Shown here one piece after another: positions 1-64,000 of a stretch of 64,000 nucleotides of DNA. The stretch lies in NCBI GenBank assembly GCA_045645165.1, contig JAZRIF010000212.1, positions 7,807 to 71,806 on the forward strand, in the 5' to 3' direction. The notes beneath the pieces are model-generated. The model worked only from the letters and a program-made list of their open reading frames with translations. It was not told where the DNA came from and made no database searches. Source of the DNA: Eubacteriales bacterium. GTDB lineage: Bacteria > Bacillota > Clostridia > Oscillospirales > CAG-272. Within the stretch, counting starts at the first letter, position 1. Every line of letters starts with the position of its first letter. Position numbers and translations under genes: made by a program.

Positions 1-2016
1 GCGGATCATCATGTTGCGGATGTTCGCGGCGTTGGAGAAAAGGCGGGAGAGGATGGTGCGGTCGAACACGGGGGCGGAGATATACTCATTCAGAAGCGAC
101 ACAGCATCGGTCAGCTTCTCGGCGGGGGGATCCAGATTGATGGCCAGATAAGCGTCTCCCGTGGTCTCCACACGGAGACCAATGCCTGCATTGGTGTGGA
201 GGCTGACCCACTTCTGCGTCAGCTCGGGAACGGTGTACTTCCCTGCGGGCAGGCTCATGAGAGCGTCGTGGAGGCAACGGACGTAGAACAGCTCGTCCTC
301 GTCCAGGCCACAAAGGTCAAAAAGCAATCCTGCCATGACCATGCCGTTGGTGTCGGTAATATAGGAGAGGGACTTGGCGGCGCATCCACCCACCTGCGCC
401 GTTTCTTCGGCGAGATCGCGGGCGTCCGACTTGGTATTGATGTCGGCGGGGGTGAGGTGAGGAACGGTGGCCTCGGCCTCGGGGGAGTCCGGGGCGGTCA
501 GGTACTCGTTGAAGGCGGCCATCTTGGCTTCCAATGCGGCGTATCCGCCCTCGGTGGCATTTACGCGAGCGGCCTCGGCTTCAAAGCGGGCGGTCATCTT
601 CTCACGCTTTTCCTGGGTGAGGGTACGGGAGGGGATACACTTGGTCAGCGCCCAGTGGTTGCTGTTCAGGATATATTTCTCAATGAGATGCTCGAAGTAG
701 CGGTCATCGGCGGCCATGGCCTCACGGAGAACGGCCAGGTCGTTGACGGGATCGGCGTCGTCGAACTGAACGTGGGTGCGCAGGAAGGACTCCATGATGC
801 GGAAGCCTGTCTTGACGCTGAGGGATGCGCGGCGGCAATCGGTCTCGTGACTATCCACCAGATCGCGGATGCGGTCGGTGTCCAGACCATTCTTTGCCAG
901 ATCTGCCAGGGTGTCGAAGATCACCTTGCGGAAGCCCTCGGCGCACTCGGGATCAGACTTGCCCAGAGTAAAGTAGAGCATGGGCTGACGGTAGTCGCCC
1001 TCACAGGCCATGCCGAAATCCTGTCCGACGCCGGCGTCCAGCACAGCCTTGGAGAGAGGGGATTCGGTATTCTCAGCCAGATAACGGGAGAGCAGGGCAA
1101 ACGCCAACACCTCGGCGGACTTGTCCTCCCCCAAAACGTAGGTGAGCATGAGATGAGTATTGCCCGCAATTTCCTCGTTATCACCCAACTGATAGTATAC
1201 CGTTCCATCGGGGCTGATTACGGGAGCCTGCAGAGGAGCGGGAGCGGGCTTTTCAAAGGCCGACACGCCCTTGGCAGTCAGAACCGCGTCGATATGCGCC
1301 AGCTCGGCCTCAATGCCCATATTACCCGACAGGTAGAAGATGGCGTTCTGGGTGGAATAGAAACGGTTATAGGTCTCCACGAACTGCTCGTAGGTAAGGT
1401 CGGGGATATACGCGGGGTCACCGCCCGAGTTGAAGCGGAAGAACAGATCCGGGAAGAGCTGCTTCTCGTTCTGCATCCACATGATGTAATCGGGCTGGTT
1501 ATCGTTGCCCTGCATTTCGTTGAAGACCACGCCCGAAATGGCAACCTTGCCGTCCCCTGCGGGCTCGACATGCCATGCTTCCTTTTCGAAAATACGGCGA
1601 TCCGTCAGGAGCAAAGGATTGAACACGGCATCCATGTAGACCGACATAAGATTCGTGTAATCCTGTTCGTTCGTCGAAATAAAATAGTAGATTGTCTTAT
1701 CCTCATAGGTCATGGCGTTAAGATCCACCGCCATTGAGGTTTTGAGAAGATTGACGAAAGGTTCTTTCAGTTGATAGTTTTTAGAGCCGTCCAGACAGGA
1801 ATGCTCCAAAATATGGAACACGCCTGTATCGTTCTCGGGAAGAGTACGGAATCCCACGGAAAAAACCAGTTGTCCGTCGTCTCGATCCGTGTAGTAAAGA
1901 GTTGCACCTGTCTTCACATGTTGGAGTTTCCAGTAGTGCGTATTCAGCATAGGCACTTCGCCGTCACGAATAACCAGAAAACCATTTATAACAGAACCGA
2001 TATTTAACGCAAGCAT
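1..2016 (-). CDS. M16-family (insulinase-like, M16C/PreP-type) zinc metallopeptidase, N-terminal ~672 aa; gene runs off the left edge
   Basis: Absent from the ORF track because it has no in-window stop. Manual translation from ATG at 2016 (RBS aaggaga upstream) gives MLALNIGSVINGFLV...DTGVFHILEHSCLDGSKNY, with the inverted zinc motif HxxEH. The frame stays open to base 1 (...SNAANIRNMMIR). The + ORF 196..1737 is its antisense shadow. Confidence 0.85.
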   Translation of the reverse strand, partial: MLALNIGSVINGFLVIRDGEVPMLNTHYWKLQHVKTGATLYYTDRDDGQLVFSVGFRTLPENDTGVFHILEHSCLDGSKNYQLKEPFVNLLKTSMAVDLNAMTYEDKTIYYFISTNEQDYTNLMSVYMDAVFNPLLLTDRRIFEKEAWHVEPAGDGKVAISGVVFNEMQGNDNQPDYIMWMQNEKQLFPDLFFRFNSGGDPAYIPDLTYEQFVETYNRFYSTQNAIFYLSGNMGIEAELAHIDAVLTAKGVSAFEKPAPAPLQAPVISPDGTVYYQLGDNEEIAGNTHLMLTYVLGEDKSAEVLAFALLSRYLAENTESPLSKAVLDAGVGQDFGMACEGDYRQPMLYFTLGKSDPECAEGFRKVIFDTLADLAKNGLDTDRIRDLVDSHETDCRRASLSVKTGFRIMESFLRTHVQFDDADPVNDLAVLREAMAADDRYFEHLIEKYILNSNHWALTKCIPSRTLTQEKREKMTARFEAEAARVNATEGGYAALEAKMAAFNEYLTAPDSPEAEATVPHLTPADINTKSDARDLAEETAQVGGCAAKSLSYITDTNGMVMAGLLFDLCGLDEDELFYVRCLHDALMSLPAGKYTVPELTQKWVSLHTNAGIGLRVETTGDAYLAINLDPPAEKLTDAVSLLNEYISAPVFDRTILSRLFSNAANIRNMMIR

Positions 2017-2126
2017 GATTCTATCTCCTTACATTTTTATGTTACCGATATCAATTCGAATTTGAGCATTGCATGGATGAAAATATTTTCCATGATATAT
2101 TCTTTTTGATTATACCATATTTTCAT

Positions 2127-2156
2127 GCATATTGCAAGGGAAACGGTGGGATTCTA
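2127..2156 (+). promoter_or_regulatory. Candidate forespore sigma-G/F-type promoter for spoVAD
   Basis: GCATA (2127-2131), an 18-nt spacer, then GATTCTA (2150-2156). The remembered sigma-G consensus is GHATR-N17/18-CATxxTA, so there is one mismatch in the -10. It lies 40 nt upstream of the spoVAD ATG. spoVA is sigma-G dependent in Bacillus. Confidence 0.3.
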
Positions 2157-2195
2157 ATAAAAAAATAATACACAAAAGTGTGAAGCGAGGGCATC

Positions 2196-3221
2196 ATGAG
2201 TCAAGATATTCTTTTCACCACGTCGCATATTCTCTCTGCAGCCACCATAGTTGGTTGTAAGGAGCATCAAGGCCCTTTGAGCCACTGTTTCGATTTTTTC
2301 AATGACAGCGACCGTTTCGGTCAGGACACTTGGGAAAAAGCCGAATCTGAAATGCAACGTATGGCTCTATCAACAGCACTGGATAAAGCGGAAGTTACCC
2401 AAGATCAGATTGATATGCTTTTTGCAGGGGATCTTTTAAACCAATGTGTAAGCTCCTCCTACGGGCTTCTGTCCTATGATATTCCCTATTTTGGATTGTA
2501 TGGCGCTTGCTCTACATCGGTGGAGGGGATCATGCTGGCGGCATCTATGATCAGCGGCGGACACGCCAAGTTGGCAGCGGCGGTAACATCCTCCCACAAC
2601 GCAGCGGCCGAACGGCAATTTCGTACCCCTTTGGAATACGGTGGGCAGCGTCCGCCGACGGGTCAATGGACGGTGACGGGGGCGGGCGCGTTTATCCTTT
2701 GTGATTCGTCTCAATCGAAGGGACTCGAAATGGCGAAGGTGACCTGCGCCATGCCCGGCATTGTCGTTGACATGGGGATTTCTGATGCCAACAATATGGG
2801 AGCGGCTATGGCGCCTGCGGCGGCATCCACACTTCTGCGGTATTTTGAAAAGAGTGACACCTTCCCCAAGGATTACGATCTTATCGTTACCGGTGATCTT
2901 GGTTGGGAGGGGAGTCGCATTCTCTGCGATCTAATGATGGCCGCGGGACGGGATATCTCCGCCAACCACAACGATTGCGGAAAGCTCATCTTTTCCCGCA
3001 ATACGCAGGATACCCACAGCGGCGGTTCGGGATGCGGTTGTGCCGCCGTTGTATTGGGGGGGTATCTGCTTCCTAAACTGCAAGTTGGAGAATTGAAGCG
3101 CATCCTTTTCATGGCAACGGGAGCCATGATGAGCCCCGATAGTGTAAAGCAAGGGCAAAGCATCCCGGGGGTGGCCCATCTGCTCTGCCTGGAAAGCCCG
3201 TTATACCGAAAGGAATCATAA
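2196..3221 (+). CDS. spoVAD: Stage V sporulation protein AD (SpoVAD)
   Basis: 341-aa ORF with a thiolase-like SpoVAD pattern (GPLSHCFD, DTWEKAESEM, DLLNQC, LYGACSTS, SSHNAAAERQFR). A SpoVAC/AEb-family membrane ORF follows 2 nt downstream. Confidence 0.9.
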   Translation: MSQDILFTTSHILSAATIVGCKEHQGPLSHCFDFFNDSDRFGQDTWEKAESEMQRMALSTALDKAEVTQDQIDMLFAGDLLNQCVSSSYGLLSYDIPYFGLYGACSTSVEGIMLAASMISGGHAKLAAAVTSSHNAAAERQFRTPLEYGGQRPPTGQWTVTGAGAFILCDSSQSKGLEMAKVTCAMPGIVVDMGISDANNMGAAMAPAAASTLLRYFEKSDTFPKDYDLIVTGDLGWEGSRILCDLMMAAGRDISANHNDCGKLIFSRNTQDTHSGGSGCGCAAVVLGGYLLPKLQVGELKRILFMATGAMMSPDSVKQGQSIPGVAHLLCLESPLYRKES

Positions 3222-3223
3222 TT

Positions 3224-3610
3224 ATGAATTGGAACTCTGTCATACAAGCAATCCTTCCCTATCTCCGCGCATTCATCGTGGGGGGCGCTTTTTGCCTGAT
3301 CGCGCAAATACTCATTGACAAAACCAAGCTGACGCCTGCGCGAATTCTGGTGATCTACGTTGTCGCCGGCGTTGTATTGGGTGGAATCGGGGTATACCAA
3401 TATATCGCGGATTTCGGTGGCGCCGGGGCAACAACTCCTTTGACGGGATTCGGATATCTGATTGCTAAGGGCGTCAAGAAGGCCGTACAGGAAAAGGGGC
3501 TTCTGGGATCCCTGACAGGCCCGCTGACAGCCGCGGCCGGTGGTACCGCCGCCGCATTGGTTTTTGGTTATACAGTAGCTTTGATCTGTAAAGGGAAACC
3601 TAAAAATTGA
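3224..3610 (+). CDS. spoVAE: SpoVAC/SpoVAEb-family sporulation membrane protein, most like SpoVAEb
   Basis: 128 aa with 3-4 TM segments. FIVGGAFCLIAQILID..KLTPA...FGGAGATTPLTGFG resembles B. subtilis SpoVAEb (FLVGGGICVIGQ..KLTPAH..FAGGGATVPITSFG, from memory). It is coupled to spoVAD. Confidence 0.75.
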   Translation: MNWNSVIQAILPYLRAFIVGGAFCLIAQILIDKTKLTPARILVIYVVAGVVLGGIGVYQYIADFGGAGATTPLTGFGYLIAKGVKKAVQEKGLLGSLTGPLTAAAGGTAAALVFGYTVALICKGKPKN

Positions 3611-4300
3611 TTATTCGTGAATTCCAAATCCATCCCGCAATTTTTCAATAGCGGCTTTTTCAATACGACTGACGTATGATCGAGAAATTCCCAATTTTAC
3701 GGCAATCTCCCGCTGGGTGAGAGGGATCGTTCCATTCAAGCCAAATCGCAACGTAATTACCTGGCGTTCCCGCGGCTCCAGTCTGGTTTTAACCAGCATA
3801 AGCGCTCTCTCACCTTCCACACACCTCATAACATCTTCCGCCAAGTTTTCTTCGCTGGAAATAACATCGGTATACGTCAACGGATTTCCATCTCGGTCAA
3901 CGTCTATTGTATCATTCATGGAAACCTCGGCATTGAGCTTTTTCTGTGAGCGGAAGTGCATGAGAATTTCATTTTGAATACACTTGGCCGCATAGGTCGC
4001 AAAACGTGCTCCATTATCGATCTTAAAACTGTCAACGGCTTTAACCAGTCCGATGGTTCCAATGGACACCAGATCTTCCTGATTTTTGGATGTAGCATAG
4101 TATTTTCGTACGATATGAGAAACCAAACGTAGGTTATGCAAAATCAATTTCTGTCTGGAATCTTCCGAGCCCGCACGGGCAAGTCGAAAGGCTTCCTCCT
4201 CTTCTTTGGTTTCCAAGGGTGGTGGAAAATGCTGGGCTGTACTGACACCGAGTACGATATGAAGAAATCTGAGAATAGGCGATAATGCAAAACCGATCAT
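3611..4300 (-). CDS. sigK: Sporulation sigma factor, SigK-like (sigma-70 family, with N-terminal pro-sequence)
   Basis: 229 aa. HNLRLVSHIVRKY, LVSIGTIGLVKAV, ATYAAKCIQNEILMH and TQREIAVKLGISRSYVSRIEKAAIEKL match SigK rather than SigE (SigE has ISQSYISRLEKRI and ATYASRC). The hydrophobic N-terminal leader is consistent with pro-sigma-K. The gene is uninterrupted. Confidence 0.75.
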   Translation of the reverse strand: MIGFALSPILRFLHIVLGVSTAQHFPPPLETKEEEEAFRLARAGSEDSRQKLILHNLRLVSHIVRKYYATSKNQEDLVSIGTIGLVKAVDSFKIDNGARFATYAAKCIQNEILMHFRSQKKLNAEVSMNDTIDVDRDGNPLTYTDVISSEENLAEDVMRCVEGERALMLVKTRLEPRERQVITLRFGLNGTIPLTQREIAVKLGISRSYVSRIEKAAIEKLRDGFGIHE

Positions 4301-4430
4301 GGATGGCCTCCTTGCGTTTTTTTCATATTATGCTACAAGGGCTGTCCCACATGCAACGAAATGACCTCCTTCACATACCACGTACATTTGAGAGAATTAT
4401 ACAACTGTTCTCCTTGTCAAACGCGTGTAT

Positions 4431-4470
4431 ACGCAAAAAACGCACACCTCACGGCGTGCGTTTTTTGCGT
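4431..4470 (-). terminator. Rho-independent (palindromic, potentially bidirectional) terminator after ispH/S1
   Basis: acgcaaaaaa-CGCACACC-tcac-GGCGTGCG-ttttttgcgt. A 9-bp GC-rich stem is flanked by A6 and T6, 12 nt downstream of the ispH/S1 stop. Confidence 0.75.
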
Positions 4471-4481
4471 ATATGCCTTTA

Positions 4482-6533
4482 TTACTCAGCGTCGGTTGCC
4501 TCAACCTCTACGGTCTCCTCAACGGTCTCAGCGGCCTTAGCCTCCTCGATGAGGGCGCGGATGGACAGGCTGACCTTCCGGTTCTCGTTGTCGATGTCGA
4601 TGATTCTGGCATCAACGGTCTGACCAACCTCCAGAATGTCGGCAGGCTTGCCGATCTTGTGATCAGCGATCTGAGAAATGTGGATCAGGCCGTCCACACC
4701 GTCAACGATCTCAGCAAATGCGCCGAAGGGCATCAGGTTAACGATCTTAACGGATGCGGTATCACCCACAGCGTACTGAGAGGTGAAGATGAACCAAGGA
4801 TTAGTAGCCTCGGTCTTGTAGCCCAGGGAGATGCGCTTCTTCTCTGCGTCGTAGCTCTTAACGAATACGGTGATCTCGTCGCCAATTGCCAGAACCTCTG
4901 CGGGAGACTTGATGCGCTTCCAGGACAGCTCAGTGCAGTGAACCATACCGTCCACACCGCCCAGGTCGACGAATGCGCCGTAGCTGGTCATGGACTTAAC
5001 GGTACCGGTGTAGATCTTACCTTCCTCGATCTCCTCCCAGAAAGACTTCTCCTGAGCGCGCTTCTGATCGCGGAGGACGAGACGGATAGAGCCCTTAGCT
5101 CTCTTCTTCTCACCGATCTCCAGGATGCGGAGAGTCACGGTCTGGCCGACCAGGGTGGAGAGATCGCCCTCACGGGGAATACCGGTGTGGGCTGCGGGGA
5201 TGAATACGCGGTTGTCGAAGCAGATAGCCTCAACGCCGCCCTTGTTAACGGAAATGACCTTACCCTCAATGTTCTCGCCGTTCTCGTAAGCAGCGACAAC
5301 CTTGAGCCAGTTCTTGTCGGAATCGACACGCTTCTTGGAGAGCTCAGCGAAGCCGTCGCGGTCGCTGACACGGATCACGAATGCCTCCACCTCATCTCCG
5401 ATTTTGAACATCTCGCTGAGTTTTGCGGAAGGATCATCGGTGATCTGCTCAAGCTTGATCACGCCGGTAACTTTGGCGCCGAGGTCAAGCTGGATCTCGC
5501 CTGCGCTAATGCTGGTAATAATACCGGTCACAGTGTCTCCTGTATTTAATGTCTTGAGGGAATCCTCAAGCAGTTCCGCGAAGTTTTCGTTTTGGATCTC
5601 GCTCATGTTGTTTGTTACCTCCTCAATAATGTCGTGGGGGGTTGATGCCCCTGCCACGATGCCTACCCGCTGGTAGGCTAACGGAATCTCCTTTGGCAAT
5701 TCGTCGGCTTGCTCGACCCACACGGTGTCAGCACAAATGCTCTTACAGATCGAATAGAGTTTGGCAGAATTAGAACTGTCTCTGCCACCAATCACAATGA
5801 CGTGATCGCATTTGCGTGCGAGCTCTGCGGCCTCTTTTTGCCTAGAGTCCGTAATACTGCAAATTGTATCATAAATATATGGACTGGGATAGTTTAAATT
5901 GTAAATTTTTTTTGTCTTTTCCCATTCTATCAAATTCTGTGTGGTTTGAGCCACCAGAATCGGGGTTACGGAGGGATCATTCGGCGCCCTTTGGTTCCGA
6001 ATCATGTACTCGGCCTCGGCGGCATTTCGGAACACTACCTTCACACCGTCAAAGCGGCTCAAAAAGCCCACGACCTCAGGGTGATCGGCAGAACCCAAAA
6101 CCGCGAGGAATCGGTCGTGCTTCCCTGTTTCCCGCAAGGCCTTTTGGTTCAGCTCGTTCTGTTCTGCGCAGATTCTGTGGATCTTTTTGACGAAGGAGCA
6201 GGTACAATCCACAAAGGAAAAAGACGGATATGCCTCGGCGCAACGGCGCAACAAATCTTCGGTTTCGACCGTCATACCGTGGGCGCGAACAAACACCTTG
6301 ACGGGCGCTTCGGCGGTTGATTCGCGCGCCAACCGCTCGACATCATCTGCTGAAATGACGCGTACACCCTGCGAGGCAAGACGCTGATTATACGTCTCGT
6401 TATGGATAAGACGGCCCAAGGTATAGATACGCTCACCTTGCGGGCACGCCGCGATCTCCCGCTCAACGGCAGAGGTCGCGCGGGCGACACCGAAGCAAAA
6501 GCCTGCGTTTTTGGCTACGATGATCTCACGCAT
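4482..6533 (-). CDS. ispH: Bifunctional 4-hydroxy-3-methylbut-2-enyl diphosphate reductase (IspH/LytB) fused to ribosomal protein S1-type S1 domains
   Basis: MREIIVAKNAGFCFGV... is a LytB N-terminus; the C-terminal half has 4 S1 repeats (e.g. GTVKSMTSYGAFVDLGGVDGMVHCTELS). I prefer the ATG at 6533 (1 nt after the plsC stop) over the track's TTG at 6563. Confidence 0.9.
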   Translation of the reverse strand: MREIIVAKNAGFCFGVARATSAVEREIAACPQGERIYTLGRLIHNETYNQRLASQGVRVISADDVERLARESTAEAPVKVFVRAHGMTVETEDLLRRCAEAYPSFSFVDCTCSFVKKIHRICAEQNELNQKALRETGKHDRFLAVLGSADHPEVVGFLSRFDGVKVVFRNAAEAEYMIRNQRAPNDPSVTPILVAQTTQNLIEWEKTKKIYNLNYPSPYIYDTICSITDSRQKEAAELARKCDHVIVIGGRDSSNSAKLYSICKSICADTVWVEQADELPKEIPLAYQRVGIVAGASTPHDIIEEVTNNMSEIQNENFAELLEDSLKTLNTGDTVTGIITSISAGEIQLDLGAKVTGVIKLEQITDDPSAKLSEMFKIGDEVEAFVIRVSDRDGFAELSKKRVDSDKNWLKVVAAYENGENIEGKVISVNKGGVEAICFDNRVFIPAAHTGIPREGDLSTLVGQTVTLRILEIGEKKRAKGSIRLVLRDQKRAQEKSFWEEIEEGKIYTGTVKSMTSYGAFVDLGGVDGMVHCTELSWKRIKSPAEVLAIGDEITVFVKSYDAEKKRISLGYKTEATNPWFIFTSQYAVGDTASVKIVNLMPFGAFAEIVDGVDGLIHISQIADHKIGKPADILEVGQTVDARIIDIDNENRKVSLSIRALIEEAKAAETVEETVEVEATDAE

Positions 6534-6534
6534 A

Positions 6535-7173
6535 TCAGTCACCGAGCTCACATACCCGCTCAAAGAGCAGTTCCGCGATGCGCTGGTACTCGCCGGGAGC
6601 CTCAGGGTTATAGTTCATTTCCTCCGGAGAAATGGGTTTTCCCACGATCACTTCCTTTTTGCATAGGAAAAAGTGCTTGTTGTTCTTGACCTTGACGAAC
6701 ACGGGAAGAACCTGCACGCCTGCTTTCAGAGCGATCATAGCCGCGCCGGTTTTGATCGGCGTGGTGCGGGGATCCACGCCGTTGTAGCGGTGTCCCTGGG
6801 GGAACATACCCACGGCGGCTCCGCCCTTGAGCATTTCGATGGTGTGCTTGATGGCCCCCACGTCGGCACCGCCGCGGTTGACGGGGTAGGCACCAAGGGC
6901 ACGGATGAGCAGATTCAAAAGGGGGATCTTGAACAGCTCTTTTTTGGCCATGAAGTGGGGCTGCTGATGCTTCAGAGCACAGCACAGGTAGATGGGATCC
7001 GCCCATGTGCGGTGGTTGGCTATGACCAGATAGGTACCCTGATCGGGGGTAGGCTCGTTCTCGGCCCCCTTCACCTTCATGTGGCAGAGGAAGCGGACGG
7101 GGTAGGTCAGGGTGAATTTCACAACCTTGTAGAGACCGCTGATGGGCTTTACGGGCTTTTTCTGCTTACTCAT
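6535..7173 (-). CDS. plsC: 1-acyl-sn-glycerol-3-phosphate acyltransferase
   Basis: 212 aa with acyltransferase motif I NHxxxxD (ANHRTWADP) and a later FPQG block. It sits in the conserved cmk-plsC-ispH context. Confidence 0.85.
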   Translation of the reverse strand: MSKQKKPVKPISGLYKVVKFTLTYPVRFLCHMKVKGAENEPTPDQGTYLVIANHRTWADPIYLCCALKHQQPHFMAKKELFKIPLLNLLIRALGAYPVNRGGADVGAIKHTIEMLKGGAAVGMFPQGHRYNGVDPRTTPIKTGAAMIALKAGVQVLPVFVKVKNNKHFFLCKKEVIVGKPISPEEMNYNPEAPGEYQRIAELLFERVCELGD

Positions 7174-7186
7174 GGGATCAACTCCT

Positions 7187-7867
7187 TTATTCCTTCGACT
7201 GCAGAGCGTTGCGGATCACGGTCAGCAGGGCCTCACGGGCTTCGTCAAAGCCTTCATAGGAATTATCGAAATGAATGGCGTCAGGGGCGGCGATGGCGGG
7301 AGCAATATCGCGACTGCGATCCTGCTCGTCACGCTTGTTCATATCCGCCAGAACCTCCTCATAGGAGGCGGGCATTCCCTTCTCGGCCAGCTCCTTGACG
7401 CGGCGGCGGGCGCGCACTTCGTTGGAGGCGGTGAGGAAGATCTTGACGTCGGCGTTGGGCAGAATGACCGTACCGATGTCGCGGCCGTCCATGATGACGG
7501 AATTCTTGCGGGCGATGTCCTTCTGTGTATCCAGCAGGAAGGCGCGCACCTCGGGGATGGCAGAAACCTTGGAGGCGTACATGGAGATCTCGTTCTCACG
7601 GATGCGGTCACCCAGATTCTCGCCGTTGAGGTAAACGCACTGCACCTCGTTTTCGTAGCGGACTTCAATGCTAATCTCCCCCAGGAGAGGGACGAGGGCG
7701 GAGATATTGTCCAGGGCAATTCCCTTGGAGCGCGCGAAATAGCCCACCGTACGGTAGAGGGCGCCCGTATCTACGTAAATGATGCCCAAGGCCTTGGCAA
7801 CAGCCTTGGAAAGAGAGGACTTACCGGCTCCGCTGGGGCCGTCGATGGCGATTTGAATGTGAGACAT
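7187..7867 (-). CDS. cmk: Cytidylate kinase
   Basis: 226 aa. IAIDGPSGAGKSS P-loop, YVDTGALYR and VMDGRDIGTVILP are typical of Cmk. Confidence 0.95.
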   Translation of the reverse strand: MSHIQIAIDGPSGAGKSSLSKAVAKALGIIYVDTGALYRTVGYFARSKGIALDNISALVPLLGEISIEVRYENEVQCVYLNGENLGDRIRENEISMYASKVSAIPEVRAFLLDTQKDIARKNSVIMDGRDIGTVILPNADVKIFLTASNEVRARRRVKELAEKGMPASYEEVLADMNKRDEQDRSRDIAPAIAAPDAIHFDNSYEGFDEAREALLTVIRNALQSKE

Positions 7868-7891
7868 ATCTTTAACTCCTTATCTGTTTCA

Positions 7892-9157
7892 TTATGAGTT
7901 CCAGACCGCCGACTGGACTGCCAGACGCGCGGTGGAGAAAGCAATTTGCAAATTGAAGCCGCCCGTATAGGCATCCACGTCCAGGACCTCTCCTGCGAAG
8001 TACAAACCGTCCACCAGCTTGGACTGCATGGTTTTGGGGTCTACCTCGCTGACTTTAATGCCACCCTTGGTGACGATGGCCTCGGCGATGGGGCGGGGAC
8101 GGATGGGCTTGACCTTGATGCAATGGAGGACGGTCACCAGCGCCTTGCGCTGTTCCTTGGTGATGGCGTTGACCTTCACGCGGGGGTCGATGCCCGACAG
8201 CTCCACCACGGGCTCGATGGCCTTTACGGGGAGCAGGTCGGAGAGGGCGTTGATGAAATCCTTATTGGCGTACTTCTTGAAATCCGCCAGGATGCGGGCA
8301 TCCAGCTCGGCATCATCCAGAGCAGGCTTGAGATTGATGTGCAGCTCGTACTTGCCTGATTCCACGTCGGGAATGTGAGCGGAGGCCGAGAGGATCAGAG
8401 GACCCGTCACGCCGTAGTGGGTGAAGAGCATCTCCCCGAAGTCCTCGTACACGTACTTATTCTTGACGGTATCCAGCACGCGGAGATTCACGTTGCGCAG
8501 AGAAAGCCCCATCATGCGGGAACAGAGGTTCCCTTCGCAGACCAGCGGCACGAGGGAGGGGCGGGGAGTCACGACGGTATGCCCCAAGCGCTCGGCCAGC
8601 TTATAGCCGTTTCCGTCGGAGCCTGTGACAGGATAGGAGCAGCCGCCCGTACAGAGGATAGCGGCAGCCACGGGGATATCCTTCCCGCCCACGCGGAGGG
8701 AGGTCACGCGGGAGGCGCCGTCTGTCTCGGTATGGATGGCAGACACGCGGCCTTGCAGGGTCTTGACACCCAATTCACGGCAGCGGCGGACAAGGGCCTC
8801 CACCACGTCTCCTGCCTTGTCGGACACGGGAAACACCCGCTTGCCCCGCTCCACCTTGAGGGGGACACCGAGGGATTCAAAGTAGTCCTGGGTATCCTTG
8901 GTATCAAAGCCCGCCAACGCGGCGTATAGGAATCGGGGGTTGGTAGGGACGTTAGCCAAAAATTCATCCCGCTCACAGTCGTTGGTGAGGTTGCACCGTC
9001 CCTTACCCGTGATGCGGAGCTTTTTGCCCATGCGGTCGTTCTGCTCGATGAGCAGGATCTCGTCGGTATCGGGATCGCATATTTCAGCGGCGTAGGCGGC
9101 GGCCATGAGGCCTGCGGCGCCGCCGCCTATGATGGCTATGGTTCTTTTATCGGACAT
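7892..9157 (-). CDS. NAD(P)/FAD-dependent oxidoreductase, HI0933/YhiN (BaiN-like) family
   Basis: 421 aa. IAIIGGGAAGLMAA dinucleotide fold, KKLRITGKGRCNLTN, and C-terminal GLYFAGEVLDVDAYTGGFNLQIAFSTA. Confidence 0.85.
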   Translation of the reverse strand: MSDKRTIAIIGGGAAGLMAAAYAAEICDPDTDEILLIEQNDRMGKKLRITGKGRCNLTNDCERDEFLANVPTNPRFLYAALAGFDTKDTQDYFESLGVPLKVERGKRVFPVSDKAGDVVEALVRRCRELGVKTLQGRVSAIHTETDGASRVTSLRVGGKDIPVAAAILCTGGCSYPVTGSDGNGYKLAERLGHTVVTPRPSLVPLVCEGNLCSRMMGLSLRNVNLRVLDTVKNKYVYEDFGEMLFTHYGVTGPLILSASAHIPDVESGKYELHINLKPALDDAELDARILADFKKYANKDFINALSDLLPVKAIEPVVELSGIDPRVKVNAITKEQRKALVTVLHCIKVKPIRPRPIAEAIVTKGGIKVSEVDPKTMQSKLVDGLYFAGEVLDVDAYTGGFNLQIAFSTARLAVQSAVWNS

Positions 9158-9162
9158 ATGAT

Positions 9163-10026
9163 TTAACCTTGATTCTTATCGTATACGTCGTACTCGTCCC
9201 AGATATGCTCCAGCTTTTCCAGGCGTGCTCTGACTTCGTCTTCATGAGCACGGGATACACCCACAATGATGGCATTGAGCAAAGACAGAGGGGCTACCAG
9301 GGAATCCACGTAGGAGGCCATATCACTCTGGGCGATCAGCACCTGCTGAGCGGAGGGTGCGATGGGGGATTCGGGGCTATCCGTCAGGGCGATGACGTCG
9401 GCACCTGCGCGGCGGGCGAATTCCACCGCTTTGATGACACGCTTAGAGTAGCGGGGGAAACTGATGGCCACAATGACGTCGCCCTCACCGATGGACATCA
9501 TTTGCTGGAAAAGCTCACTTCCTGCCGTGGTGTCAATGAGGCGGACGTTATCAAAGATCATTTGCAAGCTGTAGCTGAGGAAATTCGCCAGCATGGCCGA
9601 GGAGCGCACGCCGATGATGTAGATATTCTTGGCTTTAACAATGGCGTTTACCGCGTCCTGAAAAGCGGCACGGCTGATGCAATCCAGAGTGTGGCGGATG
9701 TTATCCACATTGGTATTCAGTACCTTTTCCAGTACGTCGCCGTCACCGATAAGGTGATTGGTAACCTCCATGCGCTGGAAAGAAGTCAGCTTCGTGCGGA
9801 TAAGCTCCTGGAGGGCTTTCTGGAATTCGGGGTAGCCGGCGTAGCCCAACTCCATAACAAAGCGCACCACAGTGGACTCGGATACGCTGACTTCGGCACC
9901 CAGCTTGGCTGCGGTCATATACGCGGCTTTATCGTAGTGGGCAAGGAGATAGCGGGCGATCTGGCGCTGACCCTTGGAGAAGCCGTCCATATTCTCTTCG
10001 ATGATACGAAGGATGTCACGTTTCAT
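9163..10026 (-). CDS. MurR/RpiR-family transcriptional regulator (HTH + SIS domain)
   Basis: MKRDILRIIEENMDGFSKGQRQIARYLL is an HTH_6-type N-terminus with a SIS domain after it. Start moved to the ATG at 10026 (RBS aaggacgga); the track extension to 10083 lies in the promoter region. Confidence 0.9.
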   Translation of the reverse strand: MKRDILRIIEENMDGFSKGQRQIARYLLAHYDKAAYMTAAKLGAEVSVSESTVVRFVMELGYAGYPEFQKALQELIRTKLTSFQRMEVTNHLIGDGDVLEKVLNTNVDNIRHTLDCISRAAFQDAVNAIVKAKNIYIIGVRSSAMLANFLSYSLQMIFDNVRLIDTTAGSELFQQMMSIGEGDVIVAISFPRYSKRVIKAVEFARRAGADVIALTDSPESPIAPSAQQVLIAQSDMASYVDSLVAPLSLLNAIIVGVSRAHEDEVRARLEKLEHIWDEYDVYDKNQG

Positions 10027-10088
10027 ATTATTTAGTCCGTCCTTTGATTGTTGAGTCTGAAAGTTCGGGGAATTCACATACAAAGTTT

Positions 10089-10117
10089 ATTATAGCACAC
10101 AAACGAAAAAAAGTCAA
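10089..10117 (-). promoter_or_regulatory. Sigma-A promoter for the RpiR-family gene
   Basis: On the minus strand: TTGACT, a 17-nt spacer, then TATAAT. Confidence 0.6.
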
Positions 10118-10149
10118 CGGTTTTTGCAAGTCGAGAGCAAATATATTGC

Positions 10150-10192
10150 AAAAAAGAATGGTGTCCGAGTTGCGAAACGCAACTCAGACACC
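10150..10192 (-). terminator. Rho-independent terminator after the ComEC-like MBL gene
   Basis: On the minus strand: GGTGTCTGAGTTGCG-ttt-CGCAACTCGGACACC (15-bp stem, 1 mismatch), followed by attcttttttgc. Confidence 0.75.
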
Positions 10193-10200
10193 GCTTATCT

Positions 10201-11166
10201 TTACTTTTTCTCGGGTTCTCCGCCTGTAGAGGTAAATACGATACTTCCCTCCAGATCGGTGCGGTGGAGTTTCACATTCATGGCCTCATAGCGCACCAGA
10301 ATCTCCTGGACGGGATGGCCGTAACTGTTGCCCTTACCTACCGAAATCACACCGTATTCAGGGGTTACGGCATTCAAAAACGCCTGACCCGATGATGTAT
10401 CGGAGCCGTGGTGGCCCACCTTAATGAGATCACAGTCCAGCATACCGCCGGCCGATGCACCGTAGCGCTGAATCATTTCATTCTCCGAGAATACTTCCGC
10501 ATCTCCCGTCAGCATCACAGAGGTTTCGCCGTAATCAACCCGCAGCACAATGCTGTAATCATTGAGTTCTTTGTATCCCGTACCGATGGGAGCAAGGATG
10601 GTGCATTTTAACTCACCGACTTTAAAGGTCTTATCCGCCTCCGCCTTGATAACCTCACAATTCTCCGCCTCGATGGCGTCCATCATATCGGTATAGGTCT
10701 TGGAAGTATGGGTCACGTCCGGAAGAATCACGCGCTTGATGTTATATGCTTTCAGAACATCGTCCGCACAGCCGATGTGATCCTCATGGGGATGGGTAAA
10801 GACGGCATATTCGATATCCTTGACACCCAAATTATCAAGATAAGCCAAAAGTTCGTCTTTTGCCTTCGCCGTACTGGCATCGATCAGCATATCTCCGTCG
10901 GGAGTACGGATCAGAATGGCATCACCTTGGCCAACGTCCATAAAATGAAACTGGACTTCATTCCCACTGACAGGTTCTACCGTCGGTTTATTCGTCAGGG
11001 CGTCTTTTCCAAAAATAAAACCGAGTATGGCTACTATAATGACTACAACGGTGATCGTGAAATTTTTAATCTTTCTGTATTTACGCTTGTACTTTTTCAG
11101 CTTGTTCTTATTCTTGGTTTCTCTTGCTTTGTCAGCGCTTTTTTGCTTGTCTTGTGCTGTTGCCAT
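10201..11166 (-). CDS. Membrane-anchored metallo-beta-lactamase-fold protein, ComEC C-terminal-domain-like
   Basis: 321 aa. Lys-rich N-terminus plus one TM, then HFMDVGQGDAILIRTPDGDMLIDA and FTHPHEDHIG (HxHxDH). Confidence 0.8.
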   Translation of the reverse strand: MATAQDKQKSADKARETKNKNKLKKYKRKYRKIKNFTITVVVIIVAILGFIFGKDALTNKPTVEPVSGNEVQFHFMDVGQGDAILIRTPDGDMLIDASTAKAKDELLAYLDNLGVKDIEYAVFTHPHEDHIGCADDVLKAYNIKRVILPDVTHTSKTYTDMMDAIEAENCEVIKAEADKTFKVGELKCTILAPIGTGYKELNDYSIVLRVDYGETSVMLTGDAEVFSENEMIQRYGASAGGMLDCDLIKVGHHGSDTSSGQAFLNAVTPEYGVISVGKGNSYGHPVQEILVRYEAMNVKLHRTDLEGSIVFTSTGGEPEKK

Positions 11167-11187
11167 TGTTTTTTCTCCTTTCTCGGC

Positions 11188-13218
11188 TTAAAGCATGATT
11201 TCGATATATGCGGCGCAATTCCCTTCGGGGAATCTGACGGTCAGGTATCCGTCGTTCAGCGAGCAGGCATAGCCTGCGAGATCGGGATAGGTGCGGATCA
11301 CGGTGGCATCATCCGAAACGTAGGGAGTCAGGTCGATCACGGTTTCTCTCTCCTCCGTGTTGATCTGCCAAACGGCCAGGAGAAGCTTCCCTGCCTCGCG
11401 GTTCACAAGGCCCAGGGCGGTATGTCCCTCATGGCTCATACGGGAGAGTCCCATGGGGTATACGGGAATCGATCGAGCCAGAATATCGCGGTTCTCCTTA
11501 TAGATGGAGATCGCGTCGGCGATCAGCTTGCGGTTCAGTTCGTCGGCGTAGCAGATGCGACCCGACAGGTACATGGCGCCCATCATGCCGTTGACCATAT
11601 TGAAAGCGGTCTGATTACCGTCAGCACAGCTTTCCACGGTGGCCTTGACGTTGTCTCCCACCACGGGATACACATCTCCCTGCTCGGGCATTTGGTGGAA
11701 GTCCACGGGGTAGGGGTACGCCCAGATACCCGCCCGCTCGGGAGGCATGCAAGCCACCATGCCCTGGATGATGGAGGGGTAGCGGTCGTAGTATTCCTGG
11801 TCGCTGGTGGATTGGATGTGGAAATGGGACAGGGTGGTGTGGTCGCACCGCATGGCACCCGATCCGCAGTTTTCGATCATGAGGCCGGGATGGGTGGAGA
11901 TCACCTCGTCAACGAAATCATAGAATGCTTCGGTATGTTCCCGCAGAGCTTCGGCCATGGATTCGTCGGCGCCCTCCAAGGGGTCGATGCCGATGCCCGT
12001 GGAGTGATTGTAGTCGTTCTTGATGAAGCGCACACCCATATCGTACAGGTCGTCGAAGACCTTCATGAGGTGCTTCCGTACGACGGGCTTGCGGAAATCC
12101 ACGAAGCATTGACCGCGGCCGATGGGATGACCGTGGCGGGTCAGGAGGGCTTCGGGGTGGGCCTTGGCAAAGTCGGAATTTGCATCGGCGGTCTCGATCT
12201 CCAGCCACACGCCGGGGAGCATGCCATGAAGTGCAATGTCGTCCAGAATCCCTTGCAGGCCGCCATCGCCGAACAGCTCGTCGTAGGGCTGCCAATCGCC
12301 GTTGTGCTTATACCACTCGCCCCGCTTACCGAACCAGCCTGCGTCGATGCAGAACACCTCACAACCTGCCTCGGAGGCCGCCTTGATCAGGGGCATGAGA
12401 CGGTCACGGGAGGGCTGAGCCCACAGGCAGTTCATGTAGTCGTTGAAGCATACGGGGGTGTGTCCCATGGGGAAATCGGTATGATACGTAGTCCGCTTGC
12501 AGGCGGTCAGTTCGGCGATCGCTTCCTCAAAGCCACCCTTAACACAGCCGTACAGGGCAGGAGCGGCGGTATAGGTCTCACCGGGGGCCAGGATCTTATA
12601 CCAACCTCCGTTCTTCTCGAAAGCGGCTGACATCATGACGCAGAGAGCGGAATTTTCCTTATAGCCCTTGGCGCTGACCTCTATGTACCAGTTAGAGCCC
12701 GTAAGAATTTCAAAATAGTGGGTCTCCTCCGTTTCGGTATCCTCGATGAGGATCATGGGGTAGTGGCGGAAGGTGGTCCAACTTCCCTGGGAGTAGAGAC
12801 GGAATGTGGTCTGGTGGCCGTGATTATAGGTGGGATAAAGTCCCAGCTCCTCAATATCGGCGTGGCGCCATTGGCCTTCGCCCTGCCAGACCGAGTGGGC
12901 GTAGTGAATGACGAAGCGATGATCATACCATTTCTTCCCTTCGGCTCCGATACCCGTCATAAATGCGGAGGACAGACAATCCAGAAGAAGGGGCTCGGCG
13001 CCGTCGTTGCGGATGGACGTGGTCAGACGGGTGGCGCCGTCAAAGAGCTCGCGGGACTCGGTAACGGTGGCGTTGTGACCCGCCAGTTTCCAGACGGTAT
13101 TGCCGCTTTTTCCGTCCCCCGATACCAGCTCGGCGCGGTCATTCGCCACGTCGTCGTTGTGGTAGGGGGCACAGCTCTCGGCGTTGAAATTGAGGTAAAA
13201 AGCAGGTGTGACAGACAT
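11188..13218 (-). CDS. GH36-family alpha-galactosidase-like glycoside hydrolase
   Basis: CFNDYMNCLW, FCIDAGWF, GVWLEIE, VRFIKNDYN and IENCGSGAMRCD follow the GH36 catalytic-barrel pattern. Start set at the ATG at 13218 (RBS aaggaga, 7-nt spacing), 2 nt after the upstream stop. Confidence 0.8.
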   Translation of the reverse strand: MSVTPAFYLNFNAESCAPYHNDDVANDRAELVSGDGKSGNTVWKLAGHNATVTESRELFDGATRLTTSIRNDGAEPLLLDCLSSAFMTGIGAEGKKWYDHRFVIHYAHSVWQGEGQWRHADIEELGLYPTYNHGHQTTFRLYSQGSWTTFRHYPMILIEDTETEETHYFEILTGSNWYIEVSAKGYKENSALCVMMSAAFEKNGGWYKILAPGETYTAAPALYGCVKGGFEEAIAELTACKRTTYHTDFPMGHTPVCFNDYMNCLWAQPSRDRLMPLIKAASEAGCEVFCIDAGWFGKRGEWYKHNGDWQPYDELFGDGGLQGILDDIALHGMLPGVWLEIETADANSDFAKAHPEALLTRHGHPIGRGQCFVDFRKPVVRKHLMKVFDDLYDMGVRFIKNDYNHSTGIGIDPLEGADESMAEALREHTEAFYDFVDEVISTHPGLMIENCGSGAMRCDHTTLSHFHIQSTSDQEYYDRYPSIIQGMVACMPPERAGIWAYPYPVDFHQMPEQGDVYPVVGDNVKATVESCADGNQTAFNMVNGMMGAMYLSGRICYADELNRKLIADAISIYKENRDILARSIPVYPMGLSRMSHEGHTALGLVNREAGKLLLAVWQINTEERETVIDLTPYVSDDATVIRTYPDLAGYACSLNDGYLTVRFPEGNCAAYIEIML

Positions 13219-13220
13219 GA

Positions 13221-15083
13221 TCATTCTCCTTTTCGTAAGGCGTTCAGGTAAGCGAGGATACCGCAGAGATTGATGGCGCTCTCCCACGGGCGGTAGGGGC
13301 AGGAGGCTGCCGAGGGTTTACCGCTGCGGTAGTATTCGGTCCAGACCGCGCCCTTGACGCGGTCAGAAAGAAGCTCATCCAGAAGGTCGCGGTAAGCGGG
13401 GAGATCTTCCGACGGAAGGACGTGGGCGAGGGTATACAGGATGACACCGTACTCGTAGCCGACGGTATTTTCGGGATTGGCGGCGCCGAATCCGCTCTTT
13501 CGGATGGACTCCACCGAGCGGGTCAGGGCAGCTTGTAAAGTCATTTCGGGCAAGAGCTCACAGCCTGCAAAGACGGCCATCCACAGGGCGCAATCGGTAC
13601 TGTACCGCTCGGTTGTCACGGGAGCGGGGGAGAGGCCGTAGCAGGCGGGACAGAGGTAGCCTCCCTCACCGTCGCGGATCAGGTTGGTCATCCACGAACA
13701 GCGGTGGCAGACGCCGTGGCGGTATTTTGGAGTCTCTCCCACCTTGGCACGATTGGGATTATTGATGTAGACGGTATCGCCCTCGGTGAAATTCTCGGCA
13801 AAGCGTGTGCGGGCGGTCTCCGCCGCGACACGATGGGTACCGATCTCGTCGGCATCCATCAAGCCATGCTTTTCGCAGGCATGCAACAGGCGGGTGGCCG
13901 AACCAATGTAGAGCGCCGTGGCCTCCATGGAGCCGTGGTCGATGCCGCTTCGGGGGAAAATGCCTCCCGCTATGTAGGTCTCGTCGCCGTTGAAGGGGAT
14001 CATGCCGTTTTTCAGTTGGTTTTCCTGGGCGGTCAGCAAGAAACGGGCGTAATCCATGCGGTCACCAAGGAAATCGGTGTCCCCCGTCGTCTCGGCGTAA
14101 TCCAACAGTTCCAGGAGGTAATACCCCGTTTGCTCTACGTCGTCGTTTTCATGGCGGTGGGAGCAGCTCATGCCCATGCCCGATGCGTTGGGCATATAGC
14201 CCTTTGCGCGGTATACGTTGCACATATATTCCACCATGCGGCGGGCGTAGTCGTAGAGGCCTAAAGCCATATATCCGCGAAACACGCCGTACATATCCCG
14301 CCCGTAGGCCAGATGGTAGAAGGCGCCTGCAATCACGCCGCCCTCGGCAGAGGTCTGGGTGATGAGGGCGGTTGCAACGGCCTCGATGAGCTCGTCGGCA
14401 TCGGGAACGGAAGCCAAAGCGGCGCAATTTACCTTGATGGAATGAAAAATCTCCTGCCAATGGGCACGGAAGTCGTCGTAGATACGGTCAAAATCGGAGG
14501 AAATCAGGGTTTCGGACAGGGTCATGCAATTTGCAAAGCTATCCGTACCGCGCTCACCGTAGTCACCGCCCACAAAGATGAGATGGGACTGTCCTGCCGG
14601 GAAGGTGATGCTTCCCTCCTTTTCCGTACAGTTGGGAGAAAGAAGAAGCTGACAGATGGTCTCTTTGTCGGTTTTGGACTTGGAGAAGACCACGGTGCCG
14701 TCGGGGATCTCAAAGAGACGGGAAAGGGCGCGGCCGCTATACAGGTTATTCGTGTTGACCGCGCGGAATGGGGATTCAAACGTAAAAGTTACGGGATGCG
14801 CCAGGCTCAGGCGGCGAATGAACACGGGAAGGGTGGGATGGGTATAGTCGGTGATCTCGCCGACAAGTACGCCGTCAGCGGTCAGTTTGGTGACGTAGCC
14901 CGCCGAGCCTCGGATGCGGTAGCTTTCTGCTTTGATCGAGGCCTCATTCATGCGGAGCGTCATAACGCTCGGCATAGAGTAGCAGGGGGCGAAAAGCTGT
15001 AAAATATCGGCACCCTCGCCACCCATGGCGACACGACCGTTTCCGATAAAGTGGAGGGATTCAACAGGGATAAGCGTTTGCAT
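13221..15083 (-). CDS. Hypothetical (alpha/alpha)6 six-hairpin glycosidase-like protein with inserted CxxC-x15-CxxC zinc ribbon
   Basis: 620-aa ORF with protein-like composition. The helical-repeat middle region (YHLAYGRDMYGVFRGYMALGLYDYARRMVEYM; QTGYYLLELLDYAETTGD) is reminiscent of GH15/GH63-like barrels. The CHRC...CPAC insert lies at nt 13641-13709. Function is tentative. Confidence 0.5.
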   Translation of the reverse strand: MQTLIPVESLHFIGNGRVAMGGEGADILQLFAPCYSMPSVMTLRMNEASIKAESYRIRGSAGYVTKLTADGVLVGEITDYTHPTLPVFIRRLSLAHPVTFTFESPFRAVNTNNLYSGRALSRLFEIPDGTVVFSKSKTDKETICQLLLSPNCTEKEGSITFPAGQSHLIFVGGDYGERGTDSFANCMTLSETLISSDFDRIYDDFRAHWQEIFHSIKVNCAALASVPDADELIEAVATALITQTSAEGGVIAGAFYHLAYGRDMYGVFRGYMALGLYDYARRMVEYMCNVYRAKGYMPNASGMGMSCSHRHENDDVEQTGYYLLELLDYAETTGDTDFLGDRMDYARFLLTAQENQLKNGMIPFNGDETYIAGGIFPRSGIDHGSMEATALYIGSATRLLHACEKHGLMDADEIGTHRVAAETARTRFAENFTEGDTVYINNPNRAKVGETPKYRHGVCHRCSWMTNLIRDGEGGYLCPACYGLSPAPVTTERYSTDCALWMAVFAGCELLPEMTLQAALTRSVESIRKSGFGAANPENTVGYEYGVILYTLAHVLPSEDLPAYRDLLDELLSDRVKGAVWTEYYRSGKPSAASCPYRPWESAINLCGILAYLNALRKGE

Positions 15084-15099
15084 AACGCGCTCCTTTCGG

Positions 15100-16038
15100 T
15101 CAGGGCTCAGTAGCCTGTTTCTTTTTGAAATTCAACTGGGACAGGACGATGCCCGCGAAAATGATGAGACAGCCCACGTAGCCGATGGGAAGGATTTCCT
15201 GGTCCATATGAAGATACTCGGGTGTGATCAGATTCCAAAGCAGACCGCCGATGGCGGCAAAGACCGACTCGGTAGAGAAAATAAGGGCGGCGTATGTTGG
15301 TTCCATGTGTTTTTGCGCCAGCACCTGCATGGTGTAGGCTACGCCCACGGACAAAACACCGCAGTAGAGAATCGCCCATTTTGCCTCCCAGACCCCTGCC
15401 CAGGTGATGTCCTCAAAGATCACACCCGCCAAAAGGCTCAGCGCACCGCACACAAAGAATTGCCCGGCGGAGAAACGCAACGGAGATACGTCGGCGATGA
15501 CATGGTCCACCAAAAGGATGTGCCCTGCCCAAAAGACAGCGCTCAGCAGGAGCACCAGCTCCCCCAGACCAAACATGGTTCCCTCCCCATCGCGTACACA
15601 GAGAAGGTAGAGACCGACGGTGGCGAGGATACAGCCCAGCCAGGTGTTCCAGCCCGTTTTCTTGCGAAAAATCAAGAAGTAAAATACGGGAGTCAGTACC
15701 GAGTAAAGTCCTGTAATGAAACCACCCTTGCCGGGATCGCGGGTGAGTAATGCACCAAATTGCTGCAAGCCTGCGGCAATGAACAAGAACAGTCCGCCTA
15801 ATAGGGCACACAAAGCGGTATGCTTATGCCGAGATCGACGCTCCACGGTGGTCAAATCCTGCTCTTTTTCAAAGATCGAGAATACGGGAATGAGGGAGAC
15901 GGCGCCCAGCATGAAGCGGATGCCGTTGAAGGTAAAGGGTTCTACGTGATCACTCCCCAACACCTGGGCGACGAATGCGAAGCCCCAAATCATGGCGGTG
16001 AAGAAGAGCATAACGGAAGATGTGAATTTTGATTTCAT
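15100..16038 (-). CDS. DMT-superfamily (EamA-like) transporter
   Basis: 312 aa with about 10 TM segments. The N-terminal MLFFTAMIWGFAFVAQ is typical of EamA/RhaT proteins. Confidence 0.85.
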   Translation of the reverse strand: MKSKFTSSVMLFFTAMIWGFAFVAQVLGSDHVEPFTFNGIRFMLGAVSLIPVFSIFEKEQDLTTVERRSRHKHTALCALLGGLFLFIAAGLQQFGALLTRDPGKGGFITGLYSVLTPVFYFLIFRKKTGWNTWLGCILATVGLYLLCVRDGEGTMFGLGELVLLLSAVFWAGHILLVDHVIADVSPLRFSAGQFFVCGALSLLAGVIFEDITWAGVWEAKWAILYCGVLSVGVAYTMQVLAQKHMEPTYAALIFSTESVFAAIGGLLWNLITPEYLHMDQEILPIGYVGCLIIFAGIVLSQLNFKKKQATEP

Positions 16039-16071
16039 AGGTTGGGTTCCTTTTTAGGGATCTTGATGGGT

Positions 16072-16686
16072 TCATGCAAACCATGTCTTTTTGGTAGTGA
16101 CGGGGCATTGGATCCCTTGCTTTTTCATGGCATGGAGGATCCTTTCGGCAGAGCCGTCGTAGTGGTAGACGGCGGCATCCACCGTGATGGACCGTTTGCC
16201 TATGTAGATACTGTAGGAACCAAAATGCTTTTGTTTTCCGACGACACGCTCAAAACGGCTCGGTATCCGATCATCCTTGGGAGGATTTTTGGGCATACGG
16301 CGTTCAATTCCTGTGATGTCGGGATAGTAAACAGTGCGCGTACGGCGAAAGATATTGCGGTACACGATGTGGTCATCCTTGATTTCTATGCACCAGTTGA
16401 GAGCGATCAGGACAAGCCATCCTCCCCCAATGGCAAGAAGAGAAAATAGCGGGATCCCCAGCAGAAGATACAGGAACCTTGCTTCCTCCCAGTCCTCCGC
16501 GCTGAGCATTTCAATGATCATCCACACGGATGCTACGGGCGTTCCGATACCCAAGGCCGCCAAATAACGGGGAGCCCTCAGCATATTTCGCGGCACCCGC
16601 TTAGCATAATCCTCCTCAAAAGCCAATGTGACACAGAAAAGGATCCCCCATAGGATAATCCCAATTATTTCCGGTATCCGGTTCAT
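16072..16686 (-). CDS. Hypothetical membrane protein
   Basis: 204 aa with 4 predicted TM segments, then a soluble basic domain. A 4-nt overlap with the upstream ORF suggests coupling. Confidence 0.65.
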   Translation of the reverse strand: MNRIPEIIGIILWGILFCVTLAFEEDYAKRVPRNMLRAPRYLAALGIGTPVASVWMIIEMLSAEDWEEARFLYLLLGIPLFSLLAIGGGWLVLIALNWCIEIKDDHIVYRNIFRRTRTVYYPDITGIERRMPKNPPKDDRIPSRFERVVGKQKHFGSYSIYIGKRSITVDAAVYHYDGSAERILHAMKKQGIQCPVTTKKTWFA

Positions 16687-17510
16687 TCCTTCACCTCAAA
16701 GTCCGCGATGGCCTTGAAGAAGGCCATATCCTCGGCGTATCTCGCCTCGTTCTTACTGCGGCCGCCCAGCGTGGGCAGGTGGAGGCAGATGATAGAGTTC
16801 TCGGGAAGAACCTGGGCGGCAGGGTTGTACTTGTAGAAATCGGTATCCTTCAGGGCGATGCCGAAACCGTCCTCCAGCGCGCCCGCAGGGAGGTTCCCAT
16901 CGGTATAAATTTCCGAAAGGGGCTTCAAGCGGTGGGCGTCCCGCAGGGTAGCGTAGAGGTAGGGGCTGAGGATGTAGACCGAGGTCTCTCCCGTCATAGT
17001 GTACTGGGAAAAGTTCTTGTACTCGGTGATGTTGTACTGGCGGTTGATGTGGAAGGAGTCGGTTTCTCCCTCCTCGTTCGTCATGGCGGCGTACTCCTCA
17101 CGGGCGGATTCGTATTCCTCCTCGGAGTAAACCTGATACTCCACGATATTCACCAACTTTTCTCCATCGCTGTTGAAGTCCTCCGGGCAGAATCGGGTGA
17201 TGAGTTTTTCAAACTCGGCTCGTTCATCCTTATTCATACGGTAGGTGGAGCCGAAGACGATGGAGGTATCATAATCGGGACGACCCACGAACTGGAAGAG
17301 GCAAATAATGGCCACTGATACGAAAAAAGTCACGATAATGACTGTCCATTTATGGTGATACCAGAAATTATCCAATCGACGCAGCGTGGGAGAGGCGGCA
17401 ACAATGTCACCTGCTTTCAGCTTGTCGCCCGAACCGAGATTCTCGTTCTGATCCTCGGGTTCGGGGGGGTCAATGGGATTCTGGCGATAGTTGACATGGT
17501 AATTGGACAT
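16683..17510 (-). CDS. Hypothetical single-pass membrane protein
   Basis: Start set at the ATG at 17510 (RBS gaaaggaaaa). The track's 5' extension to 17657 runs through intergenic hairpins. It has one TM (WTVIIVTFFVSVAIICLF) and an acidic extracytoplasmic domain. Confidence 0.65.
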   Translation of the reverse strand: MSNYHVNYRQNPIDPPEPEDQNENLGSGDKLKAGDIVAASPTLRRLDNFWYHHKWTVIIVTFFVSVAIICLFQFVGRPDYDTSIVFGSTYRMNKDERAEFEKLITRFCPEDFNSDGEKLVNIVEYQVYSEEEYESAREEYAAMTNEEGETDSFHINRQYNITEYKNFSQYTMTGETSVYILSPYLYATLRDAHRLKPLSEIYTDGNLPAGALEDGFGIALKDTDFYKYNPAAQVLPENSIICLHLPTLGGRSKNEARYAEDMAFFKAIADFEVKE

Positions 17511-17638
17511 GGGTTTTCCTTTCTGATCAAAACGAAGTGTACCGGGGATTTGCCCCCGATCACCTACCAAAGCCCTTCGTGAAAGAAAGATGTTGGATTC
17601 TAAAGAACTAAGAAATGAGTTATAAAAGTTTTGGGAGT

Positions 17639-17668
17639 TCCAAGAACCTTTTTTCAAAAAGGTTCTTG
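17639..17668 (-). terminator. Perfect 14-bp hairpin downstream of greA (terminator-like, no clear U-tract)
   Basis: CCAAGAACCTTTTT-ga-AAAAAGGTTCTTGG. One of four hairpins between greA and the next gene. Confidence 0.4.
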
Positions 17669-17780
17669 GCGGGGTACAGGGGCAGCGCCCCTGTATAATA
17701 AGTACAAAGAGAAGGAACCGGCCGCCGCGGCTCGCGATCTGCAGCCGATTGAGAGACGTCCAAGTTCCTTCCCTTTCAGA

Positions 17781-18269
17781 TTAGTGGCCTGCGCGGGTGA
17801 CTTCCTTCACCTCAAAGTGAAGCTCGCCTGCGGGCGCGGTAACGGTAACGCGGTCACCGGCCTTCTTACCCATAAGGGCGCGACCGATGGGAGACTGATC
17901 GGAGATCATATGCTCCAGAGGATCTGCCTGGTTGGAGCCGACGATGCTGTAAGTGATCTCCTCGTCGAAGTCTTCGTCGTAAAGCTTGACAACCGAACCA
18001 AGGCTGATGGAACGGGCGTCCATCATGCTCTCGTCGATGATCTCGGCGTTCTCAATGAGGGATTCCAACTCCTGGATGCGGGCTTCTACCTTGGCCTGCT
18101 CGTTTCTGGCCTCGTCGTACTCGGCGTTCTCGGAAAGGTCACCGAAGCCACGGGCAACGGCGATCTGCTCCTTGATTTCTTCACGGCGGGTCAGTTTCAG
18201 GTATTTCAGCTCGTCAACGAGATCCTGATAACCCTGTTTTGTATACTTCTGCTTGATGTTCTCTGCCAT
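17781..18269 (-). CDS. greA: Transcription elongation factor GreA
   Basis: MAENIKQKYTKQGYQDLVDELKYL...GDLSENAEYDEARNEQ is the classic GreA coiled-coil. Start is the ATG at 18269 with RBS aaggaga. Confidence 0.95.
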   Translation of the reverse strand: MAENIKQKYTKQGYQDLVDELKYLKLTRREEIKEQIAVARGFGDLSENAEYDEARNEQAKVEARIQELESLIENAEIIDESMMDARSISLGSVVKLYDEDFDEEITYSIVGSNQADPLEHMISDQSPIGRALMGKKAGDRVTVTAPAGELHFEVKEVTRAGH

Positions 18270-18360
18270 TGTTCTGGTCTCCTTATGTGCTGATATTATG
18301 CCGCTCTTGGGAGCGGACACCCAACGGAGCGGGCCATCACCCGCTCCGAGGGAATCCCCT

Positions 18361-20067
18361 TTAGGGGTTATTGCTTGATTTCATGGTTTTGATAGCTTCC
18401 GTAAGCTGGTTATCCAGCCCGTCGGGAAGCAGGTTGATGTTGTACTTGAGGGCTTCCTCGGAAAGCTCGACGGGGACGTCGGGCGTAATGCCGATGCCGT
18501 CATACCCTTCCCCACAGGGCGGGAAGTAGTGGGCGGTGGTGAGCTTCAGCGCGCCGTCGTAGCCATATCGGGCCAAAGAGAAGGTAGTCTGCATGGAGCC
18601 CTTACCATAGGTCTTGACGCCCACGATCTTGCCAAGCTTGTAATCCCGCATGTTGGCGGTGAAAAGCTCGGCGGCGGAGGCGGAATACTCGTTTACGATC
18701 AAAGAGAATTTGAGGTCACGGTACTTGCCGATATCTTCTTTCTTCAAAACACCGGATCCGCAAGTGACGACGCCCTCGGCGTTGACACCGATCTTGGTCA
18801 CAGACTCCCGTCCGGAGGAATCTTTGGTGGAGATCACGGTATCGCCCTCCTGCAAGAACAGGATCAGCACGTCCTCCACCGAAGTGAGAAGACCGCCGGG
18901 ATTATTCCGCAGATCGAAGACGAAATACTGACAGCCTTCTGCTTTCAGTGTTTCAACCGCATCGGTAAACTGTTCCAATGTGGTATTGTCAAAACTTAAC
19001 ATTTTAATAATACCCACGGTAGGATCCTCGGCGTGAACACGACCGATAACCGAGCGGGTGGTGAGCTTTTGGCGAATTGCCGTTATCTCAACTTCCTCAT
19101 AATCCACGCTCTCAGCTGCACCGACGGGACGGCGGTAGACCGTAAAGGAGCACTCGCTTCCCTCCTCACCCTTCATGCGGTTGAGGGCTTCGGTATAGCC
19201 AATGTCGTGAACCAGCGTTTTATCTTCTCCAGTTCCGACGAACACAATATGGTCGCCGGGCAGTACGCCTGCGGCTTCTGCAGGAGAATCGGGATAGACG
19301 TTGGCAACCGTAATCACTTGATAGGAAATGCCACTGATCTCGATGGTTGCGTTTACCACGCTGATACCAACGCCACACATTTCGCCGTTTTGACTACTGG
19401 TCTGATCCTTAAACTCTTCCTCCGTGAAGTACTCGGCGTACAGATCGCCGGTAGCGGCTACGTAGCCCTTCAGAACCGAAGCAATGATGGCATCGTCGTC
19501 CAGTTCCTCCAGCATAGTAGCGGAACGGAAGAGACGGTCGATCACGTCAAGCTCAGCAAACAGATCCTCCTCTTCGCTCCCCTGCCCGGGTTGGATGACG
19601 TTAGGAACGTCATTTTTCATATAAGCGGTAGTCAAGGAGAAGGTCAACAGCACAGCGAGGACTACCGAGGTTATCACGGTGGAGATCGCGGCGGTCAGGC
19701 TGATCTTCTTTCCTTCCTTGGGAGCAGGAGAAGACACGAAGCGGTCAGGGTTCTTACTTTCGGTAACCATTTCGGAGAAGGGCTCACTCGAACGGGTGGA
19801 AAATGTTGGCGGCACATCCGAAACTTTGTCAACGGACAGAGCCGGAAGCATCAAATCCAGCCCTTTGGCTGTCATGATTCGTGTGAGATCACGCTCTGCA
19901 AAAGGAATAAATTCCTCTTCAATCGTCAAAATCAGCTGTGCGGATTCCGCATCGGTCACGGCTACATGAACGTTGCGTACACCGCGCAAGCTCTCGCACG
20001 ATGCTGTCATTGCGGGAAGCATGGCTTCCGTAACCATGCCTTTTAATTGATAGGTAACTTGTTTCAT
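18361..20067 (-). CDS. S41-family C-terminal processing peptidase (Ctp-like) with PDZ domain and an N-terminal HMA-like domain lacking CxxC
   Basis: 568 aa. PDZ (PDSPAEAAGVLPGDHIVFV), S41 core (DLRNNPGGLL, NEYSASAAELF), one TM. N-terminal YQLKGMVTEAM...GVRNVHVAV resembles an HMA fold without the metal-binding cysteines. Confidence 0.85.
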   Translation of the reverse strand: MKQVTYQLKGMVTEAMLPAMTASCESLRGVRNVHVAVTDAESAQLILTIEEEFIPFAERDLTRIMTAKGLDLMLPALSVDKVSDVPPTFSTRSSEPFSEMVTESKNPDRFVSSPAPKEGKKISLTAAISTVITSVVLAVLLTFSLTTAYMKNDVPNVIQPGQGSEEEDLFAELDVIDRLFRSATMLEELDDDAIIASVLKGYVAATGDLYAEYFTEEEFKDQTSSQNGEMCGVGISVVNATIEISGISYQVITVANVYPDSPAEAAGVLPGDHIVFVGTGEDKTLVHDIGYTEALNRMKGEEGSECSFTVYRRPVGAAESVDYEEVEITAIRQKLTTRSVIGRVHAEDPTVGIIKMLSFDNTTLEQFTDAVETLKAEGCQYFVFDLRNNPGGLLTSVEDVLILFLQEGDTVISTKDSSGRESVTKIGVNAEGVVTCGSGVLKKEDIGKYRDLKFSLIVNEYSASAAELFTANMRDYKLGKIVGVKTYGKGSMQTTFSLARYGYDGALKLTTAHYFPPCGEGYDGIGITPDVPVELSEEALKYNINLLPDGLDNQLTEAIKTMKSSNNP

Positions 20068-20183
20068 ACTTGGTTTTCAATCCTTTGGCGCGATGATTGC
20101 GAACAGGGCTACATACATTGTATGTCGACTCAATCCTATTTATGCACAGAGTGCTCCTGTACCGTCAACGTACCGTCTTTTGC

Positions 20184-21269
20184 TCAAAACTTGCCGGGCT
20201 TGGAGCTGAGGTACTTCTTAACCATCAAAGCGACCTTGAAGGTAATAGCGTGCTCGAATTCGCGCAGATCCAGACCGGTGAGCTTGCGGATCTTTTCCAG
20301 GCGGTACACCAGAGTATTGCGGTGCACGAAAAGCTTACGAGAGGTCTCGGAAACGTTGAGGTTGTTCTCAAAGAAGCACTGAATGGTCATGAGTGTCTCA
20401 CGATCCAAGGATTCCAAGCTTCCCTTCTTGAAGACCTCCTGAAGGAACATTTCGCAAAGAGTGGTGGGAAGCTGGTAGATCAGACGGCCGATACCGAGGT
20501 TCTCATAGCTGACAACACTCTTCTCATTTTCAAAGACCTTACCAACATCCAGCGCAATCTGAGCCTCCTTGTATGCGCGAGCCAGATCCTTGATGTTCTC
20601 GACAATGGTAGAAACACCAACGGTTACCTTGGTGTAAAATTCGGAAGACATCGTATCTACGATGTTCGTAGCCACCTTCTCCATCTCTCTGTTCTCTGCA
20701 CCGGGCTTAACTTCCTTGACCAAGACAATATCATGCTCACCAACGCTGATGACATAGTCACGAGCCTTGTCGGGGAACATATTCTGAAGCATCTCAAAGG
20801 GCATCATGTCGGTCTTGCCCGAGAACTTGACCAGGAACACCACGCGGGATTCCTCGGCGTTGAAATGCAGCTCCTTAGACTTGATGTAAATATCGGAAGG
20901 AAGGATGTTATCCAAAATGATATTCTTGATAAAGGAACCCTTGTCGTACTTCTCGTCATACAGGTTCTTGATATTTCCGAGAGCCACGCAGAGCAGGCGG
21001 GAGGTCTTATCGGCCTCAGAGTCTTCACCTTCTACGAAAACAACGTACTCGCGCTTGGTACCGCCGGACAGAGGACGATAGGTATATCCACCCGACACAA
21101 CGATATCGGTGGTATACGCCAATTCATCCCGAATGGCCTGACGCACTTCGCCAATTTTAACGAGCTCGGAGCAGGCAATTACGACACCGGTCTCATCGAT
21201 GACACCAATGGTACGGTCAACCGCTTCCTTCATTTGATGGATCACGCTTTGAAACAGTCTGTTAGACAT
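20184..21269 (-). CDS. PucR/CdaR-family transcriptional regulator
   Basis: 361 aa with a C-terminal PucR-type HTH (ETSRKLFVHRNTLVYRLEKIRKLTGLDLREFEH). Confidence 0.85.
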   Translation of the reverse strand: MSNRLFQSVIHQMKEAVDRTIGVIDETGVVIACSELVKIGEVRQAIRDELAYTTDIVVSGGYTYRPLSGGTKREYVVFVEGEDSEADKTSRLLCVALGNIKNLYDEKYDKGSFIKNIILDNILPSDIYIKSKELHFNAEESRVVFLVKFSGKTDMMPFEMLQNMFPDKARDYVISVGEHDIVLVKEVKPGAENREMEKVATNIVDTMSSEFYTKVTVGVSTIVENIKDLARAYKEAQIALDVGKVFENEKSVVSYENLGIGRLIYQLPTTLCEMFLQEVFKKGSLESLDRETLMTIQCFFENNLNVSETSRKLFVHRNTLVYRLEKIRKLTGLDLREFEHAITFKVALMVKKYLSSKPGKF

Positions 21270-21354
21270 AGACTTTTACCTCTCTTTGTTTATTTGCTTC
21301 ATAAAATAAATATACATATCCGCCGCGCGGAATCGGGTACAGGAAAAAACAGGA

Positions 21355-22116
21355 TTACAACTCCAAAGCATAAATAAGGCAGCTTAAGACGAATCCGGAA
21401 GCAGTTTCGGTTCGAAGGATTCGTTTGCCGAGCCCCGTCATACACGCATTCAGGTCACGGGCTGCACCAGCTTCCTCAGGTGAAAAGCCGCCCTCGCTGC
21501 CAACAAAAATAGCGATTTCGGGTTTTCTTCCATTCTGTTCCGCTTGCTCAAGAACAGGACGTGCTTGCGCCAACACCGACGGCAGAGGAGTCACGCCATC
21601 GCCTTCGTAGCAGAACAGAATCAAATCTTTTCCTTCTGCCATCCGAAGAGCCTGCTCGTACGTAACTATTGGTCTTACAACGGGGATGACCCCTCGCCCG
21701 CACTGCTTAGCTGCTTCCTCGGCAATACGGCATCGGCGCTCGGTTTTTCGCGCTTCTGCTTCGGGCTTGGCACGTACAATGCAACGACTGCTCTCAAAAG
21801 GGATTACCTCAGTAACGCCACACTCCACAGCTTTCTGGATGATCGTGTCCAGTTTGTCGCCCTTTGGAAGAGCTTGATAGAGGCAAGCGAGAAAAGGGGG
21901 CTCTGTATCCACAGGATTGGATGACAGGATCTGCGCCACAGCGGTTTCGCTATCGAAGGAAATCATTTCACACAGGTATGCGGTCTTCTGATCGCACACC
22001 TTGATCCTGTCTCCCGGAGCAAGCCGTAAAGAGTAGGATGCGTGGCGGGCATTATCGCCCGTCAAAATGATTCTGTCACCCTGTATAGCGGATGGCTCCA
22101 CAAAAAAGCGAGGCAT
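21355..22116 (-). CDS. rsmE: 16S rRNA (uracil1498-N3)-methyltransferase RsmE
   Basis: MPRFFVEPSAI...GDNARHASYSLRL N-terminus and C-terminal LGKRILRTETA are typical of RsmE. Start is the ATG at 22116 with RBS ggaaggag. Confidence 0.9.
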   Translation of the reverse strand: MPRFFVEPSAIQGDRIILTGDNARHASYSLRLAPGDRIKVCDQKTAYLCEMISFDSETAVAQILSSNPVDTEPPFLACLYQALPKGDKLDTIIQKAVECGVTEVIPFESSRCIVRAKPEAEARKTERRCRIAEEAAKQCGRGVIPVVRPIVTYEQALRMAEGKDLILFCYEGDGVTPLPSVLAQARPVLEQAEQNGRKPEIAIFVGSEGGFSPEEAGAARDLNACMTGLGKRILRTETASGFVLSCLIYALEL

Positions 22117-22272
22117 ATTCCAACTCCTTCCCTTCAGATAACAGAAAAACCGACAGAAAACCCGACTTAACAAGCAAACGCGAGTAAAATCGGGAGGGGT
22201 TCAGTCAAATTGACAAGCCCTCTGTGAGGCATAGTAACAATTCACAAAGGTTTTGTTCATGTTTATGAAAAT

Positions 22273-22301
22273 AATATACCACAAAATCACCAATTTGTCA
22301 A
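22273..22301 (-). promoter_or_regulatory. Sigma-A promoter (extended -10) upstream of rsmE
   Basis: On the minus strand: TTGACA, a 17-nt spacer, then TGgTATATT. The 5' UTR would be about 150 nt. Confidence 0.55.
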
Positions 22302-22415
22302 CAGTCTTTTTGTGATTTTGGGCAAGAAAGGTGTCAATATTTACAATTTCTTCTTATTTACCCCGAGAGGCGGGGGCAAAAGTCCCAAAGTTGACGGTTG
22401 GTGATTTTGTGGTAT
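22276..22415. repeat. Perfect 18-nt inverted repeat TTGGTGATTTTGTGGTAT embedded in two promoter-like contexts
   Basis: Minus-strand copy at 22276-22293 and plus-strand copy at 22398-22415. Both are preceded by TTGAC and followed by TAT. Confidence 0.8.
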
Positions 22416-22458
22416 GGCATGTATGGGATGTGCAAGTTGCCTCAATGAAGGAAAGTTA

Positions 22459-23718
22459 TCAATATTTTTTCTTTGGCGGGAAAGGTCGATCGTTTCGCGG
22501 ACCGTAGGGCTTACGGTCGCCATTTTTGAAATCCGGGCGTTTATCGGATTTACGGTCAAAAATCTCTTTAGCGGTACGCTGGCCTTCCGTGCGGGCCTCC
22601 GCCGGCTTGAAATACTCGTATAGGTAACATGGAAGCATGCCGTTGTAGAGCTTCTTCACCTTGTCAGCGCGCTGACCGTAGAGACGGTCGAAGCGGTCAC
22701 AAGAAGTCAGAACGTAGATCTGCCAAGGATACAAGGCTTTGAATGATCCACCGAGCTGTTGGTACAGACGTTCTATCTCCTCCCGTTCACCCATGCGTTC
22801 GCCGTAAGGAGGATTGCAGACCACGGTTCCCTTTCGGTCTTCCTTCTTGATCTTGCGGGCATCGGCTTGGAAAATGTTGAGATATTCTTCCACCCCTGCA
22901 CGCAGTGCATTTTCGTATGTGATGTCCAGGATGTCCTCATCGATATCCGAGGCGTAGACCTCAAACTTGCAGTCGGTGCGGATCTTTGCCTGTGCTTCCT
23001 CGCGGGCGGCATCCCAGAGGGGCTTGGGGATATTGGTAAATTCCTCTCCCGCAAAGCTCCGTCCCAGGCCGGGTGCACGGCCGCTGACAATCATGGCAGC
23101 TTCAATGGCGATGGTGCCCGAACCGCAGAAGGGATCCCAGAAGAGGATATCTTCGCGGGGACGGGCAGTCAGGGCCAATGCCGCCGCCAGCGTCTCGCGC
23201 AAGGGGGCAGCGCCTGCCTCGGGACGATAGCCGCGTTTGTGGAGAGCCACGCCCGATGTGTCGATCATAAGGGCGGCCACATCTTTAAAGATGAAGAATT
23301 CGATTTGATATTTTGCTCCCGTTTCTTCAAACCAGGAGATGCCGTACTTCTCGCGGAGGCGCTCCACCACGGCTTTCTTCACGATGCTCTGGCAATCGGG
23401 CAGAGAGGTCAGGCCGCTCTTGATGGAGTGACCCTTCACGGGGAAGGCGTCGGCACGTCCGATCCACTCCTCCCAAGGGAGAGCTTTTGTTCCGTCAAAC
23501 AACTCGGTAAAACTGCGAGCCGGGAACAGGCCGAGACGGATAAACACGCGTTCCGCACAGCGCAGGGCGATGTTGGCGCGGGGGATGTCGATCTCCTCGC
23601 CTTCAAAGGTCACACGCCCGTCCATGGTGTCCAGGCGTTTCAGGCCAAGGGCGTCGATCTCCTCGCCGAGGAGCTTTTCCAGGCCGAACATACAGGTGGC
23701 TACAAGAGTCAGTTTCAT
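22459..23718 (-). CDS. THUMP-domain class I SAM-dependent RNA methyltransferase (RlmL/YpsC-like)
   Basis: 419 aa. N-terminal THUMP-like region, DPFCGSGTIAIEAA SAM motif, and a catalytic NPPYGERMG motif. The C-terminal tail is basic. Confidence 0.85.
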   Translation of the reverse strand: MKLTLVATCMFGLEKLLGEEIDALGLKRLDTMDGRVTFEGEEIDIPRANIALRCAERVFIRLGLFPARSFTELFDGTKALPWEEWIGRADAFPVKGHSIKSGLTSLPDCQSIVKKAVVERLREKYGISWFEETGAKYQIEFFIFKDVAALMIDTSGVALHKRGYRPEAGAAPLRETLAAALALTARPREDILFWDPFCGSGTIAIEAAMIVSGRAPGLGRSFAGEEFTNIPKPLWDAAREEAQAKIRTDCKFEVYASDIDEDILDITYENALRAGVEEYLNIFQADARKIKKEDRKGTVVCNPPYGERMGEREEIERLYQQLGGSFKALYPWQIYVLTSCDRFDRLYGQRADKVKKLYNGMLPCYLYEYFKPAEARTEGQRTAKEIFDRKSDKRPDFKNGDRKPYGPRNDRPFPPKKKY

Positions 23719-23859
23719 TTCGTTTCCTTTCGGTTGTGGGAATTGAGTTGTATTCTTGAAAGATTCACAGAAATTTCATAAAAGTGCAAACAAATTGACT
23801 TTGGGATGACACAGAGAGGGTGTATACTGTATCATGCAAATCAGCTAAGGAAGTGCATC

Positions 23860-25806
23860 ATGAAAAAAAACCTCCTCCGCGTCATCTGCGCCGCTCTGAT
23901 CCTCTCAACAGCGGCTTCGGTCTCGGCTTGTCGAAGGGATCTAAGCGGTGATCCCGCCGATCCCCCGTCTCTTGGCGGCTCCGTCACGGTGGACGGCGTG
24001 GAGATCACCCCCTCAACGGGGAACGCCGACATGACCGCAGAACCTCAAACGGCCCCCGTCACCACTCCCGCCGAAGATCCCGCCGTGGGAGACTACACCC
24101 CCACGGGAGAAACGGTCATCGATCTGGGAGAGACCATTAATATTGAAGGGGACGGTGCGACCGTCGAAGGCACCACCGTCACCGTGACCCGCGCGGGAAG
24201 CTATCTGATCAGCGGTACGCTGGCCGACGGGCAGATCATCGTAGACACCGCCGACGAGAGCAAGGTGACCCTGATGCTCAACGGTGCTTCCCTGTCCTGC
24301 ACCCACGGACCTGCGATCTACGTCAAATCCGCCCCCAAGAAGGTGGTGATCTTCACCGCAGAGAACTCGGTGAATATTCTTTCCGACGGCGTGGGCTACG
24401 TGATCCCCGACGAGGAGCAGGTGGAGGGCGAGGTCTACCCCAACGCCTGTATCTATTCCTGTGAGGATCTGGAGCTGAACGGCGGCGGCGAGCTTCACAT
24501 CAAGGGCAACGCCGACAAGGGCATCAATACCAAGGACGATCTGAAGATCAAGAGCGGTACCGTTACCGTTACCTCGGTGGGTGCAGGCATCCGCGCCAAC
24601 GATTCTTTGGAGATGAGCGGCGGCACCGTCACCGTCAACGCAGGCGGGGACGGCGTGAAGACCGCCAACACCGAAGCCACGGGCAAGGGTTATCTTACGG
24701 TAACCGACGGTGCCCTCTATATCACCGCCAAGGGTGACGGACTCTCGGCGGCTACCGACCTCACGGTCAGCGGTGGCAACATGGTGTTGACCACCACCGA
24801 TACCGACGGAGTGGTGCTGAAGGAATTCGAAGGAAACCCCACAAGCGGCTCCATGGGCGGAGGCTTCGGCAGACCCGGCGGTATGATGGGGGAAAGCTCG
24901 GCTGACAAGGCCGCCATCAGCGCAAAGGGTCTGAAGGCCGCAGGGAATCTCACGGTCAGCGGCGGGAAGATCACCATTGTGGCGCAGGACGACGGCATTC
25001 ACAGCGATACCAACGTGCATATTTCCAACGGTATGATCCACATCCGCGCCGCGGACGACGGCATTCATGCCGAGAAGGAGCTGACCGTCAGCGGCGGCGT
25101 ACTGACCGTTGCCCAGAGCTTTGAGGGTCTGGAGGCTCTGCACATCAACGTTTTGGGCGGTACCAACCGCATCACGGCCTCCGACGACGGCGCGAACGCC
25201 ACGAACGGCATGGGCGGTGGATTCGGCGGCCCCGGAGGAACACCTCCCGGAGGCTTCCCGGGCGGAAGACCTCGGAGCGGGGACACAGAGACCACCTCCA
25301 CCGACACCCCTCTTTTGAACTTCGCAGGGGGCTACAACGTCTTCGACGCGGGCGGTGACGGCATTGACTCCAACGGAAACATTGTCATCACGGGGGGTAC
25401 GGTGATCGTATACGGCCCCACCGACAACGGCAACGGTCCCATTGATTCGGGCGACGGAAATTACAGTGTCACCGTATCGGGCGGTATGCTACTCGCTGTT
25501 GGCAGCAGCGGCATGGCCGAGTCCGCCGAGAATGGGGGGCAAGCGGTGCTGGCTGCCTCTTGGCGCAGTACGGGGCTTTCTGCAGGCGAGATCGTCGGCA
25601 TTGCGGACAAGGATGGCAACGTCATCGCGGCCTTTCAGTTGCCCAAGGCCATTTCCTCCATCGTCTTCAGCTCGGCTGATCTGACGGCGGGGGCTACCTA
25701 CTCCATCGTGGGAGGCGGTTCGGCCACGGGGACGAATGCGGACGGCGTGATCGATCCTGCGACTTATACGGGGTATGAATCGATGGGTGAGATCGAGGCG
25801 TATTGA
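23860..25806 (+). CDS. Secreted lipoprotein with repetitive beta-helix carbohydrate-binding-type domain (Cthe_2159/DUF4353-like, tentative)
   Basis: Start at the ATG at 23860 (RBS aaggaag). Lipobox: MKKNLLRVICAALILSTAASVSAC. Repeated GxxxIxxxGDGI/DDGIH turns (DDGIHSD, DDGIHAE, GDGIDSNG). Gly/Pro-rich linkers. Confidence 0.7.
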   Translation: MKKNLLRVICAALILSTAASVSACRRDLSGDPADPPSLGGSVTVDGVEITPSTGNADMTAEPQTAPVTTPAEDPAVGDYTPTGETVIDLGETINIEGDGATVEGTTVTVTRAGSYLISGTLADGQIIVDTADESKVTLMLNGASLSCTHGPAIYVKSAPKKVVIFTAENSVNILSDGVGYVIPDEEQVEGEVYPNACIYSCEDLELNGGGELHIKGNADKGINTKDDLKIKSGTVTVTSVGAGIRANDSLEMSGGTVTVNAGGDGVKTANTEATGKGYLTVTDGALYITAKGDGLSAATDLTVSGGNMVLTTTDTDGVVLKEFEGNPTSGSMGGGFGRPGGMMGESSADKAAISAKGLKAAGNLTVSGGKITIVAQDDGIHSDTNVHISNGMIHIRAADDGIHAEKELTVSGGVLTVAQSFEGLEALHINVLGGTNRITASDDGANATNGMGGGFGGPGGTPPGGFPGGRPRSGDTETTSTDTPLLNFAGGYNVFDAGGDGIDSNGNIVITGGTVIVYGPTDNGNGPIDSGDGNYSVTVSGGMLLAVGSSGMAESAENGGQAVLAASWRSTGLSAGEIVGIADKDGNVIAAFQLPKAISSIVFSSADLTAGATYSIVGGGSATGTNADGVIDPATYTGYESMGEIEAY

Positions 25807-25812
25807 TATAAC

Positions 25813-25851
25813 TTTTTTCAGGGCGATCCCCGCGGGGATCGCCCTTTTTTC
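25813..25851. terminator. Bidirectional rho-independent terminator
   Basis: tttttt-ca-GGGCGATCCCCGCGGGGATCGCCC-tttttt. The perfect 24-nt palindrome lies between convergent genes ending at 25806 (+) and 25865 (-). Confidence 0.85.
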
Positions 25852-25864
25852 TATGTGGTTGGGA

Positions 25865-26620
25865 TCAGCGGAACCACTTCCCGACCGCAACGCCGGCCTC
25901 ATCGTGGAAGCCAATGCGCAGGATGCGGTACCATACCTCGTCCAGCGCACCGTCCTCGGGGAGAATGCCCAGTTTATCCCGCATAGCCTTGATGAGATAC
26001 TCGGGATTGAGGTTTTCGGTGTTGCCAGCGCGGAGGGTGGCGCGGAGCTTGATGAGCCCGTCGGCGGCCACGGCCTTGACTGAATGGATCATGGGGAGGA
26101 TGTTGACCTCCTTGTCACCCGACTTGGAACGCTTGGTCATGACGATGGGCTCTGCGTCGGGGGCGAAGATGCTATTGATGGAGCTTGCGATCTCAACGGG
26201 GTCACCGGGGGTCTTGATGGTCATTTGGTAGGTGCCCCACGCGATATCCGAGAAGGCGGTCTTGGGGATATAGACCTCGGAAACCTGCATTTCATCTGTC
26301 AGCTCGGCGTTGAGCTGAGCCTTGATCTCGGCGGGCGTGATCTCACGGTCGATACGGAGATCCACCATCTCCTCCATGCCCTCGGAGCCTACGGGCAGGG
26401 GCACGCCGAAAACGATCTTACTGTGGGGGTTAAAGCCCTGCGTATACCACATGGGGATGGAGGCGCGGACAAGGACTCTCTGCCACGTGCGCTGGAGGTC
26501 GAGGTGGGAGAAGTACTGGAGGTTGCCCGTCTTCCGGAATACCACACGCACCGTAATGGGCGCGTCCAGCATGGGGCGGTCAAACTTGGAAATACGGTTC
26601 AGTTTTTCTTGGGACAGCAT
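25865..26620 (-). CDS. TIGR03936-family radical-SAM-associated protein (DUF2344)
   Basis: 251 aa. VRVVFRKTGNLQYFSHLDLQRTWQRVLVRASIP and GFNPHSKIVFGVPLPVG match the family as I remember it. There is a strong RBS (gggaggtga) and a 22-nt overlap with the upstream rSAM gene. Confidence 0.85.
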   Translation of the reverse strand: MLSQEKLNRISKFDRPMLDAPITVRVVFRKTGNLQYFSHLDLQRTWQRVLVRASIPMWYTQGFNPHSKIVFGVPLPVGSEGMEEMVDLRIDREITPAEIKAQLNAELTDEMQVSEVYIPKTAFSDIAWGTYQMTIKTPGDPVEIASSINSIFAPDAEPIVMTKRSKSGDKEVNILPMIHSVKAVAADGLIKLRATLRAGNTENLNPEYLIKAMRDKLGILPEDGALDEVWYRILRIGFHDEAGVAVGKWFR

Positions 26621-28458
26621 GCGCGCTCACCTCCCATCTTATTGGCACCACAGCCCGAGCAGTTCTCGCGGCAGTTGGGGGTGGTGTTCCCCTCGTGAGC
26701 CTTGGCGTTTTCTCTCTGCAGGAATTTCTTGGTCACGCCGCAGTCGATGACATCCCAAGGCAGGACTTCATCCAGACCGTAGCGGCGGTTGGCATAGAAA
26801 GCGGGATCGATGCCGGTTTCAGCAAAGATCTCCATCCACCCCTCGTAGTTGAAGAACTCCGACCAAGCTTCGAACTTATAGCCACGGCGGCAGGCCTCCT
26901 CCAGAGCGGGAGCGAGGCGGCGGTCGCCGCGGGCAAAGACCGCCTCCAGATGGCAGGTCTTGGCGTTGTGGTAGTTGTACTTCACGCGGCGGTCGTGGAC
27001 GCAGGAGCCCACGAAGGCCTGCTTGCGCTCCATCTCCTCAAGGGTATCCTGAGGTTCCCACTGGAAGGGGGTGAAGGGCTTGGGGATGAAGGGGGAGACA
27101 CTGATGGTGACCTGGGCGTGCTGACCCTTGCGGCGGTTGGGATTCTGATAGTAAGCAGACACCACGCGGTGCGCCAACTCGGGAATTTCCGCCAGATCCT
27201 CGTCGGTTTCGGTGGGGTGACCCTGCATGAAGTAGAGCTTGACCTGATTCTTGCCCACGTCAAAGGCCACGTTGACGGCGCGCATGAGGTCTTCCTCGTA
27301 GAGGTTCTTGTTGATGACGTCGCGGAGTCTCTGGGAGCCTGCCTCGGGGGCGAAGGTGATGGTGGAATTGCGGATGGAGGCCACCTTATCCATGAGCTCG
27401 CGGGTGAAGGAGTCGGCGCGCAGAGAGGGCAGGGACAGGCTGACCATGTTGGGGTTCGACCAGGACAAGAGGCTGTCGGTCAGCTCGTTTACTTTGGTGT
27501 AGTCGCTGATGGACAGGGAGGACAAGGACATTTCCTCATAGCCCGAGGACTCGAAGATGGCGCGGCACTGGCAGTCCACCACCTCGGGGGACTTTTCGCG
27601 GACGGGGCGGTAGACCATACCCGCCTGACAGAAACGGCAGCCACGGATACAGCCGCGACCCACCTCTACGGTGATGCGATCCTGCACCGTCTCGATGTAG
27701 GGCATGACCACCTTGTCGGGGAAAGGCGTCTTGTCCAGATCCTCCACGATGCGCTTGGTGACCGTCTTGGGAATGTCGTCGTAAACGGGGGTGTATGCTT
27801 CGACGGTGCCGTCCTCGTTATAGGTGACGGTGTAGAGGGAGGGGACGTACACACCTCGGATGGTGCGGGCGGCCTCATGCAAGAAAGCGGCGCGGGTATA
27901 GGTTCCCTCTTCCTTCATCTTGATATAGAGGCGGACGATCTCGGGGAGCATTTCCTCACCCTCACCGATATTGAAAAGGTCGAAGAAGTCGGCCACGGGC
28001 TCGGGGTTGTAGGAGCAGGGGCCGCCGCCGATGACCAGGGGGCAATCCTCACCGCGGTCTGCTGCACGCAGGGGGATCTTCGAAAGCTCCAGCATATTCA
28101 GAACGGTGGTGTAGCACATCTCGTACTGGAGGGTAAAGCCGAGGAAGTCGAATTCGGAAACGGGGTCGCCGCTCTCCAGACAGGTGAGGGGCACGTTCTG
28201 CTCCTTCATTTTCTCCTGCATATCCACCCAGGGAGCGTAGGTTCGCTCACACCAGATGTCATCGTGGAGGTTGAGGCAATGGTAGAGGATACGGACGCCC
28301 AGATTAGACATACCGATCTCGTAGGAATCGGGGAAAGCAAAAGCAAATCGTGCCTTGACCGTGTTCTTATCCTTGATGATCTGACCGTACTCACCGCCCG
28401 CATAGCGTCCGGGGCGGGAGACAGAGGTCAGAAGCATGCGTTTTTCGTTTTGGTTCAT
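26599..28458 (-). CDS. TIGR03960-family radical SAM protein (B12-binding-like N-terminal domain)
   Basis: 619 aa with a CxxxCxxC cluster (GRGCIRGCRFCQAGMVYRP). The N-terminal YAGGEYG...FAFAFPDSYEIGMSNLG is typical of this family. Confidence 0.9.
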   Translation of the reverse strand: MNQNEKRMLLTSVSRPGRYAGGEYGQIIKDKNTVKARFAFAFPDSYEIGMSNLGVRILYHCLNLHDDIWCERTYAPWVDMQEKMKEQNVPLTCLESGDPVSEFDFLGFTLQYEMCYTTVLNMLELSKIPLRAADRGEDCPLVIGGGPCSYNPEPVADFFDLFNIGEGEEMLPEIVRLYIKMKEEGTYTRAAFLHEAARTIRGVYVPSLYTVTYNEDGTVEAYTPVYDDIPKTVTKRIVEDLDKTPFPDKVVMPYIETVQDRITVEVGRGCIRGCRFCQAGMVYRPVREKSPEVVDCQCRAIFESSGYEEMSLSSLSISDYTKVNELTDSLLSWSNPNMVSLSLPSLRADSFTRELMDKVASIRNSTITFAPEAGSQRLRDVINKNLYEEDLMRAVNVAFDVGKNQVKLYFMQGHPTETDEDLAEIPELAHRVVSAYYQNPNRRKGQHAQVTISVSPFIPKPFTPFQWEPQDTLEEMERKQAFVGSCVHDRRVKYNYHNAKTCHLEAVFARGDRRLAPALEEACRRGYKFEAWSEFFNYEGWMEIFAETGIDPAFYANRRYGLDEVLPWDVIDCGVTKKFLQRENAKAHEGNTTPNCRENCSGCGANKMGGERACCPKKN

Positions 28459-28500
28459 ATGCTATTATCCTTATTTGATCGTTCATCACGAACGACATAC

Positions 28501-31500
28501 TTATTTTTTCTTTTTTTGTTTGAGCTTGGGCTCTTTCGCTTTTTTATCTTTTTCTGCATCACGGGCCGTATTCTTATGCCTGAAAGCGGTGCGGCTCACA
28601 AGATAAATCAGAGCTGCGTTCAGGAACTGCCATGCTGTCACAACGCCTGCCATAACATGTAAGTCACTTCCCAAACAAATGGTAAGCGCCGATAAGATCA
28701 ACGTAACGGGAATACTCAGCCAACTGATCAGATGTCCTCGACGATACACTCGATCCATATCATGACAAGCGGTCAAAGGCTGTACGAGATCCATACTGCG
28801 TCCCGTTGCAATTAAACCACCGGAACGGATTCTTCGCACGGATTCATATCCGGTGGGGCGAATAACCTCCATAGGATAGTTCTTACGCAACCGATTGATC
28901 CCTTCCATATCGGGATTTACAAGCGGATCGAAAGCGGATATGGATATCCGATATCCCATGTCCGAAAGCGCCATAGCCACGTGGGCAAAGGTACGACCGA
29001 CACGATATTCCACCGCGTATGCCAAATGGAAGCTACGATTGAAAGCCATATAGAGAACATGGCTTCCTTCACTCTTTTTATAACGTTGTTCCATATTGAT
29101 CTTGGGCAATCGAATTCCGCTCCGTGTCAAAGCCTCATGGGAACCCATCATAATCTCTGTCGTGCGCTCTTTCCGATCGTCTATCAGATAGAGTCTGATA
29201 GAGTTCTCCTGAACTTCCGCGATGTCGATTCGGTAATCCTCCGCATAACCGTCACGAATAGCCGGCTCTACTGCGAGGGGCGTATTCAGCAAACGGAAAA
29301 CCCAATCCGCCATACGGCGACATTCCTCGGAACGGTCATCTCCCCGCAGAGTAATATCCTTTCGATACAGGGATTTCAACGCATCTCCGTCCGGGAAAAT
29401 CAAACAGGCGGGGTACTTCCCTGCGTATTCTGACGGAGCGGCAGAACCAATCACGGCAGAACCTTTTTTGCTGAGTACACCATTTACGTAAAACAGCGGA
29501 TATGACATAGCCAGCAGGTATGCACCGGACAAGCAGGCCAAATACGTTGCTGTAAAAGTACGCACTCCATCCATCAGGAAACTTCCCTCCATGACCAGCT
29601 TGAAGCCTGCACACAGGATGGCGGCCAAAAGCGCTGCGGGAAGCAGATAATTCAGGTGCCCCATATACGGATTATATCGTTTGGTACGGGCAAAGTAATC
29701 GGCAATACGCCCCGCACGGACAACGGTCAGGATACGGTGCTTTTTGCCTCCGACCACTTTTTTGCGATTCTGATCCGCGTTGGAATTCTCCTCAAGGCGG
29801 TTCAGAGCAGCTGCTGCCGGCGTAATTTCACCGGTTAGTATATGGATCGGTTTTCCGCAGGACACTACGGTAAAGGCTCTGTGCTCTCCCTCCTTGACGA
29901 GATACTCGGAAACAGCGCCCAATAAGAGCATGAACAGTCCCGGGCTGCAGAAAAGCGGGAAAGTATACGGATCTCCCACCCAGCAGGCAATCCCGTTATG
30001 GATCAATGAGACGGCAACACTTATGGAAGCAACCGCATATTGATCCGGTTCAAAATCCAGCAGGCTCTTAAATCCTCTCGCCAAGCGAGTGACGAAAGGC
30101 AAACAGATACAAACCATCAATGAAAGCCCCGCAAGAGCTACCCATCGCAGATCCAGTCGTTCCGTCAATACATCCCTTGCAATCAAAAGAGGAATGAGGT
30201 CGTACACAAGAGCGAACAAAACACCCAGACCGGCCACCCAGAGCCTCGCCGTGTTTCTGTTTTTAGCTCGCACATAGGCTGCTTCCACACGATCGGTATC
30301 ATCGCGTCCACGGTACTCATGACCGCCATTCTCCCAAAAGGATTTGTCAGAAGAAGACTCGCGATTCTCATGCGTTTTTTCGCTGATCTTATCGATCCGC
30401 GCTTGCTGTTCCGCGTGGTGCAAAGAAGCTTCATACCCGAGCTTCATGATCAGCTCAGTATCCCGCAACGTTTCTTCCGTTTCGTCGGACTGTGTCATTG
30501 CCTCTGTGTAGATCACACAGTTCCCTTCACCGGACTCATCAGCCACGGATGGATCCGCATCCCGGGCTTGCTCCTTAGGCAAAAGATCCGTATAGGGCGG
30601 AATGGGTGAAATATCATCCAAGCCCAATTGCAGCGAATCTTGGATATAGATATACGGTTTTCTCGCGCGGTCTGTCCGATGCTCTTCGCGAAGCTCCGGA
30701 TCCGTTTCATCCGTTGCCGGAGAAACCTCACCACTTGAGAGACCGGCATGACTGCCTATTTCCCCTTTTGCGATTTCTTCTCCCGTGTTCCAGGACGATA
30801 CAGATACATTTTCTTGCTCCAGCAATCGACTGTTTTGTTCATCCAGCATCCGCAAACGGTGACCGCCAACCATTTCGTTGGGCGACAAGCCATTTAAACG
30901 ATCATCCGACAAGTAGTCCCGGATCGGACGTCGGTAATACATACCTACCCCTGACGGAGCACTCTGATCGACCGACGATGCCGCGATGGTCATATCATCC
31001 GTTTTTTCGTCATAGTCTTCAGATTCTTCTGCTTCGAAAATTTCGGACTCTTCTTCGGTATACTCCTCATACTCCTCCTCGGTATACTCCTCAGACTCTT
31101 CCTCAGTGTACTCCTCAGGCTCTTCCTCGATGTACTCCTCAGACTCTTCCTCGATGTACTCCTCAGACTCTTCCTCGGTGTACTCCTCAGACTCCTCCTC
31201 GGTGTACTCCTCAGACTCCTCCTCGATGTACTCCTCAGGCTCTTCCTCGGTGTACTCCTCGGACTCTTCCTCGATGTACTCCTCAGACTCTTCCTCGGTG
31301 TACTCCTCAGATTCTTCCTCGATGTATTCCTCAGACTCTTCCTCGGTGTACTCCTCAGGCTCTTCCTCAATGTACTCCTCAGACTCTTCCTCAATGTACT
31401 CCTCAGACTCTTCCTCGGTATACTCCTCGGACTCTTCCTCGGTGTACTCCTCGGGCTCTTCCTCGGTGTACTCCTCAGGCTCTTCCTCAATGTACTCCTC

Positions 31501-31815
31501 AGACTCTTCCTCGGTATACTCCTCGGACTCTTCCTCGGTGTACTCCTCGGGCTCTTCCTCGATGTACTCCTCGGGATCGTCTTCCCTGTAATCCTCTTCA
31601 AAATCCGATGTGTCTAAGGATTCCAACAAGGACGGTTTCGCAGAAGTCTTGCCCAACTGCGCACGAAGCAACGCAGCGAGGTCATCATCTGTAGCCATAC
31701 TTTGAGTCGTACTCGATTCCTCGTAATCTTCATTCATGGAGGCCTTCAGCTTTTCTGCCCAGTCCACGGACGTATGTTCAGGCTTTTTTTTCGAATTTTT
31801 TCTCGGTTCGGACAA
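28501..31815 (-). CDS. Large membrane protein: N-terminal Glu/Tyr tandem-repeat region plus C-terminal degenerate P1B-type (CopA-like) P-type ATPase-like region lacking all catalytic motifs
   Basis: 1104-aa ORF with a TTG start at 31815 and RBS gggaggg. See findings for the block-by-block comparison. About 8 hydrophobic segments and a Lys-rich C-terminal tail. Confidence 0.8.
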   Translation of the reverse strand: MSEPRKNSKKKPEHTSVDWAEKLKASMNEDYEESSTTQSMATDDDLAALLRAQLGKTSAKPSLLESLDTSDFEEDYREDDPEEYIEEEPEEYTEEESEEYTEEESEEYIEEEPEEYTEEEPEEYTEEESEEYTEEESEEYIEEESEEYIEEEPEEYTEEESEEYIEEESEEYTEEESEEYIEEESEEYTEEEPEEYIEEESEEYTEEESEEYTEEESEEYIEEESEEYIEEEPEEYTEEESEEYTEEEYEEYTEEESEIFEAEESEDYDEKTDDMTIAASSVDQSAPSGVGMYYRRPIRDYLSDDRLNGLSPNEMVGGHRLRMLDEQNSRLLEQENVSVSSWNTGEEIAKGEIGSHAGLSSGEVSPATDETDPELREEHRTDRARKPYIYIQDSLQLGLDDISPIPPYTDLLPKEQARDADPSVADESGEGNCVIYTEAMTQSDETEETLRDTELIMKLGYEASLHHAEQQARIDKISEKTHENRESSSDKSFWENGGHEYRGRDDTDRVEAAYVRAKNRNTARLWVAGLGVLFALVYDLIPLLIARDVLTERLDLRWVALAGLSLMVCICLPFVTRLARGFKSLLDFEPDQYAVASISVAVSLIHNGIACWVGDPYTFPLFCSPGLFMLLLGAVSEYLVKEGEHRAFTVVSCGKPIHILTGEITPAAAALNRLEENSNADQNRKKVVGGKKHRILTVVRAGRIADYFARTKRYNPYMGHLNYLLPAALLAAILCAGFKLVMEGSFLMDGVRTFTATYLACLSGAYLLAMSYPLFYVNGVLSKKGSAVIGSAAPSEYAGKYPACLIFPDGDALKSLYRKDITLRGDDRSEECRRMADWVFRLLNTPLAVEPAIRDGYAEDYRIDIAEVQENSIRLYLIDDRKERTTEIMMGSHEALTRSGIRLPKINMEQRYKKSEGSHVLYMAFNRSFHLAYAVEYRVGRTFAHVAMALSDMGYRISISAFDPLVNPDMEGINRLRKNYPMEVIRPTGYESVRRIRSGGLIATGRSMDLVQPLTACHDMDRVYRRGHLISWLSIPVTLILSALTICLGSDLHVMAGVVTAWQFLNAALIYLVSRTAFRHKNTARDAEKDKKAKEPKLKQKKKK
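31048..31575 (-). repeat. In-frame tandem repeat, about 22 units of 24 nt, encoding EEY[T/I]EEE[S/P]
   Basis: Direct reading: gaggagtacaYcgaggaagagYc-type units repeated head to tail. All other frames are also open, producing three repeat-derived artefact ORFs in the track. Confidence 0.95.
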
Positions 31816-31856
31816 GTCAGTCCCTCCCTTCCTGATGAACTAAGGGGTCTGTTCGC

Positions 31857-32879
31857 TTATTCCTTATGGTGCTGACGGGCGATCTCTGCCAAGATAACAG
31901 AAGCGGCAGTGGAAACATTAAAGGAATTGACGTGCCCGTACATAGGAATGGACACGATACCGTCACAGGTCTCCTTGACCACGCGGGATACACCGTCCCC
32001 CTCACTGCCCATGACCAGCGCGCAGGGGCCTTCAAAATTAGTATTGTAATGAGCAGAACCGCCTGCTTCGGCTGCATAGACCCACACACCTGCCTTTTGC
32101 AGATCCAGAATGGTCTGGTGAACGTTGGCAACCTTTGCGACAGCCAGATGCTCCATAGCGCCCGCGGAGGACTTGGCAACCAACGCGGTCAAACCTACTG
32201 CACGACGGCGAGGAATGATCAGGCCGTGGGCACCGCAGCCCTCGGCACAGCGGATCAGTGCACCTAGATTGTAGGGATCGGTGATTCCGTCTGCAATGAC
32301 GATGAAGGGCTTTTCACCGCGTTCGGCAGCGATTGCCAGAATGTCCTCTACGGTGCAATACTCTTTCTGAGCCACCATGGCGATAACACCCTGGTGAGGA
32401 ACGAAACCGGCAAGACTATCCAGCTTGGCTTTATCCACTTCCACCACGGGAATTCCCTTCTCAACAGCTTCAGCTACCAGCACAACGATAGAACCTTCTC
32501 TATCGCCGCGGCGTACCAGAAGCTTGTCCACGGTACGGTCGGAGCGGAGCAGCTCGCGGACGGCGTTACGGCCGATCACCAGGCCCTCTGCTTCGGGATC
32601 GGGAGTGTTGCCATCTTCGTCGTAGTCACGGGTATCGCGGTCGTACTGCTTTTTCTCATAGGTCTTGTACTCGTCACGAGGACGGTCACTATACGGCTTG
32701 TCACCGTATGCCTTCTTTTCGTAAGGCTTTTTCTCGCCACGATCGTGAACGGGCTTTCCTTCCTTACGAGGACGCTCTCCGGCAGGCGAAAAATTTTTAT
32801 CAGCAGGGTATTTCTTCGTTCCCCTTCCACCTTCGGATTTGTAAGACTTTTTATTCTTGTTATCGTTGTTGTATGCCAT
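31857..32879 (-). CDS. rlmB: 23S rRNA (guanosine2251-2'-O)-methyltransferase RlmB (SpoU/TrmH family) with ~110-aa Lys/Tyr/Asp-rich N-terminal extension
   Basis: SpoU core: GRNAVRELL, DPYNLGALIRCAEGCGAHGLII, LVMGSEGDGVS, NVSTAASVIL. Start set at the ATG at 32879 (MAYNNDNKNKK); the track extension to 33014 crosses a terminator. Confidence 0.85.
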   Translation of the reverse strand: MAYNNDNKNKKSYKSEGGRGTKKYPADKNFSPAGERPRKEGKPVHDRGEKKPYEKKAYGDKPYSDRPRDEYKTYEKKQYDRDTRDYDEDGNTPDPEAEGLVIGRNAVRELLRSDRTVDKLLVRRGDREGSIVVLVAEAVEKGIPVVEVDKAKLDSLAGFVPHQGVIAMVAQKEYCTVEDILAIAAERGEKPFIVIADGITDPYNLGALIRCAEGCGAHGLIIPRRRAVGLTALVAKSSAGAMEHLAVAKVANVHQTILDLQKAGVWVYAAEAGGSAHYNTNFEGPCALVMGSEGDGVSRVVKETCDGIVSIPMYGHVNSFNVSTAASVILAEIARQHHKE

Positions 32880-32918
32880 ATCGGATCCTTTCAAAATAGA
32901 TATTTCTATACAGAGTAT

Positions 32919-32947
32919 ATTATAACATAAAAAAAAGAATTTGTATA
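32919..32947 (-). promoter_or_regulatory. Candidate sigma-A promoter (extended -10) for the rlmB operon
   Basis: On the minus strand: TATACA, a 17-nt spacer, then TGtTATAAT. It lies immediately downstream of the GT2 terminator. Confidence 0.5.
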
Positions 32948-32967
32948 GATGTTTTGACGATTTTCTG

Positions 32968-33006
32968 CAAAAAAGAAAAAAATATCCCCGCGACCCGCGG
33001 GGATAT
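32968..33006 (-). terminator. Strong rho-independent terminator after the GT2 gene
   Basis: On the minus strand: ATATCCCCGCG-ggt-CGCGGGGATAT (11-bp perfect stem), followed by tttttttcttttttg. Confidence 0.85.
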
Positions 33007-33010
33007 TGAT

Positions 33011-33760
33011 TCACTTGACTTCGATCTCAATTTTCTTGATACGCTTCTTCATCTTCCGCAGATCCTTGAGCATTTTGAAGGTATCCTTCACAATGTTGAC
33101 CTTGGATTCACGGTGATTGATGATCTTCACAGGCGTTTCCACGATCTTTTTGCCCAGCTTGGTTGCCCACAGAATGGCTTCAAAGTCGAAGGCAAAGCCG
33201 TTGACCTCACAGCGGGGGAAAATCTCCATAACCGTCTGCTTGGTAAAGGCTTTACAGCCGCACTGGGAATCCGAAAGCTTGAAGCCGCCTACAAAGCAAA
33301 GTACTTTGATATAGGTTTTGGACATCAGCTTACGAATAAAGGTATACCCCTCGTAGCCGTCCTTATGAAGGTTGCGGGATCCGATGACCATATCTGCCTC
33401 GGGATGAGCGACAAACTCGTCATAAACCTGCTTCACGACGTCGGTACCGTAAGCCAGATCGGCATCGGTGAACATGACGATATCACCCTCTGCGGCCAGG
33501 AGCGCGGTACGGACGGCGCATCCTTTACCCTTGTTATCGGGATAGCCCACGACACGGACATTGGGCAGGTTGAGATTCTCCACAGTCTTGTCACAGCCAT
33601 CCTTGGAACCGTCGTTGGAGAAAATGATCTCGTAATCGGTAAAGGTAGCGGACATATACTCATGGAGTGTCTTGGCGGTGTCAGCAATGATGCTGTTCTC
33701 GTTATACATGGGAATACAGAGAGAAATCTTCTTGTTGAATACGGTTTCGGTGGTGCTCAT
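33011..33760 (-). CDS. Family 2 glycosyltransferase (polyprenol-phosphate sugar transferase-like)
   Basis: ISLCIPMYNENSII, IIFSNDGSKDG and FTDADLAY (DxD) form the GT2 pattern. Start is the ATG at 33760 with RBS gaaagga. Confidence 0.85.
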   Translation of the reverse strand: MSTTETVFNKKISLCIPMYNENSIIADTAKTLHEYMSATFTDYEIIFSNDGSKDGCDKTVENLNLPNVRVVGYPDNKGKGCAVRTALLAAEGDIVMFTDADLAYGTDVVKQVYDEFVAHPEADMVIGSRNLHKDGYEGYTFIRKLMSKTYIKVLCFVGGFKLSDSQCGCKAFTKQTVMEIFPRCEVNGFAFDFEAILWATKLGKKIVETPVKIINHRESKVNIVKDTFKMLKDLRKMKKRIKKIEIEVK

Positions 33761-33793
33761 GGCAATTCCTTTCAATGGAAAATATATTTGATA

Positions 33794-34696
33794 TCAAAGC
33801 TTTTCGTAAATATGGAAGTCAAAGGAGACCTCGGTCTCCAGCCGTTCGGCGGCCTTGAGTCGTTCGTGACCGTCAGGGCTTGTCCGCCAATAGTAGGGAG
33901 TCATGGAAAAGAGGGCTTGTATGTGTTCCTGCCCTTCCACAACGATGGGAAAGGTTACATGACGGATATCTGCAAGATGTAAATCGTTTCCTTCTTCCGG
34001 TAGGTCGCGGCGGGGCTCATTTAAATACGGATCGTCGTAGACCAATTTCTTGAGTCCAAATAAATGCCGCTCTCCCGCGCCGGCTACGATCAAGTGGCCG
34101 CCCGATTTCAACACGCGGGCGTATTCCCCGGGCGCACACGGAGCAAACACGTTGGTCACGGTGTCGAAGGCGCCATCTTGTACGGGCAATTCAAATACGC
34201 TTCCCACGGCGTACAGCGTACGGGAGGCTTGTCCGCACGCCATTCGATGGGCGCGCGCCGACTTGGCCGCAGCGTCCACAGCGAATTTTGAGAGATCAAC
34301 TCCCAACGTAGGATATCCCGTCAGGGCAATGCGATTGGAATAGTATCCTTCTCCGCACCCCGCATCCAGCACACATCCGTCGGCGGGGGTATACTCCTGA
34401 ACCAACGCAGTTAGTGCTTCGGCTGCCTGTGCGTAGTAACCGTGATGGAGAAAAGCCGTTCGCGCCCGAACCGCATCCTTTGAATCCCCGCCTCCACTGT
34501 GACGGGGAGACAGGGGAACGTAACCGCCTGCGCCTCCGTCAAACAAATGGGTTTTTGTATTTGGCTTGGGCAGATCATTCAGGGCAAAACACCCGAGACT
34601 GCGCCCGTCGGGAGAGATAGAGAGGGGGTATCCGCAAACGGGACAGGTCAGTTTTTCGAGCAAAAGAGGGTGGAGCTCGCGATTCAGATCAAGCAT
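33794..34696 (-). CDS. rlmA: RlmA-like 23S rRNA (guanine-N1)-methyltransferase with N-terminal zinc ribbon
   Basis: LTCPVCGYPL, GGDSKDAVRARTAFLHHGYY, VLDAGCGEGYY, NVFAPC and MTPYYWR are collinear with E. coli RlmA as I remember it. Start is the ATG at 34696. Confidence 0.8.
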   Translation of the reverse strand: MLDLNRELHPLLLEKLTCPVCGYPLSISPDGRSLGCFALNDLPKPNTKTHLFDGGAGGYVPLSPRHSGGGDSKDAVRARTAFLHHGYYAQAAEALTALVQEYTPADGCVLDAGCGEGYYSNRIALTGYPTLGVDLSKFAVDAAAKSARAHRMACGQASRTLYAVGSVFELPVQDGAFDTVTNVFAPCAPGEYARVLKSGGHLIVAGAGERHLFGLKKLVYDDPYLNEPRRDLPEEGNDLHLADIRHVTFPIVVEGQEHIQALFSMTPYYWRTSPDGHERLKAAERLETEVSFDFHIYEKL

Positions 34697-34734
34697 GGTT
34701 GACTCCATTTCGTCGATATTCCATATTTTACACC

Positions 34735-34763
34735 ATTATACATCATTTTGGACAGAAATGCAA
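34735..34763 (-). promoter_or_regulatory. Sigma-A promoter for the rlmA-like/GT2 pair
   Basis: On the minus strand: TTGCAT, a 17-nt spacer, then TATAAT. Confidence 0.6.
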
Positions 34764-34767
34764 GGGG

Positions 34768-36405
34768 TTAGGAAAGATTTTCGGATGGCGACATTTCCTG
34801 ACCAACGGATTCCACAGGCAACTCAAACCAGAAGGTGGATCCGCTTCCCTCCTTGCTCTCTACACCATAGGTCGTGTGGTGCGCTTCCAGGATCTGCTTG
34901 ACAATGGAGAGTCCCAACCCCGTGCCGATCATGGCACGGCGATGCACTTTATCAATCTTGTAATATCGATCCCAGATCAGAGGAATCTGTTCGGGGGGAA
35001 TTCCTACACCGCTATCGATAACCGAAACACGAACGCGGTTCCCGTTCCCCGTCAAGGCCTGCGTCACCCGAACCAGCTTATCCTCGCCCGTATAGTTGAT
35101 AGCGTTGTTGATGAGGTTGTAGATGACCTGCAAGAGCATGGTACGGTCAGCCTGCACGTCCACTGCGACATCCGCCTCATACTCAATGCGGTATCCGTCC
35201 TTTTGAGTCAACTTCTCATAGCGAAACATGGTGGATTCGATCAGCTCGGTAAGGTTGATTGTTTCCGTATTCAAAACCCGTGTACCTGCCTGCAATTTGG
35301 ACAGATCCAGCAGGTCGTTGACCAATTGGGACAGTCGTTCGGTCTCGTCAATAATCACCTGAACATTTTCCGGCGTATTCTCACCGGGAAGATCCCGCAT
35401 GACCTCGCTATACCCCACGATCATGGTCAACGGTGTACGGAGATCGTGAGAAATATTGGCGATCAGTTCCTTCTGCAGTTTATCGTTTTGCGATAGCTGT
35501 TCGGACGCATTGGTTAACGATTCCGACAGTTCTGCCGCTTCGCGGTATCCGCTGACACGGAAATCCGCATCATAGCTTCCCTGCGCCAACCGTTTGGCTG
35601 CTCGGTTCATTTTCTTGATAGGCTCGGATATATTATGGGATATCAGGATCGCCAGAATGAGCGCTCCCCACAGGAGAATGAATGCGATCATCCAGAACTG
35701 AGTCTTCAGCGTTTCAACCGTCGCATTCAGGGGCTCCATCTCGGAATTCAGCATAAGAATATACGTCTCGCCCATGTTCCCGGTAAAAATACGGACGTGA
35801 AGCATATCCACGCTCTTTTCCAAAGACGAGGTCCACAGCATATCCCGAAAGGTTTCTTTATTTCCGGGAGGATAATCGTGCTCATCCCAGTTGTCCATAG
35901 CATCAGGATGGGTATAGAACAGAGCATCCGGGGACACGCGCTTGGTGTACAGACCGCCGTTATGCACAGCCTCATTATACAAATACGTCAGATAGCGATC
36001 CGAAATGCGGTGGATCAAACAATCATTGGAGACGTCCGCGCTGACGATCTGTTTGGCTTTCGGGCCATCCACTCGGAAAACACGGATGCACAAAAGATAG
36101 GCTCTTGCGCAATCGTTTACCGTTTTTTCCAGTTCGGAAGGATGATGCTGTACGGCATCGGTAATGGCCGTGTCCGTAAGCTCCATCTCCTTGTGCTTGC
36201 TCTGACTATAGAAATAATTGAGCAATCCGATCTGCATAACCCACACAACGGCCAGAATGAACAGAGTAAATAACGCAAGGTAGGCAAACAATTTCCAGGA
36301 AATGCTGATACGCCCCCCAATGCCGTTATGGCGTCGGGGGGAGTTATGTGGATTTCCTTGTTTTTCGCGGTTTCCCGTTGTTTTATCCGGTGTCATCCCG
36401 ATCAA
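34768..36405 (-). CDS. Sensor histidine kinase (2 TM, HAMP, HisKA, HATPase_c)
   Basis: H-box ISHDLRTPLT, N-box NLINNAINYT, G-boxes DSGVGI and GTGLGLSIV. The start may instead be the ATG at 36396; the track start is a TTG overlapping the RR stop. Confidence 0.9.
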   Translation of the reverse strand: MIGMTPDKTTGNREKQGNPHNSPRRHNGIGGRISISWKLFAYLALFTLFILAVVWVMQIGLLNYFYSQSKHKEMELTDTAITDAVQHHPSELEKTVNDCARAYLLCIRVFRVDGPKAKQIVSADVSNDCLIHRISDRYLTYLYNEAVHNGGLYTKRVSPDALFYTHPDAMDNWDEHDYPPGNKETFRDMLWTSSLEKSVDMLHVRIFTGNMGETYILMLNSEMEPLNATVETLKTQFWMIAFILLWGALILAILISHNISEPIKKMNRAAKRLAQGSYDADFRVSGYREAAELSESLTNASEQLSQNDKLQKELIANISHDLRTPLTMIVGYSEVMRDLPGENTPENVQVIIDETERLSQLVNDLLDLSKLQAGTRVLNTETINLTELIESTMFRYEKLTQKDGYRIEYEADVAVDVQADRTMLLQVIYNLINNAINYTGEDKLVRVTQALTGNGNRVRVSVIDSGVGIPPEQIPLIWDRYYKIDKVHRRAMIGTGLGLSIVKQILEAHHTTYGVESKEGSGSTFWFELPVESVGQEMSPSENLS

Positions 36406-37097
36406 TTCCCTTCAAAACGATAGCCTACTCCGCGCAGAGTAACGATGTATTTCGCATACGGACCGAGGCTTTTACGAAGCAGCTTGATATGCGTATCCAA
36501 GGTTCGGGCATCGCCAAAGAAATCATAGCCCCAAACCTCGCTGATGAGTTTTTCACGGGAAAGAGCGATGTTCCGATTAGCCAGCATATAGAAGAACAGA
36601 TCGTACTCCTTGGGAGACATGTCCACCCGTTCTCCGTCTACGTAAACAATACGGGCCGTTACATCGGCGCGCAAGCCGCCCCCATCCAACTCAATGACCT
36701 GGTTGGGAATCGTATTACCTATCGTATTGACAGGACGGTTCACACGTTTCATAACCGCGTCCACCCGCAGCATGAGTTCTTTGGGAGAGAACGGTTTCAC
36801 AACATAGTCGTCTATGCCGAGCTCAAAACCGTTGATCTTATCGTACTCCTCTCCTCGAGCCGAAAGCATGATAATGGGAGTCTGTGTGATCTTTCGGATC
36901 TCGCGGCAGGCGGAAAAACCGTCCAGCTCGGGCATCATGATATCCATGATGATCAAATCATAGGTATTCTTTCGGCAAAGCACGACGGCCTCCATGCCAT
37001 CTCCTGCTTCGGTGACGGTATGGCCTTCAAATTCTGCATACTTTCGGATGATGGCGCGGATGCGGCTTTCATCATCCACAACAAGAACATGATACAT
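36402..37097 (-). CDS. OmpR/PhoB-family response regulator
   Basis: MYHVLVVDDE...DLIIMDIMMPELDG receiver domain, with a winged-helix C-terminus (TLRGVGYRFEG). Start is the ATG at 37097. Confidence 0.95.
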   Translation of the reverse strand: MYHVLVVDDESRIRAIIRKYAEFEGHTVTEAGDGMEAVVLCRKNTYDLIIMDIMMPELDGFSACREIRKITQTPIIMLSARGEEYDKINGFELGIDDYVVKPFSPKELMLRVDAVMKRVNRPVNTIGNTIPNQVIELDGGGLRADVTARIVYVDGERVDMSPKEYDLFFYMLANRNIALSREKLISEVWGYDFFGDARTLDTHIKLLRKSLGPYAKYIVTLRGVGYRFEGN

Positions 37098-37132
37098 ATT
37101 TTCGCCTTTCTTCTGTGGTATTCGGACGTTCA

Positions 37133-38680
37133 CTATGCCTTTTGTATTGTCTCGGGAACATATTCGGTAATGGACACCGCCAAAACAATCATCTTTCGAT
37201 TGCGGATGACTGTCAGTTCAAGCGTATCTCCTACGCGTTTTTTTCGGATCACGGCGTTCAGTTCAGCAACACTTTCGATCTCCTCACCGTCCGCAGAGAT
37301 GATGCGATCGCCGTATGCAACGGTGGCGTGGTCACGGTCGTATACGTACACGCCTGTGCTGGTGGAATTGAAGTAGTATACCGCTGTTTGATAATTCGTG
37401 ACATCCACCACTTCAAAATCCAGTGCAGGACGGCCGCGAACGTATCCGTTATGGATCAGCTCCAGAATGATCTCATAGGCAGTATCCACGGGAACGGCAA
37501 ACCCCAAACCTTCGATCTCCTCGGAGGAGATTTTGGCGTTGACAACACCAACCAATTCACCTGCCAGATTGAAGAGACCGCCGCCCGAATTACCGGGATT
37601 GATGGGAGCAGATATCTGGAGCAGGATCATGTTATTCCCGCTGACCGTGATCTGCCGTGCCGTCGCGGAAATCATGCCTTCCGTTACAGTCCCGCCAAGA
37701 GATCCCAAGGGATTTCCGATCGCGAGGATATCTTCTCCTACTACCAAGTCGAAGCTGGAGCCCAACGTAGCCACGGTCAACACGTAAGAACCAGGATCAA
37801 TGCGCAACACGGCAATATCGGTCTGTTCATCCGTTCCCACCAAGGTTGCGGGGAATTCGGTACCATCGTTGAGGCGAACCGTAATGGTATTGGCCCCCTC
37901 GATAACGTGATTATTGGTGACTACGTACCCCTCACCGGAAATAATCACGCCGCTACCGGCGCCGCTGGAGACATACTGTCCCAAAATGCCGGATTGTACG
38001 ACTGTTTCAGTTGTGATCTCCACAACAGAGGCCGCGACACGGTTGACGGCGGTTGCAACCGAAAGAACGTCTTTTCCGGCCGAGGTCAATACCTGGCCGT
38101 TTTCATCAAAGGCAATGTCTGCCTTGCCGTCTCCGTTGGCATCCTCGCGCTCAGGCGGGAGTTTCACGATGGAATCCACCGCAGGCACGGTTTCAGCGCC
38201 CATATTGAAATTATCGTTCACGTCCCCCATACTTCCACCGGGGACACTGGGAGTCAAGGAGCCGTTTCCGTTCTCTTCCGTTTCATCCGAAATGATCAGG
38301 CCGCCCGACGTTTCTATGTTCGGTGCAGTATCGCTGTTCTCGGCAGGAACACCATCTCCGTCGTTCGGATTCAAGATGCGAACTGCCATCCAGGCACCGA
38401 CCAAACATCCTCCTGCGATCACGAAGGCTACAAGAACCGTCAACACGGCAATGAACGCTCCGCGATAACTACGACCGGTAGCCTCGCTCGTTCCTGTAGT
38501 GGGATTATAAATAAAGCCGTGACTTCCGTCCGGATTGGTATAGCCTTGCCCATCCGGCTCTCGGTTTGGCTGAGCGGTGTAGTGACTTTCCGCCGTACGA
38601 TGCGTATCCTGACGGGCTTCAGAACTCTGATCAGAACTCTGATTGGACGTGTTTTCTTTCATAGGATCGTATTCATTCAT
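37133..38680 (-). CDS. htrA: HtrA/DegP-type S1C serine protease with PDZ domain, membrane-anchored
   Basis: VVTNNHVI (His), DIAVLRI (Asp), NPGNSGGGLFN (Ser), C-terminal PDZ, one TM. Start is the ATG at 38680 (RBS aaagggg). It is followed by RR and HK on the same strand, resembling the CssRS-htrA arrangement. Confidence 0.9.
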   Translation of the reverse strand: MNEYDPMKENTSNQSSDQSSEARQDTHRTAESHYTAQPNREPDGQGYTNPDGSHGFIYNPTTGTSEATGRSYRGAFIAVLTVLVAFVIAGGCLVGAWMAVRILNPNDGDGVPAENSDTAPNIETSGGLIISDETEENGNGSLTPSVPGGSMGDVNDNFNMGAETVPAVDSIVKLPPEREDANGDGKADIAFDENGQVLTSAGKDVLSVATAVNRVAASVVEITTETVVQSGILGQYVSSGAGSGVIISGEGYVVTNNHVIEGANTITVRLNDGTEFPATLVGTDEQTDIAVLRIDPGSYVLTVATLGSSFDLVVGEDILAIGNPLGSLGGTVTEGMISATARQITVSGNNMILLQISAPINPGNSGGGLFNLAGELVGVVNAKISSEEIEGLGFAVPVDTAYEIILELIHNGYVRGRPALDFEVVDVTNYQTAVYYFNSTSTGVYVYDRDHATVAYGDRIISADGEEIESVAELNAVIRKKRVGDTLELTVIRNRKMIVLAVSITEYVPETIQKA

Positions 38681-38748
38681 GAAAGATAACCCCCTTTTCA
38701 TTTCGATCTCAATCTCACAGCTCCTAAGATGCTGCTCTTATGCGTCTC

Positions 38749-38813
38749 ATTATACCCCTCGAATGTGAAGATTTTTTGAAATTTGCGAAAGTTTGACTTG
38801 AAAAAACTTGAAA
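38749..38813 (-). promoter_or_regulatory. Candidate activator-dependent promoter of htrA: TATAAT -10 without a -35, plus three phased TTGAAA repeats
   Basis: -10 TATAAT on the minus strand at 38749-38754. TTGAAA (plus-strand reading) at 38776, 38798 and 38808, spaced 22 and 10 nt apart. There is no TTGACA-like -35 at 17 nt. Confidence 0.35.
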
Positions 38814-38934
38814 GATTCTATTTTTCTGTGATAACACTCCCGTTTCCACGTATTCCCACACAAAAAAGAACCCCGCCTCACTCAAACTAACGAATAAAGC
38901 GCGCATACGCTCAACACGCGAAAGGAATTCGATT

Positions 38935-39165
38935 ATGATACAAAAATTCATTCAAACGGACCTGCTAATGCCGGAGGCCTATCCCGATCCGATTCAAGAA
39001 GCCAAGAGAGCGGCCATATCTGCTCGGCTTGCCGATAATGCGTTAGCCGGAGATATGCCCGCCTCCCGATTATTTTCTAATTTGCCTGCCGCCATTGAAC
39101 GGGACGTATGGCAGGAAGTCCTTCGGGAACGCAAAGAAATGTCCGGCCATTCACAGCAAGAATAA
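38935..39165 (+). CDS. Small hypothetical protein (76 aa)
   Basis: ATG preceded by gaaagga. The sequence is protein-like, but GC3 is lower than in neighbours. It abuts the convergent vanY-like stop. Weak call. Confidence 0.35.
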   Translation: MIQKFIQTDLLMPEAYPDPIQEAKRAAISARLADNALAGDMPASRLFSNLPAAIERDVWQEVLRERKEMSGHSQQE

Positions 39166-39888
39166 TCAATCCAGATACTCTTCCAGAGTCATTCCCTTCT
39201 CATGCATCGCAGTCGCGGCCTTTACACCGACAAACCGATAGTGCCAGGGCTCGTAGGAGTATCCGGTTACGTCTGTTTTTCCCTTTGGATAGCGAAGAAC
39301 AAACCCAAAGCAGTGAGCATTTTCCACAAGCCAAGTATAGGCAGGGTTCTGCGCAAAGCTTTCGTTCAACTCCGCGTTATGGAGACTGATAAGATCCACG
39401 CACAGTCCCGTCTGATGCTCGCTCTCACCGGGACGTGCCGAGTAACTCAACACCTCGGCTTCGCATTGCGCCTGTGTCCAATCGGGATGGGCGGCCATTT
39501 CGTTTCCGAGGTAGGTATTGAACAGGATCTGCTGGTACTCGTAGGAGCGATAGCCGCTGGTGATCACGATATCCTCATAGCCGAGCGCATGAAGCTCACG
39601 TACAAGGGCTTCCGCAGCCAGTGCCACCGTGGATTCCAGCTGTATTTCTTTTCCGTACAGGGTCAGGTCGGTTCGGATATAATCCAAAGAGTCGGGCGCA
39701 TAGCTACTATCCAATGGGTTTTGCTTATTCGCCAATTTGAGGTAAGCTTTATCCGATACCATAATGGCAGCCTCGTATTCATTCATGTCGATTTGGTAAT
39801 CGTAGTTGGGGAGACCGTGGCCACACGAGGAAAGCAACGCAGTAAGTGCAACGGCGGCAACGGTAATTCTGACGGGTCTTCTAAACAT
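39166..39888 (-). CDS. M15B (VanY-type) D-alanyl-D-alanine carboxypeptidase lipoprotein
   Basis: Lipobox LLSSCGHG. SGYRSYEYQ, SEHQTGLCVDL and EPWHYRFVG form the VanY zinc-site pattern. Start is the ATG at 39888 (RBS aaggag). Confidence 0.85.
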   Translation of the reverse strand: MFRRPVRITVAAVALTALLSSCGHGLPNYDYQIDMNEYEAAIMVSDKAYLKLANKQNPLDSSYAPDSLDYIRTDLTLYGKEIQLESTVALAAEALVRELHALGYEDIVITSGYRSYEYQQILFNTYLGNEMAAHPDWTQAQCEAEVLSYSARPGESEHQTGLCVDLISLHNAELNESFAQNPAYTWLVENAHCFGFVLRYPKGKTDVTGYSYEPWHYRFVGVKAATAMHEKGMTLEEYLD

Positions 39889-39908
39889 GGCAAACTCCTT
39901 CAAAATAG

Positions 39909-40463
39909 TTACGGTTTGGTTTCCACCACAATAAAGAAGGGAGATGTGGGAGAATTCACGATCTTAACAAGGGTGGCGCAAACACGGTGGCGGGAAATCC
40001 CTGCAAGATAATCCAAAATCATCTGCCCCTCGGCGTCCCCCTCTTTATGACCGGGATAAACTGCGATGTTCAGGATGGCGTCTCTGTCCATGAGGGTGAT
40101 AGCATCGCGGATGGCGGGGAGGGTGGTTTCCCGCAGGGTAGTGATGGACTTATCTCCGCCGGGAAGCCAACCGAGATTGAACATCCCCGCCTTGAAGGGC
40201 ACGTCCACATATTTCTTTACGTTGGAATGGGAATCCAAGATCAGCTGATAGTTGTCGGGACAGCCTGCGCGCACCAGATGCTCCTGTGTGGAGGCCAAAG
40301 CCTGCTCTTGGATATCGAAGGCGTACACGAAGCCTTCGGGGCCTACGGTCTTGGAGAGAAATTCGGTATCGTGACCGTTACCCATGGTGAAATCCACCGC
40401 CACGTCACCGGGACGGAGGTGCTTGAGGATAAAGTATTTGTGAAGTTCGAGTAGGTCGATCAT
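39909..40463 (-). CDS. mnmM: YtqB/MnmM-family class I SAM-dependent (tRNA mnm5s2U) methyltransferase
   Basis: DFTMGNGHDTEFLSKTVGPEGFVYAFDIQ, FNLGWLPGGDKSITT, VYPGHKEG and PFFIVVE are collinear with B. subtilis YtqB as I remember it. Confidence 0.8.
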   Translation of the reverse strand: MIDLLELHKYFILKHLRPGDVAVDFTMGNGHDTEFLSKTVGPEGFVYAFDIQEQALASTQEHLVRAGCPDNYQLILDSHSNVKKYVDVPFKAGMFNLGWLPGGDKSITTLRETTLPAIRDAITLMDRDAILNIAVYPGHKEGDAEGQMILDYLAGISRHRVCATLVKIVNSPTSPFFIVVETKP

Positions 40464-40481
40464 AAAAACTCCTTGTTTTTT

Positions 40482-41345
40482 TCAGAGATTAAGCAGGATC
40501 ACCGACGCCACGCCCACACCGAAGCCTACCCACTGCACCGCGGTGAATTTCTCTCGGCGTACCAAGAGCGCATAGGGGACGATGAGGATGATCTCTCCCG
40601 CCGAAAGGACGGGAAACATAACCGAGGCGGGGATGAATTGATTGAGGTAGATGGCGAGGTAATTGACCGCGCCGTTGAAGAGTCCGCAGAAAAGAGACAG
40701 GGGCGCACCCACACGAAGGGTGGCCTTGAGGTCTGTTTCTTTCGTGAGAAAGGAAGCGGTGATGAGTACCGCCGAGGAAAGCCCCAGAGCCACGATCATG
40801 TAGAGGTTCTGGTTGACGTCAGCGCCCAGAAAGTGGGGGGTGAGCTTTTGCACGGTGGAACACATACCGTTGCCGATGAAGCCCAGAAGAACGAAGATCA
40901 CCCACTTTGCGGTGATCTTTTCCTTGGGAGCGTCGGGAGCGGTCTTTCGGTAGTTGGTCAGCCACAGGGACAGCACCAAAAGCACCATACCCACCAGCAT
41001 AGGAACACCGATGGGCTCCCGCAGAACGATGAGACCCGCAAAAGCAGGCACCAGCAAAGAGTAGGAGGTGATGAGCGTGGTTTTCGCCAAGGATCCGCAT
41101 TTGATCGCCAGTACCACGAACACCGTGGCGGCAGCGTAGGACAAGCCGAAGGCGATAGCGGGAATGATCAATTCATTCGACCATACCCAATTGCGGTTGA
41201 CCGCCATGAAAAAGCACATGGCAAAAAAGGAGATCATCCCGCTGAAGAAGAACACACCGGAGTCTCTCTTGGCGTTGTAGCGGTCTTGGCAGACCTTCTG
41301 GAAGATGATGAACAGGGCGGTCAGAAACAGGAGAAAATAATTCAT
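40482..41345 (-). CDS. DMT-superfamily-like membrane transporter
   Basis: 287 aa with about 9-10 TM segments and a two-halves architecture. Confidence 0.7.
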   Translation of the reverse strand: MNYFLLFLTALFIIFQKVCQDRYNAKRDSGVFFFSGMISFFAMCFFMAVNRNWVWSNELIIPAIAFGLSYAAATVFVVLAIKCGSLAKTTLITSYSLLVPAFAGLIVLREPIGVPMLVGMVLLVLSLWLTNYRKTAPDAPKEKITAKWVIFVLLGFIGNGMCSTVQKLTPHFLGADVNQNLYMIVALGLSSAVLITASFLTKETDLKATLRVGAPLSLFCGLFNGAVNYLAIYLNQFIPASVMFPVLSAGEIILIVPYALLVRREKFTAVQWVGFGVGVASVILLNL

Positions 41346-41363
41346 GTGACGCTTCCCTGCTCC

Positions 41364-42065
41364 TTACTTATTATGGATATCCGAACGGATAAACTTAATG
41401 GCACGCTCCACGGCGTCTTTGGAGTTGTACCAGGGCTCCTGGTCGTAGCGGTAATCGAATTTCTTGCAGAACCAGCTGACGTCGTCGGTAAGAGTGGTCA
41501 TGTAATCGTTCACGACCTTGCCCACTTCCCCCGAAAATTGCGCCAGCTTTTTCTTATTCAGACGCTTCTGGCCGTATTCCAGAAGCTTTTTGTAGTGAGG
41601 AATGCAGAAATAGGGCTGAGCGCGGAGCTTGGGGCCGAAATCCTCGTCGGCATCCCACAGGAAGACCACACACTCGGCCATATGCTCAAAGTGATACTGA
41701 ATGCGCTTGCATACGTAGCAGGACTGCTCCAGCTCGCCGATGCGCTTGATGGGCTTGCTTCCGGGGGCGCCGAAGAGACCGCCGTCCTTGATGTCGTTTT
41801 GCAATTCCTTGAGGTGGCTCTCCAGGGTCAGCGCCATGCCCAAACGGTTCTTACGCACGAACATGAGGTCGTAGTGCAGACGGCAAAATCCCTGCTCGTT
41901 GGTCTTGATGCGAACGTCAGGCTCCATCATGGAGGCGCCGAGGATCAGATCCAATTCGTTTTCTTCGAGTTTGCGGTAGATGGCGCACATGGGACAGCCA
42001 CAGGATGGATCATCACGGGAGGCCTCAAAGGCCTCATTTACGGGTATGGTATAGATCTGTTCCAT
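41364..42065 (-). CDS. Cys-rich hypothetical protein (DUF6062-like, tentative)
   Basis: Start at the ATG at 42065 (RBS ggagg). MEQIYTIPVNEAF...CGCPMC...CYVC: two Cys pairs suggest a zinc site. Confidence 0.6.
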   Translation of the reverse strand: MEQIYTIPVNEAFEASRDDPSCGCPMCAIYRKLEENELDLILGASMMEPDVRIKTNEQGFCRLHYDLMFVRKNRLGMALTLESHLKELQNDIKDGGLFGAPGSKPIKRIGELEQSCYVCKRIQYHFEHMAECVVFLWDADEDFGPKLRAQPYFCIPHYKKLLEYGQKRLNKKKLAQFSGEVGKVVNDYMTTLTDDVSWFCKKFDYRYDQEPWYNSKDAVERAIKFIRSDIHNK

Positions 42066-42100
42066 GGGAACCTCCGATTTTTTCAATTTCCTCTTGATTT

Positions 42101-42129
42101 TTGGCAAAAAATCATGTATACTATATAAT
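42101..42129 (+). promoter_or_regulatory. Sigma-A promoter for the 42219 gene and the lipoprotein gene
   Basis: TTGGCA, a 17-nt spacer, then TATAAT. Confidence 0.55.
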
Positions 42130-42218
42130 ACCATAGATTGGCGTAGATTGCAAGAGGTTGTGAAGAAATTTTATCAGCCTGCATCTTCATGAATATTTAT
42201 CCCAAAGGAGGCCGTTAT

Positions 42219-42737
42219 ATGACCCAGTATACCTTGGATGAATACGCCGCTTTCCTGACAAAAACCTTTGCTCCCCGTTTCCCGCGTGACAACCGTCCTC
42301 GTGCTGTCACGGACACCACCGAAAAAGGAGAGGATGTGCTGGAGTTCATCCTGCCCCACCCCGCCGACGGGCGGTTCTCGGCATCCCTGACGGTCAGCAC
42401 CGCCCGCGGATACGTGACCACCTGTGCCTTGCGGTTCGGGCAGGCTGAGGTCGCCTCCGCCCTGTCCCCCGAGGATGCCCCGGCCGCCATCAAGGAGATC
42501 ATTGATGACCGCATCATAGCCATCGTACGCTACAAGAATCAAGAAGCCTACGACAACAGCCGCAAGGCGCCCAGCCCCTCGGAATGGCTCTACCAGATCC
42601 CCGACGACGAGGCCGAACTGAACCGTATGCTGGAAAGACTCCAAAGACCCGCAGGCTTCATGGAAAAGCTTGGCGGCACGTACATAGGCGTTTTCGAGCT
42701 CTACCGCTGGAGCGGCAGCCAAACCATAGCGCGATAA
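42219..42737 (+). CDS. Hypothetical cytoplasmic protein (172 aa)
   Basis: Start at the ATG at 42219 (RBS aaaggagg, 7-nt spacing). No recognisable motif. The opposite-strand ORF 42174..42746 looks like its shadow. Confidence 0.6.
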   Translation: MTQYTLDEYAAFLTKTFAPRFPRDNRPRAVTDTTEKGEDVLEFILPHPADGRFSASLTVSTARGYVTTCALRFGQAEVASALSPEDAPAAIKEIIDDRIIAIVRYKNQEAYDNSRKAPSPSEWLYQIPDDEAELNRMLERLQRPAGFMEKLGGTYIGVFELYRWSGSQTIAR

Positions 42738-42772
42738 AACCACCAACGAAACACACGGAAAGGAAATATGTT

Positions 42773-45607
42773 ATGAAACCAAACTTCAAACGTACCGTCA
42801 TTGCACTCCTCTGTTCCTCCCTGTTGGGAGGCGCCATTGCGCTTTCGGGCTGCGCGCAAGCCGTAAGAAAAGACGAAACCGATATGTTGAATTCCCCTTC
42901 CTATTCTTTTGATCTGTTGTCTGCGGAAAAGCCCCAAGTAAACACCACCCTTCCCATCGGGTACATGGATCTGACCACCCACTACGGTTTTGCGGGGCCC
43001 GGTAACGTGGAATATGAGGTGACCGAGGGCTCCCACACCACCTTCACCGCCACCGCCGACGATCCCCTGCTCAACCTCTACACCCCCGAGTTCAAGCCCT
43101 CGGAGTGCAAGTCGGTGGCCATCATCTACCGCACCGACATGGACAAGGACGGCGAGCTGTACTGCAACCGCTCCGACGGCGTGCAGATGGGTCAGAAGGG
43201 TGGTATCCAGGTCTGGCGCTGGATCCCCACCAAGGAATTTGCCAAGATGGCCGTGGTCTGCGACGCCTGGAAGGACTGCGACGAGAGTGTGACCTTCACA
43301 GGCTGGCGCTTTGACCCCCTGAACCCCAGAATCAACCCCGGTGATTCCATTGACATCCGCTGTATTGCCTTCTTCGACACCGAGGACGGTGCGGAGGGCT
43401 TCAACTACGATGAATACAAAAAGCTTCTCGATTGGGAGAAACAAAACCCCGACAACGCTGAACCAGAAGAGGAGGAGACCGGTATGACCGTCGATTGGAC
43501 AGATCCCGCATACAAGGACATGGAGACCACCCTCGAGGACACCCGCGAAGGATCTCTGACCTTCACCGAGTCCGAGGACGGCAAGACTGTGACGATCTCC
43601 TATAAGGTAGGTGACGAGACCAAGTCCTTCACCGTCCCTAACGACCCCATCTACCGTTTCGGCGGATATGCCGGCACCGACGATCTCGGCCGTTCGCTCT
43701 ATGATGCAACCGAGGTCGGTGTCATCGGAGATAAGGGCGAGCATTACGTGGGTATGTTCTATTTCCTCTGGCACGGCAAGCATGCCCCCACCGACAAGAT
43801 CTACAATCTGCAGGAGATCCTGGACTCCACCCCCGATGCCGACAAGGGTAAGCTCTCCACCGGCAAGTACGGTAAACCCGGTGAGTTCCACTGGTTCGGC
43901 GAGCCCCTCTACGGCTACTACTACATCAACGACGAGTGGGTGCTCCGCAAGCACATGGAGCTGCTCACCAACGCAGGGGTAGATTTCCTGTTCTTCGACA
44001 CCACCAATAACCACACCCATGCGGATACGGCTCTGAAGATCATGAAGATCCTCCACGAGATGAACGAGCAGGGCTATAACGCCCCCGGCGTTGTGTTCTA
44101 CACCAACACCAACGCACACACCATGGTCAAGAATCTCTACTCCGAGATCTACGCCCAAAACCGCTACCCCGACACGTGGTTCTGTATTGATGGCAAGCCC
44201 GTCATGATCGGCCCTGCCGACGCCAATATTGACGATTTCTTTACCATGAAAATCAACCAATGGCCTACCGAGGAAAAGAATCACATCGACGCATGGCCTT
44301 GGATGGACGGTAAGCGTCCCCAGTATATCTACAAGGACGGCGAGGGCAAAAAGTCTGCCATCAACGTCTCGGTAGCTCAGCACCGCAACACCTGGCGCTT
44401 CAGTGATTCCATCTACGATATGATGGATCGCGGCAATCTTGGCCGTTCCTACGGCGCCGCTAAGCTCACCGATAAGCTGACCGAGGAATACTACAATGCC
44501 ATCGCCGCCGATCCCGAGCTGTACAAACAGGGCCTCAACTTCCAGGCTCAGTGGGACGTAGCTCACAAGGCAGACGTTCCCTTCGTGCTGGTCACGGGCT
44601 GGAACGAGTGGATCGCCCAGAGACAGTCCACCTCCAACGAGTACGCCCATTTCGTAGATCTGGCATCCGTGGAATTCTCCCGCGACATCGAAATGATGAA
44701 GGGCGGCTACTTCGACAACTACTACATGCAGTTCGCCTCCAACATCCAGAAGTACAAAGGTGCGGCTCCCATCATTCTGCAGGATGCCCGCAATCCCATC
44801 AACGTCACGGGCGGCTTTGACCAGTGGGATGCCGTCACCGTCACCTACACCGATTATACAAAGGACTGCCGCGACCGCGACTTCAACGGCTACGGCAATC
44901 AGGTCTACACCGACACCACCGGCCGCAACGATCTGGCCGCCTTCAAGATCACCCATGATACGAAAAACGTATACTTCTACGCAGAGGCTCGCTTCGATAT
45001 CTCCAAGCCCGATACAGATTCCTCCTGGATGCAGCTCTTTATCGACGCCGATCAGAACGTAGAGACGGGCTGGTACGGCTACGACTACATCGTCAACTAC
45101 TCCGCCAAGGATGAGTTCACCACCACCGTGGCCAAGTACAACGGCACCGACAACGCCTTCTCCTTCGAGGTGATCGGTGAGGTCTCCTACCGCGTCAAGG
45201 GCAATCGGATGATGATCGAAGTCCCCCTGGAGATGCTGGGTGTGACTCACCCCGATTACATGAACTTCCACTTCAAGTGGGTGGACAGCGATTCCAAGAT
45301 GACCACCATGGAGCAGTTCTACACCGAGGGCGACGTTGCTCCTCTGGGACGCTTGAATTACGTATTCAACACCGTCATGCCCGGCAGCGTGCCTCCCGCA
45401 GAGGATGAGACCGAAGCTTCCACCAACGGGGAAACCGGTTCTGTGAGCGAGCCGGTTACCAATGAGACTGCCGCTACGACCGGGACTGAAACCGAAACCG
45501 ATGGCAAAGATTCCAAGGGTTGCGGCTCGGTGCTTCCCTCTTTGGTTCTGCCCCTCGCCCTGGCAAGCGGCGCGGCTTTGACCGTGAAGCGCAAGAAGGA
45601 AGATTAA
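42773..45607 (+). CDS. Large lipoprotein with TIM-barrel glycoside-hydrolase-like core (GH99/GH71-like pattern, tentative) and C-terminal beta-sandwich plus hydrophobic anchor
   Basis: Start at the ATG at 42773 (RBS ggaaagga). Lipobox IALSGC. FYFLWHG...GEPLYGYYYINDEWVLRKHMELLTNAGVDFLFFDTTN. C-terminal GCGSVLPSLVLPLALASGAALTVKRKKED. Confidence 0.75.
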   Translation: MKPNFKRTVIALLCSSLLGGAIALSGCAQAVRKDETDMLNSPSYSFDLLSAEKPQVNTTLPIGYMDLTTHYGFAGPGNVEYEVTEGSHTTFTATADDPLLNLYTPEFKPSECKSVAIIYRTDMDKDGELYCNRSDGVQMGQKGGIQVWRWIPTKEFAKMAVVCDAWKDCDESVTFTGWRFDPLNPRINPGDSIDIRCIAFFDTEDGAEGFNYDEYKKLLDWEKQNPDNAEPEEEETGMTVDWTDPAYKDMETTLEDTREGSLTFTESEDGKTVTISYKVGDETKSFTVPNDPIYRFGGYAGTDDLGRSLYDATEVGVIGDKGEHYVGMFYFLWHGKHAPTDKIYNLQEILDSTPDADKGKLSTGKYGKPGEFHWFGEPLYGYYYINDEWVLRKHMELLTNAGVDFLFFDTTNNHTHADTALKIMKILHEMNEQGYNAPGVVFYTNTNAHTMVKNLYSEIYAQNRYPDTWFCIDGKPVMIGPADANIDDFFTMKINQWPTEEKNHIDAWPWMDGKRPQYIYKDGEGKKSAINVSVAQHRNTWRFSDSIYDMMDRGNLGRSYGAAKLTDKLTEEYYNAIAADPELYKQGLNFQAQWDVAHKADVPFVLVTGWNEWIAQRQSTSNEYAHFVDLASVEFSRDIEMMKGGYFDNYYMQFASNIQKYKGAAPIILQDARNPINVTGGFDQWDAVTVTYTDYTKDCRDRDFNGYGNQVYTDTTGRNDLAAFKITHDTKNVYFYAEARFDISKPDTDSSWMQLFIDADQNVETGWYGYDYIVNYSAKDEFTTTVAKYNGTDNAFSFEVIGEVSYRVKGNRMMIEVPLEMLGVTHPDYMNFHFKWVDSDSKMTTMEQFYTEGDVAPLGRLNYVFNTVMPGSVPPAEDETEASTNGETGSVSEPVTNETAATTGTETETDGKDSKGCGSVLPSLVLPLALASGAALTVKRKKED

Positions 45608-45630
45608 TTGCAACAAGTATAACTACGAAA

Positions 45631-45670
45631 CAAAAAGCGGCTGTCCTACAAAGGGCAGTCGCTTTTGTTT
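45631..45670 (+). terminator. Rho-independent terminator after the lipoprotein gene
   Basis: AGCGGCTGTCC-tacaaa-GGGCAGTCGCT (G-U pairs allowed), followed by tttgttt. Confidence 0.7.
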
Positions 45671-45701
45671 GGGAAGAAATTTCAAATTGGGGTTTGTCTA
45701 T

Positions 45702-45754
45702 GCCTTCTCCAGCGGAGAAGGGGGACCATCCGAAGGATGGTGGATGAGGAGAGC
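45702..45754 (+). repeat. REP-like two-hairpin element, copy 1
   Basis: gCCTTCTCCagcGGAGAAGGgggACCATCCgaaGGATGGTggatgaggagagc. Confidence 0.8.
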
Positions 45755-45888
45755 ATTTGTAGGCTAACTTACCTGGTGTTCACTCAACCTCCCTATCTTT
45801 TACTGGCACAAAGAATGGCAAAAAACTCAACTGTTGCCCATAAAGTTGTAGGATAGTTGCCTCACATCCGAATGGTTGCCCTTCATCC

Positions 45889-45954
45889 GCTCTCCTCATC
45901 CACCGCTGCGCGGTCCCCCTTCCCCGCTGGGGAAGGCCGCCGAGCAAGCTCGGC
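45889..45954 (-). repeat. REP-like two-hairpin element, copy 2 (inverted relative to copy 1), plus an adjacent third hairpin
   Basis: Minus strand: GCCGAGCttGCTCGGC gCCTTCCCCagcGGGGAAGGgggACCGCgcaGCGGTggatgaggagagc. It lies directly 3' of the minus-strand gene ending at 45976. Confidence 0.8.
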
Positions 45955-45975
45955 AAGGGAGCGATAAACCCAAAT

Positions 45976-46524
45976 TTACCGTTCCCTCCGTCGCGCATTG
46001 GCCGCCAGGTCGTTCTGATGGATCTTTCGGCTTCGGAGCAGAGTCAGAACGCACAGGACAACAGCGGCGTACACGAAGCCCACCACCGAACGGAGAACGG
46101 GCACGGGAATCAGCCCGCTGAAGGGGCCTAAGGCAAACAGGCACGCGGTTGCAATGGGATTGGGTGTAGGACTGGGGAAAATAAAGCAGGAGATTTCGAT
46201 AGCGACAGTGGCGAGAGCGTAAATAGCCAGAATAAATTTTCCGTCGGCACGGAAAAATCCCAGCAGCTCCTGCTTCATGTCAACCTTGTCGGTATGTACA
46301 ACGTAGGTACTGATGCGGGGAAACATGTGAAACCGATAGAAAAAGACTGCGTAGCAAGCCATGGTCAGAACGTACATGATGGAGTCTCGGATAAGCCGGC
46401 TCTCAAATTCCATCAGCACAGCCGCGAGGATGATCGAGAAGACGAGAAGCATACCGAAGCACGCCAGGGATGTCTTGACGACGTCCCATAAACAAGTCAG
46501 CCACAGATTCTTTGACTTTGCCAT
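45976..46524 (-). CDS. Hypothetical 4-5 TM membrane protein
   Basis: 182 aa, with RBS aggagg upstream of the ATG at 46524 and a perfect sigma-A promoter upstream. Confidence 0.7.
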   Translation of the reverse strand: MAKSKNLWLTCLWDVVKTSLACFGMLLVFSIILAAVLMEFESRLIRDSIMYVLTMACYAVFFYRFHMFPRISTYVVHTDKVDMKQELLGFFRADGKFILAIYALATVAIEISCFIFPSPTPNPIATACLFALGPFSGLIPVPVLRSVVGFVYAAVVLCVLTLLRSRKIHQNDLAANARRRER

Positions 46525-46554
46525 ACAAAATGACCTCCTGAATTTTATGCCGTC

Positions 46555-46583
46555 ATTATATCACATCACGCGTTCATTGTCAA
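46555..46583 (-). promoter_or_regulatory. Sigma-A promoter for the 45976..46524 gene
   Basis: On the minus strand: TTGACA, a 17-nt spacer, then TATAAT. Confidence 0.65.
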
Positions 46584-46699
46584 TACTGTTTCTGCTATTA
46601 TCTTTAAAGTTCATTTGATTGCATATATTCCCCCCTCGTTTTTTGTGCAATTCATCCATTTTCTTCCCTACTTTCTTATAAGAATCCCCATTTTTCCAT

Positions 46700-46728
46700 T
46701 TGACATTTTCTTCTTTTTGTGGTATAAT
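46700..46728 (+). promoter_or_regulatory. Sigma-A promoter (extended -10) for the DUF512-der-obg genes
   Basis: TTGACA, a 17-nt spacer, then TGgTATAAT. Confidence 0.65.
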
Positions 46729-46802
46729 ATAAGTTGGATTATTATGTATCACTATGCCGTCTGCAAATCTTTTGCAAACCGGAGGAAAGGAGCCCCGAAA
46801 GC

Positions 46803-48116
46803 ATGGTCAGAATCACCTCCGTCACCCCTCACAGCCGCGCCGAAAGGCACGGAATCCTGGCGGGAGACATCCTCATATCCATCAACAGCCGCGAGGTCAC
46901 CGACGTACTGGATTACCGCTTCTTCCTCACCGCCACCGAAGTTAAGCTGGCGCTTGAGCGGGACGGCACCCCCTTCGAGGTCACCATCCGCAAGCGGGAG
47001 TACGACGATATCGGTCTGGACTTCGAGACTCCCCTCATGGACAAGAAGCACTCCTGCGAGAACAAGTGCATCTTCTGCTTCATCGACCAGCTTCCCAAAG
47101 GGATGCGGGAAACCCTGTACTTTAAGGACGACGACAGCCGCCTGTCCTTCCTCCACGGCAACTTCATCACCATGACCAACCTCCGAGACAAGGACATCGA
47201 CCGCATCATCGAGATGCACATCTCCCCCGTTAACGTCTCGGTGCATACCACCAACCCCGAGCTGCGGGTGAAGATGATGCACAACAAACGGGCGGGACTG
47301 GTGCTGGATTACCTCCCCCGACTGGCCGAGGCGGGCATCACCCTGTGCGGACAGCTGGTTCTTTGCCGCGGCATCAACGACGGCGAGGAATTGGATCGCT
47401 CCATGCGTGACCTCTACGCCCTGGGCGACGCTATGGAGAGCGTGTCCATCGTCCCCGCGGGTCTGACCAAGCATCGGGACAAGCTTTATCCCCTGACTAC
47501 CTACACCCCCGAGGAGGCCGCCGCCGTGATACGGCAGGTAGAGGCCTTCGCGGAGAAGTGTCTGGTCGAGTGTGGCTCCCGCAAGTTCTTCTGCGCCGAT
47601 GAGCTGTACCTCAAGGCGGGGCTCCCCCTCCCCACCGAGGACTACTACGAGGGTTATGCCCAGATCGAGAACGGCGTGGGGATGATCACTTCCCTGCTCA
47701 CCGAGTTCGACGACGAGATGAACTTTCTCGACGAGTATCTGCCCGACTACAAGGCCCCCCGTACCGTATCGGTTTGCACGGGTGTGGCCGCCTACCCCAC
47801 CGTCTGTGCCATGGCCGCCCGCTTGGAAGCTGTGGTGGAGGGACTGACCATCCACGTCTACGAGATCATCAACCACTTTTTCGGCGAATCCGTCACCGTG
47901 GCGGGACTGCTGACAGGCCAGGATATGTACAAGCAGCTTGCAGGCAAAGAGCTGGGGGATGAGCTCATCATTCCCGAGAACACCCTCCGCGCCGACGAGG
48001 CCATGTTCCTCGACGATATGACCCCCGCCGAGTTGTCCGAAAAACTGAATGTGCCCATCCGCGCGGGTAAGAATAACGGTGCGGAGTTTATCCGCGAGAT
48101 GTTAGGCATCGAATAA
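46803..48116 (+). CDS. PDZ + DUF512 protein with CxxxCxxC (radical-SAM-like) motif
   Basis: Start at the ATG at 46803 (MVRITSVTP...). PDZ-like N-terminus; SCENKCIFCFIDQLPKGMR; LSFLHGNFITMTNL. It occupies the conserved position upstream of der. Confidence 0.85.
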   Translation: MVRITSVTPHSRAERHGILAGDILISINSREVTDVLDYRFFLTATEVKLALERDGTPFEVTIRKREYDDIGLDFETPLMDKKHSCENKCIFCFIDQLPKGMRETLYFKDDDSRLSFLHGNFITMTNLRDKDIDRIIEMHISPVNVSVHTTNPELRVKMMHNKRAGLVLDYLPRLAEAGITLCGQLVLCRGINDGEELDRSMRDLYALGDAMESVSIVPAGLTKHRDKLYPLTTYTPEEAAAVIRQVEAFAEKCLVECGSRKFFCADELYLKAGLPLPTEDYYEGYAQIENGVGMITSLLTEFDDEMNFLDEYLPDYKAPRTVSVCTGVAAYPTVCAMAARLEAVVEGLTIHVYEIINHFFGESVTVAGLLTGQDMYKQLAGKELGDELIIPENTLRADEAMFLDDMTPAELSEKLNVPIRAGKNNGAEFIREMLGIE

Positions 48117-48127
48117 ACCCTCAAACC

Positions 48128-48213
48128 GTAGGGGCTGGCGCCCTCGACAGCCCGCTCCCCTTCACACATCGTCTATCATCCGTTATCGGGGCGTCGAAGG
48201 CGCCGCCCCCTAC
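48128..48213. repeat. Long imperfect inverted repeat (27-nt GC-rich arms, 32-nt loop) between the DUF512 gene and der
   Basis: GTAGGGGCTGGCGCCCTCGACAGCCCG ... CGGGGCGTCGAAGGCGCCGCCCCCTAC; about 22 of 27 positions can pair. Confidence 0.8.
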
Positions 48214-48252
48214 CACATTTGAAACGCCCCCTTTTGAAAGGAGACCATAATC

Positions 48253-49647
48253 ATGTCCAAGCCTATCATCGCCGTCGTTGGCCGTCCCAACGTCGGTAAA
48301 TCTACCCTTTTCAATAAGCTCATCGGTGAGCGCCGCTCCATTGTGGAGGACACCCCCGGTGTCACCCGCGACCGCATCTACGGCGAGACCGAATGGAACG
48401 GCCGCCAGCTTGTCCTCATCGACACGGGCGGTATCGAGCCCAAGACCGACGACATCATCCTGTCCCAGATGAAGGTACAGGCTCAGGTGGCTATCGACGA
48501 CGCCGACGTCATCATCTTCATGTGCGACGTCCGCACGGGTCTGACCGCCGCTGACCGCGACATTGCCGTCATGCTTCAGAAGAGCGGCAAGCCCATCATT
48601 CCCTGCATCAACAAGTGCGACCGCGTAGGTGACCTGCCCTACGAGTACTACGAGTTCTACGAGCTGGGCTTCGACTGCGATCCCGTGGCGGTGTCCTCCA
48701 TCCACGGCTCGGGTACCGGTGACCTGCTGGACGCCTGCTGTGACGCTCTTTCCGGCTGGGAGGAGGGCGAGGAGGAAGAGAGCGGCATCAAGATTGCCGT
48801 TATCGGTAAACCCAACGCGGGCAAGTCCTCCATCGTCAACCGTTTCCTCGGTGAGAACCGCATGATTGTTTCCGACATTGCGGGTACCACCCGTGACGCC
48901 GTGGACACCCGTGTGGTCAACGAGCGCGGTACTTTCACCTTCATCGACACCGCAGGTATCCGCCGTCAGTCCAAGATCGGAGATCAGATCGAGAAGTACA
49001 GCGTTCTCCGCGCCCACATGGCGGTGGAGAGAGCCGACGTATGCCTCCTCATGATCGACGCCTCGGTGGGCATCACCGAGCAGGACGAAAAGATCGCGGG
49101 CATTGCTCATGAGGCGGGCAAGGCCACCATCATCGTGGTCAACAAGTGGGATTCCATTGAAAAGGACAATTCCACCGTTAAGGCCTTTACCGACCGCATC
49201 CGCGAGGCGCTGGCCTACATGCCTTACGCCCCCATCACCTTCGTTTCCGCCAAGACGGGTCAGCGCATCGATGGACTTTACGATCTGATCCTTTCGGTCT
49301 ACGAGCAATCCCATCTCCGTATCACCACGGGCGCCCTCAATGACGTGCTGGGCGAGGCTATGATGCGGGTTCAGCCTCCCACAGACAGAGGTAAGCGCCT
49401 TAAGATCTACTATATGACCCAGACCCAGATTGCGCCCCCCACTTTCGTGTTGTTCTGCAATTCGGCTGAGCTGTTCCACTTCTCCTATCAGCGGTATATC
49501 GAAAACTGCCTGCGGGAGACTTACGGCTTCAAGGGTACGCCCATCAAGATGATCATCAAGCAGAAGGGCGACGATCCCGAGATCAACGTCAGGGGTAAGA
49601 AAGAGCAAAAAGAAACAAATACCAATGATGATGGATGGGATGAATAA
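48253..49647 (+). CDS. der: Ribosome-biogenesis GTPase Der (EngA)
   Basis: Two G domains (GRPNVGKSTLFN, GKPNAGKSSIVN) and a KH-like C-terminus. Confidence 0.95.
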   Translation: MSKPIIAVVGRPNVGKSTLFNKLIGERRSIVEDTPGVTRDRIYGETEWNGRQLVLIDTGGIEPKTDDIILSQMKVQAQVAIDDADVIIFMCDVRTGLTAADRDIAVMLQKSGKPIIPCINKCDRVGDLPYEYYEFYELGFDCDPVAVSSIHGSGTGDLLDACCDALSGWEEGEEEESGIKIAVIGKPNAGKSSIVNRFLGENRMIVSDIAGTTRDAVDTRVVNERGTFTFIDTAGIRRQSKIGDQIEKYSVLRAHMAVERADVCLLMIDASVGITEQDEKIAGIAHEAGKATIIVVNKWDSIEKDNSTVKAFTDRIREALAYMPYAPITFVSAKTGQRIDGLYDLILSVYEQSHLRITTGALNDVLGEAMMRVQPPTDRGKRLKIYYMTQTQIAPPTFVLFCNSAELFHFSYQRYIENCLRETYGFKGTPIKMIIKQKGDDPEINVRGKKEQKETNTNDDGWDE

Positions 49648-49694
49648 TCTCCCCGAATCATCAAGACAACTCCATTTGAAAGGAGATTCATAAT

Positions 49695-50993
49695 ATGCAA
49701 TTTTTCGACCACGTAAAAGTCTATCTCAAGGCCGGAAACGGCGGCAATGGTGCCATTGCCTTCCACCGCGAGAAGTACGTCTCCCACGGCGGCCCCAGCG
49801 GGGGTGACGGCGGAAACGGAGGTAATATCGTCTTCCGCGTGGACAAGGGCACCAATACCCTGCTGGCTTACCGCTATAAGCACCACTTCACCGCCCAGAA
49901 CGGCGGTAACGGGCAGCCCGAGAAGTTCCACGGTGCCAATGCCGAGGATCTGATCCTGCCTGTACCGGAAGGTACGGTCATCAAGGATGCCGCCACGGGC
50001 AAGGTCATCCACGATATGTCCGAAAATGGCGGCGCGGACTACATCTGCTGCCGCGGCGGCCGCGGAGGCTGGGGCAACCGCCACTTCGCCACCGCCACCC
50101 GTCAGGCTCCCCAGTTCGCCAAGAACGGTACCCGCGGCGAAGAACGCGAAGTGATCATGGAACTGAAGATGATCGCCGACGTAGGACTCATCGGCTATCC
50201 CAGCGTGGGTAAGTCTTCCCTTCTGGCTCGCATCAGCGCCGCTCGTCCCAAGATCGCGGACTACCACTTCACCACCCTGTCCCCCAATCTGGGTGTGGTT
50301 TCCGTCCCCGGTGGAGACGGCTTCGTGGCCGCCGACATTCCCGGACTCATCGACGGTGCCGCCGAGGGAGCGGGTCTGGGTCACGATTTCCTGCGTCACA
50401 TCGACCGCTGCCGTCTGCTCCTCCACGTGGTGGATATCTCCTGCTTTGAGGGACGTGATCCCATCGAGGACGTGAAGAACATCAACTCCGAGCTGGAGAA
50501 GTACAGTCCCGAGCTGGCCACTCGCCCCCAGATCATCATCGCCAACAAGTGCGATGCCCTGGATGAGGAGGTCGTGGACGTGCAGGCCTTCGAGGACTTC
50601 GTGGACGAGAACGAGTGGGAGATGATCTACGTGTCGGCCGCCACGGGCGAGGGCATTCAGGACATGATCTTCCGTGTGGCTGAACGCCTCAAGATGCTTC
50701 CCCCCATCACGGTTTATGAGAGCGAAGTGTCCAAGGGCGAGGCGCTCCTGTCCGATATTGCCGGAGCCGGTATCAAGGATACCGTCATCCGTCAGGAGAA
50801 CCGCACCTTCTTCGTGGAGGGCGACTGGATCTACAACCTCATGGGTCGTATCAACTTCGACGATTACGAATCCCTCAACTACTTCCAGCGCGTCCTGCAG
50901 AATAGCGGCGTGTTTGAAATGCTGGAGGAGCGCGGATGTAAGGACGGAGATACGGTTTCCATTTACGAGTTTGAGTTTGATTATGTAAAATAA
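49695..50993 (+). CDS. obg: GTPase Obg/CgtA
   Basis: MQFFDHVKVYLKAGNGGNG, the Gly-rich Obg fold, GYPSVGKSS, and a C-terminal TGS-like/OCT domain. Confidence 0.95.
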   Translation: MQFFDHVKVYLKAGNGGNGAIAFHREKYVSHGGPSGGDGGNGGNIVFRVDKGTNTLLAYRYKHHFTAQNGGNGQPEKFHGANAEDLILPVPEGTVIKDAATGKVIHDMSENGGADYICCRGGRGGWGNRHFATATRQAPQFAKNGTRGEEREVIMELKMIADVGLIGYPSVGKSSLLARISAARPKIADYHFTTLSPNLGVVSVPGGDGFVAADIPGLIDGAAEGAGLGHDFLRHIDRCRLLLHVVDISCFEGRDPIEDVKNINSELEKYSPELATRPQIIIANKCDALDEEVVDVQAFEDFVDENEWEMIYVSAATGEGIQDMIFRVAERLKMLPPITVYESEVSKGEALLSDIAGAGIKDTVIRQENRTFFVEGDWIYNLMGRINFDDYESLNYFQRVLQNSGVFEMLEERGCKDGDTVSIYEFEFDYVK

Positions 50994-51012
50994 TTCTCCG
51001 TAAAGGAGAACC

Positions 51013-51114
51013 TGCCCCTCCCGCCATAGTGGAAAATCCCAACGCCGACTTCCATTCCCAAAGATTTACGGGAGGGGCAAGTCCCTCCCCTGCGACAAAT
51101 AATATATAAGGAGG
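51013..51114 (+). promoter_or_regulatory. Structured obg-ppa intergenic leader with mutually exclusive G/C-rich pairings that include an anti-SD-like CCCTCCCC
   Basis: A tgcccctcccg (51013-23); B cgggaggggca (51069-79, exact complement of A); C ccctccc (51083-89, complement of gggaggg in B and of the ggagg SD); SD aaggagg (51108-14). Confidence 0.35.
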
Positions 51115-51120
51115 CTCCCC

Positions 51121-51663
51121 ATGAACGTTTGGCACGACATCGACCCCGCCGAGATCACTCCCACGGACTTCACCGCCGTCATTGAGATCCCCAAGGGCTC
51201 CAACTGCAAGTACGAGCTGGACAAGAAGAACGGTATGCGCCGTCTGGACCGCGTTCTGTACACCGCCACCCACTACCCTGCCAACTACGGCTTCATCCCC
51301 CGCACCTACGCCGACGACGGCGACCCCCTGGACGTGCTGGTGCTGTGCGCCGAGCCCATCTACCCCATGACCCTGGTGCAGGTCTACCCCATCGGTTGTA
51401 TGCGTATGTACGACGGCGGCAAGCTGGACGACAAGATCATCGCCGTTCCCTTCTCCGACCCCTCCTACCACGGCATCAAGTCCATCGACGAGCTGCCCGC
51501 CCACATTTTCGACGAAATCATGCACTTCTTCACGGTCTACAAGCAGCTGGAGAACAAGCAGACCGCCGTCAAGGAGCTGTTCGACCGCAAGGAGGCCGAG
51601 GAGATCATCCAGATGTGCATAAACCAGTACAACGAGAAGTTTGTGAACGGTCAGGGCGAGTAA
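51121..51663 (+). CDS. ppa: Family I inorganic pyrophosphatase
   Basis: VIEIPKGSNCKYELD, YPANYGFIPRT and DGDPLDVLVL are canonical Ppa motifs. Confidence 0.95.
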   Translation: MNVWHDIDPAEITPTDFTAVIEIPKGSNCKYELDKKNGMRRLDRVLYTATHYPANYGFIPRTYADDGDPLDVLVLCAEPIYPMTLVQVYPIGCMRMYDGGKLDDKIIAVPFSDPSYHGIKSIDELPAHIFDEIMHFFTVYKQLENKQTAVKELFDRKEAEEIIQMCINQYNEKFVNGQGE

Positions 51664-51708
51664 TCCCTGCTAAAATAGCCCGATTACCCGCAAATTCAAA
51701 TAATTCCC

Positions 51709-51737
51709 TTGACAAATCCGCTTTCGTGTGGTACAAT
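51709..51737 (+). promoter_or_regulatory. Sigma-A promoter (extended -10) for glyQS
   Basis: TTGACA, a 17-nt spacer, then TGgTACAAT. Confidence 0.65.
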
Positions 51738-51785
51738 ACTATTTGATTTTATTTCCATTGAATACTGTAAGAGAGGTATATAACC

Positions 51786-53183
51786 ATGGATAATTCCGCA
51801 AAGACTATGGACAAAATTGTCGCGCTGTGTAAGAACCGCGGCTTCATCTTCCCCGGCTCCGAGATCTACGGCGGTCTCGCCAACTCTTGGGACTACGGCC
51901 CCCTCGGCGTTGAGTTCAAGAACAACGTCAAGAAGGCTTGGTGGAAGAAGTTCGTACAGGAGTGCCGCTACAACGTAGGTCTGGACTCCGCCATCATCAT
52001 GAACCCCCAGACCTGGGTCGCTTCGGGTCATCTGGGCGGCTTCTCCGACCCTCTGATGGACTGCAAGGTGTGCCGTACCCGCCACCGCGCCGACAAGCTC
52101 ATCGAGGACTACGCCTTCGTGAACGGCCTTGAGGACAACCCCGCCGGCTGGTCCGACGACGAAATGATGAACTACATCAAGGAAAAGCACATCGTCTGCC
52201 CCTCCTGCGGCAGCGGTGACTTCACCTCCATCCGTAAGTTCAACCTGATGTTCAAGACCTTCATCGGTGTCACCGAGGACTCCTCCAACACCGTGTACCT
52301 GCGTCCCGAGACCGCACAGGGTATCTTCGTGCAGTTCAAGAACGTCGCCCGCTCCACCCGCCGCAAGATGCCCTTCGGCGTAGGTCAGATCGGTAAGTCC
52401 TTCCGTAACGAGATCACCCCCGGTAACTTCGTATTCCGTACCCGTGAGTTCGAGCAGATGGAGCTGGAGTTCTTCTGCAAGCCCGGCACCGACCTGGAGT
52501 GGTTCCAGTACTGGAGAGGCTTCTGCGAGGAGTGGCTGTACAACCTGGGTATGCGTAAGGAGAACCTCCGTCTCCGCGATCACAGCCCCGAAGAGCTTTG
52601 CTTCTACTCCAAGGGTACCACCGATATCGAGTTCCTGTTCCCCTTCGGTTGGGGCGAGCTGTGGGGTATCGCTGACCGTACCGACTATGACCTGACCCAG
52701 CACCAGACCGTGTCGGGTGAGTCCATGGAGTTCTTCGATCCCGAGACCAACGAGAAGTACATTCCCTACGTCATCGAGCCCTCTCTGGGTGCTGACCGCG
52801 TGGCTCTGGCCTTCCTGTGCGACGCTTATGACGAGGAGATCGTGGATCCCGCCAAGAACGACGTCCGCGTGGTGCTGCATCTGCATCCCGCTCTGGCTCC
52901 CGTTAAGGCCGCTGTCCTTCCCCTCTCCAAGAAGCTGTCCGACAAGGCTTTGGAGGTATACGACGAGCTGGCTAAGTACTTCAACATGGAGTTCGACGAG
53001 ACCGGCTCCATCGGTAAGCGCTACCGCCGTCAGGATGAGATCGGTACTCCCCTCTGCATCACCTACGACTTCGAGTCCGAAACCGACGGTTGCGTAACCG
53101 TCCGTGACCGCGACACCATGGAGCAGGTGAGACTGCCCATCTCTGAGCTGAAGGCTTATATTGAGAAAACGATCGCATTCTGA
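51786..53183 (+). CDS. glyQS: Glycine--tRNA ligase (homodimeric class II GlyQS)
   Basis: [59 protein letters not shown], and a C-terminal anticodon-binding domain. Confidence 0.95.
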
Positions 53184-53222
53184 TCATTGACTCTTTGATA
53201 ACATCTTTCACATTCAAATTCA

Positions 53223-53259
53223 GATGCGGACGCGATCACCACGTCCGCATCTATTTATT
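53223..53259 (+). terminator. Rho-independent terminator after glyQS
   Basis: GATGCGGACG-cgatcacca-CGTCCGCATC, followed by tatttatt. Confidence 0.7.
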
Positions 53260-53269
53260 AGGAGGTCTT

Positions 53270-54037
53270 ATGTCTGACCAGGTACGCGACAACAAAAAAT
53301 CCATCCACGCCGGCCACCGAGAGCGGCTCCGCGAGCGTTTCGCACGCTCGGGCATGGATGATTTTGCCGATCACGAGGTACTGGAGCTTCTCCTCACCTA
53401 CGCCATTCCCCGTGTGGACGTCAATGACAAGGCGCATGCCTTGGTCGATCGCTTCGGTTCGGTAGCCGGCGCTCTGGACGCCCTCCCCGAGGAGCTGTGT
53501 GAGGTAGACGGCATCGGCCCCGGTGCGGCACAGTTTATGACCATGCTTCCCTGCGTGTTCCGCCGCTACGCGCTGAACAAGTGCGAGCCCGGTGAGCCTA
53601 TGGATACACTGGCCAAGATTGGAGAATTCCTGCACGCCAAGTATACGGGAATCACCTTTGAACGTGTGTATTTGCTTCTCTTTGATAACAGTATGCGGCT
53701 CATTGATTGCTGTCATCTGGACGACGGTGCGGTGAATTGCTCCAAAATCACGGTACGCAAGATTGCTGAGCTTTGTCTGTTCAAGCACGCCTCCTGCGCG
53801 GTACTGGCCCACAATCACCCCATGGGTCTGGCGATCCCTTCGGGCGCGGACATTGAAGTGACCCGCAGCGTAGAGAACGCTCTGGAAACCATTGGCATGA
53901 TGTTTCTGGAGCATATCATCGTGACCGAGAACAGCTACGCCCCCGTCCTGCGACACCAACGAGGCGTTCTTCGCGCCTCTCCCATGACGGGTATGATCGA
54001 CAAAGACTTCTATCATCATTTTTACGGAGAAAACTAA
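53270..54037 (+). CDS. radC: RadC-family JAB/MPN-domain protein
   Basis: Start at the ATG at 53270 (RBS aggagg). HGHRERLRERF, HEVLELLL, the HhH region, and the JAMM motif LAHNHPMG. Confidence 0.85.
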   Translation: MSDQVRDNKKSIHAGHRERLRERFARSGMDDFADHEVLELLLTYAIPRVDVNDKAHALVDRFGSVAGALDALPEELCEVDGIGPGAAQFMTMLPCVFRRYALNKCEPGEPMDTLAKIGEFLHAKYTGITFERVYLLLFDNSMRLIDCCHLDDGAVNCSKITVRKIAELCLFKHASCAVLAHNHPMGLAIPSGADIEVTRSVENALETIGMMFLEHIIVTENSYAPVLRHQRGVLRASPMTGMIDKDFYHHFYGEN

Positions 54038-54042
54038 TTGAG

Positions 54043-54082
54043 GGAACACCCGAATACAGTTCGTATTCGGGTGTCCTTTTTT
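54043..54082 (+). terminator. Rho-independent terminator after radC
   Basis: ACACCCGAATAC-agttc-GTATTCGGGTGT, followed by cc-tttttt. Confidence 0.8.
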
Positions 54083-54114
54083 CACATATTTTTGCACAAA
54101 TTTTCCCAAACCTC

Positions 54115-54143
54115 TTGCAATTTGCATTAAAATTGTGTATGAT
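54115..54143 (+). promoter_or_regulatory. Sigma-A promoter for the MBL/ThuA cluster
   Basis: TTGCAA, a 17-nt spacer, then TGtgTATGAT. Confidence 0.55.
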
Positions 54144-54175
54144 ATAGATAACATCTTACAGCAAGGAGCTCTTTT

Positions 54176-54964
54176 ATGAAAGTAACCTTTCTCGGCACCG
54201 GCGCGGCGGACTGGGACATCAACGCCTATGTTCCCGGTCAGTTCCATCGCCGATTTTCCTCGGCACTTATCAACGACGATCTGCTCATTGATCCCGGCCC
54301 TCATATCTTCCATTTCTGCGAACAAAACGGCACGCCGAATCTTCTTGACGGTGTGAAAAACATCATCGTCACCCACTCCCACGGCGATCATTTTACCCCT
54401 GAGACCGTGGCAAAGCTCTGTATCGGCAAGGATTGTACCATTTGGGCGGATCCCGCCTGCATGCGCAAGCTCATCCGCGTGCTGGGGGATGAGACCGCAT
54501 CAAAGATCAAATTCGTAGAGACAAAGCGCAACCGCGACTATGAGATCGGCGGCTACACGGTCACTTCCCTGCGCGCCAACCACGCCACAGAGGATCCCGA
54601 CGAGGACACCCGCCTGTATCTGATTGAACAGGACGGCCGCATCCTCTACTACGGCTGTGACTCGGCCTGGATCCCCACGGTATCTTGGAACGTGATTCGC
54701 AACAAAGCAATCAACGCCATGGTGCTGGAGCTGACCTGCGGGGAGACCGCCACCTACGACTGGCGCATCTTCGAGCACAACACCCCCGAAATGCTGGATA
54801 TCATGCTCACCATGTTCCGCAAGTATAACCTCTTTGCCCCCGACGTGAAATACTACGTTTCTCACCTGGCGAAAACTCTGCACACCGACCACGAGAGTCT
54901 GGTGGAGTATCTGAAGCCCCGTGAGGTGACGCCTGCTTACGACGGGTTCAGCTTTGAGGTATAA
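54176..54964 (+). CDS. MBL-fold metallo-hydrolase
   Basis: 262 aa with THSHGDHF (HxHxDH) and downstream His/Asp ligand positions. Confidence 0.8.
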   Translation: MKVTFLGTGAADWDINAYVPGQFHRRFSSALINDDLLIDPGPHIFHFCEQNGTPNLLDGVKNIIVTHSHGDHFTPETVAKLCIGKDCTIWADPACMRKLIRVLGDETASKIKFVETKRNRDYEIGGYTVTSLRANHATEDPDEDTRLYLIEQDGRILYYGCDSAWIPTVSWNVIRNKAINAMVLELTCGETATYDWRIFEHNTPEMLDIMLTMFRKYNLFAPDVKYYVSHLAKTLHTDHESLVEYLKPREVTPAYDGFSFEV

Positions 54965-55017
54965 GCCTCCCTCCCTCGAACAAAATTTTTGAAAACACAT
55001 AAAAAGGAGATACTACC

Positions 55018-55767
55018 ATGTCCGAAAAGAAACTCAACGTCGTTGTCTGGAACGAATTCCGTCACGAGAGACTTGAGGAAGCCTGCCGCAACATTTATCC
55101 CGACGGCATCCACGGCCTCATCAAGTCCTTCCTGGAGGCTGACGACGCCACTCTGAACGTCCGTCTGGCCGCTTTGGACGATCCCGATCAGGGTCTGCCC
55201 GACGAAGTACTGAACGAGACCGACGTGCTCCTCTGGTGGGGACACATGGCGCATCATGAGGTAGATGACGGTCTGGTGGAGCGCATCCGTCAGCGGGTCT
55301 ACATGGGCAAGATGGGTCTCATCGTGCTTCACTCGGGTCACCACTCCAAGGTCTTCAAGCAGGTGGTGGGCACCAACGGTAACCTGTCCTGGGGCCGCGA
55401 CCAGAACGAGATCATGTGGAATCTGCTCCCCGCTCACCCCATCGCCGCAGGTATCCCCGATCACTTCTCCCTCTTTGAGGAGCTGTACTGCGAGCCCTTC
55501 TACGTGCCCCAGCCCGACGAGCTGGTCTTTGGCGGCTGGTTTGAGGACGGCTTCATCTTCCGCTCTGGTCTGTGCTACTACCGCGGCGCGGGCAAGGTCT
55601 TCTACTTCCAGCCCGGCCACGAGTTCTGCCGCTCCTTCTATAACCCCTACGTTCAGCGCATCATCTGCAACGCCGTAAAGTGGGCGGCTCCCAACGAGAT
55701 CGTATATCCCATCGAAAATGGTTGTCCCTGCATCCAGTATAAGCTGTCGGACAAGTTTGATCAGTAA
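55018..55767 (+). CDS. ThuA-domain protein (trehalose-utilisation-like, class I glutamine amidotransferase-like fold)
   Basis: 249 aa. VVVWNEFRHE, DVLLWWGHMAHHEV and GLIVLHSGHHSK match the ThuA family pattern as I remember it. Confidence 0.75.
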   Translation: MSEKKLNVVVWNEFRHERLEEACRNIYPDGIHGLIKSFLEADDATLNVRLAALDDPDQGLPDEVLNETDVLLWWGHMAHHEVDDGLVERIRQRVYMGKMGLIVLHSGHHSKVFKQVVGTNGNLSWGRDQNEIMWNLLPAHPIAAGIPDHFSLFEELYCEPFYVPQPDELVFGGWFEDGFIFRSGLCYYRGAGKVFYFQPGHEFCRSFYNPYVQRIICNAVKWAAPNEIVYPIENGCPCIQYKLSDKFDQ

Positions 55768-55777
55768 GCGAACGAGC

Positions 55778-55809
55778 GGGGGAAAACTTCTTGAAAGAAG
55801 TTTTCCCCC
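55778..55809 (+). terminator. Perfect hairpin after the ThuA gene (no U-tract; weak terminator or processing site)
   Basis: GGGGGAAAACTTCTT-gaa-AGAAGTTTTCCCCC. A second hairpin, ACCCCATGA...TCATGGGGT, lies at 55858-55890. Confidence 0.4.
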
Positions 55810-55927
55810 GTACCCCTTTCAAGAACTTTTAAAAAATCATTAGCCGAGAAAACTCTCACCCCATGACCATTTTGATGAACCTCATGGGGTTCCTTCCCCA
55901 TTCTGATCGTGAAAGGAGACGCATTAC

Positions 55928-57223
55928 ATGTTGACCATCACCTTCCCAGGCATCACCCAAGCCCAGTTCACCGACGCCTTCACCGTTCTGGAGGAATGCA
56001 AATCTATCCCCACGCTGGGCTTCCCCTACCCCTTCATGGGTCCCGGTGGGCAGTACGGCAACTGCTGGTGGGAGCGGGACACCGCTCTGACCCTTCTGGG
56101 CTACCGCTGGCTCGATCCCGACTACTGCCGCACCGCCTTGGAGAATTTCACCTTCGTGCAGAAGGAAAACGGCCGCATTCCCCTCTACGGCTTCGACCGC
56201 GTTCTGGATTATGATATAGAGCTGAGTGCCATCCCCGTGATTTTTGAGGTGGCCGCCTTCATCTGCCGCGAGACGGCAGACGAGGCGTACATCCGCCGCA
56301 TCTACGGAATGCTTTCCCGCTACATGGACTGGTGGCTCTCCGATCTCAAGAGAGATCCCGTGAGTGGTCTGATCTGCGGTATTTTCGAGGAGTCCGACCC
56401 CTCGGATATCCACGATCAGCTTACGGTGGCGCAGGTAGACCTGAACGTGCAGGTGGCCGTAGGCGCCGACGTGCTGGCGGAGATGGCCACCCGTCTGGGA
56501 GATATGGCCGCCGCTGACCGCTACCGCGAAATCTTTGCCGAGGTGCGGGATGCCATCAACCGCTACCTGTACAACCCCGCCGACGGGGGGTACTACTCTT
56601 GGCTGGTCACCGAAAAACGTCTCCAGACCGAGCGGGTGTACAACTCCATATTCGACACCTTCAAGCGAGGCATTCTGCCCGTGGAGCGTCGGGCGGGCGT
56701 TTTGAAGCTTTTGAAGGATGATTCCCTGTTCGGCTACGACAGTAAGTGGGGCATCACCACCATGGCCAAGACCTGCGCTCAGTACGTGGAGACAGTGGGT
56801 GTGTACCAAGGCTATCCGAGCTGGAGCGGCAACATCTGGACTTTCCGCAACCGCATCATTGCCACGGGACTTCTGGAGAGCGGGCTCCGCGAGGAAGCCG
56901 CCCATATCGCCCTGCAGACGGTGCGCACCTTCAACGGCAACTACGCCGAGTTCATCAGCCCCTCCACGGGAGAGGGCCACGGCGTCCTCCGCTACGGCTG
57001 GTCGGCGTCGGAGTACATCCACCTCATTGTGGAGGTGCTGTTCGGCATCCGTTACGACGCGGTTACCGATACCGTCACCGTCACGCCTTGTATGCCCAAG
57101 GAGCTTGACGGCGAGATCGTCTCCATCGGGAACGTCCGTGTGGGTAACAAGTATCTCCACGTCACCGTCAAGTGCGGTGAAAACCAAGAGGTCACCTATC
57201 GCCTGACCGATTCCGAAGAGTGA
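55928..57223 (+). CDS. (alpha/alpha)6-barrel glycoside hydrolase-like protein (GH63/MGH1/trehalase-like, tentative)
   Basis: 431 aa. GGQYGNCWWERDTA, ENGRIPLYG and WSGNIWTFRNRIIATGL are reminiscent of the GH63-like family. Confidence 0.6.
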   Translation: MLTITFPGITQAQFTDAFTVLEECKSIPTLGFPYPFMGPGGQYGNCWWERDTALTLLGYRWLDPDYCRTALENFTFVQKENGRIPLYGFDRVLDYDIELSAIPVIFEVAAFICRETADEAYIRRIYGMLSRYMDWWLSDLKRDPVSGLICGIFEESDPSDIHDQLTVAQVDLNVQVAVGADVLAEMATRLGDMAAADRYREIFAEVRDAINRYLYNPADGGYYSWLVTEKRLQTERVYNSIFDTFKRGILPVERRAGVLKLLKDDSLFGYDSKWGITTMAKTCAQYVETVGVYQGYPSWSGNIWTFRNRIIATGLLESGLREEAAHIALQTVRTFNGNYAEFISPSTGEGHGVLRYGWSASEYIHLIVEVLFGIRYDAVTDTVTVTPCMPKELDGEIVSIGNVRVGNKYLHVTVKCGENQEVTYRLTDSEE

Positions 57224-57266
57224 TCCCGTCCCATACACGCATTTTCACTTGAAAAGGAGAAACCCT

Positions 57267-58496
57267 ATGAACAAGCGAATGGACCGCAACCGCCTGAACA
57301 TCGGCGTTTACCACTTAAAGCCCTATGCCCGCACCGAGGCACATATCAAAGAAGTCGCTGACTGCGGCATTGATTTCGTGGTCTGCATGGACAACGACCG
57401 CCCCGCCCTGGATCTCTTCCACAAGTACGGCGTGGGCGCCATCGTCAGTGGCATTGTCCCCGGCTGGTGGGGCGGTGACGGAAATAACGCCGGCAAGCTG
57501 GCCGAGACCAACTCTATGGAGAAGTATGAGGCCGCAGCCGCATCTTTTGTCGATCACCCGGCTATCTGGGGTATTGACGTAGGCGACGAGCCATCGGCGT
57601 TGGATTTCCCCTACTACGGGCGGGTCATGGACTACGTAAACCGCGCCTTCCCGGGTCAGTTCGCCTACCTGAACCTCTACCCCAACTACGCCTCGGTCTC
57701 CCAGAACAACGCCCAGGAAACCGTGAATCAGCTAGGTACGGCTACCTATGACGAGCATATTCAGAAGTATTGTGAAAACGTCCCCATGGACTACATCTGC
57801 TACGACTTCTACCTCTACTCCATCAACGTCACGAAGCATTATGAGAACCTGCGTGTTGTCGCGAATGCCTGCCGCAACACTGGGCGGAGTATGTGGATCG
57901 TTCTGCAGGTCAATTCCAACAAACCCGCCGAGTGGATGAGCGAGAACAATCTGCGATTCCAAGCCTATACATCCATGGCTTTTGGTGCGGAGAACATCAT
58001 CTGGGCTTGCTACACCGCAGGCTGGTGGCACAATCAAGTGCTGGATGGCGAAGGCAACAAGACCGAGCAGTACGATAAGCTCAAGAAGATCAACGCCGAG
58101 ATCCGTACCATGGCTGATGAGTACATGAAGTACCGCCGCGTGTCCACCCATTTCGTGGGCTTTGAGGGACACCCGCACATGGCCGCCGTACAGCAAGAGG
58201 CGGTGGCTTCCCTGTCCACGGGCGTGTTCTTTGACGTGAAGGCCGACAACGGCGCGCCGCTGGTGATCGGTGAGATGGTCAACCGAAACTGCGACGGCTC
58301 GGTAGCTCTTATGGTCTGCGCAGCAGATGATCCCCACGAAACGGATCCCAAGGAATACAACATTACCTTCCGTGCACCCAACCGCTGTGTCCGCGCGCTA
58401 GGTGGGGATGGCTACAAGACCGTGACCGACTTGGGCGGCGAACTCTATGCAGTATCGATCAAATCCAATGAAGGTGTGCTGATTACGGCTCGCTGA
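57267..58496 (+). CDS. Hypothetical TIM-barrel glycosidase-like protein
   Basis: Start at the ATG at 57267 (RBS aaaggaga). IWGIDVGDEPS resembles the clan GH-A acid/base strand. Otherwise unassigned. Confidence 0.5.
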   Translation: MNKRMDRNRLNIGVYHLKPYARTEAHIKEVADCGIDFVVCMDNDRPALDLFHKYGVGAIVSGIVPGWWGGDGNNAGKLAETNSMEKYEAAAASFVDHPAIWGIDVGDEPSALDFPYYGRVMDYVNRAFPGQFAYLNLYPNYASVSQNNAQETVNQLGTATYDEHIQKYCENVPMDYICYDFYLYSINVTKHYENLRVVANACRNTGRSMWIVLQVNSNKPAEWMSENNLRFQAYTSMAFGAENIIWACYTAGWWHNQVLDGEGNKTEQYDKLKKINAEIRTMADEYMKYRRVSTHFVGFEGHPHMAAVQQEAVASLSTGVFFDVKADNGAPLVIGEMVNRNCDGSVALMVCAADDPHETDPKEYNITFRAPNRCVRALGGDGYKTVTDLGGELYAVSIKSNEGVLITAR

Positions 58497-58558
58497 CCCA
58501 TGCCCGCCGACCAGGGCACGGTTCTGTCATCTGCCCACACTCTTTGAAAGGAGTTGTT

Positions 58559-60343
58559 ATGAATCCTCGTTTTCAAGTTCTCCCCCATCCCCCCTACGAT
58601 CTCCGTCTGACCGCCGACCGCCACACCGATACCCACTTCCAGCCGCCACGCTTTGCCTCCCGCGCAGAGGTGGAGACCCGCCGCGATGAGCTGAAATTCA
58701 ACCTCCGCATGGCGACAGGATTGTATCCCTGGCCCGAAAAGACACCTCTGAACACCCGCCGCGAGCTCGTGGGGGAATACGACGGCTACTCCATCTACAA
58801 GATCATGTTCGAGAGCTCCCCCGGCCTATGGTCTACGGGTAACCTCTACCTTCCCCGCCCTTTAACGGGAAAATGCCCCGCTATCCTCAACGTCATCGGA
58901 CATTGGGAAAAACAGCGGCTCACCCGCATGGATACGGGAGATTACCCCCAGCAGATTGCCAACTTCGCCCGCATGGGTTTTGTCTGCTTGGTGACGGATA
59001 TGATCGGCATGGTGGATAGCCGCCAGCTATCCCACGAATACGGCCGCGGCGAGCGGGAATTGTGGGGCTCCAACGGCCTTGGCGTTCAGCTTTGGAACAA
59101 CATCCGCGCGTTGGATCTACTTTCCGATATGCCTGAGGTGGACGCAGAGCGCATCGGCGTGACAGGCGCATCGGGCGGCGGATCCCAGACCCTGTTTTTG
59201 AGCCTTTTGGACGAGCGGATCAAGGCCGCCGCGCCCATCAACATGATCTCCCTACATATGCAGGGGGGCTGTCAATGCGAGAACGCCGCGGGACTTCGCA
59301 GAGACACCACCAACACCGAAATGTGCGCCATGCTGGCCCCACGCCCCCTGTTTCTGGCGGGCTCTACGGGAGACTGGACGAAATACCAGGAAACCGAGGA
59401 ATACCCCGCCATACGGGATATATACGCCTTGTACGGCGCCGAGGACAAAGTGGAGCATTACTTCCAGATCGCCCCCCACCAGTACAACGAAAAGACCCGC
59501 CACCGCGTGTATCGCTTCTTTGCCCGCCATTTGATGGGCAAGGAGCTTACCTGGAATGAGCAGTCCATCGAGACCCCATACCTTTCGGATATGGTATGGT
59601 TCAAGGACGGCGAAAAGGCTCCCGGATTTGCCGGTGACGCTGAATACTTCACCGCCCACAAGGCCGAGCTGAGGGCACGGGTTGCCGACCTTCCCGAAGA
59701 GGAACGCAAGAAGATGCTTTCCTGGGTCACGGGCATTGACAACAGAGATTTTGCCATTGCAGACGGGATCGCAGACAAAACCGACGGGATCACGGTAGAG
59801 AGGAATATTCTGACGTCTTTCCACGGCGAGCAGATCCCCTGGGTCAAGCTGACACCCAAGGATTGGGACGGGAAACGCCTCTGCCTGGCATTCAGCGGAG
59901 ACGGCAAAGTCTGCGTAGACACCCCTGTGATTCAAAGTATGTTGACCGATGGCATCGCCGTCCTGTCGGGTGATCTGTTCCTTACGGGTGAATTCGGGGA
60001 TACCCGCCCCGTGGTCATGGGGCCCGATAGCGCCACCCGCTACTTCACCACTTTCCACTACACCGCCGCCGCTTATCAGGCACAGGACGTATCGCTCCTG
60101 TGGCGCTTGGCCTCCGGAATGGCGGAGGAATGCTCCCTGTGGGCAAGCGGTTCCGCCGCCCGCGCCGCCGCCTGTGCCCTGCCTCTGCTCACGAACGTGA
60201 AGACCGCCGCACTGGATGCACGGGCTTTGGACGTGGTCACAGATCAAGACTACATGGAAAAATTTTTCCTTCCCTGCTTCCTGCCCCTCGGCGGGCTCAA
60301 GGGATGCCTTGCCATGGCTGCATGTCCTGTAGAGCTGTTCTGA
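58559..60343 (+). CDS. Alpha/beta hydrolase (acetyl-xylan-esterase/dienelactone-hydrolase-like)
   Basis: Start at the ATG at 58559 (RBS gaaaggag). Nucleophile elbow GVTGASGGGSQT, with an extra ~250-aa C-terminal domain. Confidence 0.7.
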   Translation: MNPRFQVLPHPPYDLRLTADRHTDTHFQPPRFASRAEVETRRDELKFNLRMATGLYPWPEKTPLNTRRELVGEYDGYSIYKIMFESSPGLWSTGNLYLPRPLTGKCPAILNVIGHWEKQRLTRMDTGDYPQQIANFARMGFVCLVTDMIGMVDSRQLSHEYGRGERELWGSNGLGVQLWNNIRALDLLSDMPEVDAERIGVTGASGGGSQTLFLSLLDERIKAAAPINMISLHMQGGCQCENAAGLRRDTTNTEMCAMLAPRPLFLAGSTGDWTKYQETEEYPAIRDIYALYGAEDKVEHYFQIAPHQYNEKTRHRVYRFFARHLMGKELTWNEQSIETPYLSDMVWFKDGEKAPGFAGDAEYFTAHKAELRARVADLPEEERKKMLSWVTGIDNRDFAIADGIADKTDGITVERNILTSFHGEQIPWVKLTPKDWDGKRLCLAFSGDGKVCVDTPVIQSMLTDGIAVLSGDLFLTGEFGDTRPVVMGPDSATRYFTTFHYTAAAYQAQDVSLLWRLASGMAEECSLWASGSAARAAACALPLLTNVKTAALDARALDVVTDQDYMEKFFLPCFLPLGGLKGCLAMAACPVELF

Positions 60344-60355
60344 TCCATATACAAA

Positions 60356-60400
60356 ATACCCCGCGTACGCTTTTTTACGAGCATACGCGGGGTATTCTTA
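60356..60400 (+). terminator. Hairpin terminator after the esterase gene
   Basis: ATACCCCGCGTA-(16 nt)-TACGCGGGGTAT, followed by tcttat (weak U-tract). Confidence 0.55.
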
Positions 60401-60447
60401 TCCGATTGGCATTCCCGGCATCAAGGGAAACTTATAGTTGATTGGAG

Positions 60448-60476
60448 TTGACAAGGTTCAGCAGTTGTGGTATAAT
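60448..60476 (+). promoter_or_regulatory. Sigma-A promoter (extended -10) for the rSAM/SPASM gene
   Basis: TTGACA, a 17-nt spacer, then TGgTATAAT. Confidence 0.65.
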
Positions 60477-60508
60477 GACGGTATATCTTATGGAAAGCAG
60501 GAACGTCT

Positions 60509-61360
60509 ATGTATTCCCGCGTATATCTTGAAATCACCAACATCTGCAACCGCTCATGCTCCTTTTGCCCCGGCACGGTGCGCGCGCCCCGCCGCATGAG
60601 TCTTGCGGAGTTTGATACGGTCACCGACCGACTTTGCGGCGTGACCGAATACCTCTACTACCACGTCATGGGGGAGCCCCTGACCCATCCCGAGCTTACG
60701 GACTTTATCCGATTAGCAAAAACCAAGGGTTTCAAATCGGCCATCACAACAAACGGAACCCTTCTTCCCGCCCGAGGCCAAGCGCTCATCGATGCGGGGG
60801 TATACAAGGTCAATATATCCGTCCACAGCTTTGAGAACGGAGAGGATGCCACCGCCCACGGAGCGTATCTGGATAGCATTCTCGACTTTGCCGACAAAGC
60901 CTCCCAAAACGGCGTGCTGACGGTGCTTCGTCTCTGGAATTTAGACGGCTTTGGTGAGGCCTTGGGTGGAAACAATGAACGCACGCTGGACTATCTGCGT
61001 GCCCGATTCCCCGACAATGAATCCACTCCGTGGAAGTTCTCGTCACGTGGGGCGCGGATGCGGGATAAGCTTCACCTGGAGTACGGCGACCGCTTCGAGT
61101 GGCCCGACATGGAAGCGGAGGATCGCGGAAACGGCGTATTCTGCTATGGACTGAAGGATCATTTCGCCATACTGTGCGACGGCAGGGTTGTTCCCTGTTG
61201 CCTCGACCGAGAGGGTGCTGTGACTCTGGGAAACATTTTTGAAACTCCCGCCAACGAGATTTTAACTTCTCCTCGCGCCATGGCTATGCGAGAGGGCTTT
61301 CAGCGGCGGTGTGCTACCGAGGAATTGTGCCGCAGGTGCGGGTATGCAAGGCGATTTTAA
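60509..61360 (+). CDS. Radical SAM protein with C-terminal SPASM/twitch-like Cys cluster
   Basis: 283 aa. ITNICNRSCSFCPG (CxxxCxxC). C-terminal cysteines: FCYG..LCDGRVVPCCLD...RRCATEELCRRCGY. Confidence 0.85.
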   Translation: MYSRVYLEITNICNRSCSFCPGTVRAPRRMSLAEFDTVTDRLCGVTEYLYYHVMGEPLTHPELTDFIRLAKTKGFKSAITTNGTLLPARGQALIDAGVYKVNISVHSFENGEDATAHGAYLDSILDFADKASQNGVLTVLRLWNLDGFGEALGGNNERTLDYLRARFPDNESTPWKFSSRGARMRDKLHLEYGDRFEWPDMEAEDRGNGVFCYGLKDHFAILCDGRVVPCCLDREGAVTLGNIFETPANEILTSPRAMAMREGFQRRCATEELCRRCGYARRF

Positions 61361-61396
61361 AAATGCTCTTCAGCAAACAACGGACAAGGAGTCTTC

Positions 61397-63466
61397 ATGA
61401 ACAAAAACAGATTATATCGTAAATTGGCCGCTTGTGCTGCGGCCGTATCGTTGGCCGTCCTGGCCTTTATGGGAGGTGTGGGGCTCAGTTTCCTGTTCCC
61501 CGACTTTGATGCCCTACCTCTTTTTCTCATACTGACCGTTGCCTTTATTCTGGCCTGTGTCGCCAACCGCGCCGCCGCCAAGGTCTTCGCACGCAACCAT
61601 TTCGGGATGCCCCCCGCGGAGCGGCGGGAGATGTTTGACCGCCACATGAAAGAATACCAACGGGATCCCCAAGCCGCTCTGAACCGCTTTTCAGACATGG
61701 AGATGGTGCCCGTATTCATGCTTGTCCTATACTTCTCTTTGACCATAGCTATGAGCATGACCGCCGGGATGTGTCTGACTATGTCCCCGGAATCCACACT
61801 CCATTCTTGGGTCTCCGTTATCGGTCTAATGATCTGTATGCTCCTCCTGGGTATGCCACTCATTCGTCTGTTTGAACAGCTTCCCAAGAAGCCGAACAAG
61901 AACGTATTCGTGCCCCCAAGTTATCTGCCCACTCTGGAAGCTATGGCGAGGAAAGCCGCCGATACCGTGGGAATCAAAGGCATCATCCGTCTGGAGATCA
62001 CCCGAGAATGTGATTGCGACGTCAACGTATTCGGAAAAACCTACGTAGTCTTCCTCGGCACACGTCTTTTGACCTCCCTCACCGAGGATGAGGTTTATCA
62101 AGCCCTTCTTTCCTGCTTCGACTACTTCTCCCGACCCAAAGAATACCGCCAAGTCCTCCGCCGTCACCGTTTGGGTGAATTGGGTGCTGCAGATATCCGA
62201 CGGGAAACCTTTGCGTTCGATCTGTTTTTCTCTTATGCAGACGTAATGTTGGAATGGGAGTACGATCTCTATATCACAGCCTATAAAGCCTACATCGACA
62301 GTATGGCCGACCACCGCATCCGCGAGCAGGGAGATCCCGATGCAGCTGTGAATGCCATGTGTAAACGTGCCATGTGGCGGCACTTCATCTTTGAGGCAAA
62401 CGATTATCTCACGAAACCCTTCTTCTATGAGCCCACCCCCCACGATCATTATGAGTGGGACGTATGTGAGGCCTTTCGTACCGCTCTGGAAAGACGGCAC
62501 GCGATCTGGCAAAATATGCTGAGAACAGAGCTTCGCCCTGAAATCGAACGCCGCTACCCGCTGTTTCGGGAAAGCCTGCAAAAACTAACCCCCAACGCTT
62601 CCATAACGGATATACAGATTTCGATTCCCGATCTGTCAACGCCCTACGGTCAAGAGGTTCTGGCCGCAGTAGGCATGGTAGACACACAAATGCGCAAGGA
62701 TATCGAACAAAGCTACGCCGCTACCCGCCAGCGCGAATATCTGGAGCCCCTGCGCGTCACCGAGGACTACGAGGCCAATCCCACGGGCTACACCACCCCC
62801 GAGCTTTCCCCCATCATCAACGCCTACCGCGATATCTGCGAGTACGGAAAAGCCGAGGCGCTCTGTGACCGCATCATAGAGACCGAAACCAACCAATTTG
62901 CTTTGGCTCACGCCATCTACTTCAAGGGCATGTGCATGCTCCACCGCTATGAGACTGAAGGAATCGATCTGATCTACCGCGCCATTGATCTCAATAAGAA
63001 TTACATGAAGGACGGCTTTGAGATGGTGGAGGAATACTGCACGCTCTGCGGTCTGGAGAGCGAATACGAAGCATTCCTTCACCGCGCGGATATTCAGATG
63101 TCCGCCCACGCATACAATCACGAGGTAGCGGGCAATCTCTCTCCCCGCGATCATCTGATCAAGGAAGAAGCGCTCGGAGATCTGCTTCCCGACATTCTTG
63201 CCTACATGGAGGAAGCCGCAGACGGCTGCATCCGGGAGATTTATCTGGTTCGCAAGGTGATTTCCGAGGACTTCTTCACCAGCGCATTCGTGATCAATTT
63301 TGAGTACGGAGCCACCGAGGAAACCATGCGCCGTACCTATCAGGCTATCTTCAATTATTTGGACGCATATCCTGTAGATTGGCAGTTCTCCCTGTTCGTC
63401 TATGACCGCGCCACCGAAGCCGCTGTAAAGCGAGTAGAAGGTTCCCTGGTGTGGAAAAAGAAGTAA
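61397..63466 (+). CDS. Polytopic membrane protein with M48-peptidase-like domain lacking HExxH, plus helical C-terminal domain
   Basis: 689 aa with 4 N-terminal TM segments. LEAMARKAADTVGIKGIIRLEI...VNVFGKTYVVFLGTRLLTSLTEDEVYQALLSCFDYF parallels M48 (...NAFaxG...I.l..gLl..L..dEl.aVLaHElgH), but HExxH is replaced by SCFDY. Confidence 0.6.
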   Translation: MNKNRLYRKLAACAAAVSLAVLAFMGGVGLSFLFPDFDALPLFLILTVAFILACVANRAAAKVFARNHFGMPPAERREMFDRHMKEYQRDPQAALNRFSDMEMVPVFMLVLYFSLTIAMSMTAGMCLTMSPESTLHSWVSVIGLMICMLLLGMPLIRLFEQLPKKPNKNVFVPPSYLPTLEAMARKAADTVGIKGIIRLEITRECDCDVNVFGKTYVVFLGTRLLTSLTEDEVYQALLSCFDYFSRPKEYRQVLRRHRLGELGAADIRRETFAFDLFFSYADVMLEWEYDLYITAYKAYIDSMADHRIREQGDPDAAVNAMCKRAMWRHFIFEANDYLTKPFFYEPTPHDHYEWDVCEAFRTALERRHAIWQNMLRTELRPEIERRYPLFRESLQKLTPNASITDIQISIPDLSTPYGQEVLAAVGMVDTQMRKDIEQSYAATRQREYLEPLRVTEDYEANPTGYTTPELSPIINAYRDICEYGKAEALCDRIIETETNQFALAHAIYFKGMCMLHRYETEGIDLIYRAIDLNKNYMKDGFEMVEEYCTLCGLESEYEAFLHRADIQMSAHAYNHEVAGNLSPRDHLIKEEALGDLLPDILAYMEEAADGCIREIYLVRKVISEDFFTSAFVINFEYGATEETMRRTYQAIFNYLDAYPVDWQFSLFVYDRATEAAVKRVEGSLVWKKK

Positions 63467-63534
63467 AAATCTCCGCCTTTCGGAATTGTGCAATATCCGC
63501 AAAAAAGCATGTCGAAAGTTGGTGGATGTGCCCA

Positions 63535-63563
63535 TTGAAAATCAACGAAAAATCAAGTATAAT
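63535..63563 (+). promoter_or_regulatory. Sigma-A promoter for the last gene
   Basis: TTGAAA, a 17-nt spacer, then TATAAT. Confidence 0.55.
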
Positions 63564-63598
63564 TAAGTGATTTTTGAATCGAAAAATCTGTTAGTAGG

Positions 63599-64000
63599 AT
63601 GGTCATTACCGTGAAATCTGCCCTTACGAAATTCTGTCAGGTGTACAACTTCCGCGGCCCCGAAGCCAAGGGGCGGGTCTGCGTGCTGATCTACACCCTG
63701 GTGGAGTACTTTCTCCTTTACATCACCTCGGGTATCTTCTACACCCAGTTCCTGCAAAGCTACAAGGTGGATATTACCGGTGTCGGTATTCTGAATTTCA
63801 TTCCCTTCCTGGCCTCCATGTTCGTACTGTTCACTCCCGGGCTTTTGAATCATTTTCCCAAGCGCCGCTGGCTGTTGGCGGGATGTAAGCTTTTGTACTA
63901 TGTTCTGAACGTGGCTGTGCTGACCCTGCTCCCCGCCCTCATTACGGATTACAATACCCTGCTGGGGTGCATGATCGCCACCACCTTCCTGGCCTCCCTC
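63599..64000 (+). CDS. Membrane transporter (MFS/GPH-like), N-terminal 134 aa; runs off the right edge
   Basis: Manual translation: MVITVKSALTKFCQVYNFRGPEAKGRVCVLIYTLVEYFLLYITSGIFYTQFL..., with 3-4 TM segments and an open frame to base 64000. Absent from the track because it has no stop. Confidence 0.6.
   Translation, partial: MVITVKSALTKFCQVYNFRGPEAKGRVCVLIYTLVEYFLLYITSGIFYTQFLQSYKVDITGVGILNFIPFLASMFVLFTPGLLNHFPKRRWLLAGCKLLYYVLNVAVLTLLPALITDYNTLLGCMIATTFLASL

Follow-up and report, generated by a model that had tools for sequence, protein, structure and literature searches.

A pair of short inverted repeats in an intergenic spacer belongs to a dispersed repeat family that is strongly concentrated around genes for DUF559 (Vsr-like PD-(D/E)XK) endonucleases across many phyla. 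The spacer lies in a stretch of 64,000 nt, called the window below, whose own numbering is used for all window coordinates; L-numbers (L155, L204 and so on) denote loci of the searched sequence collection. The explanation we favor, with reasonable though far from complete confidence, is that the pair is a gene-less, REPIN- or MITE-like pair of single-stranded DNA (ssDNA) structural repeats on which a DUF559 nuclease probably acts in trans, the last of these steps being one that we infer.

A gene-less insertion between two convergent genes

Positions 45684-45977 are a gene-less insertion of ~294 bp between two convergent genes, and the insertion holds a dispersed repeat in two copies that are inverted relative to each other. 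The upstream gene (42584-45607, + strand; stop codon 45605-45607) encodes a 1007-aa protein and lies outside the element, and the downstream gene (45976-46524, - strand; stop codon 45976-45978) encodes a 182-aa protein; neither product has a Pfam match. An exact-protein lookup of the 182-aa protein returned no record, and its relatives were found through homologues.

Direct reading of the sequence confirmed both copies, with coordinates and letters identical to those quoted in a preliminary description of this DNA. Copy 1 (45702-45754, + strand) consists of hairpin 1 (45703-45721; CCTTCTCC-AGC-GGAGAAGG, 8 bp with a loop of 3 nt), a GGG linker, hairpin 2 (45725-45741; ACCATCC-GAA-GGATGGT, with a GAA triloop) and a purine tail (45742-45749; GGATGAGG). 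Copy 2 (45889-45937, - strand) has its own hairpin 1 (45936-45918; CCTTCCCC-AGC-GGGGAAGG, 8 bp), hairpin 2 (45914-45902; ACCGC-GCA-GCGGT, with a GCA triloop) and the tail GGATGAGG (45901-45894). As had been described, hairpin 2 differs between the copies yet stays paired. A central spacer of 134 bp without an ORF (45755-45888) separates them. The third hairpin that had been noticed beside copy 2 is present at 45939-45954 (GCCGAGC-AA-GCTCGGC on the + strand), and belongs to an overlapping partial unit on the strand opposite to copy 2 (45918-45961, +), which matches the generic descriptor, uses copy 2's palindromic hairpin 1 and ends in the purine run AAGGGAG (45955-45961). The conserved frame shared by the copies is as first described; overlooked were the mirror logic of the tail and the ~294-bp unit as a whole.

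The outer ends of the insert are inverted relative to each other, with AAATTGGGGTTTGTCTAT on the left (45684-45701, + strand) and AAATTTGGGTTTATCG on the right (45962-45977, read on the - strand), where it shares bases with the - gene's stop codon. A repeat finder paired one set of arms (45702-45727 with 45912-45937; 26 nt, 92% complementary), a second pair of arms (45739-45768 with 45875-45904; 30 nt, 80%) and an outer extension (45684-45701 with 45962-45977; 30-nt arms, 73%), giving terminal inverted repeats with arms 45684-45768 and 45875-45977 in three blocks of 73-92% complementarity. The junction between AAATTnnnnTTTGTCTATG and CCTTC at the outer end recurs in L185, with longer versions in L204, L216 and L229, and AAATTGGGGTTTGTCTAT is related to ATTTGCCGAACTGATAAAG, found upstream of DUF559 modules. 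The 16-mer GGTGGATGAGGAGAGC occurs exactly twice in the 64 kb, both times within the copies, and a scan with a generic motif showed only these two visible family copies in the window. Two other matches of that scan (164-202 and 11218-11267) were discarded, being inside long ORFs, unlike the family and at shuffle background. The 64-kb window holds no DUF559 gene.

Between the + gene and the insert lies an intrinsic, apparently bidirectional terminator (45628-45672; AAAAAGCGGCTGTCCT-ACAA-AGGGCAGTCGCTTTTGTTT; -28.4 kcal/mol, z -8.2). It is kept in L324, L325-L327 and L330, and in more distant syntenic relatives it is the sole feature of the spacer, the insert being absent; relatives whose 182-aa protein is 87% and 63% identical have spacers of 84 and 72 bp that hold the terminator only. 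Each copy had been placed in the 3' UTR of the convergent gene next to it. This holds for the - gene, whose transcript reaches the terminator only by crossing the whole element and whose 3' UTR RNA folds into a single hairpin of ~290 nt (-173.7 kcal/mol, z -10). It does not hold for the + gene, because copy 1 lies downstream of that gene's own strong terminator. Nor are the copies terminators themselves, a role that had been proposed, since they lack a T-run (hairpin 2 is followed by GGATGAGG) and a real terminator stands alongside; a terminator scan found none in them.

L324, the nearest relative, has similar outer ends that enclose a different, palindromic insert, so the site may be a hotspot or a pre-existing hairpin and not the scene of a simple single insertion. 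The other relatives compared (L325-L330) lack the insert, and their spacers are too diverged for a target-site duplication or a clean empty-filled junction to be defined. Comparison of the 134-bp centre with the centres of other pairs, with DUF559 genes and with the L324 insert gave nothing significant; one weak match, to the L155 5' UTR (z 4.1), is given no weight.

A dispersed family with covarying stems

When one genome per species was scanned with an exact pattern, the family turned up at at least 120 loci. The 151 matches listed in collection loci and the two copies of the window make a set of 153 copies, 143 of them distinct in sequence. The suspected multi-copy intergenic hairpin repeat is real, and it ranges well beyond gut Clostridia: the matches listed come from Clostridia, Alpha-, Gamma- and Deltaproteobacteria, Acidobacteriota, Planctomycetota, Chloroflexia, Legionella, Xanthomonas, Pseudomonas and others. 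Several loci can come from a single assembly (L204 and L216, for example, are both from fecal_MAG_83), and copies occur singly, as inverted pairs and as tandem arrays (L214). The 5' flank of the unit varies: in Clostridia it is mostly -AG, and in Proteobacteria it shows no conservation. A loose pattern, GAAGG..GGATGAGGAGAG, gave 119 loci in viral contigs, 118 of which were chance matches, and was replaced by a stricter one. Searches of Rfam with the window and 16 related loci found no family at gathering score and only chance-level matches at E<=10, and literature searches for literal repeat strings returned primers and unrelated text only. The RIME/Bru-RS repeats of alphaproteobacteria may be related. 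In gut-bacterial genomes, such units would be a source of many spurious small ORFs as well as assembly and rearrangement breakpoints.

The extra copies found by the pattern scan covary in their stems, and the structure-preserving variation first reported for two copies is overwhelming across the family. The matched change in hairpin 1, originally read as a compensatory event at this locus, is real covariation but a family-wide polymorphism: the variable pair is T-A in 79, C-G in 56 and something else in 8 of the 143 distinct copies among the matches listed. All five inverted pairs of the window's subfamily that we examined (window, L204, L229, L216 and L155) combine one T-A with one C-G copy. 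Hairpin 2 has 118 distinct sequences among the matches listed, with 741 Watson-Crick, 9 G-T and 1 A-C pairs; within the window's subfamily it is 100% paired, one position being G-C 22 times, A-T 11 times and G-T twice. Its triloops are GNA in 71 of 77 cases, and other loops are mostly GNNA tetraloops. GNA triloops closed by C-G are a classic stable DNA mini-hairpin. With DNA parameters, copy 1 folds at -13.1 kcal/mol (z -4.0) and copy 2 at -13.0 kcal/mol (z -2.8).

The copies had also been taken as sense-oriented 3'-UTR elements. Family-wide, in tandem gene contexts, 30 are sense and 21 antisense by a crude ORF-based gene call. Because this call places 45 of the 153 copies 'inside' ORFs, of which many are probably spurious, we use orientation at a coarse level only; at that level there is no strong sense bias and no sign of an obligate sense element.

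The sequence logic of an intrastrand DNA triplex

The order of the unit is constant: hairpin 1, made of a pyrimidine and a purine arm, is followed by hairpin 2, and behind this comes a purine tail in mirror image to the purine arm of hairpin 1. We scored arm against tail for the class II triads G*G.C, A*A.T and T*A.T, allowing at most one mismatch. In copy 1 the tail is the mirror of GGAGAAGG, with allowed triads at 8/8 positions, and in copy 2 at 7/8. Other subfamilies have arms and tails of other sequence, for example GGGAGAGC with TGAGAGGG, GAGGGAGG with GGAGGGAG and AAAGGAGG with GGAGGATT. Family-wide, among the matches listed, mean triad compatibility is 0.826 versus 0.703 +/- 0.007 with permuted tails, and at the base position G/G is seen 69 times and C/T 53 times. 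The connector from purine arm to tail is 20 nt in copy 1 and 16 nt in copy 2 and pairs with itself as a hairpin. Judged by its letters, the unit has the logic of a purine-motif (class II) intrastrand DNA triplex in which a stem-loop replaces the short second loop, and the mirror symmetry suggests that the repeat probably folds into a three-stranded structure.

Published work on the repeats of E. coli and other Proteobacteria known as BoxC, PIT or TMECO (Holder et al. 2015, PMC4666352, citing Bachellier et al. 1999 and Hoyne & Maher 2000, 2002) provides the closest parallel. A TMECO oligonucleotide formed a stable triplex by CD and NMR, and DMS footprinting in vivo did not detect a stable triplex; RNA cannot form purine-motif triplexes (PMC4666352). 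TMECO copies are intergenic, have no strand bias and show neither promoter nor terminator activity, and their inverted pairs always combine two types (PMC4666352). Their loci are tied to local genomic variability, and no association with transposons, phages or plasmids was found (Holder et al. 2015, PMC4666352). Triplex searches have limited the loop to 1-6 nt (ITxF) or 0-10 nt (Hoyne et al.; PMC4666352); the window-type variant falls outside these limits, and earlier counts may therefore have missed it.

Repeats cluster around DUF559 endonuclease genes

In four unrelated taxa, ORFs within 40 nt of copies proved to be PF04480 (E 1e-24 to 1e-38), and two of these DUF559-adjacent loci, L155 and L212, carry the window's exact subfamily. 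All-against-all clustering of the 1,876 ORFs within 3 kb of copies left DUF559 as the sole recurrent, tightly adjacent family; the most widespread neighbour cluster occurs at 5 of ~120 listed loci, a median of 1.4 kb from the copy. The motif is present at 70 of 80 metagenomic DUF559 loci, with a generic-motif density of 4.06/kb within 250 bp of the 80 genes versus 0.108/kb beyond 500 bp, and at 40 IMG/VR loci the density is 1.50 versus 0.023/kb near and far from DUF559, so that repeats are 38- to 64-fold denser around these genes than in nearby DNA. Some 96% of copies have no adjoining DUF559 gene. We did not find the repeat-DUF559 link in the literature within reach of our search.

In 15 of 45 cases the tail precedes the DUF559 start codon by 4-9 nt, and it often serves as the gene's ribosome-binding site (Shine-Dalgarno). 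DUF559 genes that are 93-99% identical sit in different flanks, and the outer base of hairpin 1 is exactly where their homology stops. By the window-type pattern, CCTTCCCC-type units accompany about 12 of the L155 protein's closest relatives (L244-L254, L260, L305), and its more distant relatives have units of the CCTCCC or GCTCCC type. Structures matched by the DUF559 profile are PDB 3HRL, a DUF559 structure (E 4e-31), and PDB 3R3P, the homing endonuclease I-Bth0305I (E 5e-5); YcjD-like proteins have been tied to Vsr by profile comparison (PMC1189080).

In E. coli, TMECO no. 9 is located 167 nt 3' of the DUF559 gene ycjD. Across a spread of 60 sampled E. coli genomes, the median number of repeat places is 18 (range 11-28) where ycjD is present and 6 (range 1-16) where it is absent, a difference of about threefold (p 2e-9, uncorrected for phylogeny) that follows phylogroups and thus reflects few independent events. 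Genomes that are ycjD-negative retain up to 16 copies, and K-12 has 23 repeat copies and one DUF559 gene.

How the pair may have arisen

We propose that it is as folded single-stranded DNA, formed for instance when the DNA is replicated, and not as RNA that the unit acts, and that the repeat is selfish or structural, much like a REPIN or MITE. The genome would encode, at another place, a DUF559 nuclease that recognises the repeat and spreads, maintains or recombines it in trans. At the window locus the pair would have no dedicated regulatory role, and a side effect would be that the 3' UTR of the - gene is lengthened into one long hairpin.

Among other explanations, an element working at the level of RNA, its copies folding in mRNA 3' UTRs as terminators or as protective or stabilising stem-loops, seems improbable to us. 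RNA parameters also fold both hairpins, the - gene is read through the element so that the ~290-nt hairpin could alter decay, hairpin 2 has 9 G-T against 1 A-C pairs, and upstream of DUF559 genes the unit is 5' UTR, its tail a Shine-Dalgarno sequence. Set against this, the unit has no T-run, the real terminator beside it is conserved where the element is absent, and copy 1 sits behind that terminator. Family copies have no strong orientation bias (30 versus 21 by the crude call), nor does TMECO have strand bias or terminator or promoter activity, and the tail's mirror-type covariation lacks a rationale in RNA, for which purine-motif triplexes are excluded (PMC4666352). The loops, too, are GNA or GNNA, not GNRA or UUCG. 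Still more doubtful is a classical REP/BIME that owes its mobility to a RAYT (Y1 HUH transposase), or the end of an IS200/IS605-like element. The preliminary description had offered a REP-associated protein as a possible partner, and the repeat is indeed dispersed, intergenic and palindromic, occurs in single, inverted-pair and tandem-array forms, and at some loci (L081, L121, L127, L315) adjoins GTAG-tagged hairpins. But the unit itself lacks the GTAG/CGTC tag, its three-block mirror architecture is foreign to REPs, and no recurrent transposase accompanies the ~150 copies: among the 1,876 ORFs within 3 kb, DUF559 is the only tight neighbour.

The association with DUF559 could be read differently if the unit were primarily a regulatory or boundary region of that gene, and solo copies and gene-less pairs were remnants decayed through gene loss or recombination, with no action of the nuclease. 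The tail's use as a ribosome-binding site, copies that overlap gene 3' ends (L187, E. coli ycjD) and a possible decayed DUF559 remnant between Legionella copies in L202 (a weak match, E 0.18) are in keeping with such an origin. We nevertheless hold it to be unlikely, as copies far exceed DUF559 genes (23 versus 1 in K-12), tandem arrays exist (L214), the centres of gene-less pairs bear no trace of DUF559 coding sequence, and solo copies keep the mirror symmetry, which implies selection on, or recent copying of, the fold itself. A passive non-B-DNA repeat, spread by host replication and repair (slippage, gene conversion or stalled-fork recombination) and merely trapping or attracting DUF559, would account for the mosaic breakpoints at hairpin 1, the different palindromic insert at the same site in L324, and the link of TMECO loci to local genomic variability with no transposon, phage or plasmid association (PMC4666352). 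It would leave unexplained why DUF559 is the sole tightly adjacent family across phyla, why subfamilies track DUF559 relatedness and how the repeat comes to contain the gene's ribosome-binding site, and we give it little credence.

A broader proposal, which we advance tentatively and regard as somewhat short of an even chance, is that the long-missing enzyme partners of bacterial intrastrand-triplex repeats, both BoxC/PIT/TMECO and the hairpin-loop variant, are the DUF559 (Vsr-like) nucleases. The BoxC/PIT/triplex repeats have been reported in E. coli since the 1990s. The three-block logic with a hairpin connector is found in Clostridia and, beyond them, in at least six or so phyla, and its repeats bracket one small uncharacterised nuclease family, which supplies a concrete candidate enzyme. 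If the proposal is right, this would be a RAYT/REPIN-like arrangement of a nuclease with its own repeats across many phyla, in which the nuclease recognises folded ssDNA, triplex plus hairpin, and copies, maintains or recombines it; gene-less inverted pairs such as the window's would be its non-autonomous dependants.

Comparison with known repeat systems

The window repeat, as far as its sequence tells, shares the architecture of BoxC/PIT/TMECO and is not of the same sequence family. Both pair a pyrimidine arm with a purine arm and add a mirrored second purine block (G*G, A*A, T*A); as families, both are intergenic, multi-copy, strain-variable and without strong strand bias, two copies being visible in the 64 kb of the window; both often form inverted pairs of two types, T-A plus C-G in the window's family; and one E. 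coli copy lies beside the DUF559 gene ycjD. The window copies do not match the TMECO consensus CCCTCNCCC N3-6 GGGNGAGGG N3 GGGNGAGGG, differing in stem (CCTTCYCC versus CCCTCNCCC) and in connector, where a second loop of 3 nt in TMECO contrasts with a covarying stem-loop of 16-20 nt in the window (up to ~30 nt in the family). Window-type repeats occur in Clostridia and many other phyla, and adjoin a gene family, whereas published work on TMECO reports no association with mobile elements or a gene family (PMC4666352).

REP/BIME and REPIN/RAYT systems likewise consist of short structured intergenic repeats that occur singly, in inverted pairs and in arrays, and, as in REPIN/RAYT, a single-copy nuclease gene has its own repeats on both sides, and genomes that lack the gene contain fewer of them. 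The window's family lacks the GTAG/CGTC tag and has a third, mirror-repeat strand, and the protein whose gene it adjoins is a PD-(D/E)XK Vsr-like DUF559 protein, not a Y1 HUH enzyme. As in a MITE, the insert is gene-less, ~294 bp long and bounded by long terminal inverted repeats, is absent from more distant syntenic relatives and has related units in other genomes; unlike a MITE, it shows no visible target-site duplication against the diverged spacers of relatives and has no known transposase-bearing parent, and the internal region is not conserved between window-type units. Finally, the DUF559 profile matches 3R3P and so recalls I-Bth0305I and Vsr, but the DUF559 genes found with these repeats are free-standing, outside introns and inteins, and their putative homing would be into a dispersed repeat and not a unique gene.

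Results

Between a plus-strand gene (42584-45607, 1007 aa) and a convergent minus-strand gene (45976-46524, 182 aa) lie two copies of a repeat, one on the plus strand at 45702-45754 and one on the minus strand at 45889-45937. The preliminary description had called them an inverted pair of two-hairpin REP-like elements, and both were read from the sequence in the same places and with identical letters, as was the 'third hairpin' beside copy 2 (45939-45954). A repeat finder paired 45702-45727 with 45912-45937 (26 nt, 92% complementary) and 45739-45768 with 45875-45904 (30 nt, 80% complementary), and also detected the 8-bp hairpin-1 stems of both copies. The window contains the 16-mer GGTGGATGAGGAGAGC two times, once in each of copies 1 and 2 and nowhere else. 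Folded with DNA parameters, each copy forms the two predicted hairpins, at -13.1 kcal/mol for copy 1 (z-score -4.0) and -13.0 kcal/mol for copy 2 (z-score -2.8). By the repeat finder the inverted repeat reaches further out, to 45684-45701 and 45962-45977, so that the whole paired unit measures ~294 bp.

This element is an insertion. Using syntenic homologues of the 182-aa protein to compare the spacer between the convergent genes, we found 368 bp in the window, 84 bp in L325-L329 (87% protein identity) and 72 bp in L330 (63% identity), the shorter spacers holding a conserved terminator and nothing else. In the closest relative, L324 (GCA_045643785.1, 98% identity), the spacer measures 204 bp; its outer ends are similar (AAATTGCAGTTT...AAACCCAAATTT) and its interior is wholly unlike the window's, an imperfect palindrome of ~130 nt built of GATACAAG-like repeats (insert at L324:3049-3254). 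Given the short spacers of L325-L330 and the different interior in L324, the site is occupied in the window/L324 lineage and its contents are changeable. The spacer comparison defined no exact junctions and no target-site duplication; the site may be a hotspot, or its outer ends may be a pre-existing hairpin whose loop takes different elements. Relatives preserve the synteny of the adjoining DUF512 radical-SAM gene (46734-48116), which in them is followed on that side by a GTPase gene (L324, L330).

Scanning one genome per species with the pattern CCTTCNCC-N3-5-GGNGAAGG-N8-38-GGATGAGGRG matched at least 120 loci across phyla, bearing out the suspicion of a multi-copy intergenic hairpin repeat; in the window and 16 related loci no Rfam family matches it. 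Among the matches listed are Clostridia, other Bacillota, Alpha-, Gamma- and Deltaproteobacteria, Acidobacteriota, Planctomycetota, Chloroflexia and others, including one Candidatus Doudnabacteria assembly and cultured isolates of Xanthomonas, Stenotrophomonas, Pseudomonas, Legionella, Maricaulis, Gemmiger formicilis and Pseudoflavonifractor. The 151 matches in listed loci and the window's two copies comprise 143 distinct sequences, and the window copies belong to a Clostridia subfamily, '...GAAGG-GGG-ACC[hairpin]GGT-GGATGAGG' (38 instances).

Stem covariation, which the preliminary description had proposed looking for in further copies, is present in both hairpins. The free position of hairpin 1 is T-A in 79 of the 143 distinct copies, C-G in 56 and otherwise in 8, and the region from hairpin 1 to the tail has 118 distinct sequences, nearly all of which fold into a perfect stem, with 741 Watson-Crick, 9 G-T and 1 A-C pairs. 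Within the window subfamily, pairing at the five basal pairs of hairpin 2 is complete (100%); at one position G-C, A-T and G-T occur 22, 11 and 2 times, and the observed score is reached by 0 of 500 shuffles. The loops of hairpin 2 differ by strand: GNA accounts for 71 of 77 three-base loops, and most four-base loops are GNNA, few GNRA. The hairpin 1 T/C-A/G change between the window's copies is a real difference and not the local compensatory event it had been taken for, since the same two types recur in every inverted pair of the subfamily inspected (window, L204, L229, L216 and L155); it is an inherited two-type arrangement.

The purine tail that ends each unit covaries with hairpin 1 across subfamilies and is always a mirror of the purine arm, never a direct copy (arm GGGAGAGC with tail TGAGAGGG, GAGGGAGG with GGAGGGAG, AAGGGAGG with GGAGGGAT, AAAGGAGG with GGAGGATT). 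A mirror repeat cannot form Watson-Crick pairs with the pyrimidine arm and matches the antiparallel requirement of a third strand. Averaged across 175 distinct instances, compatibility with purine-motif triads (G·G, A·A, T·A) comes to 0.826, against 0.703 ± 0.007 for permuted tails; at the stem base, the arm-tail combination is G with G in 69 instances and C with T in 53. Allowed triads number 8/8 in copy 1 (arm GGAGAAGG, tail GGATGAGG) and 7/8 in copy 2 (arm GGGGAAGG).

Head-to-tail arrays of the unit occur at L214:1157-1350 (a Christensenella assembly; at least four copies, 49-bp period), L212:6084-6317 (three copies adjoining a DUF559 gene) and L280:~1250-1470. GTAG-tagged GC-rich hairpins resembling classical REPs (e.g. 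tcGTAGGGGGCGACGTCCTCGACGCCCC) directly adjoin some triplex-type units (L081:~1950-1990; L121:~660-716; L127:~6120-6160; L315:~1871-1900), and the two repeat classes seem to co-cluster in gut Clostridia intergenic regions.

The units are tightly coupled, statistically and physically, to genes of DUF559 (PF04480), a Vsr-like endonuclease family. Two copies of precisely the window's subfamily stand, inverted, on either side of a 122-aa ORF in L155 (a Candidatus Avispirillum assembly), and Pfam assigns this ORF to DUF559. Such ORFs also lie within 40 nt of copies in Eubacteriales (L212), Trichlorobacter (L187) and Terriglobia (L188), the Pfam E-values running from 1e-24 to 1e-38. Among the neighbours of the ~150 copies, DUF559 is the one protein family that both recurs and lies tightly adjacent. 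In the reverse test, a generic descriptor (pyrimidine-rich 6-bp stem, any second hairpin, purine tail) was found in 70 of 80 metagenomic DUF559 loci, at 4.06/kb within 250 bp of the gene versus 0.108/kb beyond 500 bp; in 40 IMG/VR loci the densities were 1.50/kb near DUF559 versus 0.023/kb. Where copies stand on both flanks, 24 of 30 loci have them inverted. Upstream copies facing the gene end their tail 4-9 nt ahead of the start codon in 15 of 45 cases (e.g. gacGGAGGgattgccATG), so that the third-strand block there is also the Shine-Dalgarno sequence. By the window-type pattern, some 12 of the closest relatives of the L155 protein (L244-L254, L260, L305) accompany CCTTCCCC-type units, and more distant relatives accompany CCTCCC- or GCTCCC-type units with matching tails. 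Against the PDB, the DUF559 profile found 3HRL ('endonuclease-like protein', E 4e-31) and 3R3P (Vsr-like homing endonuclease I-Bth0305I, E 5e-5); YcjD-like proteins have long been assigned to the PD-(D/E)XK/Vsr fold (PMC1189080, PMC3424549).

DUF559 genes in L295, L300, L306, L315, L316 and L350 are 93-99% identical in nucleotide sequence, and their flanking DNA differs. Homology of L315 to L295 and L316 stops precisely at the hairpin 1 outer base of the downstream copy, after '...GGAGAGCCAAG', beyond which stand three different right flanks. The module's left end contains ATTTGCCGAACTGATAAAG, which resembles the outer ends of gene-less pairs (AAATTTTGATTTGTCGAACTGTTGCGAATAG before CCTTC in L229; a short form, AAATTnnnnTTTGTCTATG before CCTTC, in the window and L185), a likeness that is suggestive only. 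The 134 bp at the centre of the window's pair are not significantly similar to DUF559 modules or the other gene-less pairs compared. A 486-bp segment between the module and its upstream neighbour (L295:850-1335 versus L316:1335/1336) is present in L295, L315 and L306 and not in L316, another indel breakpoint at the module edge. In Legionella bononiensis (L202:6877-7171), a short ORF fragment that weakly matches the DUF559 N-terminus (E 0.18) lies between two inverted copies whose 30-bp outer flanks are identical; this may be a decayed full-length element.

In E. coli K-12, a degenerate unit overlaps the 3' end of the one detectable copy of ycjD, a DUF559 gene, and repeat no. 9 of the TMECO family lies 167 nt downstream on the same strand. 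The single-copy ycjD was found in 3,378 of 5,426 complete genomes. It has been placed in phylogroups A, B1 and C, with at least two independent replacements inferred (PMC12817139), in agreement with the efflux operon that we find in its place in the fabI-sapF interval of B2 strains and O157:H7. A combined ycjD and TMECO query, with genomes sampled evenly over the ranking, put the median number of repeat places at 18 (range 11-28) for 37 ycjD+ genomes versus 6 (range 1-16) in 23 ycjD- genomes (Mann-Whitney p 2e-9, uncorrected for phylogeny). Published supplementary counts agree: the listed laboratory and commensal strains of A/B1 have 19-30, B2 strains 1-2 and one O157:H7 strain 11 (PMC4666352). 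The pattern, which has few evolutionary events behind it, fits repeat decay once a maintaining enzyme is lost. The K-12 region (L331:4030-4840) also holds a second, truncated copy of the ycjD 3' end downstream (gagacggtgctggagaatattc...) with a decayed repeat, and a perfect 17-bp palindrome (TCACCTCATTCTGACAA...TTGTCAGAATGAGGTGA) sits just 5' of the start codon; these look like traces of past recombination.

Discussion

The preliminary description had placed each copy in the 3' UTR of a convergent gene and offered a terminator or transcript stabiliser as possible roles. Because a strong intrinsic terminator of the plus-strand gene (45628-45672, -28.4 kcal/mol, z -8.2) precedes copy 1, that copy is outside the gene's 3' UTR. 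The placement holds for the minus-strand gene, whose stop lies 39 nt from copy 2; lacking its own terminator, this gene has a transcript that must traverse the entire element before the shared terminator. Its 3' UTR RNA (45625-45990, minus strand) is predicted to fold, ahead of the terminator, into a single ~290-nt hairpin (-173.7 kcal/mol, z -10), which could be a substrate for a double-strand-specific RNase. With copy 1 behind a real terminator and no strong orientation bias found among units, we prefer a triplex-type structural repeat, which the element very probably is, to a terminator or UTR device. Pfam gave no match for either convergent gene; the C-terminus of the 1007-aa protein (a Thr/Glu-rich stretch, a hydrophobic segment and KRKKED) looks like a membrane anchor.

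As a structural repeat, the unit would act as single-stranded DNA, with hairpin 1 clasped by the mirror tail and hairpin 2 serving as connector. The mirror rule, the GNA/GNNA loops, the lack of strong orientation bias and the reported inability of RNA to form purine-motif triplexes (PMC4666352) argue for DNA rather than RNA. A DUF559 nuclease might recognise this fold and copy, maintain or recombine the unit in trans, as RAYTs do with REPINs, and the window element would be its gene-less dependant; that DUF559 is the enzyme of the repeat we propose tentatively. The observation is real and exceeds a generic REP-like hairpin in interest. In the literature searched, no paper ties DUF559 or ycjD to BoxC/PIT/triplex repeats, and the association makes an old question about these repeats directly testable.

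BoxC/PIT/'TMECO' repeats share the architecture of the window unit: TMECO is CCCTCNCCC-N3-6-GGGNGAGGG-N3-GGGNGAGGG. By CD and NMR, a TMECO oligonucleotide adopts a class II triplex of very high stability; in-vivo footprinting revealed no stable triplex (PMC4666352). The 23 copies in K-12 are all intergenic and without strand bias, and the five inverted pairs each join a type A to a type B without exception (PMC4666352). The repeats lack promoter and terminator activity, their loci are unusually variable between strains, and they were not found associated with transposons, phages or plasmids (PMC4666352). Whereas the TMECO connector is N3, that of the window unit is 16-20 nt and itself a hairpin, which puts it outside both the 1-6 nt loop limit of Holder et al. 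and the 0-10 nt limit of the earlier Hoyne search (PMC4666352). We therefore file the window repeat as a structural variant of the BoxC/PIT/TMECO class and do not assign it to the TMECO sequence family: the class is already known yet unexplained, and the variant with a hairpin connector is new.
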